From Candidatus Latescibacterota bacterium (GTDB lineage Bacteria; Latescibacterota; UBA2968; GCA-2709665): 64,000 nt of DNA. The translations under genes and the position numbers were made by a program. The notes under the pieces were generated by a model. The model did no database searches. It was not told the DNA's origin and saw only the letters and a program-made list of their open reading frames with translations. Numbering within the stretch: position 1 is the first letter of the stretch; each line of letters opens with the position of its first letter. The DNA is taken from contig CAXXXF010000007.1 of NCBI GenBank assembly GCA_963667175.2, forward strand, positions 64,001 through 128,000. Reading direction: 5' to 3'. Of the stretch, positions 1 through 64,000 are shown in pieces.

Positions 1-86
1 CGTATTCACTCGTGCCTATTCGTGCGCATCTGAGCAAAGCCATGCCGGGCTAAGTTAATCTTGATTCGTGGTTCTCAGGGAACGTG

Positions 87-253
87 AATTCGAAAAAACG
101 CACGTGAATAAAGGCAATTTAACGTCGGATTTTCAGGAACCTTCAGTTCACTGGACGCGAACCGAGAATACATGCCTTTGGACGACCTCTACACGCCGTT
201 TCGAAGCCATGCCCTTTGTGTCTTTTGTGCTTTTTGTGGCTGATTTTTCGGTT
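87..253. repeat. Dispersed non-coding repeat, copy 1 (carries a TTTGTGTCTTTTGTGCTTTTTGTGGCT REP-like arm)
   Basis: The reverse complement aligns by eye with 7894-7957 and 8098-8212 (e.g. ccagtgaactgaaggttcctgaaaatccga vs ccagtgacctgaaggttcttggaaatccga). Confidence 0.75.
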
Positions 254-303
254 GTCTTTTTTCGAATTGAGGGTGAGAGTCGGAGAAACGCCATCCCCCT
301 CCC

Positions 304-1761
304 TCACATCGGTCCGATGCGATCGGGACCTCGGTCCATGGCGAGCATGGAGGCGTCGAAGCTGCGTTGCATCAGGTCGAGTTTGACGTGGGCGTGATCG
401 GGGTTGTCCCAGAGATTGTCAAACTCACCGGGATCCTCCTCGAGGTCATACAGTTCGCCCAAGGCGTGCCCGTGGTAGACGACGATCTTGAACCGGCGGT
501 CGCGGTACATCGTGGCGAGGGTCCCGTCGGCCTGGTCCAGCGCATCGTAGAATTCACATCGGACGTATTCACGATGTTCGTCGGCCGGTTTCTCGCCGCT
601 GAGCATCGGCGCCAGTGAACGTGCCTGTATCCGCTCAGGAACGGGTAACCCCGCCAGTTCCAACAGCAGCGGGGCGACGTCGCGCAGTTCCACGAGCGCG
701 TCGCTTCGCCGGCCGGACGTCACGTGTCCGGGCCACGAGAAGATCAGCGGCACCCTTACCAGCCCTTCGTAGAAGCGGCATCCCTTCTGAATCAGCCCGT
801 GGTCTCCCAGCATCTCGCCGTGATCGCTGGTGAAGATCACGAGTGTATTGTCACGTTGTCCGGTAGCTTGCAGAGCGGCCATGATCCGGCCGACCTGATC
901 GTCGATCAGCTTGATCATGGCATAATACGCGGCGATCAGCGTTTTCGCATCCCGTTTGCCGACGGTTTCCGGCTCCACCAGTCCGCGGGTCTGCGTCCAG
1001 GGGATCACCGGGCTCCTGATGTCCAGGTCGCGCGGATGCCGGCCTTTGGACTGGAAGTCGATGGATTCGAGTGCCTTCTGTTGTGCCAGATCGCTTTCCC
1101 GAAACAACGGTCCGCCCACCTGTTCCGGATCGAACAGGTCGCGGTACGTCCCGGGCGGATTGAACGGCGGATGCGGGTCGTAGATGTTCACGGAAGCCAG
1201 CCAGGGGCCTTCACGCGCTTCGCTCAGGAAGTCGATGGTCTTTTCCGCGCACCACGTGGTCTGGTGCAGCTCGGCCGGCACGCCGTCCAAGCTCTTCGTC
1301 AGTTCGCCCAGCACCTCCCCCTTCGACCGAACCCAGTCGGCGTAGTCGTGTCCGGTTTCCCAGTCGTCCCTGGGCGCGTGGCTGTATTGCCAGTACCGGT
1401 ACCCGTCGTCTACCCGCGCTTCCACGCGACCGAACGCGCTGGACAGGTGCAACTTGCCGATCAGGCCGCAATCGTAGCCGCTGTCGGCAAGCAACTTCGT
1501 GACGAGGGGAGGCGCATCCGGAAAATGTGAATTGCCATTGCCGTTCACGTGGACGGCGCTCGCATATTGGCCGGTCAGGAAACTCGCGCGGCTGGGCGTG
1601 CAGATCGGGCTCTGGCAGTACGCGTGCGTAAACGCGAATCCCTCCGCGACAAGCCGGTCTATATTGGGCGTGTCGACGTGGGGATTCCCCAGCGCGCCGA
1701 TGGTATCGTACCGCTGCTGGTCCGTACAGATCCACAGGATATTCGGTCTGGATCCCTTCAT
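304..1761 (-). CDS. Formylglycine-dependent sulfatase (choline-sulfatase/arylsulfatase-like)
   Basis: RPNILWICTDQQR N-terminus, CTPSRAS (CxPxR) signature, GKLHL, FTSDHGEMLGDHG, ELYDL-DP-E; start placed at MKGSRPN. Confidence 0.92.
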   Translation of the reverse strand: MKGSRPNILWICTDQQRYDTIGALGNPHVDTPNIDRLVAEGFAFTHAYCQSPICTPSRASFLTGQYASAVHVNGNGNSHFPDAPPLVTKLLADSGYDCGLIGKLHLSSAFGRVEARVDDGYRYWQYSHAPRDDWETGHDYADWVRSKGEVLGELTKSLDGVPAELHQTTWCAEKTIDFLSEAREGPWLASVNIYDPHPPFNPPGTYRDLFDPEQVGGPLFRESDLAQQKALESIDFQSKGRHPRDLDIRSPVIPWTQTRGLVEPETVGKRDAKTLIAAYYAMIKLIDDQVGRIMAALQATGQRDNTLVIFTSDHGEMLGDHGLIQKGCRFYEGLVRVPLIFSWPGHVTSGRRSDALVELRDVAPLLLELAGLPVPERIQARSLAPMLSGEKPADEHREYVRCEFYDALDQADGTLATMYRDRRFKIVVYHGHALGELYDLEEDPGEFDNLWDNPDHAHVKLDLMQRSFDASMLAMDRGPDRIGPM

Positions 1762-1792
1762 GGATGCCCCGCTGGCAAATAAAAGCGTTTCA

Positions 1793-2638
1793 TCATGCGT
1801 TTCCCCTCTCAACAAGCCTTACGCCTTCCTTCATCCAATCGCTGACGCAGGTGACGTCGTTGACGGCGCGCATCGCGATATTTCGTGACGCGTGACTCAA
1901 GTCCAGCCTGCGGATGACGATCTCGTCAGAAAACATCCCTGCTTCCGCCAACACGTTGCCGTCCGGATGGATGATCTTCGACTCGCCATGCGAAGACCCG
2001 GCACGGTCGATATCCGTCGGATCGGCCGGCGCATTGGCCATCACCACGTAGATGCCGTTTTCCGTTGCGCGGCTGATGGGCATGGCCCGGTACGCCGATA
2101 ATTTGTGCTCCAGCGTGACCGAACTCTCGCAGCTGCAGAAGAAGCAGACCTGCGCGCCTGCCGCCGCGGGCAGCCGTACGAGTTCGGGATAGCGAACGTC
2201 GTGACAGATCAGGAAACAACACGGAACGCCGCACAGACTGTAGATTGGGAGGTGTTGAGAAGGCTCGAACCAGCGCTCGCCCGCAAGATGGATCTTCCCG
2301 TAACGTCCCCGCACGGCGCCGTCTCTGTCCACAACGAGCAGGCTGTTGAAGCGTTTCCCGCCATCCAGATGGGTTGAGCCGACGATTGCCGCGATGTTCC
2401 TTTCACGGCAGGCGCGGATGATCTTCCTCTCGGCGTTTTCGATTCGGGTCTGATTCCGGTCCGTCCAGAAATCCGGTCGGTCGCAGTAGCCGAACAGGAC
2501 GCCTTCCTGGAACGCGGCCACGTCCACGTTCTTCCGGGCGCAGGCAGTCAGCCGTTCGACGACCCCGATCGCGTTTTTCTCAACCTCTTCGCCGGCGTGC
2601 ATCTGGACCGCGGCGACGCGCAGCCACTTCCGGGACAT
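1793..2638 (-). CDS. Carbon-nitrogen hydrolase (nitrilase superfamily)
   Basis: Catalytic E-K-C triad in FQE, YGKIHL and ICHDVRYPE. Confidence 0.9.
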   Translation of the reverse strand: MSRKWLRVAAVQMHAGEEVEKNAIGVVERLTACARKNVDVAAFQEGVLFGYCDRPDFWTDRNQTRIENAERKIIRACRERNIAAIVGSTHLDGGKRFNSLLVVDRDGAVRGRYGKIHLAGERWFEPSQHLPIYSLCGVPCCFLICHDVRYPELVRLPAAAGAQVCFFCSCESSVTLEHKLSAYRAMPISRATENGIYVVMANAPADPTDIDRAGSSHGESKIIHPDGNVLAEAGMFSDEIVIRRLDLSHASRNIAMRAVNDVTCVSDWMKEGVRLVERGNA

Positions 2639-2743
2639 ATTTCGGCCTCCTGGACGATAGTATATTACGCGGCATTCGCAATATAACGCGCGAGAATGAA
2701 CGATGCGAGAAACAAGGAATGAGGGCCGGGAGTGCCCGATGGC

Positions 2744-4066
2744 TCAGGCGCGGTCCGCGGATGTTGTCGGCGTCTGATAGAAGGCCATGCTGGCGTAGCT
2801 GACCAGCGAACCGGTATCCTCCTGGCGGTTCTGCCCGTAGCTGAGCAGGTCGCCCCGGCATGCGGCGCCCGGCAGGAGCGCGTGGAGCGAGAACAGGCCG
2901 GCGACAGCGTCCACGTTCCGGCCGTTCCCGTCGGCATGCAAACAGCGGCGCAAGCCTGCCGCATCGAATCGTAGCGCGTATCCGAGCAGGTCACGATCGG
3001 CCTCTTCGCAGGCGGCGGCCGCCGCATCGTCGACGCGGTCGGGGTGGCCGAATTTGGGACCGACATGCGCCAGGTCCACGCTGAGCACGTAGAGTGTGCG
3101 CTTACCGCTGGCGGACACGGCTTCTCGTAGCGCATCGAGTTCGGTCGAAACTTCGGGGGCCTGCAACGGGTCCCGCCCTTCGCACAGGTCGTGATCGAGG
3201 CTGCCGAGCAGGACGGGCACCGCCTCGTACGGCGGCAGGTCCTCCCGCGCGTGGATGTACTGAAGAAACAGCAGCGCGAACTCCACCGAGTGTTCGGTGC
3301 GGTGCAGCCACTGTTGCTGCGTGACGTCGCGCCCGGCACGCCGCGACCAATCATCGATGATCCGGCCGTTCGACGCCACCCGTCCGAACGGGGTCTCATA
3401 GTGTTTGCCGGTCGCGATCGCGAAGCGCTTACCGGGTTCCGTGCCGCCGTTGTGGGCCACGCCGAGAATGACGTAGAGGTCGAACGGCCGGGACGCGTCG
3501 GCGGCATCGGACAGCGCCGTGAAGGCCGGCGGGTAGGTCTTCCCGCCGGCGCGCAGGTCGATGTGCGGGCACATGATGGCGGCAAGTCCCGTCGTTTGGT
3601 CTCCGTTCGCGGTTCCGTCCTGCGCCTCTTCGGAAGACGCCGCGGCGAAGAAGCCGTCGAGCATTCTCGCCAGTTCCCCGGGATCGGACGGATAGGCGGC
3701 GCCCGCGTGCCAGGCCGGCCGCACGTCCGCATTCTCGAATGCCTCGCGTACCTGTGAAATCCGCGCCGAAGCCACGTGATCATCCAGGTAGCAGCACTCA
3801 CTCAATTTGCCCAGGACGTGACGCACCTCGCCAACCCCCACCTCTCCGCCCGGAAGCGCTTTTCGCAGGGAATCGAGAATCTCATCGACGGTGCGACGGC
3901 CATTCAGTTGCGATAAAATGAAGACCCCTGCAGGTCCGACCAGCAGGGGCTGCGGCGCGATCTCCAGCGGATCGCGCACGTAGAACATACGGCTGCCATC
4001 ATGGTCGACCGGGATCACTTCGACGTTTCGCACACGGGGCAGCGGGGTGTCTGTCGGGGTAGGCAT
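2744..4066 (-). CDS. amrB: AmmeMemoRadiSam system protein B (MEMO1 family) with N-terminal PqqD-like extension
   Basis: RPAWHAGAAYP, PHIDLRAG, ILGVAH, HRTEHSVEF, SVDLAHVG and VSYAS motifs; start placed at MPTPTD. Confidence 0.85.
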   Translation of the reverse strand: MPTPTDTPLPRVRNVEVIPVDHDGSRMFYVRDPLEIAPQPLLVGPAGVFILSQLNGRRTVDEILDSLRKALPGGEVGVGEVRHVLGKLSECCYLDDHVASARISQVREAFENADVRPAWHAGAAYPSDPGELARMLDGFFAAASSEEAQDGTANGDQTTGLAAIMCPHIDLRAGGKTYPPAFTALSDAADASRPFDLYVILGVAHNGGTEPGKRFAIATGKHYETPFGRVASNGRIIDDWSRRAGRDVTQQQWLHRTEHSVEFALLFLQYIHAREDLPPYEAVPVLLGSLDHDLCEGRDPLQAPEVSTELDALREAVSASGKRTLYVLSVDLAHVGPKFGHPDRVDDAAAAACEEADRDLLGYALRFDAAGLRRCLHADGNGRNVDAVAGLFSLHALLPGAACRGDLLSYGQNRQEDTGSLVSYASMAFYQTPTTSADRA

Positions 4067-4156
4067 GGCTGGCTGGCAACCAACTTTGTCAATTACAATT
4101 AAAACACTACATGATGGGCCGGCATACGGACGACGCGTCCGGTAGAACATCCGTAT

Positions 4157-4250
4157 CACTCCCCCCTTGAGGGGGAGTCGCAGAAGCCGAGCCGGACCCT
4201 GAGCTTGTCGAAGGGTCGAACGGAAGGCGACGGCTGATGCGGTGGGGGGT
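4157..4250. repeat. REP-like palindromic intergenic element with a nested second palindrome
   Basis: actcccccc-ttg-agggggagt hairpin (4158-4178), gaccct-gagcttgtcga-agggtc (4195-4218) and terminal gcggtggggggt. Confidence 0.6.
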
Positions 4251-4333
4251 CACAAACGCGTTGCGAATCCAGCCAGGGTCACTTTACATGCACCCAATTT
4301 ACGTGAAAATCTGACTGGGAAATTCCAAAGGCG

Positions 4334-4792
4334 CTAATGTTCATCAGGTTGCCCAGTGCCGAGATCCGGATGCCGGTACGTGTACAGCAGGCCGATTAGA
4401 CCAAGCTGAATGAGCGCGCCGGGCGCGAGGACCGGGAGGGCGCCGCTTGCGGTCCGGGACACAAGCGCCCAACCGGTCAACCTCGAGTTCATCTCCAGTT
4501 CGAATTCCATATTCCCGTTGATATGAAACCAGAATCCTGCGATTCCCCCCAGTACGAACGCCAGCATCGCCAGCCGAAAGAGCCGGAGGACGACCCGCCC
4601 CTTGAAGCGAACAAGCATCGCCACCACGACGAGGCCCAAAGCAAGCAGCGCGAGGGGCGCCTGCTGCCTCCACTCCTGGAAATGGCCGAGGAGCAGCAAC
4701 TCGGCGCCCAGCCCGACGCTCCCAAGGACGAAGATCAACAGGAGGCCTTGACGGAGAGAGATCATGCGCGGCTTTTTTCCTTCATCTGACAT
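4334..4792 (-). CDS. Hypothetical 4-TM membrane protein
   Basis: Four hydrophobic segments, conserved-looking His residues (LLLGH, FWFH) and PVLAPGAL motif. Confidence 0.75.
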   Translation of the reverse strand: MSDEGKKPRMISLRQGLLLIFVLGSVGLGAELLLLGHFQEWRQQAPLALLALGLVVVAMLVRFKGRVVLRLFRLAMLAFVLGGIAGFWFHINGNMEFELEMNSRLTGWALVSRTASGALPVLAPGALIQLGLIGLLYTYRHPDLGTGQPDEH

Positions 4793-4845
4793 CGCCTCAA
4801 CCCTTCAGCTTCCGGCGTTCGGACGTTCTGAACACCGGGTTTTCT

Positions 4846-5763
4846 TCACGTCTCATCTCCTGTACGGCCGACGCCATACAGCGCGAAGGAAAAATTGGGC
4901 GCCGGATCGACCAGGTCGGATCTCTCGTTCAGGTATCGGCGTTTCTGATCGCCGGCCGGGATGTCTTCCACTTCCGCAAAGCCGAATCCTGACATGACGT
5001 CCTGCAGCTCCTCGGGCGTAAACGTGGAGATCATGGGCTCTCCGCGTCGCGCCACGAATCGATCCAGCTTGTCGGCGAACGGCAAGCTCTCCACCGCAAC
5101 GAGGTCCCTTTCAATCTTGTAGTCGAGAACAACGCGGCTTCCCGGGGCCGCCACGCCTGCGATGCGGGCAAGTGTTTCGCGTATCGCGTCTTTGGTGAGA
5201 TAGTAGGTCGTCCCCAGCCACGAGAAGAAGGACGGCGTCTGAGGGTCGAATTCCGCCCGGACGAGCGCATCGTCGAGGTGATCGGTTTCAAAGTCGATGG
5301 GTACGAATACCAGATTCGCCGGGATTCCGCCAAAGACACTCGAGACCTTGTCGCGCTTCATGGCCTGGGTCGCGGGATGATCCAGTTCGAATATCCGCAA
5401 TGTCTCCGAAATCCCCTCCTGACGCATGGAGAAGGAATCGAGACCGGCCCCGAGTATCACGTACTGTCCAATGCCTGCCGACAAGGCGTCCATCAGGCGG
5501 TCTTCGGCGTACCGCGCCCGCAGGACAATCTCGGTGTGTACGGGTCGCAATGCCCGGAACACGGTGTGAACGACGATCCGGCTGAGCAATCTGTACCTGG
5601 CAATCCCCCGCCAGAAATCCGATATCATGTCGTATGCGTAGACGTCATCGAAAATCGGCGACTCGTGCCAACGAGAGTGGTACGCACGTACGCACGCCGC
5701 CAGATTCGCCGTTCTGCTCGTCCTGTGCCCATGCGCGGATAACCCGGATTTCTGCGAATCCAT
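4846..5763 (-). CDS. SAM-dependent methyltransferase (LCM/TIGR00027-like family)
   Basis: QYVILGAGLDS, IFELDHP, VPIDFE and WLGTTYYL motifs. Confidence 0.9.
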   Translation of the reverse strand: MDSQKSGLSAHGHRTSRTANLAACVRAYHSRWHESPIFDDVYAYDMISDFWRGIARYRLLSRIVVHTVFRALRPVHTEIVLRARYAEDRLMDALSAGIGQYVILGAGLDSFSMRQEGISETLRIFELDHPATQAMKRDKVSSVFGGIPANLVFVPIDFETDHLDDALVRAEFDPQTPSFFSWLGTTYYLTKDAIRETLARIAGVAAPGSRVVLDYKIERDLVAVESLPFADKLDRFVARRGEPMISTFTPEELQDVMSGFGFAEVEDIPAGDQKRRYLNERSDLVDPAPNFSFALYGVGRTGDET

Positions 5764-5788
5764 TCGAAACCTCGGTTGTTAACTCAAC

Positions 5789-6316
5789 CTAAGCGGACTT
5801 CCCCTCCACGAATTTCGCCAGGACGAGCCCGGCCAGGAACCAGGCGATCAGGGAGTCGACGATGATGACGAGCGTATAGGAAGTCGAGAAGCCGAACCAG
5901 TTCCAGTACGGAAAGTGGCTGACAAAACCGATCGCCACGCCCGCAAGCGCGACGAAACGGACCCGCCCCCAGTAGTCCGGAATCGAGGTTCTGCACAGCA
6001 GAAGGATAACGAGCGCGGCGGACACCGCCTGACCGATCAGGGAAATGCCCATCATTTCGCCCATGTTCGTATTGATGCCGTTGGGCAATACGTTCGCAAG
6101 GGCGAACAGCGCCCCCGGCTTGAGGTCTTCCTGGGCGAATGGGAGATAGTACATTCCCGCGGCCGGCGCGTTTTCCTTGAGGACCGCTGAAACAGCCGAT
6201 TCGTCTGCGAATTTGTTTGCAACCGCATTATGCCACGGCAATATCGTCCACGAGACGTAACCCCAGACAAACAGGACAATAGCGGACAGAACCATGGCGA
6301 GGATGCACTTTTTCAC
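5789..6316 (-). CDS. Hypothetical membrane protein
   Basis: GGAGG RBS before the GTG start; four TM-like segments; W-ILPWH and YWNWFGF motifs. Confidence 0.75.
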   Translation of the reverse strand: MKKCILAMVLSAIVLFVWGYVSWTILPWHNAVANKFADESAVSAVLKENAPAAGMYYLPFAQEDLKPGALFALANVLPNGINTNMGEMMGISLIGQAVSAALVILLLCRTSIPDYWGRVRFVALAGVAIGFVSHFPYWNWFGFSTSYTLVIIVDSLIAWFLAGLVLAKFVEGKSA

Positions 6317-6489
6317 CAGGAAACCTCCTTCCGATGGGTAAGCACGAATCCGGCGCCGGCGGACGCGTCGAACCGTCCGCTTCGGGCGCCGTGCGAATTC
6401 AACATTGTTGGCGAGGGCACGTTACCACGGGCAGCCGGTCGCGACTTGCCGGGGCCTTCCGGTTGTCTCTGTCCTGACGAGATCCGGCG

Positions 6490-6852
6490 TCAGTCGCCGA
6501 CGTACTGGCGCAGTTCGAAGACGTTGCCTTCCGTATCGCGGATGACGGCGATACGCACGGGGATGCCGCCGCCGGCTTCCCGGATGTTTCTGACCTCCCC
6601 GCCCCCGGCCGCGACTTCCTTCACGGCGGCGTCGAGATCGTCCACGTGGAGATTCAGCCCGGCGTGGGCGACGGTCCCTTCGGACATCCCGTCAGACAGG
6701 ATGTGGAGCGCCACGATGCATCCTCCGCACCGAAACGTGGTCCATCCGGACGATTCGAACTCCACCTCGAGTCCGATGACGTCGCGGTAAAAGGGCAACG
6801 CCCTGGCCATATCCTTGACGTAGTGCACGACCATGGGTTGTGTCGCGTTCAC
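6490..6852 (-). CDS. VOC/glyoxalase family protein
   Basis: VKDMARALPFYRDVIGL, VDDLDAA and DTEGNVFEL motifs. Confidence 0.88.
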   Translation of the reverse strand: MNATQPMVVHYVKDMARALPFYRDVIGLEVEFESSGWTTFRCGGCIVALHILSDGMSEGTVAHAGLNLHVDDLDAAVKEVAAGGGEVRNIREAGGGIPVRIAVIRDTEGNVFELRQYVGD

Positions 6853-6940
6853 GGTTTTCTCCTTTCAGAAATCAACTGCGAAACAGGCAAAATATACGAA
6901 ACAGAAAAAAACGTCCCTGCGAATCAGATTCTGTGAAGCG

Positions 6941-7675
6941 TCAGTCCACAGCCGCCAATAAGGGCGACACCAGGAGCATCAACCCGAACGCCAGCAGCGC
7001 CGCGTAGAGCACACGCTGAAATCGGGCGGCGGGGATGCGCGCGCCGATGATCCGGCCCAGCACCACGGCGACAATGATGGCGGGCACGGCCGGCAGATAG
7101 AATCCGAAGACGTCCCCCGTCCACAGCCCGGCCAACGCATGGCTGCAGACAATGAGCAGGGTCGAGGGAAGGAAGTACCCCTGCAGCGTCGCCCTGAAGC
7201 CCTCGGGCGGCCAACGCCTCAGGATCCCGTAAACGGCCACCGGCGCCGCGTTCACGTTAAAAGCGCTGCCGAGTACGCCGGACAGGAAGCCGAACAGGTG
7301 CGCCCATCGGATATGTTCGAGTCTGGGAAGCACCGACGTCCGCAAGTTATACAGCCCGATCGCGATGAGCAGAATTCCGAGCCCGGCTCTGAAGGCGTCC
7401 TGGGGTGCGTAGCGGAGGACCAGCAGACCCAGTGGTATTCCCGGAATCGAAGCGACGAGCAGATGAAACGCCGACCGGACGTCCAGATCCCGCCAGGACC
7501 GAAAAAGCAGCAGGGCGATCGTGGTCAGCATCGACATGCCGACCAGTGGCGTCGCCACTTCGACGTCGAGTACCGCCAAGAGCATCGGCATTGCCACCAG
7601 CGCGGTCCCGAATCCGAGCGTCGAATGGACCAGCGCAGCCACAAACACGATCGCGACAACCGTCAACAAGAGCAT
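6941..7675 (-). CDS. Sulfite exporter TauE/SafE family protein
   Basis: About 8 TM helices; GFGTALVAMP and GFLSGVLG repeats. Confidence 0.85.
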   Translation of the reverse strand: MLLLTVVAIVFVAALVHSTLGFGTALVAMPMLLAVLDVEVATPLVGMSMLTTIALLLFRSWRDLDVRSAFHLLVASIPGIPLGLLVLRYAPQDAFRAGLGILLIAIGLYNLRTSVLPRLEHIRWAHLFGFLSGVLGSAFNVNAAPVAVYGILRRWPPEGFRATLQGYFLPSTLLIVCSHALAGLWTGDVFGFYLPAVPAIIVAVVLGRIIGARIPAARFQRVLYAALLAFGLMLLVSPLLAAVD

Positions 7676-7893
7676 ATCAGGGCGGGCCAGACTCCCGGCA
7701 ATGAGGAATTTTCGTGACGTTGTTCAGGCAAAAGCACGACGCCTGATAGCCGATTCTCCGGAGTTTTCGAAATCCAAACGATCTCTCGTCGTTCATTGCC
7801 TGCTCACTAACCGAGCAATTGGTCAAGACCTTACCCAAAAGGGGGACCAGACCAAAATGCAAATGCCGGATCTAACCTCAATTAGAAAAAAAT

Positions 7894-8212
7894 AACGGCT
7901 AAATCAGCCACAAAAAGCACAAAAGACACAAAAGGTATAGGCGCCAAACGGCGTGTGTCGTAACGCCGTGACCCTACAAGGTAATCCTTGTCTCTCGGCG
8001 ATACGCCCTGTAACCGTTTAGCTGTTTTTGTGCCTCTTGTGGCAATTTGCCTTCAATCGAAAAATCCGGAAAGTCGACACCGCGGAGAAACTTTCCGAAA
8101 CGGGGCGTAGCGGTCGTTTAAATGGACATTTCTTCCGTTCACTTCCAGTGACCTGAAGGTTCTTGGAAATCCGAATTCAAATCGCCTCTATTCACCTGGA
8201 TATATTCGATTT
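7894..8212. repeat. Dispersed non-coding repeat, copy 2 (inverted, with about 140 bp extra)
   Basis: aaatcagccacaaaaagcacaaaagacacaaa is the reverse complement of about 215-246; a returning arm ttttgtgcctcttgtggc lies at about 8026-8043. Confidence 0.75.
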
Positions 8213-8240
8213 AACGGCACCGGAAAATTACGAATGAAGG

Positions 8241-9272
8241 CTAATTGCTCCTGTACTCGCGAAGTCGTGTACAATCAACCAGTCTGTCAATCGTATTTGC
8301 CGTAAAAACCTTCCCCCTCGTCGCAAGGATCATCTTCTTCATGTCTTCCCTGCGGACCCCGAAGCCGCGCCCCCCAATGCAGGCGACGACCTGGAATCTC
8401 GGGTTTCTTTCCGTACGACCGGTAAGACTCAATTCACCCAGATGTTGAATCCTCGTAACTTTATCTCGCGCTGTCCCGTCATCCTCCGTTATTTTCGCCT
8501 CGATGATAATCTGAGGGTTAAATTCGCTCGGTACGATAAAGTCCGGTGTCTGGTCGAATCCCTCAATTCGTTCAGCGCGTTTCGTCTTACGGTAACTGAC
8601 CTCGGCTTTTACGAGCTCATCTTCAATCGCTGATTCCAGACTATCTCCGATTATTTCACTCACCGAGTCACGATGACCTGCAAATGGCCTACCCAGAAAT
8701 CGTTCGTACAGCAGCATAGCATAAGGGACACCAATCCTCGTGAGGTTCTGGATGCTATCGACGCCGCGACTCGTGTCGGCCTTGTCCAGGCGATGCAATT
8801 GGTCGCCTGGCACGTCCGGGACACCATTTACCAAAAGTTGACAAGCTGCATCAACCATTGCTTTGAGGCGAACAAAGCTCTTATTACCAGGGATCAGTTC
8901 GATCTCTGGCGCCATTCTGACCTTACGATCAATCGAACGAGCGAATCCCTGGCTTACCGCGATACCGGTCCTTTGTGTGGTGACATAGCCCCATTCAGGT
9001 GGGGTAAATCCAAGCATTGAACGCAAAACAACAACTGAAATCGGTTTGGAAAACACAACCGGAAGCAACTCCTCAGGTTCGAATCTGGAGAAACCATCGG
9101 TCGCAGCTTTCAAAGATTCGTACCCGCGCTCGAACACGGAATATTCAACAAAACCGACTCCTTTGGGAAGAACGATGACTTCTGACTCGAGGCTTGCAAA
9201 TACAGCATCGACATAACTGTCAGGATCCGCGGAAACCTCCTCAAAACGCGCTTCAAAAGGGAACCTCGGCAT
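8241..9272 (-). CDS. Putative PD-(D/E)xK restriction endonuclease
   Basis: TPDFIVP...IIIEAK catalytic motif followed by DGTARDK; start overlaps the 3' end of the methylase; lower GC. Confidence 0.7.
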   Translation of the reverse strand: MPRFPFEARFEEVSADPDSYVDAVFASLESEVIVLPKGVGFVEYSVFERGYESLKAATDGFSRFEPEELLPVVFSKPISVVVLRSMLGFTPPEWGYVTTQRTGIAVSQGFARSIDRKVRMAPEIELIPGNKSFVRLKAMVDAACQLLVNGVPDVPGDQLHRLDKADTSRGVDSIQNLTRIGVPYAMLLYERFLGRPFAGHRDSVSEIIGDSLESAIEDELVKAEVSYRKTKRAERIEGFDQTPDFIVPSEFNPQIIIEAKITEDDGTARDKVTRIQHLGELSLTGRTERNPRFQVVACIGGRGFGVRREDMKKMILATRGKVFTANTIDRLVDCTRLREYRSN

Positions 9273-11460
9273 ATTCGACTCCATACTCAACGCCTTCCTC
9301 ATTCGCGGCAAACAACGGAAGATCTTGTACAGATCCCCCAGGTTGCATACAAGCTTCTACATCGGTCAATCCCCCGAAATCGCGCACCCAATCAGCAACA
9401 CGAAGCATACGTCTATTTGTGGGTTCATCCATATTCCATCCAAGTCGCAAGGACCATATTGCCAGCCGTATCAGATGCCCATAGATAATACATCTGGTGT
9501 CGCCTCGGGTAGGCTTCACGTTGCCGCGCCGAAGTCGACCAAGGTCCTCTGAAACGATCCGAGCTAAGTCGCCGGGTGTATTTGCCAGCCATTCTCGTCG
9601 CGATGTTCCAGTTTTGCGGCAAACAAACACAGTATCGACAATGGAGGAATTCGTCCCTTCAATATGTATGGATGAACCCATTTCCGCGGGACACGGAAGC
9701 GAAGCCGAACAGGTCAAGCCTGAATCAAGAATAGCGACGGCTACAGGGAAGTATGCTTCGATGGTATTGTGGTGATAGGTAAATGCCAGAGGGGATCCAG
9801 GCTTCAATGCATTGGCCATTCGTCGAAAAACACACGAGAGCCCATCAGTGAAATGATCTATCCCGCGTCCCATCGCTACGTTGCCCGTCAACTCATTTGG
9901 TGTGCGAGTGGTCGGGACCTTAAATGGGCCAGTACTCTCGCCAACCAGCCTCCTGAGCCAAACATAGCAGAAATCCATGAGTTCAGCGTATTGCACATTG
10001 GCAAAATAGGGTGGATCGGTAAACACGGCATCAAGGGAACGCTCAGGTAACGTGGCTGATGCTGCGTCTCTGCAGGATATGTCGACTACACGAACAGAAT
10101 GGGAACCGTCGCCATTTATGCTGCCGCCGATCCGTTCCCCTGAGACATGGACGACTTTCTTTTTTTTATTCTGATATTTTACTTCAAAGGGATGATCACA
10201 AAAAGACTTGGCTTTCTTGAACTTTTCGATAATGTTTGCCCAGCCGCCGCTGCCCACACACGTGGAACGACCCGGATCCATAATACCAATTATGTTGGAC
10301 TCGCAATGAATTAAACCCACCGGGAATCCGTGGACAGAGAAAATGTCCAAAGACTTTAATGCCCTGGTATCGTAACGACAGAGCATGTTCTGATAGCGGA
10401 GTAAGTCGGAAAGATTGGTCGCCAGCGCGGCGCGGAGTCTCTCGTTGGCGTTTTTGCCGATAAAATCGGCTGAAAGTTCCAGTCCGAGTAGTTGACGGCT
10501 GTTGAATAAGTCACGATAGCGTGAGTATCCCCACCGGTGCAGCCGGTCTGTTTCATCTCCTGCCGGAATCTGATCGTCCGGAGTGTATTTGGGCGACATT
10601 TTCGCCCATCGACGTTCGACTTCCACTAGCCGCGCCATATCCTGTTTATCTGGTTTCTTGAAGAATCTCCCAGTGTGGGATGGCTTGCAAACGGGACAAT
10701 GGTATTCCAGTGCAAAATTGCGGTGTCTTGGGGGACCATCACGTGCATCCGGATATTTATTCTCGGCGCCGCAGGCACTGCAAGAGCATCGGTTACGCCG
10801 AGCAGGCCCGTTAATTGTAAGCTGGTAGTCGCAGGATTTACAATGGCCGGGCGTTTTCCGATTGACGGCCTCGTTGAGTTCTCCACAAACCGGACAGACA
10901 AACACGTCTCTTGGATGTCTTGAATCTGCGGCCAGCAGATAGCCGGGGAAGAGATCGATCTCCCTTCCACATTCATAACACGATTTGACCTTGACCCACA
11001 GAAAGTATTTAACGTGGGCTTCATCTGATCCACATATCGTACATCGCGTTCGATAAAGCGGGCCGATTTCAATTTCCAGTTTTTTTCGAAGTTCTTGTGC
11101 GGCTTCCGTATAACTGCTAAGGTCAAGAGATTCGATTTCCTGCCTGACAATCCAATACGACATCGGATTTATGTCGAATCCCGTCACGTTGCAACCGAGG
11201 CGGTTCGCTTCCAGTATAGGTGTGCCGCCGCCCATGAACGGATCAGCTATATGGACTCCGGAGAGGTCATTGGTCCTGTAGAATGTCTCTTCTATTGGCC
11301 TGTCTAAAAACTCCGACAATAGCAAACCGCGGAACAGGGTGCCGGGACGTCGAGCGAACCACTTGTGAACCGCGATAATCGGCCTGTAGTTCTGCTGTAT
11401 TTGCTTTTCCCTTAGCGCCAGATCAGCAATGAAAGCTACGTTGAAATGTCTTTCGATCAT
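9253..11460 (-). CDS. DUF1156-type adenine-specific DNA methyltransferase with Zn-ribbon insert
   Basis: HKWFARRP, DPFMGGGT (SAM binding), FTDPPY (catalytic) and multiple CxxC pairs. Confidence 0.88.
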   Translation of the reverse strand: MIERHFNVAFIADLALREKQIQQNYRPIIAVHKWFARRPGTLFRGLLLSEFLDRPIEETFYRTNDLSGVHIADPFMGGGTPILEANRLGCNVTGFDINPMSYWIVRQEIESLDLSSYTEAAQELRKKLEIEIGPLYRTRCTICGSDEAHVKYFLWVKVKSCYECGREIDLFPGYLLAADSRHPRDVFVCPVCGELNEAVNRKTPGHCKSCDYQLTINGPARRNRCSCSACGAENKYPDARDGPPRHRNFALEYHCPVCKPSHTGRFFKKPDKQDMARLVEVERRWAKMSPKYTPDDQIPAGDETDRLHRWGYSRYRDLFNSRQLLGLELSADFIGKNANERLRAALATNLSDLLRYQNMLCRYDTRALKSLDIFSVHGFPVGLIHCESNIIGIMDPGRSTCVGSGGWANIIEKFKKAKSFCDHPFEVKYQNKKKKVVHVSGERIGGSINGDGSHSVRVVDISCRDAASATLPERSLDAVFTDPPYFANVQYAELMDFCYVWLRRLVGESTGPFKVPTTRTPNELTGNVAMGRGIDHFTDGLSCVFRRMANALKPGSPLAFTYHHNTIEAYFPVAVAILDSGLTCSASLPCPAEMGSSIHIEGTNSSIVDTVFVCRKTGTSRREWLANTPGDLARIVSEDLGRLRRGNVKPTRGDTRCIIYGHLIRLAIWSLRLGWNMDEPTNRRMLRVADWVRDFGGLTDVEACMQPGGSVQDLPLFAANEEGVEYGVEYAEVPF

Positions 11461-11609
11461 TTGGTCACTTCCACGCTTGTTCGTTCACCCTGCACAGCAA
11501 TTGGACCGACCTGAATTTACTGATACTCCTGATTCACAAAACAAAACAAAAAAAACGCCACCCTCGTTGAACCTGAAAGCAGCGATTGGCGGGAGACGTT
11601 CAAGGGGAT

Positions 11610-12167
11610 TCAGACCTCCATGATTTCCTCTTCCTTCCGCGCCAGCAGCTTGTCGATCTCCGCCACGAAATCGTCGGTCAGCTTCTGCGCCTGGTCCTGC
11701 CCCTTCCGCGAATCGTCTTCAGGGATCTCGCCCTCTTTCTGACCGTCTTTGAACATCTCGTTTGCGTCCCGTCTGGCATTGCGCACGGAGACCTTGCACT
11801 CTTCCGCCATCTGGCGCACCACGCGAACGAGTTCCGTGCGGCGCTCTTCCGTCAGGTGCGGGATCGGCAGACGAATGACGGTCCCGTCATTGGACGGCGT
11901 CAGGCCCAGATTCGACGACTGTATGGCCTTTTCAATCGCCGGGATCGCGCTCTTGTCCCACGGCTGAAGAACGATGAGCCGCGGCTCCGGAACGCCAATG
12001 GTGGCCACCTGGTTGAGCGGCACATGGGTACCGTAATACTCGGCGCGGATATTGTCCAGCAGTGACGTGTTTGCGCGTCCGGTTCGCACCGTCGAGATTT
12101 CGTACTGAAACGCTTCGACGGCCTTCGCCATCGATTGCCTGGTCTCTGAGAGAATCTCGTCAACCAT
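11610..12167 (-). CDS. frr: Ribosome recycling factor
   Basis: RTGRANTSLLD, YYGTHVPLNQVA, LTEERR and KEEEIMEV motifs. Confidence 0.97.
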   Translation of the reverse strand: MVDEILSETRQSMAKAVEAFQYEISTVRTGRANTSLLDNIRAEYYGTHVPLNQVATIGVPEPRLIVLQPWDKSAIPAIEKAIQSSNLGLTPSNDGTVIRLPIPHLTEERRTELVRVVRQMAEECKVSVRNARRDANEMFKDGQKEGEIPEDDSRKGQDQAQKLTDDFVAEIDKLLARKEEEIMEV

Positions 12168-12172
12168 CTGCC

Positions 12173-12772
12173 TCAGCTCTCCTCTCCCAGAACAAACCGC
12201 ACGAACCGTCTGACGGTGACATTCTCGCCGCACTGGGCGATCAGGTCCATCAGCAGGTCTTTGACCGTCTTGTCCGGATCCTTCACGAAGGGCTGTTCCA
12301 TAAGGCAGACTTCCTGGAAGTACTTCTCGAGACGCCCCTCTACAATTCGGTCGATTACCCGCTCGGGTTTGCCCTCGTCCAGCGCCTGCTGTCTGAAGAT
12401 TCTGCGTTCGCGCTCGATGCTTGCCTCGTCCAGCTGCTCGCGGCTCACGGCGGCCGGCGCGCTGGCCGCGATGTGCATAGCCAGGTCGCGGACAAAGGTC
12501 CGGAACTGATCGGTTCGGGCGACGAAATCGGTCTCGCTGTTGACCTCCAGCATCACGCCCAGCTTGCTGCCGGTGTGAATATACGACGTGATCAGCCCTT
12601 CGTTTGCCGCCCGCTGTGAACGGTCTTCCGCCCTGGCAACCCCGCGGGTGCGCAGCAGCTCGATGGCTTTTTCCAGATCCCCGTCACTCTCGACGAGCGC
12701 CTTCTTGCAGTCCATCATGCCCACGTTGGTCTTGGCGCGCAGTTCCTGAACCATCTTCGCAGAAATTGCCAT
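12173..12772 (-). CDS. tsf: Elongation factor Ts (short form)
   Basis: GMMDCKKAL, EVNSETDFVA and VRRFVRF motifs. Confidence 0.97.
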   Translation of the reverse strand: MAISAKMVQELRAKTNVGMMDCKKALVESDGDLEKAIELLRTRGVARAEDRSQRAANEGLITSYIHTGSKLGVMLEVNSETDFVARTDQFRTFVRDLAMHIAASAPAAVSREQLDEASIERERRIFRQQALDEGKPERVIDRIVEGRLEKYFQEVCLMEQPFVKDPDKTVKDLLMDLIAQCGENVTVRRFVRFVLGEES

Positions 12773-12817
12773 GGTTTCTCCCCGCTGGCGTAACGCCTTT
12801 CCCTTCTGATTCGTCGG

Positions 12818-13582
12818 TTATTCGCTGGCTTCGGTAATTTCAGTAATTTCCGGCCCGAGCAACTGGGGTTCGTCGTCCGCCCTGTCGGGACCCTCCCGTC
12901 GAATCTTCTGACCCTCGAGCACCGCATCGGACACGAGCCGGGTGAGGAGTCCGATAGACCGGATGGCGTCGTCGTTGCCGGGAATCGGATAGTCGACGTC
13001 GTCCGGATTGCAGTTGGTGTCGACGATGGCCACCACCGGAATATTGAGGCGCCTCGCTTCGTGAACGGCGATCCTTTCTTTCTTGATATCAATCACGAAT
13101 ACCAATCCGGGCAGCCGGCCCATATCCCGGATACCGCTCAGGGATCTCTCCAGTTTCTCCCGCTCACGTTCCAGCCGCAGTACCTCTTTCTTGGTCAACT
13201 TCTCGTAGGTCCCGTCCGCGCCCATCTTGTCGAGCGTTTCGAGGCGCCGAATACTCTGACGGATGGTCTGGTAATTCGTCAACATCCCGCCAAGCCAGCG
13301 CTCGGTGACGTGAAACATCTCGCAACGCTTCGCTTCCCGAAGAATGACGTCCTTCGCCTGTTTCTTCGTTCCCACGAAGAGGACGGATTCACCCCGTTCC
13401 ACGGCCTGGCTGATCATCTGGCACGCTTCTTCGATCTGCTTCATCGTCTTCTGCAGATCGATAATGTAGATGCCGTTGCGTTCGATAAAGATGAACTTTC
13501 TCATCTTCGGATTCCAACGTCGGGTCTGATGCCCGAAGTGGACTCCGGCCTCGAGCAACGCTTTCATTTCAACGACAGCCAT
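12818..13582 (-). CDS. rpsB: 30S ribosomal protein S2
   Basis: [28 protein letters not shown] and PGNDDAIRS motifs. Confidence 0.98.
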
Positions 13583-13591
13583 ACAATCCTC

Positions 13592-13700
13592 CTGCGACTC
13601 CGGGTTGAACCTCTGTGACCGTCATTCCGCAGGCCCGCCGGAAACCGACACCCGGCCTGAAGTCGGGGCACATGTGAAATAGGCGCGCTGTCGGGTTTGC
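13592..13700 (-). promoter_or_regulatory. rpsB leader (t44-like autoregulatory RNA)
   Basis: Position 5' of rpsB; tttcacatgtg...gaggttcaaccc-g...aggagg arrangement resembles rpsB/t44 leaders. Confidence 0.5.
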
Positions 13701-13729
13701 ACAACACGCCATTTAAAAAAAAGGTCCGA

Positions 13730-14122
13730 CTAGCGTTTCGAGAACTGGAACCGTTTGCGCGCCCCGGGGCGACCCGGCTTCTTCCGCTCCACCTCTCGCG
13801 CGTCGCGGGTCAGCAGCCCTGCCTCCCGCAACGGCCCCTTGAGGTCCTCGTTCAGGGCGAGCAGGCCCCGGGCGATGCCAAGCCTTACGGCGCCGGCCTG
13901 GCCGCTGAGACCCCCCCCCTTGGTGCTGGCGACGATATTGTACTGCCCAATCGTCTCCGTAACCGCCAGCGGCTGTTCCACGATCATCACGAGCGTCTCC
14001 CGCTTCAGATAATTCAGAATCGGCGCGCCGTTGATGGTAATCTCTCCGGACCCGGAAAACAGCTTTACGTTTGCCGTGGCCGACTTGCGCCGGCCTCTGG
14101 CAGAAGCAAGGATTTCTGCCAA
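13730..14122 (-). CDS. rpsI: 30S ribosomal protein S9
   Basis: GRRKSATA, GGGLSGQAGA and ARKRFQFSKR motifs; TTG start after GGAGG. Confidence 0.98.
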   Translation of the reverse strand: MAEILASARGRRKSATANVKLFSGSGEITINGAPILNYLKRETLVMIVEQPLAVTETIGQYNIVASTKGGGLSGQAGAVRLGIARGLLALNEDLKGPLREAGLLTRDAREVERKKPGRPGARKRFQFSKR

Positions 14123-14177
14123 GACCCGACCTCCTCTCGGTCAACGAACTTCGAACGATGCTTCGGTTCGGCGGAAA

Positions 14178-14612
14178 TCAAATCAGGTCGATCGCTTCGG
14201 GCACCTGACTCTCATGCGGATGATCGGGCCCCGCGTAGATCCGGACCTTCTTAATCATCCTGCGACCCAGCTTTGTGCGAGGCAACATCCCCCGGATGGC
14301 ATGCTCCAGCACGAACACAGGCTGGGTTTCGAGCGCCCGCTTGAGTGTCTTGGTTTTAAGGCCGCCCGGATAACCGCTGAAGCTCGTATAGACCTTCTGT
14401 TCGGGTTTGTTGGCGCCTTTGACAACGAGCCTGTCGGTGTTTACCACGATCACATGATCGCCGGTATCCACGTGCGGCGTATAAAACGGTTTGTGTTTGC
14501 CCATCAGAATCCGGGCCACCTCGCTCGCGAAGCGACCCAGCACCTTGCCTTCGGCATCAGCCAGAAACCATCTGCGTTCGACGTCGGACTTTTTCGCGCT
14601 CGGCGTATTCAT
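14178..14612 (-). CDS. rplM: 50S ribosomal protein L13
   Basis: GKHKPFYTPHVDTGDHVIVVN, GYPGGLK and GMLP motifs. Confidence 0.98.
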   Translation of the reverse strand: MNTPSAKKSDVERRWFLADAEGKVLGRFASEVARILMGKHKPFYTPHVDTGDHVIVVNTDRLVVKGANKPEQKVYTSFSGYPGGLKTKTLKRALETQPVFVLEHAIRGMLPRTKLGRRMIKKVRIYAGPDHPHESQVPEAIDLI

Positions 14613-14694
14613 AAAATCCGAATGGCGTCCACGTGCACGCCAATTTCGAATTCACCTCCTCTCAACGACGTTTGCGCACAATGTCAAGCCTCAA

Positions 14695-14723
14695 AAGATA
14701 TAGAACACGTTTATTTCTGTCAA
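14695..14723 (-). promoter_or_regulatory. sigma70-type promoter of rplM-rpsI
   Basis: TTGACA-17 nt-TATCTT on the minus strand. Confidence 0.7.
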
Positions 14724-14742
14724 GCACAAACCCTTATTTGAC

Positions 14743-15000
14743 AAAAAATGCGCCGCGATTCGGGAGCCGGCTTTCCGGCCACGTCTCACCACGGCGCATT
14801 GATCGAGACGGCTTCCATCTCACGGCGCCCCCACTCGCATCGCGGGGGCCCGTCGGGACGACGGATCGCCTGTCTTTCGATGGCTGCTTAGATTCGCCAG
14901 GCGCGTTACCAGACGAGATGTTCTCCCGCACCCGGCAGCGCACCTAACGACAGCCACCTCCACTGGTCATATCGCTCATTTGACCACCTCCTTTCCGTGT
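14743..15000 (-). ncRNA. Candidate free-standing structured RNA (multi-stem junction plus pseudoknot, contains a micro-ORF); family not recognised
   Basis: Own promoter; at least eight complementary helices; closing stem followed by a U6 tract; see finding. Confidence 0.65.
14944..14979 (-). CDS. Micro-ORF MSDMTSGGGCR inside the structured RNA
   Basis: ATG directly after GAAAGGAGGTGGTCAA (extended SD) and a TAG stop; translation is unproven. Confidence 0.3.
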   Translation of the reverse strand: MSDMTSGGGCR

Positions 15001-15007
15001 AAGCGAA

Positions 15008-15036
15008 AATATAGGCCACGGAACCGTGGAAGTCAA
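15008..15036 (-). promoter_or_regulatory. sigma70-type promoter driving the candidate RNA
   Basis: TTGACT-17 nt-TATATT; predicted +1 near 15000. Confidence 0.7.
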
Positions 15037-15054
15037 AGGCTTTCTCCAGCCGGG

Positions 15055-15957
15055 TCAGGTCCGCGGATCCAGCGCATCCCGCAATCCGTCTCCGACCAGG
15101 TTAAAGGCCAATACGGTCAGGAAAATGGCGACGCCGGGAAAGGTCAGGACCCACGGCGCGCGCAGTACCAGTTCGCGTCCGCCCGTCAACATGGCGCCCC
15201 ACTCCGGCAACGGCGGCTGCGCGCCCAATCCCAGAAAGCTCAGGCCCGCCGCATCGAGTATGGCCGTCGCCAGGCCCAGCGTGGACTGAACGATCAGCGG
15301 CGTAAGGCAGTTCGGGAGAACCGAAGAAAACAGGATTCGGAAATCGCCGCCGCCAAGCGCTCTCACGGCCTGCACGTAATCCTGCCCGCGCACGGCCAGC
15401 GCCGATGCCCGCACGAGCCGGGCGTACTGCGGCACCGCCACGATTCCGACGGCCAGCATCGCGTTTTCCAGTCCCGGTCCCAGGATCGCGACAATGGCAA
15501 TGGCCAGAAGGATGCTGGGAAACGCCAACATCAGGTCCATTGCCCGCATCAGCGTCTGATCCAGCGCGCCGCCCCAGTATCCCGAGGCCAGCCCGATCGG
15601 AACGCCCGCGACCAGTGCGATCAGAACGGCTGCAACCCCCACCCGAAGCGATATCCGGGCGCCGTGGATCACGCGACTCAATACGTCTCTGCCGAAATCA
15701 TCCGTACCGAACGGATTCGACAGCGACGGCGGCTGAAGGCGGTCGTACAGGTTCTGGGCAAGGGGATCGTGTGGCGCCACCAGCGGCGCGGCAACGGCTA
15801 GCAACAGGAATGCCAACAGGAGTACGCCGCCGCCGGCCGCGAGCCGGTTCTTGAGGAGCCGCTTCCAGAACAGCCCGCCCCATCCGGAAACCGATAGAAC
15901 GCGCGGATCACCGGCTTCCACAACCTGCCCCGCGGCTGTATGGAATGGCCGGTTCAC
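15055..15957 (-). CDS. dppC: Dipeptide/oligopeptide ABC transporter permease
   Basis: FGTDDFGRDVLSR, LSFLGLGAQPPLPEWG and GDGLRDALDPR motifs; GTG start overlaps the dppB stop. Confidence 0.9.
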   Translation of the reverse strand: MNRPFHTAAGQVVEAGDPRVLSVSGWGGLFWKRLLKNRLAAGGGVLLLAFLLLAVAAPLVAPHDPLAQNLYDRLQPPSLSNPFGTDDFGRDVLSRVIHGARISLRVGVAAVLIALVAGVPIGLASGYWGGALDQTLMRAMDLMLAFPSILLAIAIVAILGPGLENAMLAVGIVAVPQYARLVRASALAVRGQDYVQAVRALGGGDFRILFSSVLPNCLTPLIVQSTLGLATAILDAAGLSFLGLGAQPPLPEWGAMLTGGRELVLRAPWVLTFPGVAIFLTVLAFNLVGDGLRDALDPRT

Positions 15958-16967
15958 GTTCCTCTCCCGTGTCGGATCCTCGGGTCCAGCCACGCGTACA
16001 TCACGTCCGCAACGAGGTTGATCAGAGCAAATGTCAGCGCAACCAGCAGAACCCCGCCCTGCACGGCCCTGAAGTCCCTCGAATAGACCGCGAGCAGCAG
16101 CCAGCGCCCCACGCCCGGCCAGGCGAAAATCGTCTCCGTGATGACCGCTCCTCCGAGCAGGAAACCGAACTGCAGGCTGATCACGGTCAGCACGGGAATG
16201 AACGCGTTCTTGAGGGCGTGCCGGAAAATGACGATTCGTTCCGGGAGTCCCTTCGCCCATGCCGTGCGCACATAGTCTTCTTTCAGCACGTCGAGGAGGC
16301 TGGACCGCGTCATGCGCGCAATGACGGCCATTGGCACGGTGCCCAGCGTGAGCCCGGGCAGCACGAGATGCCACGCCGCGTCGCCGAAAGCCGGCCAATC
16401 CCACGCCAGCAGACTGTCGATCAGGTAGAGCCCGGTCACTTCCGGAATAAACAGGTGGGTGCTGAGCCGTCCGGAAACGGGAAACAGCCCGAGAAAGACC
16501 GACATCAACAGAATGACCATCAGACCCAGCCAGAAAATCGGCATGGAGAGCCCCGCCAGGGAAGCCGTCATGCCGAGATAATCCATGACGGATCCCTTTC
16601 GTGACGCCGAGACCACGCCGGCAAGGATCCCGAAGCCGCAGGCAAGCAGCATGCTGGTCAACGTAAGTTCGAGCGTCGCGGGAAACCTGGCCAGCAACTC
16701 GGAGGAGACTTTCGCGTGCGACTTGAACGAACGGCCCAGATCGCCCTGCAGCAATCCCGCCAGGTACAGACCCAGCTGGACGTGCAGGTCCCTGTCAAGC
16801 CCCAGCTGCTTTCGCAGTTCCGCCACCTGTTCCGCGTTCGCGCGTTCTCCCAGCATCACCTGCGCCGGATCCCCGGGAACGAAGTGGATCATCAGAAACA
16901 CCAGGACCACAATGCCCAGCAACATGGGAACCAGCAGAAGCAGCCGTTTCAGGATGTAGACGCCCAT
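15954..16967 (-). CDS. dppB: Dipeptide/oligopeptide ABC transporter permease
   Basis: PGDPA, FPATLEL, DYVRTAWAKGL, HALKNA and ETIFAWPG motifs. Confidence 0.92.
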   Translation of the reverse strand: MGVYILKRLLLLVPMLLGIVVLVFLMIHFVPGDPAQVMLGERANAEQVAELRKQLGLDRDLHVQLGLYLAGLLQGDLGRSFKSHAKVSSELLARFPATLELTLTSMLLACGFGILAGVVSASRKGSVMDYLGMTASLAGLSMPIFWLGLMVILLMSVFLGLFPVSGRLSTHLFIPEVTGLYLIDSLLAWDWPAFGDAAWHLVLPGLTLGTVPMAVIARMTRSSLLDVLKEDYVRTAWAKGLPERIVIFRHALKNAFIPVLTVISLQFGFLLGGAVITETIFAWPGVGRWLLLAVYSRDFRAVQGGVLLVALTFALINLVADVMYAWLDPRIRHGRGT

Positions 16968-17041
16968 GGCGCGCGTGGCCTCGATAGGTTCAGGATCGTG
17001 CCGTTTTCCGCAGCTTTCGGCGGCGGCTTCCGGCGGCGCCC

Positions 17042-18604
17042 TCAGTCCGCCTGCTCGATACGAACGTGCTGGAACCACTTGCTTCCGGTGGGATGCAGGG
17101 TGAAGCCGGTCACCGTCTTCTTGAAAGCGGCGGTCTGGGCCGCGTGCACGAGGGGCGCCCAGGGCGCATCGTGGAAGACGATCTCCTGCGCCTTTCGGTA
17201 GAGCCCGGTCCTTACGTCCACGTCGACTTCCCTCTGCGCCTGCACAAGCACGTCATGCAGTTCGTCGCTGCGGTAGAACGCGATGTTGTTGGCGGGATGT
17301 TGCGTGGCGCTCTTGTCCAGAAGCACGTAAAGAAAGTTGTCCGGGTCGCCGTTGTCTCCGGTCCAGCCCAGAAGCGCCATATCATGCTGACCTCGCGAAA
17401 CCTTGTCCAGATAGGTTCCCCATTCGTAACTCACGATTTCCGCCTCTATACCCACCGCCTGCAGGTCGGCCTGGATGGCCTGGGCTATTTTTCTGGGCTG
17501 CGGCATATATGGGCGCGGCACGGGCATGGCCCACAGCGTCGTCTTGAATCCGTCCGCGTATCCGGCGTCTTCCAGCAGCTCGCGCGCCCGTTCGGGATCG
17601 TAGGCGTAGCCGTCGATGCCTTCGTGATAGCTCCACATCGACGGCGGAATCGGATTCACCGCGGGCAGCGCCAGACCCTGGTACAGATTATCCACCAGCG
17701 CCTGCTTGTTGATGGCGTGATTCACCGCACGCCGCACCTTTATGAGATGGAACGGGGCCCGGTCCATGTTCATTGCCAGGTACCCCACGTTCATCCCCGG
17801 CTGAGTCAGAAGCCGAAGCTCCGGATGCCCTTCGATATTCGGGATGAAATCGGGCACGAGGTGATCCATTCCGTCAATCGAACCCTGGATGAGGGCAATC
17901 AGACGCACGGAATTTTCCGGAATGCTTCTGAAAATCAACCGGTCGATCTGCGGCGCATCGCCCCAGTAGTCGGCAAATCGCTCCAGCACCACACGGTCGT
18001 CCTTGATCCATTGAACGAACCGAAACGGACCGGTGCCCACGGGGCGCCGGGGAAAGTCGGCGCCGTGTTTCCGTACGGCGGAGGGACTGACGATGCCACA
18101 GAAATTCATGGCGAGATTCGACAGAAACGGCGCATTCGGACGGGACAGCTCAATGGCGACCGTGTGGTCGTCCACCCTCTTTACGTCGCTGACGACGTCG
18201 CTCATCGACATGCTGTTCCAATACTGATACGCGCCCTCGACACGATGAAACGGATGGTCGGATCTGAACTGCCGGGCGAGCGAAAAGACCACCGCGTCCG
18301 CGTTGAACGGGGTACCGTCGTGGAACCGCACGTTCTTCCTGAGTTGAAACGTCCATGTCCTGAGGTCTTCCGAAACCTTCCACGCTTCCGCGAGACCCGG
18401 CGCCAGTTCCGTAGTTCCCGGCTGAAACGTGACAAGGTTATCGTATATATTGTCGCATACCTTGAATGACTCGCCGTCTGTCTCGAGCGCGGGATCCAGA
18501 CCCACGGTATCACCGCCCCTTCCGAATACCAGGGTTCGGGGGCGCTCTTCAACGCAGGCGATCAGGGTCGATAACAGAATCAGCAGAACGACAAACATCC
18601 GCAT
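17042..18604 (-). CDS. dppA: ABC transporter substrate-binding lipoprotein (family 5)
   Basis: Lipobox LIAC; FHDGTPFNADAV, PVGTGPF, MPVPRPY and GWTGDNGDPDNF motifs. Confidence 0.92.
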   Translation of the reverse strand: MRMFVVLLILLSTLIACVEERPRTLVFGRGGDTVGLDPALETDGESFKVCDNIYDNLVTFQPGTTELAPGLAEAWKVSEDLRTWTFQLRKNVRFHDGTPFNADAVVFSLARQFRSDHPFHRVEGAYQYWNSMSMSDVVSDVKRVDDHTVAIELSRPNAPFLSNLAMNFCGIVSPSAVRKHGADFPRRPVGTGPFRFVQWIKDDRVVLERFADYWGDAPQIDRLIFRSIPENSVRLIALIQGSIDGMDHLVPDFIPNIEGHPELRLLTQPGMNVGYLAMNMDRAPFHLIKVRRAVNHAINKQALVDNLYQGLALPAVNPIPPSMWSYHEGIDGYAYDPERARELLEDAGYADGFKTTLWAMPVPRPYMPQPRKIAQAIQADLQAVGIEAEIVSYEWGTYLDKVSRGQHDMALLGWTGDNGDPDNFLYVLLDKSATQHPANNIAFYRSDELHDVLVQAQREVDVDVRTGLYRKAQEIVFHDAPWAPLVHAAQTAAFKKTVTGFTLHPTGSKWFQHVRIEQAD

Positions 18605-18741
18605 GATAAAGTCTCCGTACGAAAGAGCGGTCGGCAGGCCCTATGACACGCCCTGCCGACCGCGAGCGTTACGCCCCGGAAACCGGCCGCCAGGCGGCGA
18701 TCCGTATCCGGCGCGGAAACCGTGTGGGAAACGTCCGGTAC

Positions 18742-19740
18742 CTATTCGGCAAAAGCCGCGTCGAATGCCACGGCGGACGGTTCGAAATCCACGCTGTTTA
18801 CGAAGGCGCAAGCCTCGGCGGCCCCGTGTTCCCGGTCCATTCCGGAATCTTCCCACTCTACGGAAAGGGGCCCGCCGTAGCCAATGTCGTTCAACGCGCG
18901 GATGATTTCTTCAAAGTCCACGCTGCCGCGGCCCAGGGATCGGAAATCCCACGAACGATCGGGGTCGCCGAACTCGGTGTGCCCGCCGAATACTCCCGCT
19001 CGCGTGGGCAGAGGCGAAAGATACGCGTCTTTCATGTGCACATGGTAGATGCGATCACTGAATTCCCGGATGAACGCCACGTAATCCACGTTCTGATAGA
19101 CCAGATGGCTGGGATCGTAGTTGAATCCGAACTCGCTTCTTCCTCCCAGCGCCTGTACCGCCCGCGCGGCGGATGAGACATCGAAGGCGATTTCCGTGGG
19201 ATGCACTTCCAGGGCAAACCGTACGTCGTTCTTTTCGAATGCGTCGAGAATGGGATTCCATCGATCCGCGAAATCCCTGAATCCCGCATCGATCGCATCG
19301 GGACCCACCGGAGGGAACGAATAGAGCAAGTGCCAGATGGACGACCCGGTGAAGCCGTTGACCACGCGCACCCCGAGCGCCCTCGCTGCCTCGGCCGCCG
19401 TCATCATATCCTCGGCCGCCCGCCTTTTCACGTCGTCCGGATTCCCGTTCCCCCACACGTGCGGCGGCAGAATCGCCTGGTGGCGTTCGTCGATATTGTC
19501 GCATACCGCCTGCCCGCTGAGATGATTGCTGATCGCCCAGAATTTCAGTCCGTGCTTTTCCAGTATTTCGTGCCGGCTCCGGCAATATCCATCGCTGGAG
19601 GCCGCCTCACGGACGTCGAGATGGTCTCCCCAGCAGGCCAGCTCCAGACCGTCGTATCCGAATTCGGCCGCTTTCTCCGCCATCACCTCCAGGGGGAGGT
19701 CCGCCCACTGACCGCTAAACAATGTACAGGGCCTTGCCAT
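18742..19740 (-). CDS. Sugar-phosphate isomerase/epimerase-like TIM barrel (AP_endonuc_2)
   Basis: [32 protein letters not shown] and SVEWED metal-site motifs. Confidence 0.9.
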
Positions 19741-19809
19741 AACCGTAACTCCTTCCAGATGCTCCCAGCCCCCGCCTGCGATTCAATGCGTCCAGGCGGA
19801 CGGAGCAGG

Positions 19810-20973
19810 TTACACTTCCGGGACGTCCCGCCACCGGTCCGATCGCGCCGAGTCGCTCGCCGCTTCCAGCACGGCCTGGACCCGTGCGCCTTCCCTGAAA
19901 TTCGGCGACGCCTCCCGGTCGTCGGCGATCGCATCGAAAAAGTCCTTGACCTCATGGACAAACGTATGCTCCCACCCGATGATATGGCCCGGCGGCCACC
20001 AGGCCGAGATGTACGGATGCTCGCCTTCGTTCACGATGATTTCACGGAATCCCTGGATATGCCCCTCGTCCTCCCGGGAATAGAACTGCAGCTCGTTCAT
20101 CTTTTCCAGGTTGAACGCCAGGCTGCCTTTGCTTCCATTGATTTCAAACCGGTTGTGGTTGCGCCTGCCGGCCGCAAACCGGGTGGCTTCGAACGACCCC
20201 AGCGCGCCGTTCCGGAATCGCGCCAGGAACAGGGTTGCATCGTCCACGGTAACGGTTCCCATGCGTTCGGACGTGCTTCCCGTGGCGCCCAGTGAAGCAT
20301 CGATGGACTCCGCCAGCGGGCGTTTCCTGATAAACGTGGTGTCGGCCCCGACGACGGAATCGATATCGCCCACCAGATGCAGCGCCAGATCGACGATATG
20401 CGCATTCAAATCTCCGTGCGGCCCTGAACCCGCCTTGTCCTTCTCGAATCGCCACACCATCGGGAAGTCGGGATCGATGATCCAGTCCTGCAGATACACC
20501 GCCCGCCAGTGGTAAATCTGCCCGATTCTTCCCTCCTCGATCAACTGTCTTGCAAGGGCCACGGCCGGCACGCGCCGGTAGTTGTACGCGACCATGGTCT
20601 TCCCGAGGGAGTTTTCGGCGGCCTTCAGCATGGCCCTGGCCTCGTCCAGGTTATTCGCAAGCGGCTTCTCGCAGATGACGTGCTTCCCGGCCTCCAGGGC
20701 GGCGATCGCCATCGGCATGTGCAGGTTTCCGGGCGTGCAGATATCGATCACGTCGACGTCGTCGCGGGCGACCACGTCCTCCCAGTTCGTATGGTACTCC
20801 TCCCAGTCGAACGTGCGCGCCGCTTCAGCTACGTTCTCCCGGTTGGAACCGCAAATCACCTTCATCACCGGCTCGACGCCCGTATCCGGGAAAAACATCG
20901 GGACCTTCCGGAACGCGTTGCTGTGCGCCTTGCCCATGAACGAATATCCCAGAAGGCCGATATTCAGTTTCAT
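19810..20973 (-). CDS. Gfo/Idh/MocA oxidoreductase (levoglucosan dehydrogenase-like)
   Basis: GYSFMGKAH, CEKPLA, YLQDW and GDLNAHIVD motifs. Confidence 0.92.
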   Translation of the reverse strand: MKLNIGLLGYSFMGKAHSNAFRKVPMFFPDTGVEPVMKVICGSNRENVAEAARTFDWEEYHTNWEDVVARDDVDVIDICTPGNLHMPMAIAALEAGKHVICEKPLANNLDEARAMLKAAENSLGKTMVAYNYRRVPAVALARQLIEEGRIGQIYHWRAVYLQDWIIDPDFPMVWRFEKDKAGSGPHGDLNAHIVDLALHLVGDIDSVVGADTTFIRKRPLAESIDASLGATGSTSERMGTVTVDDATLFLARFRNGALGSFEATRFAAGRRNHNRFEINGSKGSLAFNLEKMNELQFYSREDEGHIQGFREIIVNEGEHPYISAWWPPGHIIGWEHTFVHEVKDFFDAIADDREASPNFREGARVQAVLEAASDSARSDRWRDVPEV

Positions 20974-21155
20974 AGATTCCCCCTTGTACAATTCCGTGTT
21001 CGAATCCGCATCGGCGCCCTGTCCCGAACATACCCCGCCAATCTACCGACGATGCAGGCAACCTGTTACCCGTACGGCACGTCGCAAACCGCATCAATAT
21101 ATGATTCTGCATCAACGTGTCAACGGCTATCCGAATTCGCAACGATGACCCTTAC

Positions 21156-22457
21156 TTATTCGGTCTTATGCCCGATACAATACAAGTGCGTCGCCGTCCG
21201 TATAAAGAGCCTGGACCCTGCGGACACGGGCGATGAAAGCGTGTAGGTATCGTCCAGTTCATTGGTCGCCAGGACCTTGAACTCGGGACCGGCGGCCAGC
21301 ACGGTCGTCACGGCGTATTCGTTCAGCAGAAACAGCTTGCCGTCGGCGAGATGAGGCGACGCGCTCACGATGCCCTGCGCCGTCCTCTCAGGTCCCCAGA
21401 CGACGGCGCCGGTCTTCGCGTCGAGACATGTCGCCAGACCGCGGTCATCCACCATGTAAAAGTACTTCCCGTCACAGACCGGCGTGGGCACATCCGGCGC
21501 GCCTGCGCCTTCCCACTTCCACTTCACGTTCCGTGACACGTCTCCAACCCCGCCGGCAGCCAGGGCCAGCAGGGGACGCCGCCGGGTCGGCGCGTAAATC
21601 ATCCCGTCAACCACCACGGGCGACGCCACGATCCGATAGTTGCCCCGGCGCTCGGGATTCAATCCGTATGCCCGCCAGGCTTCACGTCCCGTCAACGGAT
21701 CGTGCCCCGTCACGCAATCCCCGCCCGTAATGACAATCTGCGTCCTGCCGTCGTGCTCCAGCAGCGCGGGGGTGGTGTACGAGTCGGGAGACTCCCGCAC
21801 CGCGTCGGTCGCGCGCGCTTCGCGCCAGACTTCCCTTCCGCTTGCGGCGTCCAGCGCGACGATATACGAGGGATCATCCGTGTAAGATCCGTGGAGCACC
21901 TGCAGGACAAGCTTGCCGTCAACCAGGATCGGCGAAGACGCATACCCGAAATTCAGACCGAAATCTCCGTAGTCCTTTTGAATATCGCGCGTCCAGATAG
22001 GCTTTCCGCCCATATTGAGGCACGTCACCACACCGTTTCCGGTGACCACCCACACGTGCGCGCCATCGGTAACCGGCGAGGGGGACGTGCTGTTGTGTTT
22101 GCGCCACAATACATTGCCGTCGCCCAGTTTGTGCCGCCATTGCTCACTGCCGTCTTTGCTCGAAAGACACAGGATGTATATCTCGGGCCCGCCAGGTTCC
22201 CGTTCCTCCGGCTTTTGGGCGGGAGACGGAGACGTCAGGAATATGCGGTCTTCCCATATAACGGGTGTGCTGCCGCTCCACGAAGGCAATTCAGCCTTCC
22301 AGACGATATTCTCTTCAAGGCTCCATGACGTGGGGAGATTCCGGGCGGAACTCACCCCGCTCTGCCGCGGCCCCCGCCACTCCGGCCAGTTATCGGCGTA
22401 AACACCGAGCGGAAAGAGCGCAAGCAAAATAACCGGGCGTGCAATGTGACCGACCAT
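21156..22457 (-). CDS. Secreted PQQ-like beta-propeller repeat protein
   Basis: Signal peptide; NWPEWRGP, repeated A/CLD-xxG-xxW blades and SSP motifs. Confidence 0.88.
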   Translation of the reverse strand: MVGHIARPVILLALFPLGVYADNWPEWRGPRQSGVSSARNLPTSWSLEENIVWKAELPSWSGSTPVIWEDRIFLTSPSPAQKPEEREPGGPEIYILCLSSKDGSEQWRHKLGDGNVLWRKHNSTSPSPVTDGAHVWVVTGNGVVTCLNMGGKPIWTRDIQKDYGDFGLNFGYASSPILVDGKLVLQVLHGSYTDDPSYIVALDAASGREVWREARATDAVRESPDSYTTPALLEHDGRTQIVITGGDCVTGHDPLTGREAWRAYGLNPERRGNYRIVASPVVVDGMIYAPTRRRPLLALAAGGVGDVSRNVKWKWEGAGAPDVPTPVCDGKYFYMVDDRGLATCLDAKTGAVVWGPERTAQGIVSASPHLADGKLFLLNEYAVTTVLAAGPEFKVLATNELDDTYTLSSPVSAGSRLFIRTATHLYCIGHKTE

Positions 22458-22616
22458 GTCGATTCCTCCCATTTGGCGTCACTTTGACCTTGATTTTCAT
22501 CCAATTTGACGGATATTGCCTGATAAATGTCTCTTCGTTTGCGCAGGCGCCGCTGCCGGACGGGATGAGCCTTCCGGCAGCGGATTTCGGATACTCCATC
22601 ACCGAAAGGAAGTTCC

Positions 22617-23195
22617 ATGCAGCTTTTCGACGGCAGAACCCTTAACGGCTGGGCCGCCACAGGCAATCCCGATGGCTGGACGGTAGATCAAGGGTGTATC
22701 TTCTGCACCGCGGAAAAGGGGGAATACCTGGTTTATACGGACGACCAATTCAGGGATTTCGAGCTTACGCTGGAGTACAAGCACCCGCCCGGGGCCAACA
22801 GCGGCGTGTTCTTCCGATGGACCGATCTGGACGACCCCGTGCAGACCGGCATAGAAATCCAGATCCTGGATACGCACGGACGGGAACCCGCAACCAGGAA
22901 ATGCTGCGGCGCGGTCTATGACGTGAAGGCCCCCACGCACAACGCCTGCAAACCCGCCGGCGATTGGAATGAAATGGGAATTTACGCCGTGGACAACGAC
23001 ATCCGGGTCACTTTGAACGGCAAGGACGTCACCGAAATGGATCTGAGCGGCTGGATCACACCGGGCCGGAACCCGGACGGCACGCCCAACAAGTTCAATC
23101 GCGCGTATTGCGAAATGACCGAAACCGGGCACCTCGGCCTTCAGGACCACAACAGCCGGATCTGGTTCCGCAACATCGAAATCGAAAAACGCTGA
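22617..23195 (+). CDS. DUF1080 (3-keto-disaccharide hydrolase family) protein
   Basis: LFDGRTLNGW, NSGVFFR, EIQILD, GHLGLQDH and FRNI motifs. Confidence 0.92.
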   Translation: MQLFDGRTLNGWAATGNPDGWTVDQGCIFCTAEKGEYLVYTDDQFRDFELTLEYKHPPGANSGVFFRWTDLDDPVQTGIEIQILDTHGREPATRKCCGAVYDVKAPTHNACKPAGDWNEMGIYAVDNDIRVTLNGKDVTEMDLSGWITPGRNPDGTPNKFNRAYCEMTETGHLGLQDHNSRIWFRNIEIEKR

Positions 23196-23212
23196 CACGC
23201 GACATCCAAACA

Positions 23213-23246
23213 GAAAGCCCACCCGGTCCTCAGCAGGTGGGCTTCT
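23213..23246. terminator. Hairpin between convergent genes (probable bidirectional terminator)
   Basis: aagcccacc/ggtgggctt inverted repeat. Confidence 0.55.
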
Positions 23247-23274
23247 AAACTTCATTGAGCAGTCAACGAGCAAG

Positions 23275-26200
23275 CTATTCTGCAACATCAATGATGGCGA
23301 TACCCACCACAATACTCACGCGCCCGCCCTTCTCACCGCTCACGCGCACGATTGGAGAATACCAGTTTCTCTCCTCAAAATTATACGTCCCTTTCGTCTC
23401 AAGCTGCCCTGTGCTCGCGTCAATCGCAAAATAACCAGCATCGACGCCCCACAGACTATACGTGAGAGGTTCACCATCTGCACTGGTCGCTGAGATCGGT
23501 TCGCCTATGGGCGGTCCCGATGGCGTGTTCTCCTCTATGAAGCGCGTTACAGGAGGTGCAGACGTGAAAACTGGCACCCGGGGCACTACCTTGCCAAAGT
23601 GAAGGACAAAGATCAGAAAATCGGGAAACCCTATCTCGTCATTCCTATCCAGATCGTATCTTGCCTCGTATCGCTCTTGACCCGCTTTCAATCCGAACAC
23701 ATCCACAAAGAGCAAAAAGTCAGGGGTATCTACTGTCCCGTTGCCGTTAAAATCGGGAGAAGGATCGCTGCTCGATAACCCAAGAGAAGACCCCTGTAAA
23801 GCAACGCTGAGAAACAACGGTATGGTGTCAGACTCTTCTCCGCGCAATAGCTCAACCTGCGCCATCCGTATCTCGGTCTCTGAAAGCGCATCCGTGGCGC
23901 GAAAGCGAATTGTGCCCACAAGACCACTATCGACCCTTGCCACGCTATCAGGTAACGTCATCCCGACGTTTGCCAAATCCTGGCCAGCAAGCGCAGAGGC
24001 GCCAGACAAAACGGGCCCCCTCCTGAATCTCTCGTAGGCCACCTGAGTTGCATCGTATTCAAAGCGCACGGAAAGATCGTCTACGGGAATCGCTTTAAGA
24101 CTTCTCCCAAAAATCTGTATAGAAACAAGGCTGTCAGGAGCAACCGAGAGAAAGGACATGAACTGATCATCATCTGAATCATCCACGTCCAGAGAAAGAG
24201 AAAATCGGTCACTCGCAATGAGCGTGCTGGTACGCACCGTGCCCAATTCCGACCAATCGCCATCACCTGCAGAATTGCTCGCCCGCACCTGTATTTCGTA
24301 TACCGTATTGGGATTCAGTCCTGAGATAATCGTCCTGGTCCCGGTCACGTCCTGCGGACCGTCGATAAAGTCTGTGGCGCCGCTCTGTCGATAGCGCAGG
24401 TCATAGCTTGAGACGACCGAACCGGTTGGAGGCGCCCAGTTCACGGCCATACTGGTTGCCAATGCCCTCGTCACCGTGGGCGCAGAGAGCGATGATGATG
24501 GCGCAGGTTCATCGTTGTCCTCAACAGTCACGCTCGCCGAGGACGAACTGCCCACCGTATAGCCTGTTCCAGCCGCCACTTCCGCGGTTACCTCACCATT
24601 GGACTCATCGGCCTGATCATCGTCCGTTGCTACTGTCAACGTGGCGCTGGACTCGTCAGCGTTAATTGTCACGCTCGAAGGCGGTGTCCCACTCATGACG
24701 TTTCCGGTCTCGCTGACGTCTACATTCACCGTCAGTGAGGTTGTCGGCGCAGGATTCGCTGTGATCGTAAACGTTGCAGCCGTCCCTTCAGTCACAGGCG
24801 AAGTACCCGCAGAGATGGTCACCTGTGGGGTTGTCGGTGGCGGTGGCGCAGGATCATCGTTGTCCTCAACAGTCACGCTCGCCGAGGATGAACTGCCCAC
24901 CGTATAGCCTGTTCCAGTCGCCACTTCCGCGGTTACCTCACCATTGGACTCATCGGCCTGATCATCGTCCGTTGCTACTGTCAACGTGGCACTGGACTGG
25001 TCAGCGTTAATTGTCACGCTCGAAGGCGGTCTCCCACTCATGACGTTGCCGGTCCCGCTGACGTCTACATTTACCGTCAGTGAGGTTGTCGGTGCAGGAT
25101 TCGCTGTAATTGTAAAGGTTGCAGGCGTCCCTTCAGTCACAGGCGAAGTACCCGCAGAGATGGTCACCTGTGGGGTTGTCGGTGGCGCAGGATCATCGTT
25201 GTCCTGAACAGTCACGCTCGCCGAAGATGAACTGCCCACCGTATAGCCTGTTCCAGTCGCCACTTCCGCTGTCACCACGCCATTGGACTCATCGGCTTGA
25301 TCATCGTCCGTGGCTACTGTCAACGTGGCGCTGGAGTCGTCAGCGCTGATGGTCACGCTCGAAGGCGGTATCCCACTCATGACGTTGCCAGTCTCGCTGA
25401 CGTCTACATTCACCGCCAGAGAAGTTGTCGGTGCAGGATTCGCTGTAATCGCAAAGGTTGCGGCTGTCCCTTCAGTCACAGGCGAAGTGCCCGCCGAGAT
25501 CGTCACTTGCGGGGTTGGTGGTGGCTCCGCGTACTCGCCGCTGGCGGTTGCCGCCACGTTGCCGTTGCCATCGACATCGTGCGCCACGTCCGCCGCAACC
25601 GCGAGGCTGTAGTCCGCGCTGGGCGTGACCACCAGCGTCCAGACCCTGCTGGAGGTCACCTCGGCAAACGTTCCCTTTGTTCCGCCGGTGACGGTGACGT
25701 CCGCCGCCTCGAAACCGCTCACCGTCTCGTCGAAGGTGAAGGTCGCGGTGAACGTGCTGGTCGTGCGCTGTGGCACGCCTGTAATCGTCACCTCCGGCTT
25801 CGGGTTGTCCGGGTTGTCCAGGACGAACGTGTTGTCGTTCTGGCCGAGCGGGCCGGGATTCGTCATTTCTTCGCCGTCGCCGATGCAGCCCCAGATGTCC
25901 GGCTTTTCCAGGGGGTTATGGCCGTCGAAGTCCAAACCGTCCTTGACGATGACGTTGGGTTCGATCGTCACCGTACCGTTCAGATCCGCGAGGTCCCCGC
26001 CGGACAGCGTCGCATGCCATACTTCGCTGCACTTCTCCTCGTCCAACGCAAGGGGCGTCAACGTAAGCGTCGCCGTCGTGCCCGACACCTTGAAGTCGGT
26101 CGGATCCACGTTCTTCGTGTGGTGAGTCGCACTCGCAACCGGCTCGGAGAAGGTGATCTTCCATGTGAGCACATCGGCGTTCGTATGCTCGCTGGTCGGA

Positions 26201-26433
26201 GTTTCCCGCGAGATTGCCTGAATGTTCGGCGAGGCCTGAGCGACAGTCGCCGCGGTCATCACGAACAGGACTGCGGCAAGAGCATACGCTACAAGCCGGG
26301 CGGCGCGATGAATCAGTTGGGAATGAGCACGAACCCCGGCGCTTGGAGGTCCCTTTCCGCTGCAGTTACTACCAGCCATGGCGCCCTGGACCTGATCAGT
26401 GTGTTTTTTCATCTCTGAACCGGACTCATTCAT
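23275..26433 (-). CDS. Large secreted/surface protein: Ig-like, 3x Calx-beta-like, FN3, cohesin-like, EF-hand/dockerin-like and cadherin-like domains
   Basis: Signal-like segment ending AQA; three VTEG...ATDDD...YTVG...VEDND repeats; YDLRYR/YEIQVRA (FN3); DFNGNGTVDTPDF...YDLDRNDEIGFPDF; EN...IGEPISA...LTYSL...FAIDASTGQL; start uncertain. Confidence 0.85.
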   Translation of the reverse strand: MNESGSEMKKHTDQVQGAMAGSNCSGKGPPSAGVRAHSQLIHRAARLVAYALAAVLFVMTAATVAQASPNIQAISRETPTSEHTNADVLTWKITFSEPVASATHHTKNVDPTDFKVSGTTATLTLTPLALDEEKCSEVWHATLSGGDLADLNGTVTIEPNVIVKDGLDFDGHNPLEKPDIWGCIGDGEEMTNPGPLGQNDNTFVLDNPDNPKPEVTITGVPQRTTSTFTATFTFDETVSGFEAADVTVTGGTKGTFAEVTSSRVWTLVVTPSADYSLAVAADVAHDVDGNGNVAATASGEYAEPPPTPQVTISAGTSPVTEGTAATFAITANPAPTTSLAVNVDVSETGNVMSGIPPSSVTISADDSSATLTVATDDDQADESNGVVTAEVATGTGYTVGSSSSASVTVQDNDDPAPPTTPQVTISAGTSPVTEGTPATFTITANPAPTTSLTVNVDVSGTGNVMSGRPPSSVTINADQSSATLTVATDDDQADESNGEVTAEVATGTGYTVGSSSSASVTVEDNDDPAPPPPTTPQVTISAGTSPVTEGTAATFTITANPAPTTSLTVNVDVSETGNVMSGTPPSSVTINADESSATLTVATDDDQADESNGEVTAEVAAGTGYTVGSSSSASVTVEDNDEPAPSSSLSAPTVTRALATSMAVNWAPPTGSVVSSYDLRYRQSGATDFIDGPQDVTGTRTIISGLNPNTVYEIQVRASNSAGDGDWSELGTVRTSTLIASDRFSLSLDVDDSDDDQFMSFLSVAPDSLVSIQIFGRSLKAIPVDDLSVRFEYDATQVAYERFRRGPVLSGASALAGQDLANVGMTLPDSVARVDSGLVGTIRFRATDALSETEIRMAQVELLRGEESDTIPLFLSVALQGSSLGLSSSDPSPDFNGNGTVDTPDFLLFVDVFGLKAGQERYEARYDLDRNDEIGFPDFLIFVLHFGKVVPRVPVFTSAPPVTRFIEENTPSGPPIGEPISATSADGEPLTYSLWGVDAGYFAIDASTGQLETKGTYNFEERNWYSPIVRVSGEKGGRVSIVVGIAIIDVAE
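24500..25516 (-). repeat. Three near-identical intragenic tandem repeats of about 340 bp
   Basis: The gcgcagg(a/t)tcatcgttgtcc anchor recurs near 24501, 24846 and 25185. Confidence 0.92.
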
Positions 26434-26627
26434 GAAACGGGTCGGAACAGTGTTTTTGTAAAAGGAAGGTGTTCTGTAGAAGGGAAAGCAGTAGAATGAG
26501 GTGTTGATGACGCGATGATGAGTGAGCTTTGGTGTTCCGTCAGCAAGGTAATCAACCCATCAGAACCCGTGTGGCATTCGCCACCACATGGAGTGCGACT
26601 CTCTCGCGGGAAGTCCACCTCATCCAT

Positions 26628-27046
26628 TCACGAAAGGCTACGCAGATAGTCTGAGAAGAACCCCAGCTCAGGTTGTTCCGGTAACCCAACGACCATCGCT
26701 CTGTCCAGCAGGCGGTTTCCCTCCTCACAGGAAGTTTCAGGCAGGAGAGCACACGCATGACAGGCGCCCAAATTACACGAATCAGGACCTTGACCACGAC
26801 TCTCTATGCAAGTTGGATCGGAAGAACACCAGCGCGCAGTCCGAAGAGCACGGATCAAAACTCGTTCAAGCCTGCCCCTTTCTCCCTGTCGTACAAGACC
26901 GCCCAACGTCCCTTCAGAGTCTCCGGATGCTGTGTAAATCAGCACCCCACTCATTGGATGGGAATGATCTTCTTCATCGCAGTAGATACGTTCACGAAGT
27001 GATGCGCTGCCATAGCCACACTCAAAACAAAGCTGGTTGCGGAACG
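26628..27046 (-). pseudogene. drmB: 3' fragment of DISARM DrmB (DUF1998) gene, cut by IS3
   Basis: ECGYGSASLRERIY, LIYTASGDSEGTLGGL, CSSDPTC and CHACALLPETSCE-N-LLDR motifs; 5' part absent. Confidence 0.85.
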
Positions 27047-27079
27047 TGTCAATAGAAATGAGACACCTCCCGTTGGGGT

Positions 27080-28126
27080 TTAGTGTAGCAGTTGTTGGCA
27101 TTCGATGGTGTTCTGTGGTTGGTTAATCCAGACTTGGTCTGGAACGCGTGGTGGCCGAGGATGCCCTTTAACGAATCGTTCAGGGTGGTTGTGATAGGCC
27201 TGATCCAGCACCGATTGTCTGGCGGCTTGCACCTGCTGTGTGAGCCCATGGTGGACGGTGTCGGGCGTGAGTAAGCCCAGTCCACTGTGCCGGTGTTGCG
27301 TGTTGTACCAGGAAAAGAAGGTCTGTAAATAGGTACGGGCTTCTTGCGGGTTGGTGAAGCGCCCGGGGTATGAAGGCGCGTATTTGAGCGTTTTGAACTG
27401 GCTTTCGGAATACGGGTTGTCATCGGAGACGCGGGGTCGAGCGTAGCTGGCCAGGATGTCGAGGTCCATCAGCAACTGCGAAAACGTCTTGGCTGTCATG
27501 GGTGCGCCGCGGTCCTGGTGCAGCGTCAGTTGTCGGGGTTGAATGCCCTGCTTGTTGCAGGCGTTGGTGATCAGGCGCTTGGCGTATGTGGCGCTTTCTC
27601 TTGTGGCGACCATCCAGGCCACGACATAGCGTGAGAACAGATCCAGTACGACGTAGAGGGGATAGGTTTCCCACTTGCGGGTTCCTGGCAGCCGCGTGAT
27701 ATCCCATGTCCAGACCTGGTTGGGCGCATCCGCCATCAAGCGGGGCGGTTCCAGACGTGGATGACGCCGCTGGTGTCGCCGCTGGGGCACCTCTCCTGCA
27801 TCGTGCAGCAGACGGTACATGGTCCGGATCGAGCAGACATACCGCCCTTCCTCGAGCAGCGCGGCGTAGACTGCCGGTGGCGCCTGGTCTGCGAAGCGGT
27901 CCTCGTGCAGGATGTCCAGCACGGTAGCGCGCTCGTTTTGGGAAAGCGCACGTGGCGACGAGGACCGGGCACCACGAGGCCCGCGTTGGGCTGGCTGACG
28001 CGCACGGTAGACCGATGCCCGCGCCACACCCAGGGCCCGGCACGCGGAAGCCAACCCGACCTTCGGGGCCAGTTGTTCTGCCGCCTGCCTGCCGCGCGGG
28101 GCTCGGCGCAGGCAGGCACGGATCAT
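27080..28126 (-). CDS. IS3 OrfB, DDE transposase
   Basis: WTWDIT, LHQDRG and DNPYSESQFKTLK motifs; ATG overlaps the orfA stop. Confidence 0.92.
   Translation of the reverse strand: MIRACLRRAPRGRQAAEQLAPKVGLASACRALGVARASVYRARQPAQRGPRGARSSSPRALSQNERATVLDILHEDRFADQAPPAVYAALLEEGRYVCSIRTMYRLLHDAGEVPQRRHQRRHPRLEPPRLMADAPNQVWTWDITRLPGTRKWETYPLYVVLDLFSRYVVAWMVATRESATYAKRLITNACNKQGIQPRQLTLHQDRGAPMTAKTFSQLLMDLDILASYARPRVSDDNPYSESQFKTLKYAPSYPGRFTNPQEARTYLQTFFSWYNTQHRHSGLGLLTPDTVHHGLTQQVQAARQSVLDQAYHNHPERFVKGHPRPPRVPDQVWINQPQNTIECQQLLH
28083..28117. repeat. Short palindrome inserted in frame in the IS3 orfB 5' end
   Basis: gcctgcctgc-15 nt-gcaggcaggc; related copies at 51321 and 51387. Confidence 0.7.
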
Positions 28127-28596
28127 ACGTCGTCGTCGCCTGCTGGCGGATTCAGGGGGATGCCCAGGATCTCGGAGGCTTTTTTTTGGATCTCGAGGAT
28201 CGTGTTCGCCTGTTCCAATCGTCGTCGCAAACGGGCGATCTCCTTGCGCAGTTGCTCGTTCTCGACGGATACCTCGTCGCGGCGACCTCCCTTGGGTCCC
28301 CGCAGCTTCGACAGCGCCTTGAGCGACCCCTCTCGACGCGCGCGACGCCACTGCGTCAACTGCGAGGAATACAACCCCTCGCGGCGCAGCAGCGCGCCCA
28401 CTTCACCAGGGGCACGGCACGCATCCGCCGCTTCCAGGATGCGAAGCTTGTACTTTGCCGTGAACCGGCGACGCTTCGCACGCGCCACCACTTCCGGATC
28501 CGGCTTCGTGGTTGTGGAGGTCCCGCGCGGGACCTCCACAACCAGAGACCCTTTGCTGCTGCTGCCGTTGTCTCCAACATCGGTTCTTGACCGCAT
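28123..28596 (-). CDS. IS3 OrfA (HTH) with -1 frameshift site
   Basis: RRRFTAKYKLRIL and LLRREGLYSSQL motifs; A8G slippery run at 28179-28187. Confidence 0.9.
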   Translation of the reverse strand: MRSRTDVGDNGSSSKGSLVVEVPRGTSTTTKPDPEVVARAKRRRFTAKYKLRILEAADACRAPGEVGALLRREGLYSSQLTQWRRARREGSLKALSKLRGPKGGRRDEVSVENEQLRKEIARLRRRLEQANTILEIQKKASEILGIPLNPPAGDDDV

Positions 28597-28668
28597 CTCG
28601 TGCTCTCCTCTCCGCCCATTAATACGACATTAATCTCGAAGGGGGAGTTGTCTCACCCTATATTGGCA

Positions 28669-29651
28669 CGTAGGGCCATCTTATTTAACCAATCACGCCA
28701 GGCGTCGGCGCTATCATCTCTTTTGGATAATCCGCTTCTTACTTTGGGTAAATCCGACAGCACTTTGTTTGCGGCGACGGGACTCTGCTCCTCGAGAGTT
28801 TTAGGTTCGGCCTCAATATCCTCACGGATTCCGAGGATAATGACGCGATGCCGAGTCTGAGGTATGCCGAATTTTTCCATATAGACCACATAATCAGATA
28901 GGTTCGAGTTACTGATTTCACCAGGTTTCACCAGCGAATATAATTTATACCGACATGGCTTGCGGACATTCTCAGGTATCTGAACCAGACGGTCCTCACG
29001 TTTTAGCGCTTCACCCGGTTCCTGCAGGTCTTCATGCATACGTTCAAATATGTACTGGTTATTTAAAGTAGCAGATAATAATCCCTTGACGTTCTCCATC
29101 ACAAAGATAGCTGGCTGATGCTCCGCGATGATTTGCAAATATTCTAGATACAAATATTGCCTGTGATCTTCTTCTGCATTATAGTTATCGTTGCCGCGAT
29201 TGCGAGATCTGCCCGCAATAGAGTATGCCTGGCAGGGAGGGCCACCGATTAAAACCCACTCACAGTCTTCGCCGATTGCATCCTGGATCCATTGGTATAT
29301 TGTATCAGGGTCATCTGTTCCCAGTTCAGTGAGACGTGCTTCCCGCTGAACTTGCTTCGCTTGTTCAGGGTATTGACTGAACAGCTTATTTCGCCGTTCA
29401 TCTTGTGGCACATCATCCTCTTGCAAATAAACATAGTAAGCATCAGGAACCTGGTCTTGCTGGAACTGGCGAAAAAAGCTACGTAACTGAAGTGTCTGAT
29501 GAGCAGTAGAGTCATTTTCTATAGAGAGTTTGATCCGAAATGGCTGCACATCGGAAATCTTGTAAGCAGAGAACCCCTCACCAAGTCCACCTGGCCCGGC
29601 AAATAGGTCAATAACAGGGATTGTGGCAATCTCTGGCGTCTGATTTTTCAT
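28669..29651 (-). pseudogene. dcm: 5' part of a C5-cytosine DNA methyltransferase, truncated by IS3
   Basis: Motifs I (DLFAGPGG), IV (GGPPCQ), VI (ENVKG) and VIII (PQTRHR) present; TRD and motifs IX-X missing. Confidence 0.88.
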
Positions 29652-29743
29652 TATGGCAGATCAGCGGATATTCTGTATATTCATACCTGTACAGAATAAG
29701 GGGGCAAGCGGATCGCTTGCCACCGCGCAAAGGGAGATACACC

Positions 29744-30052
29744 ATGCAGATTCCGAGCGTCGAAACCCGCGTTGCTTCTCTTGAGGCTGTTCAGGCGCAA
29801 ATCAACGAGCGATTGGGCAGCATCGAAAGCCGATTGACCAGCCTTGAGACGCGCTTCGACAACCGCTTGAGCGACGTGGACAACCGCTTGAACAACATGG
29901 ACAACCGCTTCACCGGTATGGAAAATCGCTTCACCAGTATGGAAAATCGACAAGCCAGCAATTTCAGGTGGATTGTCGGTTTGCTGATCACGGTTCTGCT
30001 AGCCAACGTCGGCACGGCAATTTCAGTCGTCATCGCCGTGTCAAGCAAATAG
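29744..30052 (+). CDS. Small coiled-coil protein with C-terminal TM anchor (DUF1640/XhlA-like)
   Basis: GGGAGA RBS; heptads RLSDVDN/RLNNMDN/RFTGMEN/RFTSMEN; FRWIVGLLITV anchor. Confidence 0.75.
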   Translation: MQIPSVETRVASLEAVQAQINERLGSIESRLTSLETRFDNRLSDVDNRLNNMDNRFTGMENRFTSMENRQASNFRWIVGLLITVLLANVGTAISVVIAVSSK

Positions 30053-30118
30053 ACACCTGCCTTCAGCGCGGGCAGAAAAAGGCGCCTCCCGAACGTCACC
30101 CCAATTGAGACATGCGCA

Positions 30119-31381
30119 CTACAACCCGTAGTGTGCGTTGATCGGCTTCTGGTAGCCGTCCACCTCTCCGGTCAACATCTCGTCCAGCGTCACTTCTCGG
30201 CCCAGCATCCCCGACTCCAGGACGGCGTAGCTCAGCGCCAGGTCGATCGTCCCCTCCTCCCCGGACATCCGCGCCGGCAATCCGTCGCGTATCGCACGCA
30301 GCCAGTCCAGGTTCTCCAGCGCGAACGCATCCGTGATCCCCACGGGCATCGTTTCTTCCCGGTCCCGTTCCGGGGCCTCCCGCCCGAATCGCTCCAGAAC
30401 GTCTTCCGCCTCACCATCCCCGCTGAACACCTTTCCGTCGGACAACGCCCCCTCGCTCCCGAATACGTTCGTTCCTCCCGGCACCCCGATCTGCGTTCCC
30501 CTCGCACTTCTGGCCACCGCCATGTGCCCGATGGCGCCGTTCCCGAGCCTGAAATTCGTGAAGAAAACGTCGTCCACCTGGTTCTTCACCTCGTCCGAGA
30601 CCCTGCGGTCGTCGTCCGACATCAACACCCTGACAGGCTCGAGAATCCGCCACAGGGCCTGCACCGAACGCACCGGCCCGCAGATCGTCCGGACCCCGTT
30701 GAAGAGATGCACCCCCAGATCGATGGACACCCCGCCGCCCGCACCCAGTTTTGACTGTCGCCACGGCGTGCGCGCGGCAACCAGGTCCGGGCGGTGAGAA
30801 CGGAACCCGATCGCGCCGCGGTAGACCATCTGCACGTCGCCGATCAGGCCCCGTCTTACGGCCCAGCGGTTCGCCCGTACCGCCGGGGTGAAATTCACGT
30901 TTTCCGCAACGCTCAACACCGTGTCCGTTTCGGATGCGACTTCACACATCCGTTGCGCAGCCCTTACCGAAATCGCCATCGGCTTTTCCACGATGACGTG
31001 CTTTCCGGCGCGCATGGCATCGATGGCGATGGTGTGATGGTTGTCGTGTCCCGTCAGGACGCACACCGCGTCGACCTCCCCGCGTTCCAGCATCTCGCGA
31101 TAGTCGGTGTAAATCGCCGTTTCCCAGCCGGGATGCAGGTCGCTGATGTAGGCGTGGGGGGCGTTCAGGGGGTCGCCCGGGGCTTCCACGGGCGCCGGTC
31201 TGGGTCCCGGTCCTTCGCCCCGCGTTCGAAATCGGAGGGCGTCCTCCGTTCTCCTCGCGCAAAGCGCCGTGACCCGGAAGAGATCCCCAAATCCCCTTTC
31301 CTGCAGGATTCGGAACCCGCGCAGGTGCGCGTTCAGGATCCGCCCGCAACCCACAATGCCAATTCGAACCGAAGACGACAT
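30119..31381 (-). CDS. Gfo/Idh/MocA oxidoreductase
   Basis: IGIVGCG, VEKPMA and DLGVH motifs. Confidence 0.88.
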   Translation of the reverse strand: MSSSVRIGIVGCGRILNAHLRGFRILQERGFGDLFRVTALCARRTEDALRFRTRGEGPGPRPAPVEAPGDPLNAPHAYISDLHPGWETAIYTDYREMLERGEVDAVCVLTGHDNHHTIAIDAMRAGKHVIVEKPMAISVRAAQRMCEVASETDTVLSVAENVNFTPAVRANRWAVRRGLIGDVQMVYRGAIGFRSHRPDLVAARTPWRQSKLGAGGGVSIDLGVHLFNGVRTICGPVRSVQALWRILEPVRVLMSDDDRRVSDEVKNQVDDVFFTNFRLGNGAIGHMAVARSARGTQIGVPGGTNVFGSEGALSDGKVFSGDGEAEDVLERFGREAPERDREETMPVGITDAFALENLDWLRAIRDGLPARMSGEEGTIDLALSYAVLESGMLGREVTLDEMLTGEVDGYQKPINAHYGL

Positions 31382-31394
31382 TTGCGATCTCCAG

Positions 31395-32375
31395 CTAAAT
31401 CCAGCCCGGCGTACCGATCGTATCCGCGATGGGGATCGCCCGTTCGAGCTCCGCATCGGTCAGGGGCGGCATTTCTACGGTACGGGCGTTCTCCTCCACC
31501 TGCCGGCGGTTCCTGGCCCCGGCGATCACGCACGACGCGCCCGGGTGGTCCAGTACGAAACGCAGCGCCGCCTGGGGCATGGTTCGCGACTGGTTCCGCA
31601 GGAACAGCAACTGCGGAAGACGTTTCAGGCCGTCGAGTGTTTCGGGTTTGTTGAATCGTTCGTACCGCACGTCGTTTTCAGGGACAGCGCGCGCCTTCGG
31701 GCCGAAATACTTGCCGGTCAACTGTCCCTTCGCGAGAGGCACGCGAATCAGCGTGCCGATTTCCTCGGCCTTCGCCCAGTGCAGCAACCCGTCCGCCGTA
31801 CGCTCCAGAAGATTATAGCCGATCTGTAACATATGTATGGGTCCCAGCAATCGGAGTTTGTCGATGGCGCTCCGGTCGTTGGTCGAAATGCCGTACCACC
31901 GCACCTTGCCAGCCTGCCGGAGCTTCGCCAGCGCGTCCATGACCGCCGGCATCGCCCATTCGTAAGGAACGGCGTGCAACTGGTATATGTCGATATGGTC
32001 CATCGCCAATCGTCTGAGGCTGAACTCACACGATTCCTTAATCCGACGCCGGACCGCGGACACATCCTTTGCTTCGGGATCGATGCCCTCGTTCGGCTGG
32101 ACCTTGGTGGCCACAATCCATTTGTCTCTCCGTCCGCGTAGCGCCTTGCCCGTGAGCACCTCGCTGTGCCCTTCGCCGTAGCTCTCCGCGGAGTCGATCA
32201 GGTTGACGCCGAGTTCTTCGCAGCGATGAATCAGTACGATGGACTCCGCATCGTCCGTACCCGTCCACCCGAACGCCGTACCGTCGGCCCGGGCCTGCAT
32301 GCCCGAAATCGGAAACGCGCCGAGTCCGATCTCCGAAACCATCAGTCCGGTCTGTCCCAACAAGCGGTATCTCAT
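31395..32375 (-). CDS. Aldo/keto reductase
   Basis: VSEIGLG, IDSAESYG, ATK, SLRRL-MDHIDIYQLH and PLAKG motifs. Confidence 0.92.
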   Translation of the reverse strand: MRYRLLGQTGLMVSEIGLGAFPISGMQARADGTAFGWTGTDDAESIVLIHRCEELGVNLIDSAESYGEGHSEVLTGKALRGRRDKWIVATKVQPNEGIDPEAKDVSAVRRRIKESCEFSLRRLAMDHIDIYQLHAVPYEWAMPAVMDALAKLRQAGKVRWYGISTNDRSAIDKLRLLGPIHMLQIGYNLLERTADGLLHWAKAEEIGTLIRVPLAKGQLTGKYFGPKARAVPENDVRYERFNKPETLDGLKRLPQLLFLRNQSRTMPQAALRFVLDHPGASCVIAGARNRRQVEENARTVEMPPLTDAELERAIPIADTIGTPGWI

Positions 32376-33934
32376 CAGGCAAACTCCTCCAGGACCGCCC
32401 TCGTTTCACCGCCGGGCGGGATTGAGACGTCCTGCCACGCCGCTCCAGTCTCCCGCCACGACATTGCCGTATCCTCGTCACCGCCGTTGTAGATCCGGAC
32501 GTTTCCCGTCGACGGGCCTGCCGGAACGACCAGGGAAACCACCTGCTCCGGCAATCCGGGTTCCCCGTCAGACCGACGGAATTCCACCGCGGGCGTCAAC
32601 GCGCCCAGGCGTTCCGCGGCGCCAAGCAACAGGGGCCCGTAACACCCGGTCACCGCTCCGGTACCCCAGTTTCTTCCATGACCGGCCGCCACGGAGCACA
32701 CCGCTCCGCCCATGTCCGCGTGCTCCCGTCCGCCCCGCAACACGTGCCGCGCCACCTTCAACTTTCGCGCCGCCTGCCTTAACGCCCGCGACGCGAATGA
32801 AACGTCGCCGGTAATCTGATAGGCCAATGTCAGCGCGGCAGTACACGGCTCGCGCGTTGGCTCCAGCCGGCCCATGCCATCCGCCTGCACGCCCCAGTGC
32901 AGCATGTCCGCCCGCTTCCCGACGCCGGGAAAGGCCATCCTCGGAATCTCGGGCACCATCAGCACGAGTTCGCCGGCTTCCTCTCCGGGAAACCGCCCGA
33001 CCACTTCCCGGATCCGGCCATCCAAGGTGTCGTCGCCGAATGCGCCGCGGAAGAAGGAAATCGCGGCGGCGCCGGGATCGCAATAGGGGTCGTGAAGCAT
33101 GTCGACGAGCGGCTCGACGACCCGAAACGCCGCTTCGCGAAAGACCTGCTCGCCGGATTGTCGAAACAGATCGCCCAGCGCGTTGACCGCGCCGGAAGCC
33201 AGCAGCACCTCCACGCCCCTGGCCGGATCGCCCGGCATATGGTGGCTCGCGCCGCTCATCCGACGCCGCGATCCGGTGTGCCCGTCGACGCCAAGCGGTT
33301 GGCCGTCCGGACCCCACATCAATGGCAACGGGCCTTCGGGCGCGGCCACGATCATCTCCGCCCGGCGCCGGCCGTACCGCAACGCCCAATCCAGATAACG
33401 CTCCTGATTCGACACGCGGTACGCGGCCAGGGCGATGTGAATGAACCGGAAGTGCTCCGCCAGTTCCACCGCATGCTCCGGATCCCGCCCCACGGTCCGT
33501 GTTCCGATGTGGTACCCGTAGAACCGGTTGCCGTCCCAGTCGAACCAGGCCGGAACCCCCTCCACCCAGTTCCCGATGTGTTCAGCCGCATCGGAAAGCA
33601 GTCCCGCCGCCACCGGGTCCCCGGGAAACAGACCCAGATAGCGCGGGAGAAAGAGCAGAAACGGTTCGGTGCCGTGGTGCGCCTCGGCCTCTGGCTCGTA
33701 TCCGTGCAGGCATTCCCGCCGGACCCAGCCCGCAAGCTGGTCCAGAAGCGTATCGAAATGTTCCGCCACGGCCGGACTGCCCGTCGCCAGAACGTGCGGA
33801 AACCAGGCGAGCGCATAATTGGCTTCGTCCTCGCCGCCGCGATTCCGCCCGGGCGGATCCATGCGGCGGCTCTGCGCCAACCAGGCATCCATCTCCTTCC
33901 GAAGGGCGGCAAAATGAAAGAAACAGGCCTTCAT
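32375..33934 (-). CDS. Hypothetical protein, possibly an (alpha/alpha)6-toroid carbohydrate enzyme
   Basis: Long ORF translationally coupled to the AKR; EAHHGTE, GGEDE and GREH motifs; AY-xxx-ERYLDWA helical pattern. Confidence 0.7.
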   Translation of the reverse strand: MKACFFHFAALRKEMDAWLAQSRRMDPPGRNRGGEDEANYALAWFPHVLATGSPAVAEHFDTLLDQLAGWVRRECLHGYEPEAEAHHGTEPFLLFLPRYLGLFPGDPVAAGLLSDAAEHIGNWVEGVPAWFDWDGNRFYGYHIGTRTVGRDPEHAVELAEHFRFIHIALAAYRVSNQERYLDWALRYGRRRAEMIVAAPEGPLPLMWGPDGQPLGVDGHTGSRRRMSGASHHMPGDPARGVEVLLASGAVNALGDLFRQSGEQVFREAAFRVVEPLVDMLHDPYCDPGAAAISFFRGAFGDDTLDGRIREVVGRFPGEEAGELVLMVPEIPRMAFPGVGKRADMLHWGVQADGMGRLEPTREPCTAALTLAYQITGDVSFASRALRQAARKLKVARHVLRGGREHADMGGAVCSVAAGHGRNWGTGAVTGCYGPLLLGAAERLGALTPAVEFRRSDGEPGLPEQVVSLVVPAGPSTGNVRIYNGGDEDTAMSWRETGAAWQDVSIPPGGETRAVLEEFA

Positions 33935-34071
33935 AAGAGGCCTGCGAGGACGTTTTCAGGAGCAGCGTCGCCTTCCGCGGGCAAGTGAGGATACCCGCCG
34001 CGTCGGCCGCGCGCCGGACCTGCGGCAGGGTGGTTGGGATGTTCCGCGGTCATCCGTCCAAATGTCCTCTG

Positions 34072-35439
34072 TCAGGAGATGCGTTTGAGACCCGAATCGA
34101 ACGCCGACACAATCCGGTCCGCTTCACTCCGGGTCAGGATCAGGGGCGGCGCCAGGAAGAAAATACTCTCCGGGCCTTGCGTCACGTGGCTCATGCGGCC
34201 CACGATCACGCCCTGTTCAAGAATGCCGGCCTGCACCGCCGCGACACGGTCCGGGTCCAGCATGTCTCCATTATCCGCTGCCAGTTCGACGGCGATCATC
34301 AGTCCCTTGCCTCGCACTTCGCCGATGAACGGAGAATCCAGTCGTTCCAGCGCATCCAGAAGGGTTGCGCCAACTTCCGCCGAATTCTCCCAGAGTCGTT
34401 CGGCGGTCAGAATGTCCAGATTCGCCAGGGCCGCCGCACAGCAGACCGGATGCCCGCCATAGGTGGATACCGAGGAGAATTCCCGATGCTCATCCGGTTC
34501 GCCCATGAAGGTTTCAAACACCTCCGGCGTCACCGCACAGGCGCCGAGGGGCAGATATCCACTGGACACCCCTTTCGCCAACGTCATCATGTCCGGAACC
34601 ACACCCCAATGCTCGGAGGCAAACAGCCTGCCGGTCCGGCCGAATCCCGTAATCACTTCGTCGAGGATCAGCAGCACGCCGTATCGGTCGCAGATTTCAC
34701 GAAGGCGCGGCAGGTACCGGTCCGGCGGGACGATCACACCGCCGCCGCCGATGATCGGCTCGGCAATGACCGCCGCAACCGTTGTGGGGTCCTCACGGAC
34801 AATGACCTCTTCAACCTCGTTCGCACACGCCACACCGCCGTCGGGATAGGTCAGTTTGGTCCCGAAGCGGAAGGACCAGGGCGGATTCACGTGCAAAAAG
34901 CCGGGCATCAGCGGCTCGAAACTGGCCCGTCTGGCAACCTGCCCGGTTGCGGACATCGCGCCAAAGGTGAACCCGTGGTAACCCTGGTATCTCGCAATCA
35001 CCTTGAACCGGTTCTCGCCGGGGTATTTCTGCCGGCCATACTGCCTGGCAATCTTCAGTGCGGTCTCGTTCGCTTCGGAGCCGCTGTTGGAAAAGAAGAG
35101 ATGGTTCAGATCACCGGGCAGCAGATCTGCCAGCCTGGATGCCAGCTTCGCCGCGGGCAGATTGACGTGCAGATGGGGATAATACGAAAGCTGCAGCATC
35201 TGTTCGTACACGGCTTTCGCAATCTCCCGGCGGCCGTATCCGACGTTGACGTTCCAGAGTCCCGAATAAGCATCCAGGAACTCCCGGCCCTCCGCGTCCA
35301 CGACCCTGGTTCCCTTTCCCTTGTGGACCACCATCAGGTCCCGGTGCTCCAGAGTCCGATGCTGCATCATCGGATGCCACACGTGCGCGCGGTCCTGCGC
35401 CCGAATCTCTCCAACGTCCAGTTGACGTTCGTCCGCCAT
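34072..35439 (-). CDS. Class III (omega-amine) PLP aminotransferase
   Basis: GLWNVNVGYGR, SGSEANE, YHG, DEVITGFGRTG, AKG and TYGGHP motifs. Confidence 0.93.
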   Translation of the reverse strand: MADERQLDVGEIRAQDRAHVWHPMMQHRTLEHRDLMVVHKGKGTRVVDAEGREFLDAYSGLWNVNVGYGRREIAKAVYEQMLQLSYYPHLHVNLPAAKLASRLADLLPGDLNHLFFSNSGSEANETALKIARQYGRQKYPGENRFKVIARYQGYHGFTFGAMSATGQVARRASFEPLMPGFLHVNPPWSFRFGTKLTYPDGGVACANEVEEVIVREDPTTVAAVIAEPIIGGGGVIVPPDRYLPRLREICDRYGVLLILDEVITGFGRTGRLFASEHWGVVPDMMTLAKGVSSGYLPLGACAVTPEVFETFMGEPDEHREFSSVSTYGGHPVCCAAALANLDILTAERLWENSAEVGATLLDALERLDSPFIGEVRGKGLMIAVELAADNGDMLDPDRVAAVQAGILEQGVIVGRMSHVTQGPESIFFLAPPLILTRSEADRIVSAFDSGLKRIS

Positions 35440-35524
35440 CGGCTTCTCCCGGTCTCATTGACAACATTCGGCTTGACTCCACCCGGTGTGAGATCTACTT
35501 TTCAGCGGTTCGTTCAGAAGCACC

Positions 35525-35553
35525 ATCATACGGCATTCAACGGCTGAAGTCAA
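35525..35553 (-). promoter_or_regulatory. sigma70-type promoter of the aminotransferase
   Basis: TTGACT-17 nt-TATGAT. Confidence 0.6.
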
Positions 35554-35690
35554 GGTCAACCCCGCTTCAAAAGACCCGCGTAAACCTATCGATTCGACCG
35601 CTTCACGGCGCGGGATTGAATCCCGTCGCGAGCGCCCCGCGGTCGACGTCCCGCGGCGATGCCCAGAACGACCGCAGTCCCGGAAACCCC

Positions 35691-36995
35691 ATGGCCACAC
35701 CCGAACACCATACCGTTGTCATCGTGGGCGGCGGCCCTGCCGGGCTGCCGTTGGCCGTCGTACTCGGCGGATGGCATCCGTTCTATCGCGGCGGGGACCT
35801 CTTCCGCAATCGATACGAGCAGGTCGACGGCGCCCTTCGCGGCGAAAGCGGCACACTGCTCGGCCTCGATTTCAGAACCGTGGTGAACGCCGGAATCCGG
35901 CCCGTGGACCTGTTCCGCCTGCTGCACCATCCCGGATTGAAGTTCCGCGGAGAACAGGAGATCGCCCTGCAGTTCCGCCGTCGCGAGCCCGTCGACGTCC
36001 TGCTCATCACCGGGGAAGAGGTCGGCGGCGTGTGGAACAACGTGCCGGAAAACATGCTCACGCTGTCACCCGGACAGTGGATGGAATTCGCCTTCTATCC
36101 TCTCGACCAGCACTGTCGCGAACGAAAGATCAATCTCGACGTCAACGCGCTGATCGCCAAACGTCACCTCCTCGACTACTATCACGCGGTCCCCGGCCGT
36201 TTCGAAGTCACCGACCACGTACGCACGAACGAGCGCGTGACGCGCATCCAACCCCACGACGCCGGTTTTCTGCTTACATCCAGCGCCGTCGGTTCGGAAA
36301 TCCCACGTCGATACACCTGCAAGTACCTCGTCTACGCGGTGGGGCAGCGCTGCATTCTGCGCGAACTCGGCGTACCGGGCGAACACCTCCCTTTCGTGAC
36401 TTCCGGCTACGATCAACCCGAACGCTATCCGGGGGACCGCATTCTTGTCGTGGGAGGCGGCCGATCCGCGGATTGGGCGGCGACCGAACTGCACGACGCC
36501 GGCAAACAGATCCACTACGTGATGCGACAGCCCTTCGACCGTCACTGGCGGCTCATATCGGACAGCCGTTATGGCCTGCCCTACTACGCGCGCATCGCCG
36601 ATATCATGGAAAGCCGGTCTCCCCGGCTGAATACTCATTACGAGACCCGGGTTCTCGGTTTCGAGCAGGCGGATTCCAGCGGCATTGCCACGCTTGGCCG
36701 CAACGGCGCCCGCGAATCGCTGGAAATCGACCACGCCATCCTGGAGATCGGCGGCATCGCGGATTACTCGCTTTTCGAAGGGTTCCCACCCCTTCGTCCG
36801 GTGGACAAATACGATAATTACCGCTTCCAGGTCCACCAACTGCCCACGCATCCCCACAACTACGAGTCCACGACAATACCCAACATGTACCCCGGCGGAT
36901 ACCTGGCCGAGGGCCTGGGCCTCGTGGTGATCGGTATGCACGGCACGACCTACGCCATCGCGGGAGACATCCTGCAGAGAGAAGGACGGTTGTAG
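35691..36995 (+). CDS. FAD/NAD(P)-dependent oxidoreductase, OSGIN1/OKL38-like
   Basis: Two Rossmann motifs (VIVGGGPAG, LVVGGGRSA); LGVPGE-LP-V and GGVW...MLTLSPGQWM. Confidence 0.85.
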   Translation: MATPEHHTVVIVGGGPAGLPLAVVLGGWHPFYRGGDLFRNRYEQVDGALRGESGTLLGLDFRTVVNAGIRPVDLFRLLHHPGLKFRGEQEIALQFRRREPVDVLLITGEEVGGVWNNVPENMLTLSPGQWMEFAFYPLDQHCRERKINLDVNALIAKRHLLDYYHAVPGRFEVTDHVRTNERVTRIQPHDAGFLLTSSAVGSEIPRRYTCKYLVYAVGQRCILRELGVPGEHLPFVTSGYDQPERYPGDRILVVGGGRSADWAATELHDAGKQIHYVMRQPFDRHWRLISDSRYGLPYYARIADIMESRSPRLNTHYETRVLGFEQADSSGIATLGRNGARESLEIDHAILEIGGIADYSLFEGFPPLRPVDKYDNYRFQVHQLPTHPHNYESTTIPNMYPGGYLAEGLGLVVIGMHGTTYAIAGDILQREGRL

Positions 36996-37155
36996 TCCAC
37001 TTCCGGACCGGACCGATCGAAGGCGGGACCGGCCCGGCGTCGATCCCCGGCCACGCCTGAAAATATCCGTGGACATTTCACCGTACAACCCTTATTAAAG
37101 AGGGCCGGACAGCGGATCAGACGTCCTGTCCATCTTGATCGCCCGGGAGTCTTTC

Positions 37156-38355
37156 GTGCCCGTCACCATCCGCAACGTCAGAACCATCCTCACCCAGCCT
37201 GCGGGATCGCGCCTGATCGTGGTCAAAGTCCTGACGTCCGAGCCGGGCCTGTACGGCCTCGGATGCGCCACGTTCACCCAGCGTTTCCACGCCGTCCACA
37301 CCGCCCTCGAGAAACACCTGAAACCCTTTCTCATCGGCCGGGACGTAGACCGTATCGAAGACATCTGGCAGATGAATATGGTCAATGGGTACTGGCGCAA
37401 CGGACCCGTACTCAACAACGCGATTTCAGGCGTCGACATCGCCCTGTGGGACATCAAGGGCAAACGCGCCGGCATGCCCGTGTACCAGCTCCTGGGCGGC
37501 AAATGCCGCGAAGCCGCGGCCTGTTACGCGCACGCCGACGGCCTCGACAAGGAGGAAGTCCTGACCAACGTCCTGAAATTCCAGGAACAGGGCTACCAGC
37601 ACATCCGCGTTCAGATGGGGGGTTACGGCGGCAGGACGTCCCGCCTCCGCGGTCCGGATGGCTCGCCGGACGGCGCGTATTATGACCCTCGGGAATACGC
37701 TCGCGGGGTCCTAGACATGATCGGACACGTCCGTGCGAACACCGCCGCGCACCTCGAACTCCTCCACGACGTTCACGAACGCCTCGCGCCGATCGACGCG
37801 GTCCAGTTCGCGAAAGACGCGGAGCCCTTCAAGCTGTTCTTCCTGGAGGACCCGCTGGCGCCGGAAGACCTCGAGTGGTTCCGCAACATCCGCCGGCAAT
37901 GCGCCACGCCCATCGCCATGGGGGAGCTTTTCAACCACCCGCGGGAGTGGACTCCGCTCGTGCAGGACCGGCTGATCGACTTCGTCCGGATGCACATCAG
38001 CCAGATGGGCGGCCTGACGCCCGCCCGAAACGTCGCAATTCTTGCGAACATGTACGGCATTCGCACCGCGTGGCACGGTCCGGGCGACGTTTCGCCGGTC
38101 GGCCACGCCGCGAATCTGCACCTGGATCTATGGGCGCCCAACTTCGGCATCCAGGAGTGGTGCCGATTTGACGAACGCGTGTCCGAAATCTTCCCCGGAA
38201 CCCCCGAAGTCAGAGGCGGCTACATGTACCCCAACGACCGGCCGGGCCTCGGAATTGACGTCGACGAAGAACTCGCCGCCGGTTACCCCTGCCGAGACGA
38301 GATCATCGACTGGACGCAGGCCCGCCTGCCCGACGGCTCGCCCGCCAGGCCCTGA
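37156..38355 (+). CDS. Enolase-superfamily acid-sugar dehydratase (ManD/RspA-like)
   Basis: YWRNGPVLNNAISGVDIALWDIKGK, LLHDVHER, FLED, MGE and AWHGPGD motifs. Confidence 0.92.
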   Translation: MPVTIRNVRTILTQPAGSRLIVVKVLTSEPGLYGLGCATFTQRFHAVHTALEKHLKPFLIGRDVDRIEDIWQMNMVNGYWRNGPVLNNAISGVDIALWDIKGKRAGMPVYQLLGGKCREAAACYAHADGLDKEEVLTNVLKFQEQGYQHIRVQMGGYGGRTSRLRGPDGSPDGAYYDPREYARGVLDMIGHVRANTAAHLELLHDVHERLAPIDAVQFAKDAEPFKLFFLEDPLAPEDLEWFRNIRRQCATPIAMGELFNHPREWTPLVQDRLIDFVRMHISQMGGLTPARNVAILANMYGIRTAWHGPGDVSPVGHAANLHLDLWAPNFGIQEWCRFDERVSEIFPGTPEVRGGYMYPNDRPGLGIDVDEELAAGYPCRDEIIDWTQARLPDGSPARP

Positions 38356-38449
38356 GCGACATGCGGTTCTGTCCATCCATGCCAGGTATATATACGTACC
38401 ACTGCATCAAGCCAAATCCACGAGGTAAACCCAACCAGGGAGGAACCGA

Positions 38450-39319
38450 ATGCTCAATATAGGAATCGTCGGCGCGGAGAACAGCCACACCGTCGCCATC
38501 TCGAAAACGCTGAACATCGACAAAAAAGTACCGGGCTGCCGCGTCACCCACGTCTGGGGTGAAGCCGCCCGGTACGCCAAAGACGCCCAGGATCGGGGAC
38601 AGATTCCGAATATCGTCGAGAGCCCCGAAGATATGATCGGTCACGTGGACGCCGCGTGCGTGGACCACCGCGACGCGAAATACCACCTGCCCGCGGTCTG
38701 GCCGCTCATAGAGGCCGGAATTCCCGTCTTTGTCGACAAACCGTTCTGCTACCGCGTCTCGGAGGGCAGGCGATTCCTCGATCGTGCGGCGGAGCTCGGG
38801 GTCCCGGTCTGCTCCTTTTCGGTGCTGCCCAGACAAGCGTCCTTCAGTCAGCTCAAGCAGGACATCGCCGGGCTGGGTCGGGTTGTCTCCGTGATCACAA
38901 CCGGCCCGTGCGACGTCGAATCCGAGTGGGGCGGCGTCTTCTTCTACGGCATCCACCAGGTGGATATGGCCGTGCGCCTGCTCGACAACGACGTCACCCA
39001 TGCACAGGTCAACCTGGGTGACAAGAACCATACCGGCACTTTGTATTCGTCCAGCGGCGCCGTCTCCACGCTCAATCTCTTCACCGAGGGACACAGCGCC
39101 TTCCATGTGTCGGTCATCTGCGAAAAGGGGCGGGGCGACCGTGCGATCGGGTACGACGAAAACCCATACCTCGGCGGCGCAGAGGCCTTCTGCGACATGT
39201 TCAAGACCGGGGTTACCGACGAGACGCGCGAATCGATGCTCATGCCGGTTGCCGTCCTGGAAGCGCTGGAGAGATCCATCGGGGAGAAAAAGAAAATCGC
39301 GGTGCCGTCCATCGGGTAG
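38450..39319 (+). CDS. Gfo/Idh/MocA-like oxidoreductase (short)
   Basis: IGIVGAENSH, VFVDKP and FFYGIH motifs; GGAGG RBS. Confidence 0.85.
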   Translation: MLNIGIVGAENSHTVAISKTLNIDKKVPGCRVTHVWGEAARYAKDAQDRGQIPNIVESPEDMIGHVDAACVDHRDAKYHLPAVWPLIEAGIPVFVDKPFCYRVSEGRRFLDRAAELGVPVCSFSVLPRQASFSQLKQDIAGLGRVVSVITTGPCDVESEWGGVFFYGIHQVDMAVRLLDNDVTHAQVNLGDKNHTGTLYSSSGAVSTLNLFTEGHSAFHVSVICEKGRGDRAIGYDENPYLGGAEAFCDMFKTGVTDETRESMLMPVAVLEALERSIGEKKKIAVPSIG

Positions 39320-39398
39320 CGACACGCGGGCGGGACCCGTCGTGAAACACCCGAACGCAATCTGCGTGCGGGTCCAGTCCCCCGGTCATGGAATGGAT

Positions 39399-40442
39399 TC
39401 AGCTGCCGATGGCTTCGCTCAACACCCTCAGGTGGTTCTCGCCGAGGATCTTTCGTACATCGACCTCCGAATAACCCCTCGCCAGCAGTCCCTCGGTAAT
39501 TCGGGAAAATGACGTCGCGTCGTCCAGCAGCGTGCCGCCGCCGTCGAAATCCGAACCGATGCCCACGTGGTCCACGCCCGCCAGCTGTACGGTATGGTCC
39601 ACGTGGTCGAGGAGGCGCGGCAGCGTGGGCCTTGTCGAATCCACGAAACGCGGCACGAACGTCACGCCCATCGACCCGCCGTTCTTCGCCAGCGCCCTGA
39701 TCTGTTCGTTGCTCAGGTTTCTCGGGTGGTCGCACAACGCCTTGCAGTTGCTGTGCGAAGCGATCACCGGGTTTCGTGCCACCTCCATCACGTCCCAGAA
39801 CCCGGCCTCGCTGACGTGGGAGACGTCCACCAGCATGCCGAGGGCGTTCATCTGCTCCACGAGACGCACGCCGAAGCGGGTCAGTCCGCCGCGGGTGCGC
39901 GCCTCGGCATTTCCGTCCGCGGCCAGACTGCTGACATCGTGCGTCAGGCCGATCGAACGGACGCCGATCCGGTGCAGCATGCGCAGCACGTTCACGCTTC
40001 CCTCCACCCCGTCGCTGTTCTCGATCGCCAGCACGACCGCCAGTTTGCCTTCCTGTTTTGCGCGCACAATGTCTCCGGCGGATTTCGCCAGGACCACGTC
40101 GCCTCCGTGCGCATCCAGTTCGGAGTCGAAGAATCCAACGGCGTCGAGCGCGTAGGTCAGATGGTTCTTGACTGCCAGGGTGACGTCGACCGCAAAAAAG
40201 GCAGCGTCCAGCCCCCCCTCGCGCATCTTGACGAAATCGATCTGAACCGGTGCTTCCATGGCCTCCCGATCCAGACGGCCTCTGAAATAGGCGACGGTTC
40301 CGTTCCGGCGATCCCCGTCCGTTGGCGGATTGCCCGAAAACCCCAGATTCCCCCGGCGAATGTGATTGACAATCGCGTCGTTGTGTGAATCGATCACCAG
40401 TGCGTCCCGATGAAATGGGACCGCATCGCTCCCGTCAGCCAT
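39399..40442 (-). CDS. Membrane dipeptidase (M19)
   Basis: IDSHND, AIEN, VDVSH, ASHSN, HPRN and GSDFDG motifs. Confidence 0.93.
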   Translation of the reverse strand: MADGSDAVPFHRDALVIDSHNDAIVNHIRRGNLGFSGNPPTDGDRRNGTVAYFRGRLDREAMEAPVQIDFVKMREGGLDAAFFAVDVTLAVKNHLTYALDAVGFFDSELDAHGGDVVLAKSAGDIVRAKQEGKLAVVLAIENSDGVEGSVNVLRMLHRIGVRSIGLTHDVSSLAADGNAEARTRGGLTRFGVRLVEQMNALGMLVDVSHVSEAGFWDVMEVARNPVIASHSNCKALCDHPRNLSNEQIRALAKNGGSMGVTFVPRFVDSTRPTLPRLLDHVDHTVQLAGVDHVGIGSDFDGGGTLLDDATSFSRITEGLLARGYSEVDVRKILGENHLRVLSEAIGS

Positions 40443-40509
40443 CGAGCGTTCTCCTCTTTAACTCCGGATTCGGTTTCCTGCCGGTAGCCTGACCGCCCCG
40501 TTCATTTCG

Positions 40510-41265
40510 CTATCGCTTCCAGAACGGACTCGCCGCATCGGAAAACGTGACCCGGCCGAAGTCATCCGGCGCGTGGAACTGCGGCTCGGGCGTCCGGCTG
40601 GCGGACCACTGGCTGAACTGCGCGTTGGTTCTGCCGCCCAGCCGGTTCAGGTTCAGGTGCCACACGTCGCCCGGCGCGGGCGGCGTGTTCTTCGCGACGC
40701 CGGCGAAATTCTCGAACGGAATGGCCGCCTCGAGGACCCAGTACGAATCGGTATCCGTGTCGTCGTTCAACGTGCCCGAGATAAACGTCGAAACCTGAAG
40801 TCCCTGCGCCCGCCATCCCGTATCGACGACTTCGCCGGCGCCCCTGGGATTGAACCGGTCCAGAAAGATGCTCAGCACATTCATCTCGATGTTGAAATAG
40901 ACGTGCGGCAGGTCCGGATCCGGCGCCGTAAACACCTCCACGCAGTCGTCGTCGTACACGTCGCTGTTGCGCTCGGTGTGGTCCGCCCAGACGTGGGCGT
41001 CTTCGCAAATGTACGACACGTACAAATGCGTGTCGTCCCAGAGCATCTTTGCCACCGTCTGCTCCTGTTTGCCGTCGCTGTACCACGGGAAGACGAACGC
41101 CCCCACGTCGGGCGCAGCCACCCACGCCGGCTCGTCCAGCCGACCGTCTACCGCAATCGCGGTCCCCGCCCGGTAGATGGTATAGCTAGGCCGACCTCCG
41201 GCAAATGCAGAATCCACCGTCAACAATACCACGACAAACGCGAGACACGCCAGCAGATATTCCAT
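40510..41265 (-). CDS. Secreted CBM9-like carbohydrate-binding protein
   Basis: Signal peptide; VDGRLDEPAW, DDCVEVF, WVLEAAIP and FHAPDDFG motifs. Confidence 0.85.
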   Translation of the reverse strand: MEYLLACLAFVVVLLTVDSAFAGGRPSYTIYRAGTAIAVDGRLDEPAWVAAPDVGAFVFPWYSDGKQEQTVAKMLWDDTHLYVSYICEDAHVWADHTERNSDVYDDDCVEVFTAPDPDLPHVYFNIEMNVLSIFLDRFNPRGAGEVVDTGWRAQGLQVSTFISGTLNDDTDTDSYWVLEAAIPFENFAGVAKNTPPAPGDVWHLNLNRLGGRTNAQFSQWSASRTPEPQFHAPDDFGRVTFSDAASPFWKR

Positions 41266-41289
41266 TGACCGACCTCCTGTTATGGAAGC

Positions 41290-42072
41290 TCATTTTGAAG
41301 CCGTTTTCTCACACAACACGCGAAGAAACGCGGCATCCGCCATCAGCGCGGCCTCGGGGTCGTCGTCCCTGACGAACTCGACCTCCAGAAATCCGTCGAA
41401 ACCCGCCGCCGAGAGTTCCCCGACGACCGCGGGATAGTCCACGTAACCCGCCGAGATCAGGCTGCGTGCGTTCCGTCCGGGAGCGGTATAGTTCTGCGCG
41501 TGCACCGTGGCCACCCGAGGCCCGACCTGCCGCGCCATCGAGATCACCCGATCGGCGCTGTCCGTAACCATCGGTTGGAAATTCAGCAGAAAATTGGGCC
41601 GGTCCACGCCTTCGACCAGGCGCAGGCTGCCCCAGGTCGTGTCGGACAGGTACCCCAGATGCATCTCCACGGCCAGACGCATCCCCCAATCCGCCGCCCT
41701 GTCTGCGAAATGGCGGAATCCCCGGATCGCCGTCCGCCAGTCCTCATCCGTCGCTTCCGCCGAGCCGCAGGACCCGGCCCACACACGAATTGTTTCCGTC
41801 CCCAGATCCGATGCGGTGTCCAACCCTTCCGACATCTCACGCGCAAAATCCACGGCGACCGGATTGACGTAGGACCCGTATTGCGACACCTCCAGCCCTC
41901 TCCCCCGAATCGCCGCGGCAATGCGCCGGTTGGCCAACGCGCGATAGCTGCCGGGCATGTGGTCCGGCTTTCCCCACGGTTCGACGCCGTCGAAACCGGC
42001 CCGGACCGCGAGATCCAGGACGTCTTCGAACGGCCTGTCTTTAAAGGCAATGGTACACAGTGCAGTCTTCAT
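41290..42072 (-). CDS. Sugar-phosphate isomerase/epimerase-like TIM barrel
   Basis: GFDGVEPWG, IRVWAG, AVEMH and LEVEF motifs. Confidence 0.85.
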   Translation of the reverse strand: MKTALCTIAFKDRPFEDVLDLAVRAGFDGVEPWGKPDHMPGSYRALANRRIAAAIRGRGLEVSQYGSYVNPVAVDFAREMSEGLDTASDLGTETIRVWAGSCGSAEATDEDWRTAIRGFRHFADRAADWGMRLAVEMHLGYLSDTTWGSLRLVEGVDRPNFLLNFQPMVTDSADRVISMARQVGPRVATVHAQNYTAPGRNARSLISAGYVDYPAVVGELSAAGFDGFLEVEFVRDDDPEAALMADAAFLRVLCEKTASK

Positions 42073-42098
42073 TGTCGGCCCTCCACCGAAATCGGACT

Positions 42099-42308
42099 AT
42101 AATACCCCGGCCGCCGACCGATGTCAATCCGAATGGAAGTCTCCCGATGCCGGTTGCCGGTTCCGGTGGAGGCGAAGATTCGTCCGCCGCGTTCGCGGAC
42201 GTTCCTTCACCCCGGGCGGGGAACAAAGGACCGCGGAAGTGCCCGCGAGACACCGGGCCTATGTAAATTCACGATCCTGTTGACAGGACTCCGGACCTTT
42301 TGTACTTT
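42099..42308. promoter_or_regulatory. Divergent sigma70-type promoters
   Basis: Minus strand TTGACA-17-TATTAT (42127-42099); plus strand TTGACA-17-TACTTT (42280-42308). Confidence 0.6.
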
Positions 42309-42481
42309 AGCGGCATGACGCGAAATCAGGGCTCCTATACCGGTCCGCTCTTCCTTCAGTCTGACAGGAATCAGGATCCAGGGAGTCCGTTACCGGCGCA
42401 CCAAGCGGCTCCGCTCCAGGCAGTATGCGATAATCCGGATTTCATGCTGAACTGGAATGATCGATTCAGGAAGGGAAGGAA

Positions 42482-43321
42482 ATGAACCGGTTTAAATTCG
42501 GTATTCTGGAAGACGTTCTTCAGTCGGACTGGGTGGATGTGTTTCCGAAAGCGAAAGCGCTCGGCTACGACGGCGTCGAACTGGGCATTCGGGGCAACAC
42601 CTATCGCGCGTCAGACCTCTGGATGGAGGAGGGTATCGAAGCCCTGGGGCAGCGCGCCGAATCCGCGGGCATACCCATATTCTCCCTCTGCCTGCACACG
42701 TTCTGGCAGTATTCCTTTGCAGACCCGGACGTCGCGAACCGCTTTATGGCCAAACAGATTGCGTTTCACGCCATTCATGCATGCAAGGCACTGGGCATCG
42801 GCGCCATACTCATCCCCGTCACCAATCCGCTGGCATTGCCCGCTGACGAAGCCGCTCATCGCTGGGCGTACGAGAGCAGGGCCGTTGCCGCGCAAGCGGC
42901 CGGAATGGGCATTAGCATCGGCCTGGAAAACGTGGGGCGCAGCCACGTCGTTACCGGTGAACAGATGCGGGAACTGATCGAGGCGGTGGACAATCCGTTC
43001 GTAGGGGCCTACTTCGACGTCGGCAACGCGCAGATGCTCGGCAGCGACTCGGTCGCCGATATCCACTGCCTGGGCGACCGGATCGTACAGGTCCACGTCA
43101 AAGACCCGCGAAAGGACCGGACGCCCTGTTACGTCGGCGAAGGCGACGTCGACCTGAAGGGTTGCCTGAAAGCGCTGGCCGAGGTGGAGTACCGCGGCCC
43201 GCTCGTCTTTGAAACGCCGCCGTTGGAAGACGCGGTATCCACCGCGGAACGCAACTTGAGAACCCTGAAATCCCTGGTCGAATCGGCGGGCTCGGAATCC
43301 GACGGGAACGCGAATTCTTAG
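42482..43321 (+). CDS. Sugar-phosphate isomerase/epimerase (UlaE-like TIM barrel)
   Basis: GYDGVEL, GLENV, YFDVGN, VHVKD and VFET motifs. Confidence 0.87.
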   Translation: MNRFKFGILEDVLQSDWVDVFPKAKALGYDGVELGIRGNTYRASDLWMEEGIEALGQRAESAGIPIFSLCLHTFWQYSFADPDVANRFMAKQIAFHAIHACKALGIGAILIPVTNPLALPADEAAHRWAYESRAVAAQAAGMGISIGLENVGRSHVVTGEQMRELIEAVDNPFVGAYFDVGNAQMLGSDSVADIHCLGDRIVQVHVKDPRKDRTPCYVGEGDVDLKGCLKALAEVEYRGPLVFETPPLEDAVSTAERNLRTLKSLVESAGSESDGNANS

Positions 43322-43364
43322 ACGGGCGCGTGAAAACGGCGCGTTCCAATGCATGCGTACGAAA

Positions 43365-43400
43365 AAATCCCGCGACAGCGTCGCCGTTCGCGGGATTTCT
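43365..43400. terminator. Bidirectional terminator hairpin
   Basis: aaatcccgcga/tcgcgggattt inverted repeat between convergent genes. Confidence 0.7.
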
Positions 43401-43417
43401 CTATTCTTGCCGCGGTA

Positions 43418-44191
43418 CTACATTGACTGATTCCGTTTCCTGAACGCGTATGCCAATCCATGCAACACGAGATCGGGTGCGGAATCGTGCGACGATTTCA
43501 GGTAAGGCGAAAGGAACGTCGCGTCGCCGCCGGTGAGGAGGACACGTGGCGCCGGGTCCGCAGCGGCAATCAGTTCTTCGACCACACGGTCCACGGCGCC
43601 GGCCGCTCCGAATACCACCCCCGCCCGTATGCATTCCCGCGTATCCCGCCCCAGCGCCGATGGCGGCGCTTCGAGCTTCACCTCCGGCAGCAAACTGGTC
43701 CCGGATGCAAGCGCATTCGCCATGGCCCTCAGGCCCGGCGCGATCGTGCCGCCCTGGAAGCACCCTCCGACTGAGACCAGGTCGACTGTAAGAGCGGTTC
43801 CGGCATCGACCACAATGACGGAATTGCCGACCAGCCTGAACGCCGCCCCGGCCGCCAGGAGCCGGTCGACGCCCACGTCCTCGGGCCGGGGTACCGCGAT
43901 ATCGATGCCGAAATCGGTTCCGGAGTCGGCCACGATCAGATCACGCCCCGTCGACGACAGGACCGCCCGGCTCATCACGCGTGTCATGCCCCGAACCACC
44001 GACGACGCGATCGCCCCGTCCAGCGCCCGGATTTCGATGCCCGCCCGTTCAAATTCGGCGTCGAGGCGTGACGTGTAGTCCGCACTGCGGCGCCCGGGAT
44101 CCGTATCCATGAACCAGCGAGTCCGCATGCCGCTGCCGTCGAATACGGCGCAGCCGATACTGGAATTCCCGATGTCTAACGCGAGAAACAC
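43418..44191 (-). CDS. coaX: Type III pantothenate kinase
   Basis: LDIGNS, SSVV, GVDR, DAGTA and LTGG motifs. Confidence 0.95.
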   Translation of the reverse strand: MFLALDIGNSSIGCAVFDGSGMRTRWFMDTDPGRRSADYTSRLDAEFERAGIEIRALDGAIASSVVRGMTRVMSRAVLSSTGRDLIVADSGTDFGIDIAVPRPEDVGVDRLLAAGAAFRLVGNSVIVVDAGTALTVDLVSVGGCFQGGTIAPGLRAMANALASGTSLLPEVKLEAPPSALGRDTRECIRAGVVFGAAGAVDRVVEELIAAADPAPRVLLTGGDATFLSPYLKSSHDSAPDLVLHGLAYAFRKRNQSM

Positions 44192-44264
44192 TCGAAACCC
44201 CGGTATTGGGCATCCGGCCCGGAAGCCATGCGCTTACAGGCGGGAATTCACCTGCCGTGTCTGG

Positions 44265-45299
44265 CTAACCCGTTGCTTCGCCGCCCACGTCGCCCATCGT
44301 GACCCTCGTGGTCCCGCCATCGACGCCACCTACCAGCAGAGCGCCGTCGGCGCCCACGTCCTCCGCCACGCCGCTGACCGGCCCCGCGGCCGTCATCACG
44401 CGAACCGGCCTGCCCAGCATCCGGGCTTTGCGTTTCCACGAGGCCCTGATCCTCTCGGCGTCGAGGCCGTTATATGTCTGCTCCAGCGCCAGGAAGATTT
44501 CCGCCAGGAGTCTCGTCCGACCGTGTACCCGGCCCGTGCCGCACCGAAGTGACGTCGCGGTATCCTGCAGACCGGCGGGAAAATCCGACGCTTCGTGGTT
44601 GACATTGATGCCGACCCCGAGAACGGCGAAACGCAGTCCTCCGACGCCGACCCTCGCCTCCGTAAGGATGCCCGCCAGCTTGCGGCCGTTCAGGTAAAGG
44701 TCGTTCGGCCAGCGGACCTCTGGGCATGCGCCGGTGGAAGCCTCGACGGCGGCGCCAATCCCGGCGGCGGCGCCAAGCGTAAGCATCCAGGCGCGTGAAA
44801 TTTCCAGATCGTAACGGAGAATGAGTGAGAACCAGAGTCCCACCCCGGGCGGCGAAAACCACGCTCTGCCGAGTCTCCCGCGTCCGGCGGTCTGATGTTC
44901 CGCGACAACCGCCGTGCCGTGCCGTGCGCCGGCGAGAGCGGCCCGCGTGGCGAGCGCATTCGTGGATTCCAACTCCAGGAAGCAAACAGGAGAACGACCC
45001 ATCGCACGTGTCCTCAGGCGTCGGAGAAGGTCGGACCGGACGATGACGTCCGCGTCCGTGTCCAGGCGAAACCCTGCATCCGGTCGATCCGATACCGAAT
45101 ACCCGAGGCGCCGGATCGCGTCGATGGCGACGCGGATATCGTCGGGCTTGCAAGACAGCCTTTCGGCCAGACTTTCGACCGGCGCCCGCCGGGCCCGTTG
45201 TCCGTCAAGCGCTTCGAGTACGCGATAGGCAACGGTGGTCGCGACACCCCCGTTGCACGGGGATGTTCCCGCGGAAGAATCAGGACGTTTTTCGATCAT
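44265..45299 (-). CDS. birA: Biotin--[acetyl-CoA carboxylase] ligase with N-terminal HTH
   Basis: STN, QTAGRGRLGRAW, RWPND, KLAGILTE and GVGINV motifs. Confidence 0.95.
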   Translation of the reverse strand: MIEKRPDSSAGTSPCNGGVATTVAYRVLEALDGQRARRAPVESLAERLSCKPDDIRVAIDAIRRLGYSVSDRPDAGFRLDTDADVIVRSDLLRRLRTRAMGRSPVCFLELESTNALATRAALAGARHGTAVVAEHQTAGRGRLGRAWFSPPGVGLWFSLILRYDLEISRAWMLTLGAAAGIGAAVEASTGACPEVRWPNDLYLNGRKLAGILTEARVGVGGLRFAVLGVGINVNHEASDFPAGLQDTATSLRCGTGRVHGRTRLLAEIFLALEQTYNGLDAERIRASWKRKARMLGRPVRVMTAAGPVSGVAEDVGADGALLVGGVDGGTTRVTMGDVGGEATG

Positions 45300-46159
45300 T
45301 GGAACAGCAGGCTCATATCCATTGAAGGCGCCGAATGCGTCAACGCGCCCACCGAGATCAGGTCAACGCCGGTCTCAGCCAGGGTTCGAACGGTTTCGAG
45401 TGTGACGTTGCCGGATGCTTCAAGAAGGGGGCCATCCGGCCCGAAGGCCTTCGCAGTTGCCACCGCGTGGCGAGTGGTGTCCAGATCCATATTGTCCAGC
45501 AACACCCGGTCCACGCCCGAAGCCAGCGCGTCGTCCAGTTCGCGAAGCGTTTTCACCTCCACTTCGATCATCACCGTCCTCCCGGACCGGGCCATCGCCG
45601 ACCTCACCGCGGCCACCGCCGGCCCGATGCCGTCCGCCGCCTCAATATGGTTTTCCTTGAGAAGCACCATATCGTGGAGTCCCAGCCGGTGGTTCGATCC
45701 ACCCCCCGCGACCACCGCGTACTTGTCCAGCATCCGAAGTCCGGGGGCCGTTTTCCGGGTATCCAGAATCCGCACGCCGGTCCCGCTGACGGCGGACACG
45801 TAGGCTGCCGTCGCCGTTGCGATTCCGCACATCCGCTGCAGAAAATTCAGCGCCGTCCGTTCGGCCGTGAGAATGCCCCGGGCGGGGCCCTCGACGTCCG
45901 CCACGACGTCCCCGCTGTCAACGCGCGCGCCGTCCTCGATCCGCGGCGCGAACCGGATTCGTGAATCGACCCGCTGAAATACCCGCTCCGCCACAGCCAG
46001 GCCCGCGACCACGCCCGCCGACCTCGCAATCAGCAATGCCCGCGCCTGAACCGCCTCGCGCACCGTCCATGCGGTCGAAATGTCGCCGCTGCCGACGTCT
46101 TCCCGGATCGCCGCGTCCACGACACGGTCGATGCCGTCCCATTCCGTCAGGTTCGCCAT
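45296..46159 (-). CDS. nadC: Quinolinate phosphoribosyltransferase
   Basis: ERTALN, DTRKT, HRLGL, KENH, LLDN, EASG and GALTHS motifs. Confidence 0.96.
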   Translation of the reverse strand: MANLTEWDGIDRVVDAAIREDVGSGDISTAWTVREAVQARALLIARSAGVVAGLAVAERVFQRVDSRIRFAPRIEDGARVDSGDVVADVEGPARGILTAERTALNFLQRMCGIATATAAYVSAVSGTGVRILDTRKTAPGLRMLDKYAVVAGGGSNHRLGLHDMVLLKENHIEAADGIGPAVAAVRSAMARSGRTVMIEVEVKTLRELDDALASGVDRVLLDNMDLDTTRHAVATAKAFGPDGPLLEASGNVTLETVRTLAETGVDLISVGALTHSAPSMDMSLLFQ

Positions 46160-46163
46160 GCCA

Positions 46164-48179
46164 TCAAGCCTGTGCGGCGCCGTCCGAGACTCCTTTCAAG
46201 CCGGCTTTCAGCCTGGAAATCTCGTCCCGGTATTCCGCCGCCCGTTCGAATGCCAGTTCCGCGGCGGCCCTGGCCATCTTTTCTTCGAGATCGGAGATGA
46301 CGTCGACCAGATTGGCGCCGGCCTCGTACCCGGACGTCTCTTCCGCCGCAAGCGGCGCCTCCTCCTGCCTGGCGTCGGCGACCGCCGTGGCCTGCAGGAT
46401 CTCGTCCCTGCTCTTGTAGACCGTCTGCGGCGCGACCCCGTGCCGCTCGTTGTACGCCTGTTGCACCTGACGCCTGCGGTTGGTTTCCTCGATCGCCCGC
46501 CTCATGGAATCCGTAATTTCGTCCGCGTATAAGACGACCTTGCCGGCCAGGTTTCTGGCCGCCCGGCCCGCCGTCTGAATCAGGGAACGCGTCGAGCGCA
46601 GGAAGCCTTCTTTATCCGCATCCAAAATCGCGACCAGGGACACCTCCGGCAGATCCAGCCCCTCCCGCAGCAGATTCACGCCCACCAGAACGTCGAATTC
46701 ACCCAGCCGCAATCCTCGCACGATCTCAACGCGCTCCAGTGAGTCGATTTCCGAATGCATGTAGCGGGCGCGGATCCCAAGGTCACGCATGTATTCGGCC
46801 AGGTCCTCCGACATTCTCTTGGTCAGCGCGGTTACGAGCACCCGTTCCTTCCGGCCGACCCGCTCCCGGACCTCGTCGATCAGATCGTCCACCTGCCCGC
46901 GGACCGGACGCACCAGCATCTCGGGGTCCAGAACGCCGGTAGGCCTTATGATCTGCTCGACGACAATGCCCTCCGACCTTTCCAGTTCGTAGTCCGCGGG
47001 CGTGGCGGACATAAAGATCGCCGTCTGCATCTTGCCTTCGAATTCCTCGAAATAGAGCGGGCGGTTATCCAGCGCGGCAGGCAGCCTGAATCCGTGTTCG
47101 ACCAGCGTCGTCTTTCGCGATCGATCGGCGTTCCACATCCCCCGGACCTGCGGCAGCGTCACATGCGACTCGTCGATCACAATCAGAAATTCCTCAGGAA
47201 AATAATCAAGCAGCACGTGAGGCGGTTGACCGGGTTCCCGCCCGTCGATATATCTCGAATAATTCTCGATTCCGGCGCAGTAGCCGATCTCTCGCATCAT
47301 CTCGATATCGTACCGGGTGCGCGTCTCCAGCCGCTGGGCTTCCAGCAGTTTTCCCTGGTTCTTGAATGCTTCCAGTTGCGCGGCCATGTCAACCTCGATC
47401 TGCACGATCGCCCGTTCGATCCGCTCGCCGCTGGTCACGAAGTGCCGCGCCGGGTAAATCGCCGCCCGTTCTTGCGTCTCCAGCACCTCGCCGGTCACCG
47501 GCTGCACCAGACTGATCGCATCCACGTCGTCTCCGAAAAACTCGACGCGCACCGGATCGTCCCGTTCGGGCCGATAGATCTCGACCACGTCCCCGCGCAC
47601 CCTGAAGGCGCCCGGGCCGAAGTCCACGTCGTTCCGCGTATAGTGAATATCCACCAGCCGGCGAAGCAGTTCGTCCCGGTCCAGCCTGTCGCCCCGGTCG
47701 ATCATGACGTGCATACCCTCGTATTCTTCGGGATTGCCGATGCCGTAGATACAGGATACGCTGGCCACGATAATCACGTCCTGTCGTTCCATCAACGCGC
47801 TTGTCGCACGCAGGCGAAGCCGGTTGATCTCGTCGTTGATATCCGATTCCTTTTCGATGAACGTATCGGTGACCGGCTTATATGCCTCCGGCTGATAATA
47901 GTCGTAATAGGAAATGAAATATTCCACGGCATTGTCGGGAAAGAACGTCTTGAATTCGCCGTAGAGCTGAGCTGCCAGCGTTTTGTTGTGCGAGATCACC
48001 AGGGTCGGCATCTGAACCGCCTCGATAACCTTCGAAATCGTAAAGGTCTTGCCGGTGCCGGTCGCCCCCATGAGCGTCTGAAAACGGTCGCCTCTCCGGA
48101 CACCCTCGCCCAATTCGTCGATGGCCTCCGGCTGGTCGCCCGCCGGTTCAAACGGCGCCTGAACCCGGAATCTCGTCAT
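46164..48179 (-). CDS. uvrB: Excinuclease ABC subunit B
   Basis: [31 protein letters not shown] and C-terminal UVR domain. Confidence 0.98.
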
Positions 48180-48687
48180 CGTCGTCCTCGTGATCGTCTT
48201 ACCGCCGAAGAACAGTGACCAAATGTATAGATAATTTAGACATGGAACGATGCAAAAGCAAGAACTATGCGCAGCTTGCCGGTCCGTCGACGAGGTCGGA
48301 ATCTGACCGCCTGCACGCGGCGGTCTGACCCGCGGCGGATGGTCAACTCCGGCATCGGCCACGAAAAAACGGATTTTGCCGATTAATGTGCTTTTTTTTG
48401 GCGTGCAATCTGCTTAAATTTCATTGTAGAAAGGCGCGACCAAACCTCCTCGGGCAGCCCTGGCGGGTGAGCTCCGAGGAAGCCAACTCTACCAGATTCC
48501 GGCACCCAACGCATTCTGGTTCGCCTGGGCGACCTTCTGGCAGGATACCGGAGTCTACTCGCCCTGACCATCGATTACCGAACGCCCGGTGCGCCGGGGC
48601 CGGACGGATGTACAATGGGCCGTAACCGCGAGTCCGCTATCGATGAGGAAAGTCACGCTTCCGGGACCCGACCCGCGAGTCCGTACC

Positions 48688-49635
48688 ATGACCTCCGTGC
48701 GCCACAGGCCGCTCGCGGCCGCCCTTCTCGCAGTCTTCGCCTGTCATATTCCCGGCAATGTGATCGCGGGGGCCTGGACGCTGCCCGGGAATCACGTCTG
48801 GTGCAAGGTCGCCTTCCTGGGTCAGACCACCCACGAAGAATACGTGGGCGCCGCCGGATCGGGAAGAGGTCCGGATCTCGGAAGGGTGTACAGCGAAGGA
48901 AACCGCGCCAGGTATCGATTTGACGGCAGATACCGTTCCCGCGCCCTGTTCTTCGACCTGTTCTACGGTACGACGGACAGAGTGGACGTGGGAATACAGG
49001 TGCCCTTTTTCCGTCAGGAATATCAGGACGCCGCCCTCCTTACCGGCTTCGGCGAACCCCGGAGAGCAACCGGTTTCGGAGATATCCGCGGATTCCTGAA
49101 AGTCAAGCTGTTGAACCGGCCCGCCGTGGGCTCGTTCAAGGTGGGTTTCAAGGCGCCGACCGGCGAATTCGTAAACGAAGACGGGCTGATTCCCGTCGGG
49201 GAAGGACAGTGGGACTTCGACGCTGTCGTTCAATTGGGCCGGTCCTTCTGGCCGGTTCCGGCATACGTCAGTTCGGACGTCGGTTACCGGCTTCGCCGCA
49301 GGAACGGTGAAATCGACCGCGATCCCGGCGACGAATGGTTCTTCATGGCCGAAGGCGGCTACGCGGTGCGCCGGTTCGCGCTGATCGGAATCAAGATCCA
49401 TGGCATCCGGGGCAAGGCTGCTACCGTCTTTGGCGCGAGAATCCAGTCCGACGTCAAGAGAATTACTTATGTGTCTCCGCAAATTAACCTTGGGCCTTTT
49501 CGCGGGTTCAGCGTGGAAACTGCCGTAAACGTCTCCGTCGCCGGCAGGAACTATCCGGCCGGCTGGATGACGGTCCTCGGCCTTTCCTATACTGGAAAAC
49601 CATTTCCGCGGAACCACGGTACCGTCGCGAGATGA
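48688..49635 (+). CDS. Hypothetical secreted/outer-membrane beta-barrel protein
   Basis: Signal peptide ending AGAW; GFGDI, KAPTG and GEGQWD motifs; alternating beta-strand pattern. Confidence 0.7.
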   Translation: MTSVRHRPLAAALLAVFACHIPGNVIAGAWTLPGNHVWCKVAFLGQTTHEEYVGAAGSGRGPDLGRVYSEGNRARYRFDGRYRSRALFFDLFYGTTDRVDVGIQVPFFRQEYQDAALLTGFGEPRRATGFGDIRGFLKVKLLNRPAVGSFKVGFKAPTGEFVNEDGLIPVGEGQWDFDAVVQLGRSFWPVPAYVSSDVGYRLRRRNGEIDRDPGDEWFFMAEGGYAVRRFALIGIKIHGIRGKAATVFGARIQSDVKRITYVSPQINLGPFRGFSVETAVNVSVAGRNYPAGWMTVLGLSYTGKPFPRNHGTVAR

Positions 49636-49788
49636 ACGGTCCCGATCCGGTACGTGCCGGGCATCCGGAATTCGTACCCCTGCGCTTTCGACAGCGCACG
49701 GTAACGCGCGGGCCGACGGTGCAAACGGCCGCACGGGAGCGCGCGTCCGTTGTATCGCATCCGGATCCCGGAGAAAGTAGGGGATGAG

Positions 49789-50553
49789 ATGAAACTGTCG
49801 GAAGTTCAGGTGAACAGGTTCCGGGAAGAAGGGGTGCTGGTGGTCGAGGATCTGCTTGACGCCGATGAGGTTTCCGCTCTCCTCGCAAGGGCCGAATGGG
49901 TGGCGAGCGGTGGCGCGCGGCATGTTTCCAGGAAGCGTCTGCAGCTGGAACCCGAGGTGAACGCGGGAAGGGCGGCGGCGGACTCGTACGCGGACTCTCT
50001 GCGAAAGATGAGCCATCTCGCGTTCTGCGACAGCGTGTTCGAAGGCCATGCGCGCAACCCGAAGGTACTGGACGTGATCGAGTCCCTGCTCGGTCCGGAC
50101 CTGAAGCTCTATCAGGACCAGTGGTTCATGAAACCCCCGAGAATCGGCTCCAGGCAACCCTACCACCAGGACATGCCGCTCGGATTTCACATCGATCCGC
50201 CCGATATGGTCACCTGCTGGGCCGCGCTGAACGACGCAACCGTGGAAAACGGTTGCCTCTGGATGCTGCCGGGTACCCACCGGTTCGGAATCATTCCCAG
50301 GGAGAAATGGGCAAACTATGAACAGATGTCACTGGACGGCAGACTGCCGGAAGAACGGGCCATCGAGTTGAAAGCGGGCAGCTGCAGTTTTCATCATGGC
50401 CTGATTCTTCACTGCAGCAGGCCGAATCAGACCAACCTGCGCCGGCGGGGATATGCCACGCATTACGTCAGCGCACGGTGCCGATATACCGGCCCGGCAG
50501 AACAGAACGACGCCATGCTGGTCAGGGGCGCCTCCACGCCGGGTTGTATCTGA
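49789..50553 (+). CDS. Phytanoyl-CoA dioxygenase (PhyH) family
   Basis: MKPP, YHQD, W-AL-DATVENGCL and FHH-LILH-S motifs. Confidence 0.92.
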   Translation: MKLSEVQVNRFREEGVLVVEDLLDADEVSALLARAEWVASGGARHVSRKRLQLEPEVNAGRAAADSYADSLRKMSHLAFCDSVFEGHARNPKVLDVIESLLGPDLKLYQDQWFMKPPRIGSRQPYHQDMPLGFHIDPPDMVTCWAALNDATVENGCLWMLPGTHRFGIIPREKWANYEQMSLDGRLPEERAIELKAGSCSFHHGLILHCSRPNQTNLRRRGYATHYVSARCRYTGPAEQNDAMLVRGASTPGCI

Positions 50554-50592
50554 GAAGCTGTTCGAATGCCTCATAACGAAAGGAGTCGCGCG

Positions 50593-51216
50593 ATGAGAAT
50601 TTCAGTTGTGTTTCTGACGGCCGGCCTGCTGGCCTGGGCGCACCCCGCGCACGCCGACATTTTTCCGGGAGAGGAATCCGAAGTTGAAGCGGGCGTGACC
50701 CTGAACCCCATTCGCGCCGGCCGCCTTGAGGTCATCCCGATTCTGTCGGTCGGTCTTTCCGACGGTTCGGTGGTCTACCAGGGCGGCGTGTCGATCGGGG
50801 TTGCGTTGAGCCGGCTGCACCAGGTCGGCGGCGCCTTCGTGGTCGGCAACCGGGCATATGATCGCCGGGGAGACAGAACGGACGTTCTCCAGACACCGCA
50901 GCCGCCCGTGCAGACCAGAGCCGGATATCCCGCGTCCGCCGAAGACGGATTCGGCTCCTCGCTGTCCGGCTTCTATCGGCTCAACGTTCCGCTGAGAGTG
51001 GACAGGCGCACCTGGCCCTTCCTGGAGGCATTCGCCGCCCGAGACTACTGGGGGTGGTCCGGCGTAAGCGAAGTCGGCGGTGGCGTCGGGTTCAGGCGCG
51101 CACTCTCCAACCGGACGGCCCTCACCACCCGATACTCGTACGTGGCGCTATTTGCCGAGGACGAGCGCTCTAACCGTCACGTTGCGTCGGTCGGCGTATC
51201 GATGTTCTTCAGGTAG
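50593..51216 (+). CDS. Hypothetical outer-membrane beta-barrel protein
   Basis: AGGAG RBS, signal peptide ending AHA, amphipathic strands and aromatic C-terminus. Confidence 0.7.
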   Translation: MRISVVFLTAGLLAWAHPAHADIFPGEESEVEAGVTLNPIRAGRLEVIPILSVGLSDGSVVYQGGVSIGVALSRLHQVGGAFVVGNRAYDRRGDRTDVLQTPQPPVQTRAGYPASAEDGFGSSLSGFYRLNVPLRVDRRTWPFLEAFAARDYWGWSGVSEVGGGVGFRRALSNRTALTTRYSYVALFAEDERSNRHVASVGVSMFFR

Positions 51217-51255
51217 ACCCCGGCAGGACGAAAACCCCCGGTTTCTGTCCGTCCT

Positions 51256-51470
51256 TAGCAGTCCGTTGGAAAAGTTGCTCTGCAGGCGAGGCCGAGCCAC
51301 TGTGGCCGAAGACAAGGCGCGCCTGTCTGCGTGCGGACACGCACAGGCAGGCGACCGACGCGAATCCCTGGATTCGGGGAGGGAGCGCCTGCCTGCTGCA
51401 GGCAGGCAACGCCGTAGTTCGATCACAAGGGCCGGACGCAGCCCGGATGGACTTTATCAACGGGCTGTTA
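51256..51470. mobile_element. MITE-like element with about 20-bp TIRs, carrying two nested palindromes
   Basis: tagcagtccgttggaaaagt ... actttatcaacgggctgtta; no transposase. Confidence 0.75.
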
Positions 51471-51496
51471 AACGGGCGGAAGGCAATTGCGAGGGT

Positions 51497-52096
51497 TCAG
51501 ACGGCCGAATATATGGCGGCTACAACCCATACAACGACAAAGCCCACCCCGCAGCCCGCCGCAACCTGCCTCATCGAGTGCGCGCCAACAACAACGCGCG
51601 CCCAACAGACCGCCAGCGCCAGCGGCAACCAGTAGACGGACGAAGGTCCGAGCAAGAGATGCAGTATCGCCAGGGGGCCGCACACGCCCGCAGCGTGCAG
51701 GCTGATCTTCCATCGCACGGTCGTCCAGGCGGCAATCAGCCCCAGGAAGAAACAACCCAGCAGGAAACCGCGTATCAGCGGCGGCGCGCCCGACACCCAC
51801 ATTACGACAAAGCCCGCAAGGCAACTCGCGGAACTCACCAGCAGCGGCTTCCGCCGGCGGGACCGCACCGCAATATAGAATCCATCCACCTCCCTGCGCG
51901 CGACTAGAAGACCCACGTACAGCGTGGGCAGACAGGTCGCAAACAGCAGACCGGCGCCGAGCCAACCGACGCGTTGCATCGGTGGCGCCGGGAGCCGCCA
52001 GATCAGCATCGTCAACAGGCCGGCCGCTGCCAGCGGTGGACTGAATACCGCCGATAGCGTCCTTGCCGCAACCTGCCGGGGGTGAAGTCGTCGCAT
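51497..52096 (-). CDS. PAP2-like membrane protein
   Basis: WKISLH and WARVVVGAHSMRQV motifs; multiple TM segments. Confidence 0.8.
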   Translation of the reverse strand: MRRLHPRQVAARTLSAVFSPPLAAAGLLTMLIWRLPAPPMQRVGWLGAGLLFATCLPTLYVGLLVARREVDGFYIAVRSRRRKPLLVSSASCLAGFVVMWVSGAPPLIRGFLLGCFFLGLIAAWTTVRWKISLHAAGVCGPLAILHLLLGPSSVYWLPLALAVCWARVVVGAHSMRQVAAGCGVGFVVVWVVAAIYSAV

Positions 52097-52218
52097 GGGT
52101 CCTTTGCGTGAATTCCGGTACTGCGTGCGCAACTACGGTAGAAACGGCGAGACAATATACGAATCGATCGCCTGGAATCCCTCCCTCTTCTGTTCAGGCC
52201 AGACCCGGGCATTGCAGC

Positions 52219-52348
52219 TTGACAAGGCTTACTGATTCATATATACTGCTTTAGCGTCCTATTCCGGAAAGATGGTCGCCCGTCGGGCCATCGCTGTCCG
52301 TTACAGGACGTCGGGATGAACGACCGGCGTGTGAAAGTCGGTTTTTTT
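52219..52348 (+). promoter_or_regulatory. sigma70 promoter followed by a structured leader ending in a terminator-like hairpin
   Basis: TTGACA-17-TATACT; stems cgtcct/aggacg and gatggtc/ggccatc; accggc/gtcggt followed by T-run. Confidence 0.6.
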
Positions 52349-52400
52349 CATTTGTTGCGCACAGTTCCGGATTCGACAACGAAACGTCCTACGGTGCCTT

Positions 52401-54953
52401 ATGAAATTGCGAGCCGTCCTCAGCCACCAGCCCACTGACAGGCTCCACCGCATCGCTGCATCGACCGACCTCCCGGTTTACCACGGCGCCAACAAGTCGG
52501 TGCTGATAGACCAGCTGTGCCGCCATCTTTCCAACCCGGCGCAGGTTCGCCAACGAATCGATGCGCTTCAACCCGGGCATCGGGAGTACGTCGTCAATCT
52601 CGCCGCAGAGGGCGGCGAGTTGCTCAAGGAAGATGCCATTGACGAATTGGGCGCGGGATTCACCCACCGCTTCCAGATCATGCAGGACGCGGTTTCCGAA
52701 CTCGGTCTGGTCTTCGAAGACGTCGAAACACTCGGGGCGGACCATTGCCTGGTCGGCATACCGGAATCGGTCCTCAAGGCCATCCCGCTGAGAGCCGGGA
52801 ACCAGGGTCGGCTCCGCCGCGTAATGCAATCTCGATCCATCGGTCTGCTTCGCGCCTTTGCGAGAGAACTTGGCTGCCCGTTCGAAGACTCCCGCCGTGT
52901 TTTCGTGGCGCGCGCCGTTCGCAAGCGGTTGTTGGATCAGGATCATCTGAAGGCCTACATCATCGATCTGCCGGAAGCCAAGAGAGCCATCCTCGATCGT
53001 GTCCTGGCCACGGATGCCATCACACAGGATGAAATCCTGTGTGACATGGGAGAGGGCGGGCTTCGCGCGCTGGACGAAATGATCTGGAAGACGCCGTTGT
53101 TTTTCCACACCACGGATCGGCTCCTGACAGATACGCCCCTCCAACTTGCTTCAGACCTGAAGCCTGAAATTCAGGCCCTTGACGGCAGAATCGAAGACAT
53201 GGTCGAGGCGGTCGTTGCAAGCAACGGACCGAACCCCTCCCGAACCCGGGAGCAGACGTCCTGCCTGGTACCCGATCTCTGCACGCTTCTCGGATTCATC
53301 GATCAGCGCAGGCCGCGCGCACTCAAACACGGCGGCGTATCCCGGGCCCGGCTCCGGGACGTCAGTAAATACTACCGGGGACACGCGGAACCGGGGTACT
53401 CCGAATTCCTGCTCCTGTTTGCGGAATCCGCCGGACTCATCCGTTGCGACGCGAGAACATGGCGGCTTGCGGAAGACGCCGCCGACCGGCTTTCCCGCGC
53501 GCATGACGTCCGAAACGCCGTACTCAGACTCTGGCGCGAAACCGATCGATGGAACGAGTGGACCACCGAACGTCCCGGCGCGCGGATCCGCAACAGGAAT
53601 GACACCCTGAAAGCCCTTCGTAGCGAACTGCTCGACTGCCTTGCCCGCTGTCCCGAAAACAGCTGGATCTCGTACCTGGATTTTTACGGCTTGCTGGCGC
53701 GCAGGTCCGAGACATTCGCCCATCTCGATGGACGTCCCCCGTCCGGGCGGAACCTGATCGGCGGCGGCGCGGACGAACTGCTGCGGCGCATCTTCGTGTC
53801 GGCGCTGACATGGATGGGGCTGATCAGCCTGGGAAATCCTGAATCGTTCGGCGAGGGCCTCGAACCGGGGCATCCGGGGGTCTTCAAACTGACCGGCCCG
53901 GGCGCGGCGCTTCTCAACGAACGTAAACCTGAGAGTACGTCGGTGGAAACCGCGGGCCGTACCGACGAAAATTTCGTACTGCAACCAAATCTTGAAATTC
54001 TCTCACCGCCGGATCTGCCATCCGCCCTGTACATCCGGCTCTTTTCGATAGCGGAACTCAAGGAAGTCGACGTCCTGGCAAAGTTTCGGATATCTCCCCA
54101 ATCCGTTCACACGGCCATGAGCAGGGGCTGGGACGGCCCCTCACTCAGAGCGTTTCTTCGGGACCACAGCGCCACCGGATTGCCGGAGGTGGTAGACGCC
54201 CTGCTCCGGGAGTGCGAAAGCAAACACGGTGAAATTGAAATCGCGCCGGCGTCCGGCTATCTCGTCAGTGAACGGCCCGAACTGCTGGACGAACTCCTCG
54301 TACAGAGCAAGATCTCATCCCTTCTCGGCGTTCGACTCTCACCCACAACGGCGGCGCTCGACCCGTCTACACGCGTCGAGCAACTCGTGGATGCCCTGAA
54401 CGGATGCGGCTATATGCCGAATATTACTCCCGAAGAATCAAACGAAGAACAACAACGGATGGTGTTGGAGGGTCCGGAATTGTTACAGTTGGCGGGGTTT
54501 CTCGAAACCGCGGCAAAGACCTTCGCCGCCAGGTCGGTTCCGCTGCCTGAGGGCCTGGAACGTCTGCTGAGACGTCTCCGCCGAAGCCTTGGAAGCATTC
54601 CGGACAGCGAATACCGGGACGCCCGGAGCGACTACTGCGAGACCTTTGAAACCCTGTTCAAAAGCGGGCGGCCGCACGACGGATTCCAGACCCTCAGGCG
54701 ATACCCGGGCGCGAATCCGGCCACCGCCGCGGCCGACGTGAAATTCCTCATCGGATACGCCATAGACCATCGGCTCGGCCTGGAAATCGACTACCACGAC
54801 GAACGCGTCGCGAGAACCTCATCTCGTTCGATCGAGCCGATCTATGAAGATCACGGCGTACTTTGCGGCTTTTGCAGGCACCGCAAAGGCGAACGGACGT
54901 TCCGGATCGACAGGATTCGGAGCGCGAGGCTGACCCCTTCTCACGCAGAGTGA
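52401..54953 (+). CDS. Helicase-associated (XPB_DRD/Helicase_C_3) domain protein with C-terminal WYL domain
   Basis: FVLQPNLEIL, FRISPQSV-TA-SRG and FL-HS-TGLP motifs; C-terminal LEIDY...RSIEP...GFCRHRKGERTFRIDRI. Confidence 0.82.
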   Translation: MKLRAVLSHQPTDRLHRIAASTDLPVYHGANKSVLIDQLCRHLSNPAQVRQRIDALQPGHREYVVNLAAEGGELLKEDAIDELGAGFTHRFQIMQDAVSELGLVFEDVETLGADHCLVGIPESVLKAIPLRAGNQGRLRRVMQSRSIGLLRAFARELGCPFEDSRRVFVARAVRKRLLDQDHLKAYIIDLPEAKRAILDRVLATDAITQDEILCDMGEGGLRALDEMIWKTPLFFHTTDRLLTDTPLQLASDLKPEIQALDGRIEDMVEAVVASNGPNPSRTREQTSCLVPDLCTLLGFIDQRRPRALKHGGVSRARLRDVSKYYRGHAEPGYSEFLLLFAESAGLIRCDARTWRLAEDAADRLSRAHDVRNAVLRLWRETDRWNEWTTERPGARIRNRNDTLKALRSELLDCLARCPENSWISYLDFYGLLARRSETFAHLDGRPPSGRNLIGGGADELLRRIFVSALTWMGLISLGNPESFGEGLEPGHPGVFKLTGPGAALLNERKPESTSVETAGRTDENFVLQPNLEILSPPDLPSALYIRLFSIAELKEVDVLAKFRISPQSVHTAMSRGWDGPSLRAFLRDHSATGLPEVVDALLRECESKHGEIEIAPASGYLVSERPELLDELLVQSKISSLLGVRLSPTTAALDPSTRVEQLVDALNGCGYMPNITPEESNEEQQRMVLEGPELLQLAGFLETAAKTFAARSVPLPEGLERLLRRLRRSLGSIPDSEYRDARSDYCETFETLFKSGRPHDGFQTLRRYPGANPATAAADVKFLIGYAIDHRLGLEIDYHDERVARTSSRSIEPIYEDHGVLCGFCRHRKGERTFRIDRIRSARLTPSHAE

Positions 54954-55151
54954 CGCGACGTCGGTCTTCATGGGATCGTTGCCGGCTGCGATCGAACGAC
55001 CCCGTAAAAACGGACGGCGCTTTCCTTGACGCGCCGCCGTACAGCGCCTATATTGCGCGGTCCGCACGGCGGCTGACCCCCATCGGCATGGCGGCCGCCG
55101 CCGTTTCAAGTCGATCCGCGTGCCGATGGCGAGCCATTCCGGGAAACCCGT

Positions 55152-55967
55152 ATGCCCCTTAAATACTCCATTCGTGAAAACATGGCGCCGGGAAATTCCA
55201 TCCTGGAGAAATTCCGAAGCCTCGCGGACATAGGCATCGACGGCATCGAGATCACAAGCAGCAGTTCCGTGGAATACGCCGACGAGATCCGTCAGGCGTC
55301 CGCGGAAACAGGGGTATCCCCCAACGTCTTTTCGATCCGTGGCACCATGGGGCTGTTGGACGCGAGGCTCACTGAACGCAGGCAGGCGACGCAAGACCTG
55401 AAAGACGCGCTCACACTGTGCGGCGACCTTGGCGGCGTCGGCGTCATCTTCCCGCCGCTGATCGCAATAAAGCTTCAGGGTGGTCATCGAATTCCGGATC
55501 TCTCCCCTTTTGCCACGTCCGCGCAGGTGGAATCCAGCCTGCTCACCGACATTCTTGCGCGCGACGTCGCCCCGCACGCCGAATCCTGCGGGTGCAGCGT
55601 AATTATCGAACCGCTCAACCGGTACGAGCAGTGGTGGCCGTGCACGCTCGCGGAAGGGCTGGAAATCTGCGAAGCCGTCAATAGTCCGGGTGTAACCATC
55701 ATGGCCGACTTCTTTCATATGAGCATTGAAGAGTCCGACTTGGCGGAAGCCATTCGCAGTGGCGGCGAACGGATCACCAACGTGCACCTGGCAGACAGCA
55801 ACCGGATTCTGCCGGGATACGGGCACACGGACTTCAGACCCGCCCTCCAGGCTCTCGAAGATATCGGATATCGCCATTACTGCGGCTTCGAATGCGCGAT
55901 CCCGCCGGGAAGCGATCCCAAATCCGAGCTCAGGAAATCGATGGACTACCTTAACAGTCTGCATTAA
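55152..55967 (+). CDS. Sugar-phosphate isomerase/epimerase (D-psicose 3-epimerase-like)
   Basis: EPLNRYE, DFFHMSIEE, HLADSNR and GFEC motifs; upstream TTGACG-17-TATATT. Confidence 0.9.
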   Translation: MPLKYSIRENMAPGNSILEKFRSLADIGIDGIEITSSSSVEYADEIRQASAETGVSPNVFSIRGTMGLLDARLTERRQATQDLKDALTLCGDLGGVGVIFPPLIAIKLQGGHRIPDLSPFATSAQVESSLLTDILARDVAPHAESCGCSVIIEPLNRYEQWWPCTLAEGLEICEAVNSPGVTIMADFFHMSIEESDLAEAIRSGGERITNVHLADSNRILPGYGHTDFRPALQALEDIGYRHYCGFECAIPPGSDPKSELRKSMDYLNSLH

Positions 55968-56084
55968 CGGCCCGTCGAAAAGGCCACCCGGGCGGCGTCC
56001 GCAAGCACCCCGGGAAACCGGGCGAATTGCGGTGTCGCGGTATCGATCGGCACTGACAAACCCCCGACACACCGGAGATCTCCA

Positions 56085-56495
56085 ATGGACCAGCCATCGG
56101 AAAAAAGCCTGAAGCGGATGTGGGTCTACTTCGAGAAATATTGCGAGAAGACCGGCACGACCGGTCATCCCGACACGGGCATCACGGAGGCCGTCGTCAA
56201 CGGCCTAGCGGCACACGTCGACGAACTCGGTCGTCCACTGTGCCCGTGCAACTTCTACCCCGATAAGAAAGCCGAACTCGAACGCAGCCGAGAGTGGATC
56301 TGCGCCTGCGACGAGATGAAAATCTACAAGTACTGCCATTGCCTCCTGTTCGTCACCCCCGAAGGCCTGCCCGTCACCGAATACCTTCCTGAAGGACACG
56401 AAGGCCGGGAATCCTACGGCCTGGTAAGAGACCCGACCCCCGACAAAGGCCGGGAATCCCGCCGCCGCGCCGCTGAAAAAGAATCCGGGACGTAA
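56085..56495 (+). CDS. Ferredoxin:thioredoxin reductase catalytic subunit
   Basis: PLCPC, WICAC and YCHCLLF motifs. Confidence 0.9.
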   Translation: MDQPSEKSLKRMWVYFEKYCEKTGTTGHPDTGITEAVVNGLAAHVDELGRPLCPCNFYPDKKAELERSREWICACDEMKIYKYCHCLLFVTPEGLPVTEYLPEGHEGRESYGLVRDPTPDKGRESRRRAAEKESGT

Positions 56496-56497
56496 GT

Positions 56498-57397
56498 TCA
56501 GGAATCGGTCGCGAACAGGTCCGTGAGCGACGCTTCCGCGACCTCGAGACCGGAGATCTCCGCTTCCACGTCCTGAATCAACAGCGTCCGTAAACCTGAA
56601 TCGTCAACCGCCTGGCGCGCCATTTCCTTCACCTTCCTCATCACCTTGTCCCGCGCCCACGGCGCCATCCCTTCAGAACCGAAACACTCGGATTCAAATG
56701 CTGCGCCAGCAGATGCATCCGGGACGAGGGTATCCCGTTCCAGCGCCAGGGCCAGAACCATGTGCCGCAGGAAATCGCTGAATCCGCACTCGTCTACCGC
56801 CTCGGCAAATGGCAGCAGGACACGCGATGGCAGAATCCGCACAAAGTTCAATCTGGCGCGCAGCGCCAGAAACTGCGGATAATCCTGCAACGGGTCCACT
56901 TCCGCGACCTCGTCGTCCTCCGCGGCGGAAACCTTCCACGTCTCCGGAACGACGCGGGACCAGCGATCGATCTGCCAGCCGTAATCCTGCAGGAGGCGCG
57001 CCTCCGGCCTTCCCGAAATCAAGCGGCAGACCCGCCCCATCTCCTCCAGCCGCGCGTGCGCTTCCTCCCGGCCCCGCTTGCGTATTTCCTCGTATTCCGC
57101 CTTTGCCAGCAGATCCACGGCCCGGTTGAGATCGTTCTTTGCCGAAACCGTCAGACCCAGTTCCAGGCTGACCAGCGCCTGGCGCACGCCCTGAAACAGA
57201 ACGTCACGCGAAACGGCAATCCCGGTCCGGTACCGCCGGCCGAACCGGGCGCCTTCGGTTCGCAAATAGGCCAGCAGAACGTCGGGGGCGTGCCGGGGGA
57301 GTCTGTCATATTTCACGCCCAACGCAATCGCCTGGCCCAGGAAGCCCTCCGAATCGAGCCTGAGCCCCTCCAGGTCGACAACCGCCAAAGGGTTCAC
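56498..57397 (-). CDS. Hypothetical helical protein
   Basis: 299-aa ORF; GTGA overlap with the upstream gene. Confidence 0.7.
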   Translation of the reverse strand: MNPLAVVDLEGLRLDSEGFLGQAIALGVKYDRLPRHAPDVLLAYLRTEGARFGRRYRTGIAVSRDVLFQGVRQALVSLELGLTVSAKNDLNRAVDLLAKAEYEEIRKRGREEAHARLEEMGRVCRLISGRPEARLLQDYGWQIDRWSRVVPETWKVSAAEDDEVAEVDPLQDYPQFLALRARLNFVRILPSRVLLPFAEAVDECGFSDFLRHMVLALALERDTLVPDASAGAAFESECFGSEGMAPWARDKVMRKVKEMARQAVDDSGLRTLLIQDVEAEISGLEVAEASLTDLFATDS

Positions 57398-58392
57398 TGG
57401 TCTGCTCCTCCGGTGTCCGCTTGATTCTCCTCCGGTTGCTGCGCCGGTGTTACGTTTTCATCCTTCTCGGCTTCGGACCGCTCCCACGCCCCGCGAATCA
57501 CACGGGAAAGCAGGGTCGGCGCGGCCTCATAGAGCGCGTCGAGGACGATGCCGGTTTCCGGATCGTCGATAAACGCGCTGGGACGGGTCCCGCCCAGCCC
57601 CTCGGCGGAAAAAAGCCGGAAACGATAGACCTGAAAACCAGGCGGTCCGACGATCTCATTCAGATTCAGATCATCCATGCGGTCCAGCAGCGCATCCTCC
57701 AGAAGAGACGGGTCCACGGCGCGCAGCAACGCTGCCCGTCGGTTGAACTCCTTGAGCGTCGCAAGGGCCTTCAGCCACTCCCAGGACACGCGGGCGCGCA
57801 AGGCGGGATTGTCCACACTGTCCAGGGTCTCCGCCATTGTGCGCCGCAGAACACCGGGTGACATCGCCCGGATCAGTTCCGTGTTGAACTTCCATTCATC
57901 CGGGTTGACCGAAACCAGATTGCCCAGGATCTCGGCGGGCAGAAGCTCCACCACCCTGTGGCTGTACCCCGGTACGCCGGAACGATCCGCGCCGGTCATC
58001 GAGAGCATCTCCTCCGGCGCATCGCTCATCGCCACCAGCGCGGCCTGCTCTTGCACGGGAAGCGCCTGCATCAGCGATCGCACGCGCTTGACGTCGCCGG
58101 ACGCCAATAACTGCCTGAACTCGCTTTCGCGCCCGATCAGGTCCATCAGATTCCCGGACCAGTTCCCCGATATAACCAGATTCCCCTTGACCTCTACCGA
58201 ACCCGGTTCCGCGGACGCCGGCGTGCCGGACGTCCCGTCTCGAACGTCGTCCGTCCCGTTCGCGAGTTCCCGCTCCTCCTGGCATTTCACGCACGTCGAC
58301 GCGCCGGGCATGACCGCCCTACGGTCCTCCGGTATCTCCGCGCCGCACACCGCACATTCCTTCCACGCGCCAGGTTTCGGTTTCGGATCCAT
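57394..58392 (-). CDS. Protein with N-terminal TraR/DksA C4 zinc finger fused to an unknown helical domain
   Basis: CAVCGAEIPEDRRAVMPGASTCVKCQE. Confidence 0.8.
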   Translation of the reverse strand: MDPKPKPGAWKECAVCGAEIPEDRRAVMPGASTCVKCQEERELANGTDDVRDGTSGTPASAEPGSVEVKGNLVISGNWSGNLMDLIGRESEFRQLLASGDVKRVRSLMQALPVQEQAALVAMSDAPEEMLSMTGADRSGVPGYSHRVVELLPAEILGNLVSVNPDEWKFNTELIRAMSPGVLRRTMAETLDSVDNPALRARVSWEWLKALATLKEFNRRAALLRAVDPSLLEDALLDRMDDLNLNEIVGPPGFQVYRFRLFSAEGLGGTRPSAFIDDPETGIVLDALYEAAPTLLSRVIRGAWERSEAEKDENVTPAQQPEENQADTGGADQ

Positions 58393-58457
58393 AGACAGGC
58401 CTCGTTCAGCCGGTGGAAGAGGAAAGCCGTCACTCGGGGCGAGTCATCGAATAACGA

Positions 58458-58604
58458 AAAATACCGAACGCACCCGGAAAAGTCAATATAATTTTCTGTT
58501 TTTAAAGGATTTAAATTTATTGACTTTTCGGCCGCTTATTGTTATATTATTGCCGGTAAGCAAGGGAACTGAGGGCCGATGCCGCAAGGCGTTTCGGCCT
58601 TTTT
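58458..58604. promoter_or_regulatory. Back-to-back sigma70 promoters with a 12-bp inverted repeat; plus-strand short leader and terminator
   Basis: Minus TTGACT-17-TATTTT; plus TTGACT-17-TATATT; gaaaagtcaata/tattgacttttc; hairpin ggccga...tcggcc followed by T5. Confidence 0.6.
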
Positions 58605-58845
58605 CGATAGATGGATGACTCCCGCATCGCCGAATGAACCTCACCCTCCCCTCGAACTGCCGGAAGTTCAGTGTTTTTCGGGCGCTGCTACATGACAGAT
58701 AACCCTTGACAGAGTCGCGCCGGACACAGTAGTTTTCAGCCTTCAGATCATACGTTTCACCTGGAACGGGAGACGGCTCGAACGGACCCCGGTTTCCGGA
58801 TGCCTTTTCCGGCGTGCATTCACGGCAGGACGCCGCGCATACGCT

Positions 58846-59532
58846 ATGTCCCACGTCCTGCTGCTTGCCGGCGAGACACAGGGCAATCAACTCAGGTCAA
58901 ATCTGGAATCGATCGGCCATACCGTTTCTCGCCCGGCCTGGAACCCGGATTCCGCTGTCAGGCCCGACGCCCGCGGCCTGCCGGGCAATTCCGCTGATCT
59001 GATTGTCGTCGACGATGAGACTTTCCCTGGCGAACTGCCCGTTCGCGTTCAACGCCTGCTCCGGTCTCCGGGCGCCCGAAGCGCGCCATTGCTGCTGATC
59101 ACCGACGAAGCCCGCGTCTCGAACCTCGACTTCTCCGCCGGAATAACCGACTTCATCACCCGCCCCTACTCCCCCGGGCAACTGGAAACCCGCCTGAGAC
59201 TCATCCTCGGACGCGGGGAACGACGGGATGCGATCCGGCTGGACGACCTGGTCATCAATCTGATCCGGTACGAAGTCCGGGTCGGCGGCGCGCCGGTCGC
59301 CCTGACGCTGAAAGAGTACGAGCTATTGAAGTGCCTTGTTGTCCACCGCGGCCGCGTGTTCACCCGTTCGGACTTGCTTGACCGCATCCGGGGGTACGAT
59401 TATCACGGCGGCATGCGCACCATCAACGTCCACGTGGCGCGACTCCGGGCGAAGCTGACCGGCTTCAACGGGGTCATTTCCACGCTAAGAGGGGTCGGCT
59501 ACGGGTTCGACTGGCCTGCGTCTCCAACCTGA
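58846..59532 (+). CDS. Orphan OmpR-family regulator, GlnR-like
   Basis: LTLKEYELL, GRVFTR, GYDYHGGMRTINVHVARLRAKL and TLRGVGY motifs; divergent receiver domain. Confidence 0.85.
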   Translation: MSHVLLLAGETQGNQLRSNLESIGHTVSRPAWNPDSAVRPDARGLPGNSADLIVVDDETFPGELPVRVQRLLRSPGARSAPLLLITDEARVSNLDFSAGITDFITRPYSPGQLETRLRLILGRGERRDAIRLDDLVINLIRYEVRVGGAPVALTLKEYELLKCLVVHRGRVFTRSDLLDRIRGYDYHGGMRTINVHVARLRAKLTGFNGVISTLRGVGYGFDWPASPT

Positions 59533-59637
59533 AAGATCGTCCGGGAACAGCATTGCCGCGTGAAGCCCGGACCGAGGGCAGTCCACGCGCGACGGCATTA
59601 TTCCAACTGTTGTCAAACCTGAAGACGGAGGGCGGAT

Positions 59638-60195
59638 ATGGAAGACGCAAGACACCTGACAATGAAAGAACTCGAAGCGGGACTGGGCCACGTGCGAAAT
59701 TCACCGGACGACGCGGGCGTCCTGAAACTGATCGTGCGGCGACCGGCAATCGACCGGCGTGAGGTCCTCGCCGAAGGCGATCTTCACCCGGCTGAGGGCC
59801 TCGTCGGCGACAACTGGAAGTCCCGCGGCAGTTCCAGCACTCCCGACGGATCCGCGAACCCCGATATGCAACTCAACGTTATGAACGCCCGGTGCGCCGC
59901 CCTGGTTGCACAGGACGACAGCCGCTGGCAACTCGCCGGTGACCAGTTGTACGTGGACCTGGATCTGAGCGAAGAAAATCTGCCGCCGGGCGCCCGGCTG
60001 GCGATCGGCGGCGCCGTGATCCGGGTGTCGGAGCAACCCCATACCGGCTGCCGCAAATTCGTATCCCGTTTCGGCGCGGATGCGATGAAATTCGTCAACT
60101 CGCGCCAGGGAAAGCGGTTCCGGCTCCGCGGTCTCAATGCGCGAGTGGTCCAGCCGGGCACCGTTCGGGTCGGCGATAGCGTCAGAAAGGTTTAG
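59638..60195 (+). CDS. MOSC domain protein
   Basis: GLVGDNW, AGDQLYVD, PHTGCRKF and RG-NARVV-PG motifs. Confidence 0.9.
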   Translation: MEDARHLTMKELEAGLGHVRNSPDDAGVLKLIVRRPAIDRREVLAEGDLHPAEGLVGDNWKSRGSSSTPDGSANPDMQLNVMNARCAALVAQDDSRWQLAGDQLYVDLDLSEENLPPGARLAIGGAVIRVSEQPHTGCRKFVSRFGADAMKFVNSRQGKRFRLRGLNARVVQPGTVRVGDSVRKV

Positions 60196-60199
60196 CGTA

Positions 60200-60976
60200 A
60201 TGGGTTTCGGATTCCATGAGTCGATGATCCACGACTACCGCGTACGGGGTTGCGTGATCTTCCGGCAGATCCTGCCGCCGTCGCTCATCCGCGACCTCCG
60301 CCGCGCCACGGCGAAGGCGCACGTCTATGCACGCGAAAAACGGGGCCCGCAGGCTCAGCGCCTCCAGCCCATTGCCAATTACGACGTCGATATGCGGCCG
60401 TTTCACGACTACGCGGAATTTCCCCCGCTGGTTGACGCCGTCAGCCGGGTGCTCACCCCCGAGCACAGAATCGCCAATAGCGAACTCAAGCGAACGGGGC
60501 TGTTGCTGGAACCGAGGGACAAGCCCTGGTGTACAGGGTGGCACCGGGATCTTCGGGAAACGTCCAACGTACCAGACGTGGAGGAGTTTCGCCGCGTGAA
60601 CCACGACCCGCTCTGGTTCAACCAGATCAACTGCCCCCTCTATGAGGACAACTGCACCTGGTATGTACCCGGCAGCTACCTGCGAGACGATCTGCCCGAC
60701 GAGACTGACGCGGCCGGGGCTCCCCTGCCTCCGGAAGACGCACCGTACGAAGCGCGGGAACGCGCGTGTCTGGAGTATGCCCAGGCGATGCCGCGATCGG
60801 AGCGGCTGTATTTGGACGCGGGGGATTTCGCGCTCTACCATCCCAATGGATGGCATATCGGCAATTATCTGCCCGGACGCAAACGCGTAACCATTCATGA
60901 CTTCGCGCCAACGCCTGAACTGCTGGACTGGTACGATCGCTGGGAGGGAAAACGGGCGCAGGCGGCAAAGGCGTAG
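60200..60976 (+). CDS. PhyH-family Fe(II)/2OG dioxygenase
   Basis: WHRD, YVPGS, AGD-xxY-xxGWH and R-TIH motifs. Confidence 0.82.
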   Translation: MGFGFHESMIHDYRVRGCVIFRQILPPSLIRDLRRATAKAHVYAREKRGPQAQRLQPIANYDVDMRPFHDYAEFPPLVDAVSRVLTPEHRIANSELKRTGLLLEPRDKPWCTGWHRDLRETSNVPDVEEFRRVNHDPLWFNQINCPLYEDNCTWYVPGSYLRDDLPDETDAAGAPLPPEDAPYEARERACLEYAQAMPRSERLYLDAGDFALYHPNGWHIGNYLPGRKRVTIHDFAPTPELLDWYDRWEGKRAQAAKA

Positions 60977-61052
60977 CAGTCCGTTGTAGCGGCCGACCAT
61001 TGGAGTTGGCCCGCGATCACACGCGTTTCACGCATTCAGGAAGGAAACCATC

Positions 61053-61904
61053 ATGCGAAAGGCATGGACGTGGACCACGACAGGGTATACACTGGCCGGG
61101 AAGTCCCACGATGAAATCGTGGAAACCTGTCGCTTCGCGGGGCTGGCGGGCATCGAGGGCTCACCGCCGCTCTTTGAAGGAAAATCCGAAACCGAACTGC
61201 AGGGACTGGGCGACAGCTATCGAGACGCGGGCCTCTGCATCGAGACGTTTCATCTGCCCTTTTCTGCCGACGACGACATCGCTTCCTTCTATGAAACGAC
61301 ACGCCGGCGGGCCGTGGACAATATGCGCTTCTGGATGAGAAAAGCGTCGCTCCTCGGCGCCACCGTTGGCATCCAGCATCCAACGATCAATCGGACCGAC
61401 GCCGGCGTGGAGGGCCTGGAGACCTATTTCCGCCAGATTGGAAAGAGCCTCGACACGCTCCTGCGGGAAGCGGAAGCTCTCGACTTCACGATCGCCCTTG
61501 AGAATATGCTGCCCTCGGGCGGCGGTCGGTTCACGTCCAGGCCGGAACATTTCGAGCGGATCATCAGGGACTTCGCCCATCCCAACCTGGGCTTCTGCCT
61601 GGACACCGGCCACGCGCTGGTGGCCGGCCGCGGCAAAGCGCACCGCTTCTTTGAAGTCATGGGACCTCGCATCGTCGCCTTTCATCTGGCGGACAACGCG
61701 GGCGACCGGGATTCCCACCTTGCCCCCGGCCACGGCAGAGTGGATTGGCGTGTATTCTTCCGGCATGCCGCTCACATCGGCTACGAACGCACCATGTGCA
61801 TCGAAACCCCGCCCTTCGACTTCGGTCCCGACTATACCGACAGCGCATGGGCTCGGATGGTGGCCGATACGGACGCGTTGGCCGAATCCGCGCTGAAGCG
61901 ATAG
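61053..61904 (+). CDS. Sugar-phosphate isomerase/epimerase-like TIM barrel
   Basis: HLPF, ALENM, CLDTGH and HLADN-G-RDSHL-PG-G motifs. Confidence 0.87.
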   Translation: MRKAWTWTTTGYTLAGKSHDEIVETCRFAGLAGIEGSPPLFEGKSETELQGLGDSYRDAGLCIETFHLPFSADDDIASFYETTRRRAVDNMRFWMRKASLLGATVGIQHPTINRTDAGVEGLETYFRQIGKSLDTLLREAEALDFTIALENMLPSGGGRFTSRPEHFERIIRDFAHPNLGFCLDTGHALVAGRGKAHRFFEVMGPRIVAFHLADNAGDRDSHLAPGHGRVDWRVFFRHAAHIGYERTMCIETPPFDFGPDYTDSAWARMVADTDALAESALKR

Positions 61905-61987
61905 TGGGTCCCAGGGGATCGCATCCGAACCGGTTCGTGAAACCCCGACACGGCATTGACACAACGGGCGATTGGGGAGCAGAAACC

Positions 61988-62776
61988 TTGAGATGGCGGG
62001 AGAAATATGGCGAGTGGGCCGTGGTCACCGGCGCTTCATCGGGCCTGGGGGCCGAATTCGTGAAGCAGGTCGCGGCCAGGGGCCTGAACGTCGTGCTCGT
62101 TGCCCGCCGGGCGGAACGGATGGAAGCGCTCGCCCGCGGCGTCCGACGGGCTCACGGCGTGCAGACGCGCGTCGTATCCGCAGACCTCACGGACCGCAAC
62201 GCCTGCCGGCGGATCGAAGACCGGACCGGCGACCTTGAAGTCGGGCTGCTGGTCAACAACGCCGGTTTCGGCCTCTCCGGGGCTTACACGGACCTGGATC
62301 CCGACCGCGTCGTAAACATGACCGTGTTGAACTGCGTGGTACCGGTACAGCTCACCAACCACTACCTGCCCCGCATGCTCGAGAGACGCCGGGGCGGGCT
62401 GATCTTTCTCGCATCGACCGCCGCGTACCAGGCGACACCGTATCTCGGCGTCTACGGGGCCACGAAAGCCTTCAATCTTCTGATGGGCGAATCCCTCTGG
62501 AAGGAATACAGGAAGGAAGGCATCGACGCGCTGTCGCTCTCGCCCGGTTTTACAAGAACCGAATTCACCCGCGTCGCCCGCATGAAGGATGCGAGCGGCC
62601 TCAGAGAGGCCGCGCCCGATGCCGTCGTAACCCTGGCTTTGAGGAGTCTCGGGAAAAGACCCTCCGTGATCCATGGCCTCGTCAACAGGATGCTCAATTT
62701 CACGGGAAGGTTCATCCCGCGCCGCACGGCGATCGCCATCACCTCCGGCATGCTGAAGGGAAGAGTCCAGCGATGA
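61988..62776 (+). CDS. Short-chain dehydrogenase/reductase
   Basis: VTGASSGLG, NNAG and YGATK motifs; TTG start after GGGGAG (start uncertain). Confidence 0.9.
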   Translation: MRWREKYGEWAVVTGASSGLGAEFVKQVAARGLNVVLVARRAERMEALARGVRRAHGVQTRVVSADLTDRNACRRIEDRTGDLEVGLLVNNAGFGLSGAYTDLDPDRVVNMTVLNCVVPVQLTNHYLPRMLERRRGGLIFLASTAAYQATPYLGVYGATKAFNLLMGESLWKEYRKEGIDALSLSPGFTRTEFTRVARMKDASGLREAAPDAVVTLALRSLGKRPSVIHGLVNRMLNFTGRFIPRRTAIAITSGMLKGRVQR

Positions 62777-63891
62777 CTATGCAGTTGGTCTGCCGGACAT
62801 GCGGCGCCACCCATCCCGAGACGACGGGACGCTGGAGGTGCACCTGCGGCGGGCCCCTCGACGTCGACTTCGAGGGCGCCATCGACACGCGCCGGATTGC
62901 CGGGCGGCCTCCCGGAATGTGGCGATACCGGGAAGCGCTGCCGGTCAGCGCGGACCGCCACGTCGTCTCATTCAACGAAGGGTTTACGCCGCTCGTTCAG
63001 ACACAGATCGACGGCAGACGCCTTACCGTCAAGCAGGAGAACCTCTTCCCCACGGGTTCCTTCAAGGACCGCGGCGCATCCGTACTCATCAGTCGCGCGC
63101 TCGAGCTGGGTGTCGAAAAGGTCGTGGAGGACTCCTCCGGCAACGCCGGCGCCGCTGTCGCCGCGTACGCGGCAAAGGCGGGAATGGCGTGTGAGATATT
63201 CGTTCCCGAGTCCACTTCACCCGGAAAACTCGCGCAGATCCGACTCTACGGCGCGAAGCTGATCCGTGTACCCGGCTCCAGGGAAGCCACGGCGCGTGCG
63301 GCCATGAAAGCGGCCGACAGCCACTTCTATGCAAGCCACGTCTGGAACCCGTTTTTCTTTCAGGGGACCAAGACGTACGCATTTGAGATCTGGGAGCAAC
63401 TCGGTTTCACGGCGCCCGACACCCTGATCGTGCCCACCGGGCACGGCACCCTGCTGATCGGCGCCTTTCTTGGATTCCAGGACCTCCTGAAGAACGGGTT
63501 GATCGACCGGCTACCCAGAATAATCGCCGTGCAGGCCGCGGGCTGCGCACCCATCTACCGGATGTGGCGGGATCAACTCTCGGAGATTCCCCATGCCTCC
63601 TCCGGGGACACCGTTGCCGAGGGAATTGCCATCGCCGAACCCGCGCGCGCTTCGCAGATCCTCGACGTCGTTCGGGAGACCGGCGGCCAGGTCATTTCCG
63701 TGACCGACGACGAAATCGAAAATGCCCTGCTGGAAATCTGCAACCTGGGCCTTTACGCCGAACCCACCTCAGCAACCGCCATCGCGGCCTTCAGGAAAAC
63801 CCCGGAGACCGTTGGCGAGCGTATTGTAGCGCCACTCACGGGACACGGGCTCAAGTCGACTGAAAAGATGCTCAAACTGGCCGAAGACTGA
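62773..63891 (+). CDS. thrC: Threonine synthase-like PLP enzyme
   Basis: N-terminal Zn ribbon; EGFTPL, PTGSFKDRG, DSSGNAG, EPTSA and LTGHGLK motifs. Confidence 0.8.
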   Translation: MTMQLVCRTCGATHPETTGRWRCTCGGPLDVDFEGAIDTRRIAGRPPGMWRYREALPVSADRHVVSFNEGFTPLVQTQIDGRRLTVKQENLFPTGSFKDRGASVLISRALELGVEKVVEDSSGNAGAAVAAYAAKAGMACEIFVPESTSPGKLAQIRLYGAKLIRVPGSREATARAAMKAADSHFYASHVWNPFFFQGTKTYAFEIWEQLGFTAPDTLIVPTGHGTLLIGAFLGFQDLLKNGLIDRLPRIIAVQAAGCAPIYRMWRDQLSEIPHASSGDTVAEGIAIAEPARASQILDVVRETGGQVISVTDDEIENALLEICNLGLYAEPTSATAIAAFRKTPETVGERIVAPLTGHGLKSTEKMLKLAED

Positions 63892-64000
63892 CGCTTCGCG
63901 GACCGCAACCGTAGCCCGTCATGCCGCCCGAATGCCCAGCCACTCGTTCTCGTCCAGGACCTCCTCCACCCTTAGACCGGCCGTCCTCACCGCCTTCAGA

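Follow-up and report, generated by a model that had tools for sequence, protein, structure and literature searches.

Upstream of rplM, on the minus strand of a 64,000-nt stretch of Latescibacterota DNA (the window), the initial annotation placed an RNA gene that it regarded as unrecognised, pseudoknotted and equipped with a ribosome-binding 5' module. The locus raises three questions: is this RNA a gene in its own right or the leader of rplM, is it new, and what could it do?

The proposed promoter was confirmed by a promoter scan at 15036-15008 of the minus strand (-35 TTGACT, 15036-15031; 17-nt spacer; -10 TATATT, 15013-15008). It matches the consensus at 10 of 12 positions; the scan returned 2 sites versus 0.5 expected from shuffled sequence, and TTGACTT and TATA were unchanged across 22 aligned relatives. 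Transcription probably starts near 15000 (ACAC...). From ACAC to the U6 run, which is present at 14748-14743 as annotated, the RNA measures about 258 nt (14743-15000, minus strand), an extent based on folding energy, relatives and covariation. The MFE of the 258-nt RNA was -130.8 kcal/mol versus a shuffle mean of -103.0 (z -5.51; 0 of 200 shuffles equalled it), and the RNA was present in 40 of 41 relatives. At its 3' end is a predicted intrinsic terminator (14797-14743, minus strand) with a stem (14797-14789/14758-14750), an inner hairpin (14778-75/14770-67) and the U6 run. In the alignment of the order, the stem was 99% paired with 4 compensatory pairs and the inner hairpin 96.4% paired with 3. 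The separate rplM promoter claimed in the initial annotation was also found by the scan, outside the RNA (TTGACA-17-TATCTT, 14723-14695, minus strand), and its CTTGACA was kept in 14 of 14 aligned relatives. The RNA's own promoter, its covarying terminator and a separate, conserved promoter for rplM led us to count the RNA as independent and not as the rplM leader; that it is an independent, complex and conserved RNA gene is borne out as well by relatives that lie elsewhere, away from rplM. We take the locus to encode a real, structured small RNA that is probably transcribed on its own.

Metatranscriptome contigs of 195-232 nt fell within the predicted RNA; contigs cannot show transcript ends. 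The 232-nt contig ends at 15000, and in one metatranscriptome run the contig depth was 28.9 in the RNA versus 2.9-4.9 on the flanks; these are weak indications, and contigs from such runs may include DNA. A 1305-nt RNA contig continues from the upstream gene into the RNA. Run X15 contained a contig linking the upstream gene with the RNA. Positions 14672-14764 were left uncovered by the contigs of four RNA runs, which is not evidence either way.

Employing Rfam 15 at the gathering score, we obtained 0 matches in the whole 64-kb window, RNase P, SRP, tmRNA, 6S and riboswitches included. To this extent the initial claim that the RNA lacks the signature motifs of RNase P, SRP, tmRNA, 6S and common riboswitches stands, but there is a relative below the threshold: RF02471 (Ms_IGR-5) matched the RNA at 34.7 bits (E 3.4e-6) over model positions 1-184 of 184, the gathering cut-off being 45 bits. 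Other matches at E <= 10 in the region 14500-15200 were at chance level (int-alpA, E 0.6; sR32, E 1.6; CC2171, E 2.1). Since the score lies below the operational 45-bit cut-off, the RNA is a divergent relative or variant and is not callable as a member of RF02471. The relationship is sub-threshold but clear, and the description of the locus as an unrecognised, undescribed system has to be given up. A match to a known Rfam family, which the initial annotation had named as speaking against novelty, does exist, although below the curated cut-off.

The relationship was also seen in the comparison of loci with each other. Actinobacterial loci with the same two motifs scored 66.8-185 bits to RF02471, and the cut-off was passed by 7 of 18 tested loci, including one from Blastocatellia and one from Zixibacteria (by record names). 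A model built only from the order of the source organism (R1) recovered 78 of 100 two-motif loci end to end at E <= 0.01. The same model picked up L108 (31.8 bits, E 8.7e-6), a locus whose own score to RF02471 is 185 bits, so that detection was reciprocal. From these sequence comparisons, the RNA is a clear relative of Ms_IGR-5 and probably a divergent, enlarged homologue of it rather than a new class.

For the function of Ms_IGR-5/RF02471, our literature search found no published account or experiment, the naming paper being outside the search; the literature searched, supplementary tables excluded, contained no report of a mini-ORF or of a wide distribution of the family. The passages searched in PMC4633059 and PMC9094748 do not mention the RNA. 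Footprints of ribosomes, described as significant, are reported for the Ms_IGR-5 homologues of M. abscessus and M. smegmatis (PMC4974804), in a statement that also spans other structured ncRNAs and hence is no proof of translation. Ms_IGR-5 is listed as validated by RNA-seq in S. lividans in a table entry of PMC8079986, and PMC8780764 reports the S. avermitilis homologue as a separate sRNA transcription unit.

The Rfam label of Ms_IGR-5 is 'Actinobacteria sRNA', and the family extends well past Actinomycetota. A motif scan found it in at least 117 species genomes of 9 phylum-level groups (by record names). Outside Actinomycetota, the record names of carriers included Acidobacteriota, Planctomycetota, Zixibacteria, Latescibacterota, Eisenbacteria and Sumerlaeota, with one Heliobacteriaceae genome and two Deltaproteobacteria-type genomes in addition. 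Within the class of the source organism, a broad model (R2) matched 89 of 116 genomes. In one family (f3), R1 matched 0 of 64 genomes versus 38 of 63 for R2; the zero is a sensitivity artefact, since R2 finds the RNA there. A model broader than RF02471 would pick up many copies missed in annotation. In two families of the order, 33 of 36 loci have the RNA upstream of rplM, at 371-589 nt from the start of that gene. Outside the order, proximity to rplM was seen at 1 of 117 scanned loci and, in other families of the phylum, at none of 7 loci, and the genes adjoining the RNA vary between phyla.

The fold drawn in the initial annotation, a closing stem combined with a pseudoknot, was tested on 35 aligned relatives of the same order, and covariation favoured another fold. 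The closing stem (14943-35/14756-48) was 86.7% paired with 0 compensatory changes, and two of its pairs were broken in 18 of 35 and 21 of 35 relatives; its 3' strand belongs instead to the terminator hairpin (14797-89/14758-50). CAUCUC/GAGAUG (14920-15/14821-16) was broken in 13 of 35 relatives and its 3' partner takes part in a covarying helix of the P3 domain, the conserved partner of CAUCUC 14920-15 being GAGAYG 14787-82 (97.6% paired). CGCCUG/CAGGCG (14903-898/14872-67) was only 72.2% paired. Jointly, these three helices could form an alternative conformer in the genus; they are not conserved order-wide. The loop pairing GGUGGCUG/CAGCCAUC (14958-51/14886-79) was 100% paired with one compensatory pair and is retained, but as a nested helix and not a pseudoknot: as the closing stem fails, the claimed pseudoknot becomes the outer part of a nested helix, P2. 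The helix CGGGA/UCCCG (14928-24/14765-61) held up, at 91.4% paired with two compensatory pairs in the 35 relatives.

In the revised fold, the long helix P2 (14958-14879, minus strand) consists of P2a (14958-14950/14887-14879), P2b (14948-14939/14905-14896), P2c (about 14935-14932/14912-14909) and an apex (14931-14913). P2a was 99.7% paired and P2b 89.4% in the order itself. In an alignment of 78 sequences across phyla, fitted to the model and giving 30-41% for slid controls, P2a reached 96.3% pairing, with compensatory changes at 7 of its 9 pairs, and P2b reached 91.1%, with such changes at 10 of 10. A conserved 7-nt bulge, AAUCUAA (14894-14888, minus strand), lies in the 3' strand of P2 facing the end of a mini-ORF; its family consensus is about AAUCCNN (in the context ...a.ucc..gCAG.caCC). 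Downstream of P2 follows the order-specific P3 domain (14875-14806, minus strand), built of nested helices (14875-73/14808-06, 14869-68/14812-11, 14865-60/14819-14 and 14853-50/14825-22) that were 96-100% paired, with 8 of 15 pairs altered on both sides. By eye only, GCGAAUCC resembles a T-loop or tRNA-like element, and P2a resembles helix 45 of 16S rRNA.

A different pseudoknot, between the apex of P2 and the interior of the terminator (14928-14761, minus strand), is supported by the alignment. Its predicted helices are PK1 (CGGGA 14928-24/UCCCG 14765-61), the covarying helix named above, and PK2 (CAUCUC 14920-15/GAGACG 14787-82), which showed no compensatory change and contains one A-C mismatch in the source genome, most relatives having GAGAUG. 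The complete revised fold was 94.7% paired with 18 compensatory pairs, and its covariation score was 0.241 versus 0.151 in shuffles.

The ribosome-binding 5' module turned out to be stronger than initially claimed. The 5' end is predicted to form a hairpin (14999-14961, minus strand) with P0 (CAC 14999-14997/GUG 14963-14961), P1 (UGGUC 14986-14982/GACCA 14968-14964) and a 13-nt loop (14981-14969). Covariation between phyla supports P0 (mean best helix 4.36 versus 3.39 +/- 0.11 with shuffled partners; 64 distinct flank pairs); P1 was 100% paired but invariant in 35 relatives. SD1, GGAAAGGAGGUGGUC (14996-14982, minus strand), lies mostly in the bulge between P0 and P1. Compared with the 3' tail of the 16S rRNA (...GGAUCACCUCCUUUCU), taken directly from the source genome, it is complementary over the full length of the tail and can form 14-15 contiguous pairs, including one or two G-U pairs. 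Its segment GAAAGGAGGTGGTC was invariant in alignments of the order. The SD1 14-mer is essentially unique in the 5.5-Mb genome, where allowing up to 1 mismatch gave 4 sites: the RNA, 2 antisense to rDNA and 1 mismatched.

SD1 is followed by a conserved mini-ORF (14979-14944, minus strand), with AUG (14979-14977) in the 13-nt loop of the 5' hairpin, 11 sense codons (MSDMTSGGGCR) and UAG (14946-14944). A second box, SD2, GGAGGUGG (14961-14954, minus strand), lies inside the mini-ORF, is invariant and is mostly paired in P2a; its GGAGG core is 7 nt from the last sense codon. The UAG stop codon lies in P2b, paired to CUG, so that P2 sequesters both SD2 and the stop. Invariance makes P1, PK2 and the greater part of SD1 and SD2 uninformative for or against pairing.

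To follow the frame across the family, a start was scored as ATG, GTG or TTG located 4-13 nt past GGAGG and in frame with the stop after the motif. Start and stop shared one frame in 125 of 139 distinct cores. The gap between motif and stop is 3, 4, 5 or 6 nt depending on the lineage, and the start frame moves along each time; the mini-ORF frame is retained in each of the three registers that it can take on the conserved motif. Start, stop and the frame joining them are thereby conserved from phylum to phylum. The mini-ORF is 11-17 codons long across the family, and its peptide sequence is not conserved. The other 14 of 139 cores had no canonical in-frame start and by eye were mostly Acidimicrobiia with an in-frame CTG. 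These counts are dominated by related Actinomycetota and hence are not independent; the frame argument rests on about four lineage-level frame changes and several in-frame length changes. The conserved core appears to be a ribosome-directed device, composed of a sequence matching the entire 16S tail, a mini-ORF with a non-conserved peptide, and a helix holding SD2 and the stop.

Our best guess for the function is a translation-gated, ribosome-engaging RNA. In concrete terms, we lean, by a little, towards a stand-alone Ms_IGR-5-type sRNA of about 258 nt acting as a translation-gated switch or ribosome trap. Ribosomes would bind SD1 and then translate the mini-ORF, and translation would open P0 and P1 along with the 5' strand of P2. 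A ribosome that reaches the stop could pair its anti-SD once more, now with SD2, which lies 7 nt ahead of the last sense codon; such pairing would hold the ribosome and leave the 3' strand of P2 (CUGGCGAAUC...CAGCCAUC) unpaired. The state of the RNA would then report ribosome or termination activity. Weighing against such a switch are the differing neighbours of the RNA from phylum to phylum and the lack of enrichment of GGAGGTGGCTG elsewhere in the genome. It is speculation that P3, the terminator pseudoknot and the conserved site before rplM-rpsI link the RNA to ribosomal-protein expression in the order.

A wider reading can be offered only tentatively: Ms_IGR-5-like RNAs may be an ancient, cross-phylum class of ribosome-engaging RNAs. 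The stable scaffold would present the ribosome with a match to the entire 16S tail, together with a translatable frame of 11-13 codons, about one ribosome footprint. A ribosome held at the stop by SD2 would make the device a sensor, parking site or buffer for translation capacity. The Latescibacterota order would have gained P3 and the terminator pseudoknot, tying its RNA to the rplM-rpsI-rpsB-tsf cluster (ribosomal proteins and EF-Ts). If true, so widespread an RNA, seemingly made to be translated for no other end than translation itself, would add a new kind of translation-linked regulator.

Several other readings were weighed against the translation-gated sRNA. The RNA may be purely non-coding, the mini-ORF untranslated, the SD boxes acting on free 30S subunits as a decoy that binds their 16S tail, or else having a structural or protein-binding role, and the start and stop kept for reasons at the RNA level. 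At 14-15 pairs, SD1 is much longer than a normal SD, and very long SDs are generally considered to slow escape from initiation; the lack of a conserved peptide, and the conservation of the stop triplet together with its CUG partner as a helix, would also suit this reading. We nevertheless consider it unlikely. Constraint on the RNA alone does not predict a start and stop that stay in a common frame when the spacer shifts by 1 or 2 nt, nor start-like triplets that are nearly confined to frame 0 (125 cores versus 3 and 8 in the other two frames, of 139), and the 7-13 nt between GGAGG and the start are typical of working ribosome-binding sites.

That the RNA is a cis-acting leader or attenuator of rplM-rpsI(-rpsB-tsf) seems improbable to us. 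On this account, translation of the mini-ORF or binding of L13/S9 would set read-through of the terminator (14797-14743) and thereby tune ribosomal-protein output. The element does precede rplM by 371-589 nt in 33 of 36 loci of the order and contains the parts of a leader-peptide system (SD, short ORF and terminator); the apex of P2 pairs with the interior of the terminator hairpin, and the closing stem (86.7% paired) would compete with the terminator as a possible antiterminator conformer. This candidate antiterminator, however, is the helix with 0 compensatory changes and two pairs broken in 18 and 21 of 35 relatives. Moreover, rplM has its own conserved promoter just past the terminator, relatives are rarely near rplM (1 of 117 scanned loci; none of 7 from the phylum's other families), 0 matches to Rfam ribosomal-protein leaders were obtained, and the S. 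avermitilis homologue is reported as a separate sRNA unit.

An mRNA for a small basic protein is very improbable: a 69-aa ORF (14943-14734, with GUG right after UAG) and a 47-aa ORF (14963-14820) are present in the window, and the triplet after UAG is GTG or ATG in 36 of 36 loci of the order with the motif, but what is conserved is the nucleotide sequence, in which indel lengths need not be divisible by three, the terminator falls within the 69-aa ORF, and a protein-coding gene after UAG is contradicted by frames open for 8 to 97 codons across the 36 loci, with sequences unrelated past indels.

Further candidates were rejected. An RF1-specific sensor would call for UAG, which occurs in 115 of 125 cores with a canonical start, nearly all from Actinomycetota; elsewhere UGA and UAA are common by eye. 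A trans-acting anti-SD sRNA was not supported, as GGAGGTGGCTG targets showed no enrichment in the genome (6 sites versus 5 for the control). A CsrA-type sponge was dropped because Actinomycetota are not known to have CsrA. No finding points toward the ribozyme-like nature considered in the initial annotation.

The RNA shares features with several known systems. With ribosomal-protein operon leaders such as the L13 leader (RF00555), it has in common a structured RNA and a location upstream of rplM-rpsI. Unlike in such leaders, a terminator (4 compensatory pairs and U6) and then the rplM promoter CTTGACA-17-TATCTT intervene, no Rfam leader matched even at E <= 10, and homologues lie away from rplM. 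With leader-peptide attenuators (erm-type, trp-type, ARE-ABCF), it shares a strong SD ahead of a short ORF, a terminator downstream, and a second SD-like box sequestered in a helix that would open under a translating ribosome. It differs from them in that no regulated cistron lies directly behind it, the next gene having its own promoter, and in that SD2 lies inside the short ORF and not before a second one; with a peptide that varies so much, detection of an amino acid or drug via the nascent chain is unlikely. Dual-function or translated sRNAs and attenuator-derived sRNAs such as rnTrpL/peTrpL are likewise small, stable transcripts with a translatable mini-ORF, whereas the Ms_IGR-5-like peptide is not conserved and the family has no known base-pairing target.

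The comparison with Ms_IGR-5 itself is the closest. The RNA of this Latescibacterota host differs from those of Actinomycetota in the register of the mini-ORF on the conserved motif (GGA GGU GGC here versus GAG GUG GCU in Ms_IGR-5), in about 130 extra nt that make up the P3 domain and the terminator pseudoknotted with the P2 apex, and in its fixed site before rplM within the order. Common to both are, in the same order, the 5' ACAC, GRAAGGAGGUGGUC, GAGGUGRCUG, the stop triplet, the GCGAAUYC bulge and CAGYCACC, together with the helices P0 and P2, with covariation, and the arrangement as a stand-alone gene followed by a strong hairpin.

A promoter search of the stretch returned two sites against 0.5 expected from shuffles: a near-consensus promoter, TTGACT-17-TATATT (15036-15008, minus strand), and a second promoter-like site, TTGACA-17-TATCTT (14723-14695, minus strand). 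The approximately 258 nt between both promoters (15000-14743) start with ACACGGAAAGGAGGUGGUC and finish with GCGGCGCAUUUUUU; their folding energy was -130.8 kcal/mol, compared to -103.0 +/- 5.05 for dinucleotide shuffles (z -5.51), and none of 200 shuffles equalled it. Promoter search, shuffle-tested fold and sequence thus bore out the promoter, structured stretch, U6 tail and separate rplM promoter described in the initial annotation. Right after the RNA gene, rplM (14612-14178), rpsI, rpsB and a short tsf (199 aa) lie head to tail on the minus strand (14612-12173), and an oligopeptide-type ABC permease gene terminates at 15055, immediately upstream of the RNA. In the rplM 5' leader (14694-14613, minus strand), a strong SD-like sequence, GAGAGGAGGTGA, is located 3' of the rplM promoter and ~40 nt 5' of the rplM ATG, with a hairpin, GGCGTGCACGTGGACGCC, between it and the ATG. 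Such a hairpin-forming insert of ~35-40 nt was present in 10 of 14 relatives aligned and missing in 4, in which the SD is at normal distance from the ATG; it is a candidate looped-out element or L13/S9 autoregulatory site.

By DNA search, the element was found in 40 of 41 related genomes, which represent two families of one order; the sole genome without it (G002) is 92% complete. Identity to the query was 73-96% over most or all of its length within the window's family; in the second family it was 77-84%, over the 5' half. At 33 of 36 loci, the distance from the query start, which lies 4 nt 5' of the -35 box, to the downstream start of rplM was 371-589 nt; of the remaining three, one is truncated at a contig end and two show no rplM within 1.4 kb. 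Invariant in the relatives' alignments were TTGACTT...TATA, ACAC, GAAAGGAGGTGGTC, ATGA, GAC.AGTGGAGGTG.CTGT.G.TAG and the GCGGCGC-T run of the terminator, and the CTTGACA promoter 3' of the terminator was conserved.

No Rfam 15 family reached its gathering score in the whole 64-kb window. In E-value mode, Ms_IGR-5 (RF02471, 'Actinobacteria sRNA') covered all 184 model positions on 15000-14835 with 34.7 bits (E 3.4e-6), below its gathering score of 45. Employing a two-box scan of one genome per species (AAGGAGGTGGTC, a 10-40-nt gap, then GAGGTGRCTG), we detected at least 117 loci. Record titles of those listed indicate 97 Actinomycetota and 20 others, namely 8 Acidobacteriota-type, 4 Planctomycetota-type, 2 Zixibacteria, 2 Deltaproteobacteria or Syntrophobacter, and 1 each Heliobacteriaceae, Eisenbacteria, Sumerlaeota and Candidatus Latescibacterota; the records are mainly MAGs, and isolated odd phylum labels call for caution. 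The Latescibacterota locus hardly differs from the sister-family version in the window's order. Of 18 loci drawn from the matches listed, 7 passed the RF02471 cut-off: Mycolicibacterium (185 bits), Micromonospora (98.5), Kineococcus (85), Cellulomonas (66.8), Zixibacteria-titled (55.9), Blastocatellia-titled (49.6) and Acidimicrobiales (48.8). Reciprocally, R1, a covariance model built from 20 sequences, all from the window's order, matched 78 of 100 loci among the matches listed, end to end, at E <= 0.01. The RF02471 alignment and the reciprocal matches identify the window RNA as a divergent relative of Ms_IGR-5; that it is a real RNA of this relationship is highly probable. The RNA first described as unrecognised is therefore not a new class, and the cross-phylum loci together with the reciprocal matches indicate that the family is far broader than its Rfam name implies.

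Within the phylum, R1 matched 52 of 151 genomes (17 of 18 in family f1, 30 of 30 in f2, 0 of 64 in f3). R2, a broad model from a 78-sequence cross-phylum alignment, matched 89 of 116 genomes of the class, among them 38 of the 63 f3 genomes, whose copies are compact (~93 nt). In the compact versions of f3 and f4 (L182-L187, same class), SD1 (the first SD-like box), the mini-ORF, a short P2 on GGGAGGUUGAUCAC, one or two hairpins and a terminator are present; the P3 domain is missing and rplM is not adjacent. The mini-ORF of one f3 locus read has 12 codons (TTG...TGA). A second weak match elsewhere on the chromosome (E 3e-4 to 7e-3) was seen in G038 and G089 with R1 and in G026, G017 and G164 with R2; such matches may be decayed additional copies or may have arisen by chance. 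At three Planctomycetota-type loci (L074, L084, L124), an ORF of ~340-380 aa on the same strand, 130-400 nt downstream of the family member, looks by eye like a putative DAHP/KDO8P-synthase-type enzyme.

The structure initially drawn was evaluated in an alignment (A1) of 35 sequences of the order, in which it was 86.8% paired, compared to 85.6% in column shuffles. Its helix GGUGGCUG/CAGCCAUC paired perfectly, and CGGGA/UCCCG was 91.4% paired with two compensatory pairs. Its closing stem, with two pairs broken in 18 and 21 of the 35 sequences and zero compensatory changes, was not retained; nor were CAUCUC/GAGAUG (14821-16), broken in 13 of 35, and CGCCUG/CAGGCG, 72.2% paired. A combined model employing RNAalifold had 94.7% of cells paired in A1, with 18 pairs changed on both sides and a covariation score of 0.241 versus 0.151 in shuffles; slid controls were 31-46% paired. 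On the minus strand, it consists of P1 (14986-82 with 14968-64), P2a (14958-50 with 14887-79), P2b (14948-39 with 14905-14896), the P3 domain (14875-14806, 8 compensatory pairs) and a terminator stem with an inner hairpin (14797-89 with 14758-50, 4 compensatory pairs). There is a pseudoknot, formed by the P2 apex with the interior of the terminator, as PK1 (14928-24 with 14765-61) and the invariant PK2 (14920-15 with 14787-82, 97.6% paired); the one originally proposed is the nested helix P2a. In the 78-sequence cross-phylum alignment, which was fitted to the model, P2a and P2b were 96.3% and 91.1% paired with both-side changes at 7 of 9 and 10 of 10 pairs, and slid controls were 30-41% paired. 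The 5' extremity also pairs (P0, CAC 14999-97 with GUG 14963-61, minus strand) with the three bases 5' of SD2, the second SD-like box. P0 varies between phyla (CACG/CGUG, CACUG/CAGUG, CCGA/UCGG, GCAGA/UCUGC, CGCUG/CAGCG and others); over 64 distinct flank pairs the mean best helix was 4.36 bp, versus 3.39 +/- 0.11 with partners shuffled.

The 16S 3' regions in the window's genome end ...GGCTGGATCACCTCCTTTCT, which we take to be the tail of mature 16S rRNA. SD1, GGAAAGGAGGUGGUC (14996-14982), can form 14-15 contiguous pairs with this tail, one or two of them G-U; the ribosome-binding 5' module of the initial annotation is supported by this complementarity. With at most one mismatch, the genome (5.5 Mb) contains the SD1 14-mer 4 times: at the RNA locus, twice antisense of rDNA, and once with a mismatch. 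In the fold model SD1 is mainly a purine bulge between P0 and P1, and an AUG (14979-77) is positioned in the P1 loop, 7 nt after GGAGG, opening an 11-codon frame closed by UAG (14946-44). Within this mini-ORF lies SD2, GGAGGUGG (14961-54), with 7 nt between the end of its GGAGG core and the last sense codon. SD2 and the stop form the 5' strand of P2, in which UAG is paired to the CUG of CCUGGCGAAUC. Facing the mini-ORF end is a conserved bulge of 7 nt, AAUCUAA (family consensus ~AAUCCNN). The genome contains two 16S 3' regions (L155 on G000:C3, L156 at G000:C7:185757-188769), which have the last ~55 nt in common, bar two substitutions, and are clearly divergent just upstream; either the rRNA operons are two and divergent, or the assembly, with a stated contamination of 4.75%, includes a trace of foreign sequence here.

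We compared 139 distinct cores from the window's order and the scanned loci listed, searching 4-13 nt 3' of GGAGG for an ATG, GTG or TTG that shares its frame with a stop located 0-10 nt beyond the conserved motif GAGGTGRCTG. Such a frame was found in 125 cores, starting with ATG (71), TTG (39) or GTG (15), ending with TAG (115), TGA (7) or TAA (3), and comprising 11 (32), 12 (79), 13 (8), 14 (2), 15 (1) or 17 (3) codons; start-like triplets in the other two frames of the same window occurred in just 3 and 8 of the 139. Most Actinomycetota and many others have a motif-to-stop gap of 5 nt. The gap measures 4 nt in the window's order and at the Eisenbacteria locus, and a few others have 6 nt (two Planctomycetota-type loci among them) or 3 nt; at each gap the start codon is in the matching register. 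The 'first stop' rule of the gap/register script mislabels family-1 sequences, in which a further TAG occurs out of frame; their homologous TAG is in frame. The start register thus follows the gap, so that the peptide differs by lineage (ending ...EVAxx in most lineages, ...GGGCR in the window, ...RWLLQ in two Planctomycetota-type loci) and the open frame is kept. The 14 exceptions were chiefly Acidimicrobiia. Thirteen loci had no ATG, GTG or TTG at the start position (L046, L053, L064, L101, L112, L121, L125, L128, L133, L147, L148, L151, L153), 12 of them titled Acidimicrobiia-type; by eye, four (L046, L053, L064, L112) have an in-frame CTG there, which suggests CTG initiation or a lineage-specific change. 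Since core counts from related genomes are non-independent, we placed weight on the few lineage-level frame changes and in-frame length changes; on these grounds the mini-ORF is probably translated. Part of PMC4974804 names Ms_IGR-5 homologues as sRNAs on which ribosome footprints were significant in M. abscessus and M. smegmatis, a table of PMC8079986 gives the S. lividans copy as validated by RNA-seq, and a section of PMC8780764 describes the S. avermitilis copy as an sRNA transcription unit; these reports agree, thinly, in direction with translation.

Public runs containing the stretch bear mainly sponge metagenome labels, and parts of it are present in six runs labelled as RNA. Contigs of four metatranscriptomes aligned to the locus at >=88% likeness: 195 nt in X16 (14790-14984; depth 28.9 versus 2.9-4.9 on the flanks), 232 nt in X20 (14805-15000), 196 nt in X18 (14805-14957), 197 nt of the sister-family type in X20 (depth 76.4), and 1305 nt in X15, spanning the upstream gene into the RNA. 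Such contigs show neither transcript ends nor strand and may include DNA; they give a weak hint of an abundant short transcript.

A 30S subunit would bind SD1, and placing the AUG in the P site would require melting of P1 and P0. The elongating ribosome would then unwind P2 along its 5' strand. Once the last sense codon occupies the P site, SD2 would be at initiation-SD spacing, and the anti-SD could re-pair and hold the terminating ribosome, leaving the P2 3' strand single-stranded meanwhile. The mini-ORF has 11-13 codons in 119 of the 125 cores, about one ribosome footprint, so that ribosomes occupying the stop and the start would be in contact. These steps would make the RNA a translation-gated switch or a ribosome trap, a tentative reading that we hold at less than even odds. 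Its output may be exposure of the P2 3' strand, ribosome sequestration or, in the window's order, an effect on the pseudoknotted terminator before rplM.

That the RNA is instead an rplM leader or attenuator would agree with the order-wide synteny and a possible antiterminator; however, rplM has a separate promoter, the antiterminator shows no covariation, and the linkage is absent elsewhere. Near the RNA, rplM was absent at 7 of 7 loci outside the order and, among the at least 117 scanned loci listed, present only at the Latescibacterota one; genes around family members vary widely between scanned loci. A leader or attenuator function may be an added role in the window's order. A non-coding decoy for the 16S tail would account for the extreme SD length but not for the conservation of the reading frame. 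A small-protein gene after the UAG was rejected, as the length of the open frame ranges from 8 to 97 codons among 36 relatives and the sequences are unrelated. Chance is ruled out by conservation and covariation.

In the literature searched, to which the naming paper and all supplements did not belong, we found no account of the family's cross-phylum spread, of its full-length 16S-tail complement, or of its conserved mini-ORF, which is indifferent to peptide sequence and has SD2 and the stop held in a helix. The Ms_IGR-5 family is already catalogued, and the mechanism is what we infer for it. A widespread, apparently translation-sensing RNA is directly testable in model actinobacteria. Compared to what is known, the window RNA is a new, enlarged variant of an sRNA family without characterised function.
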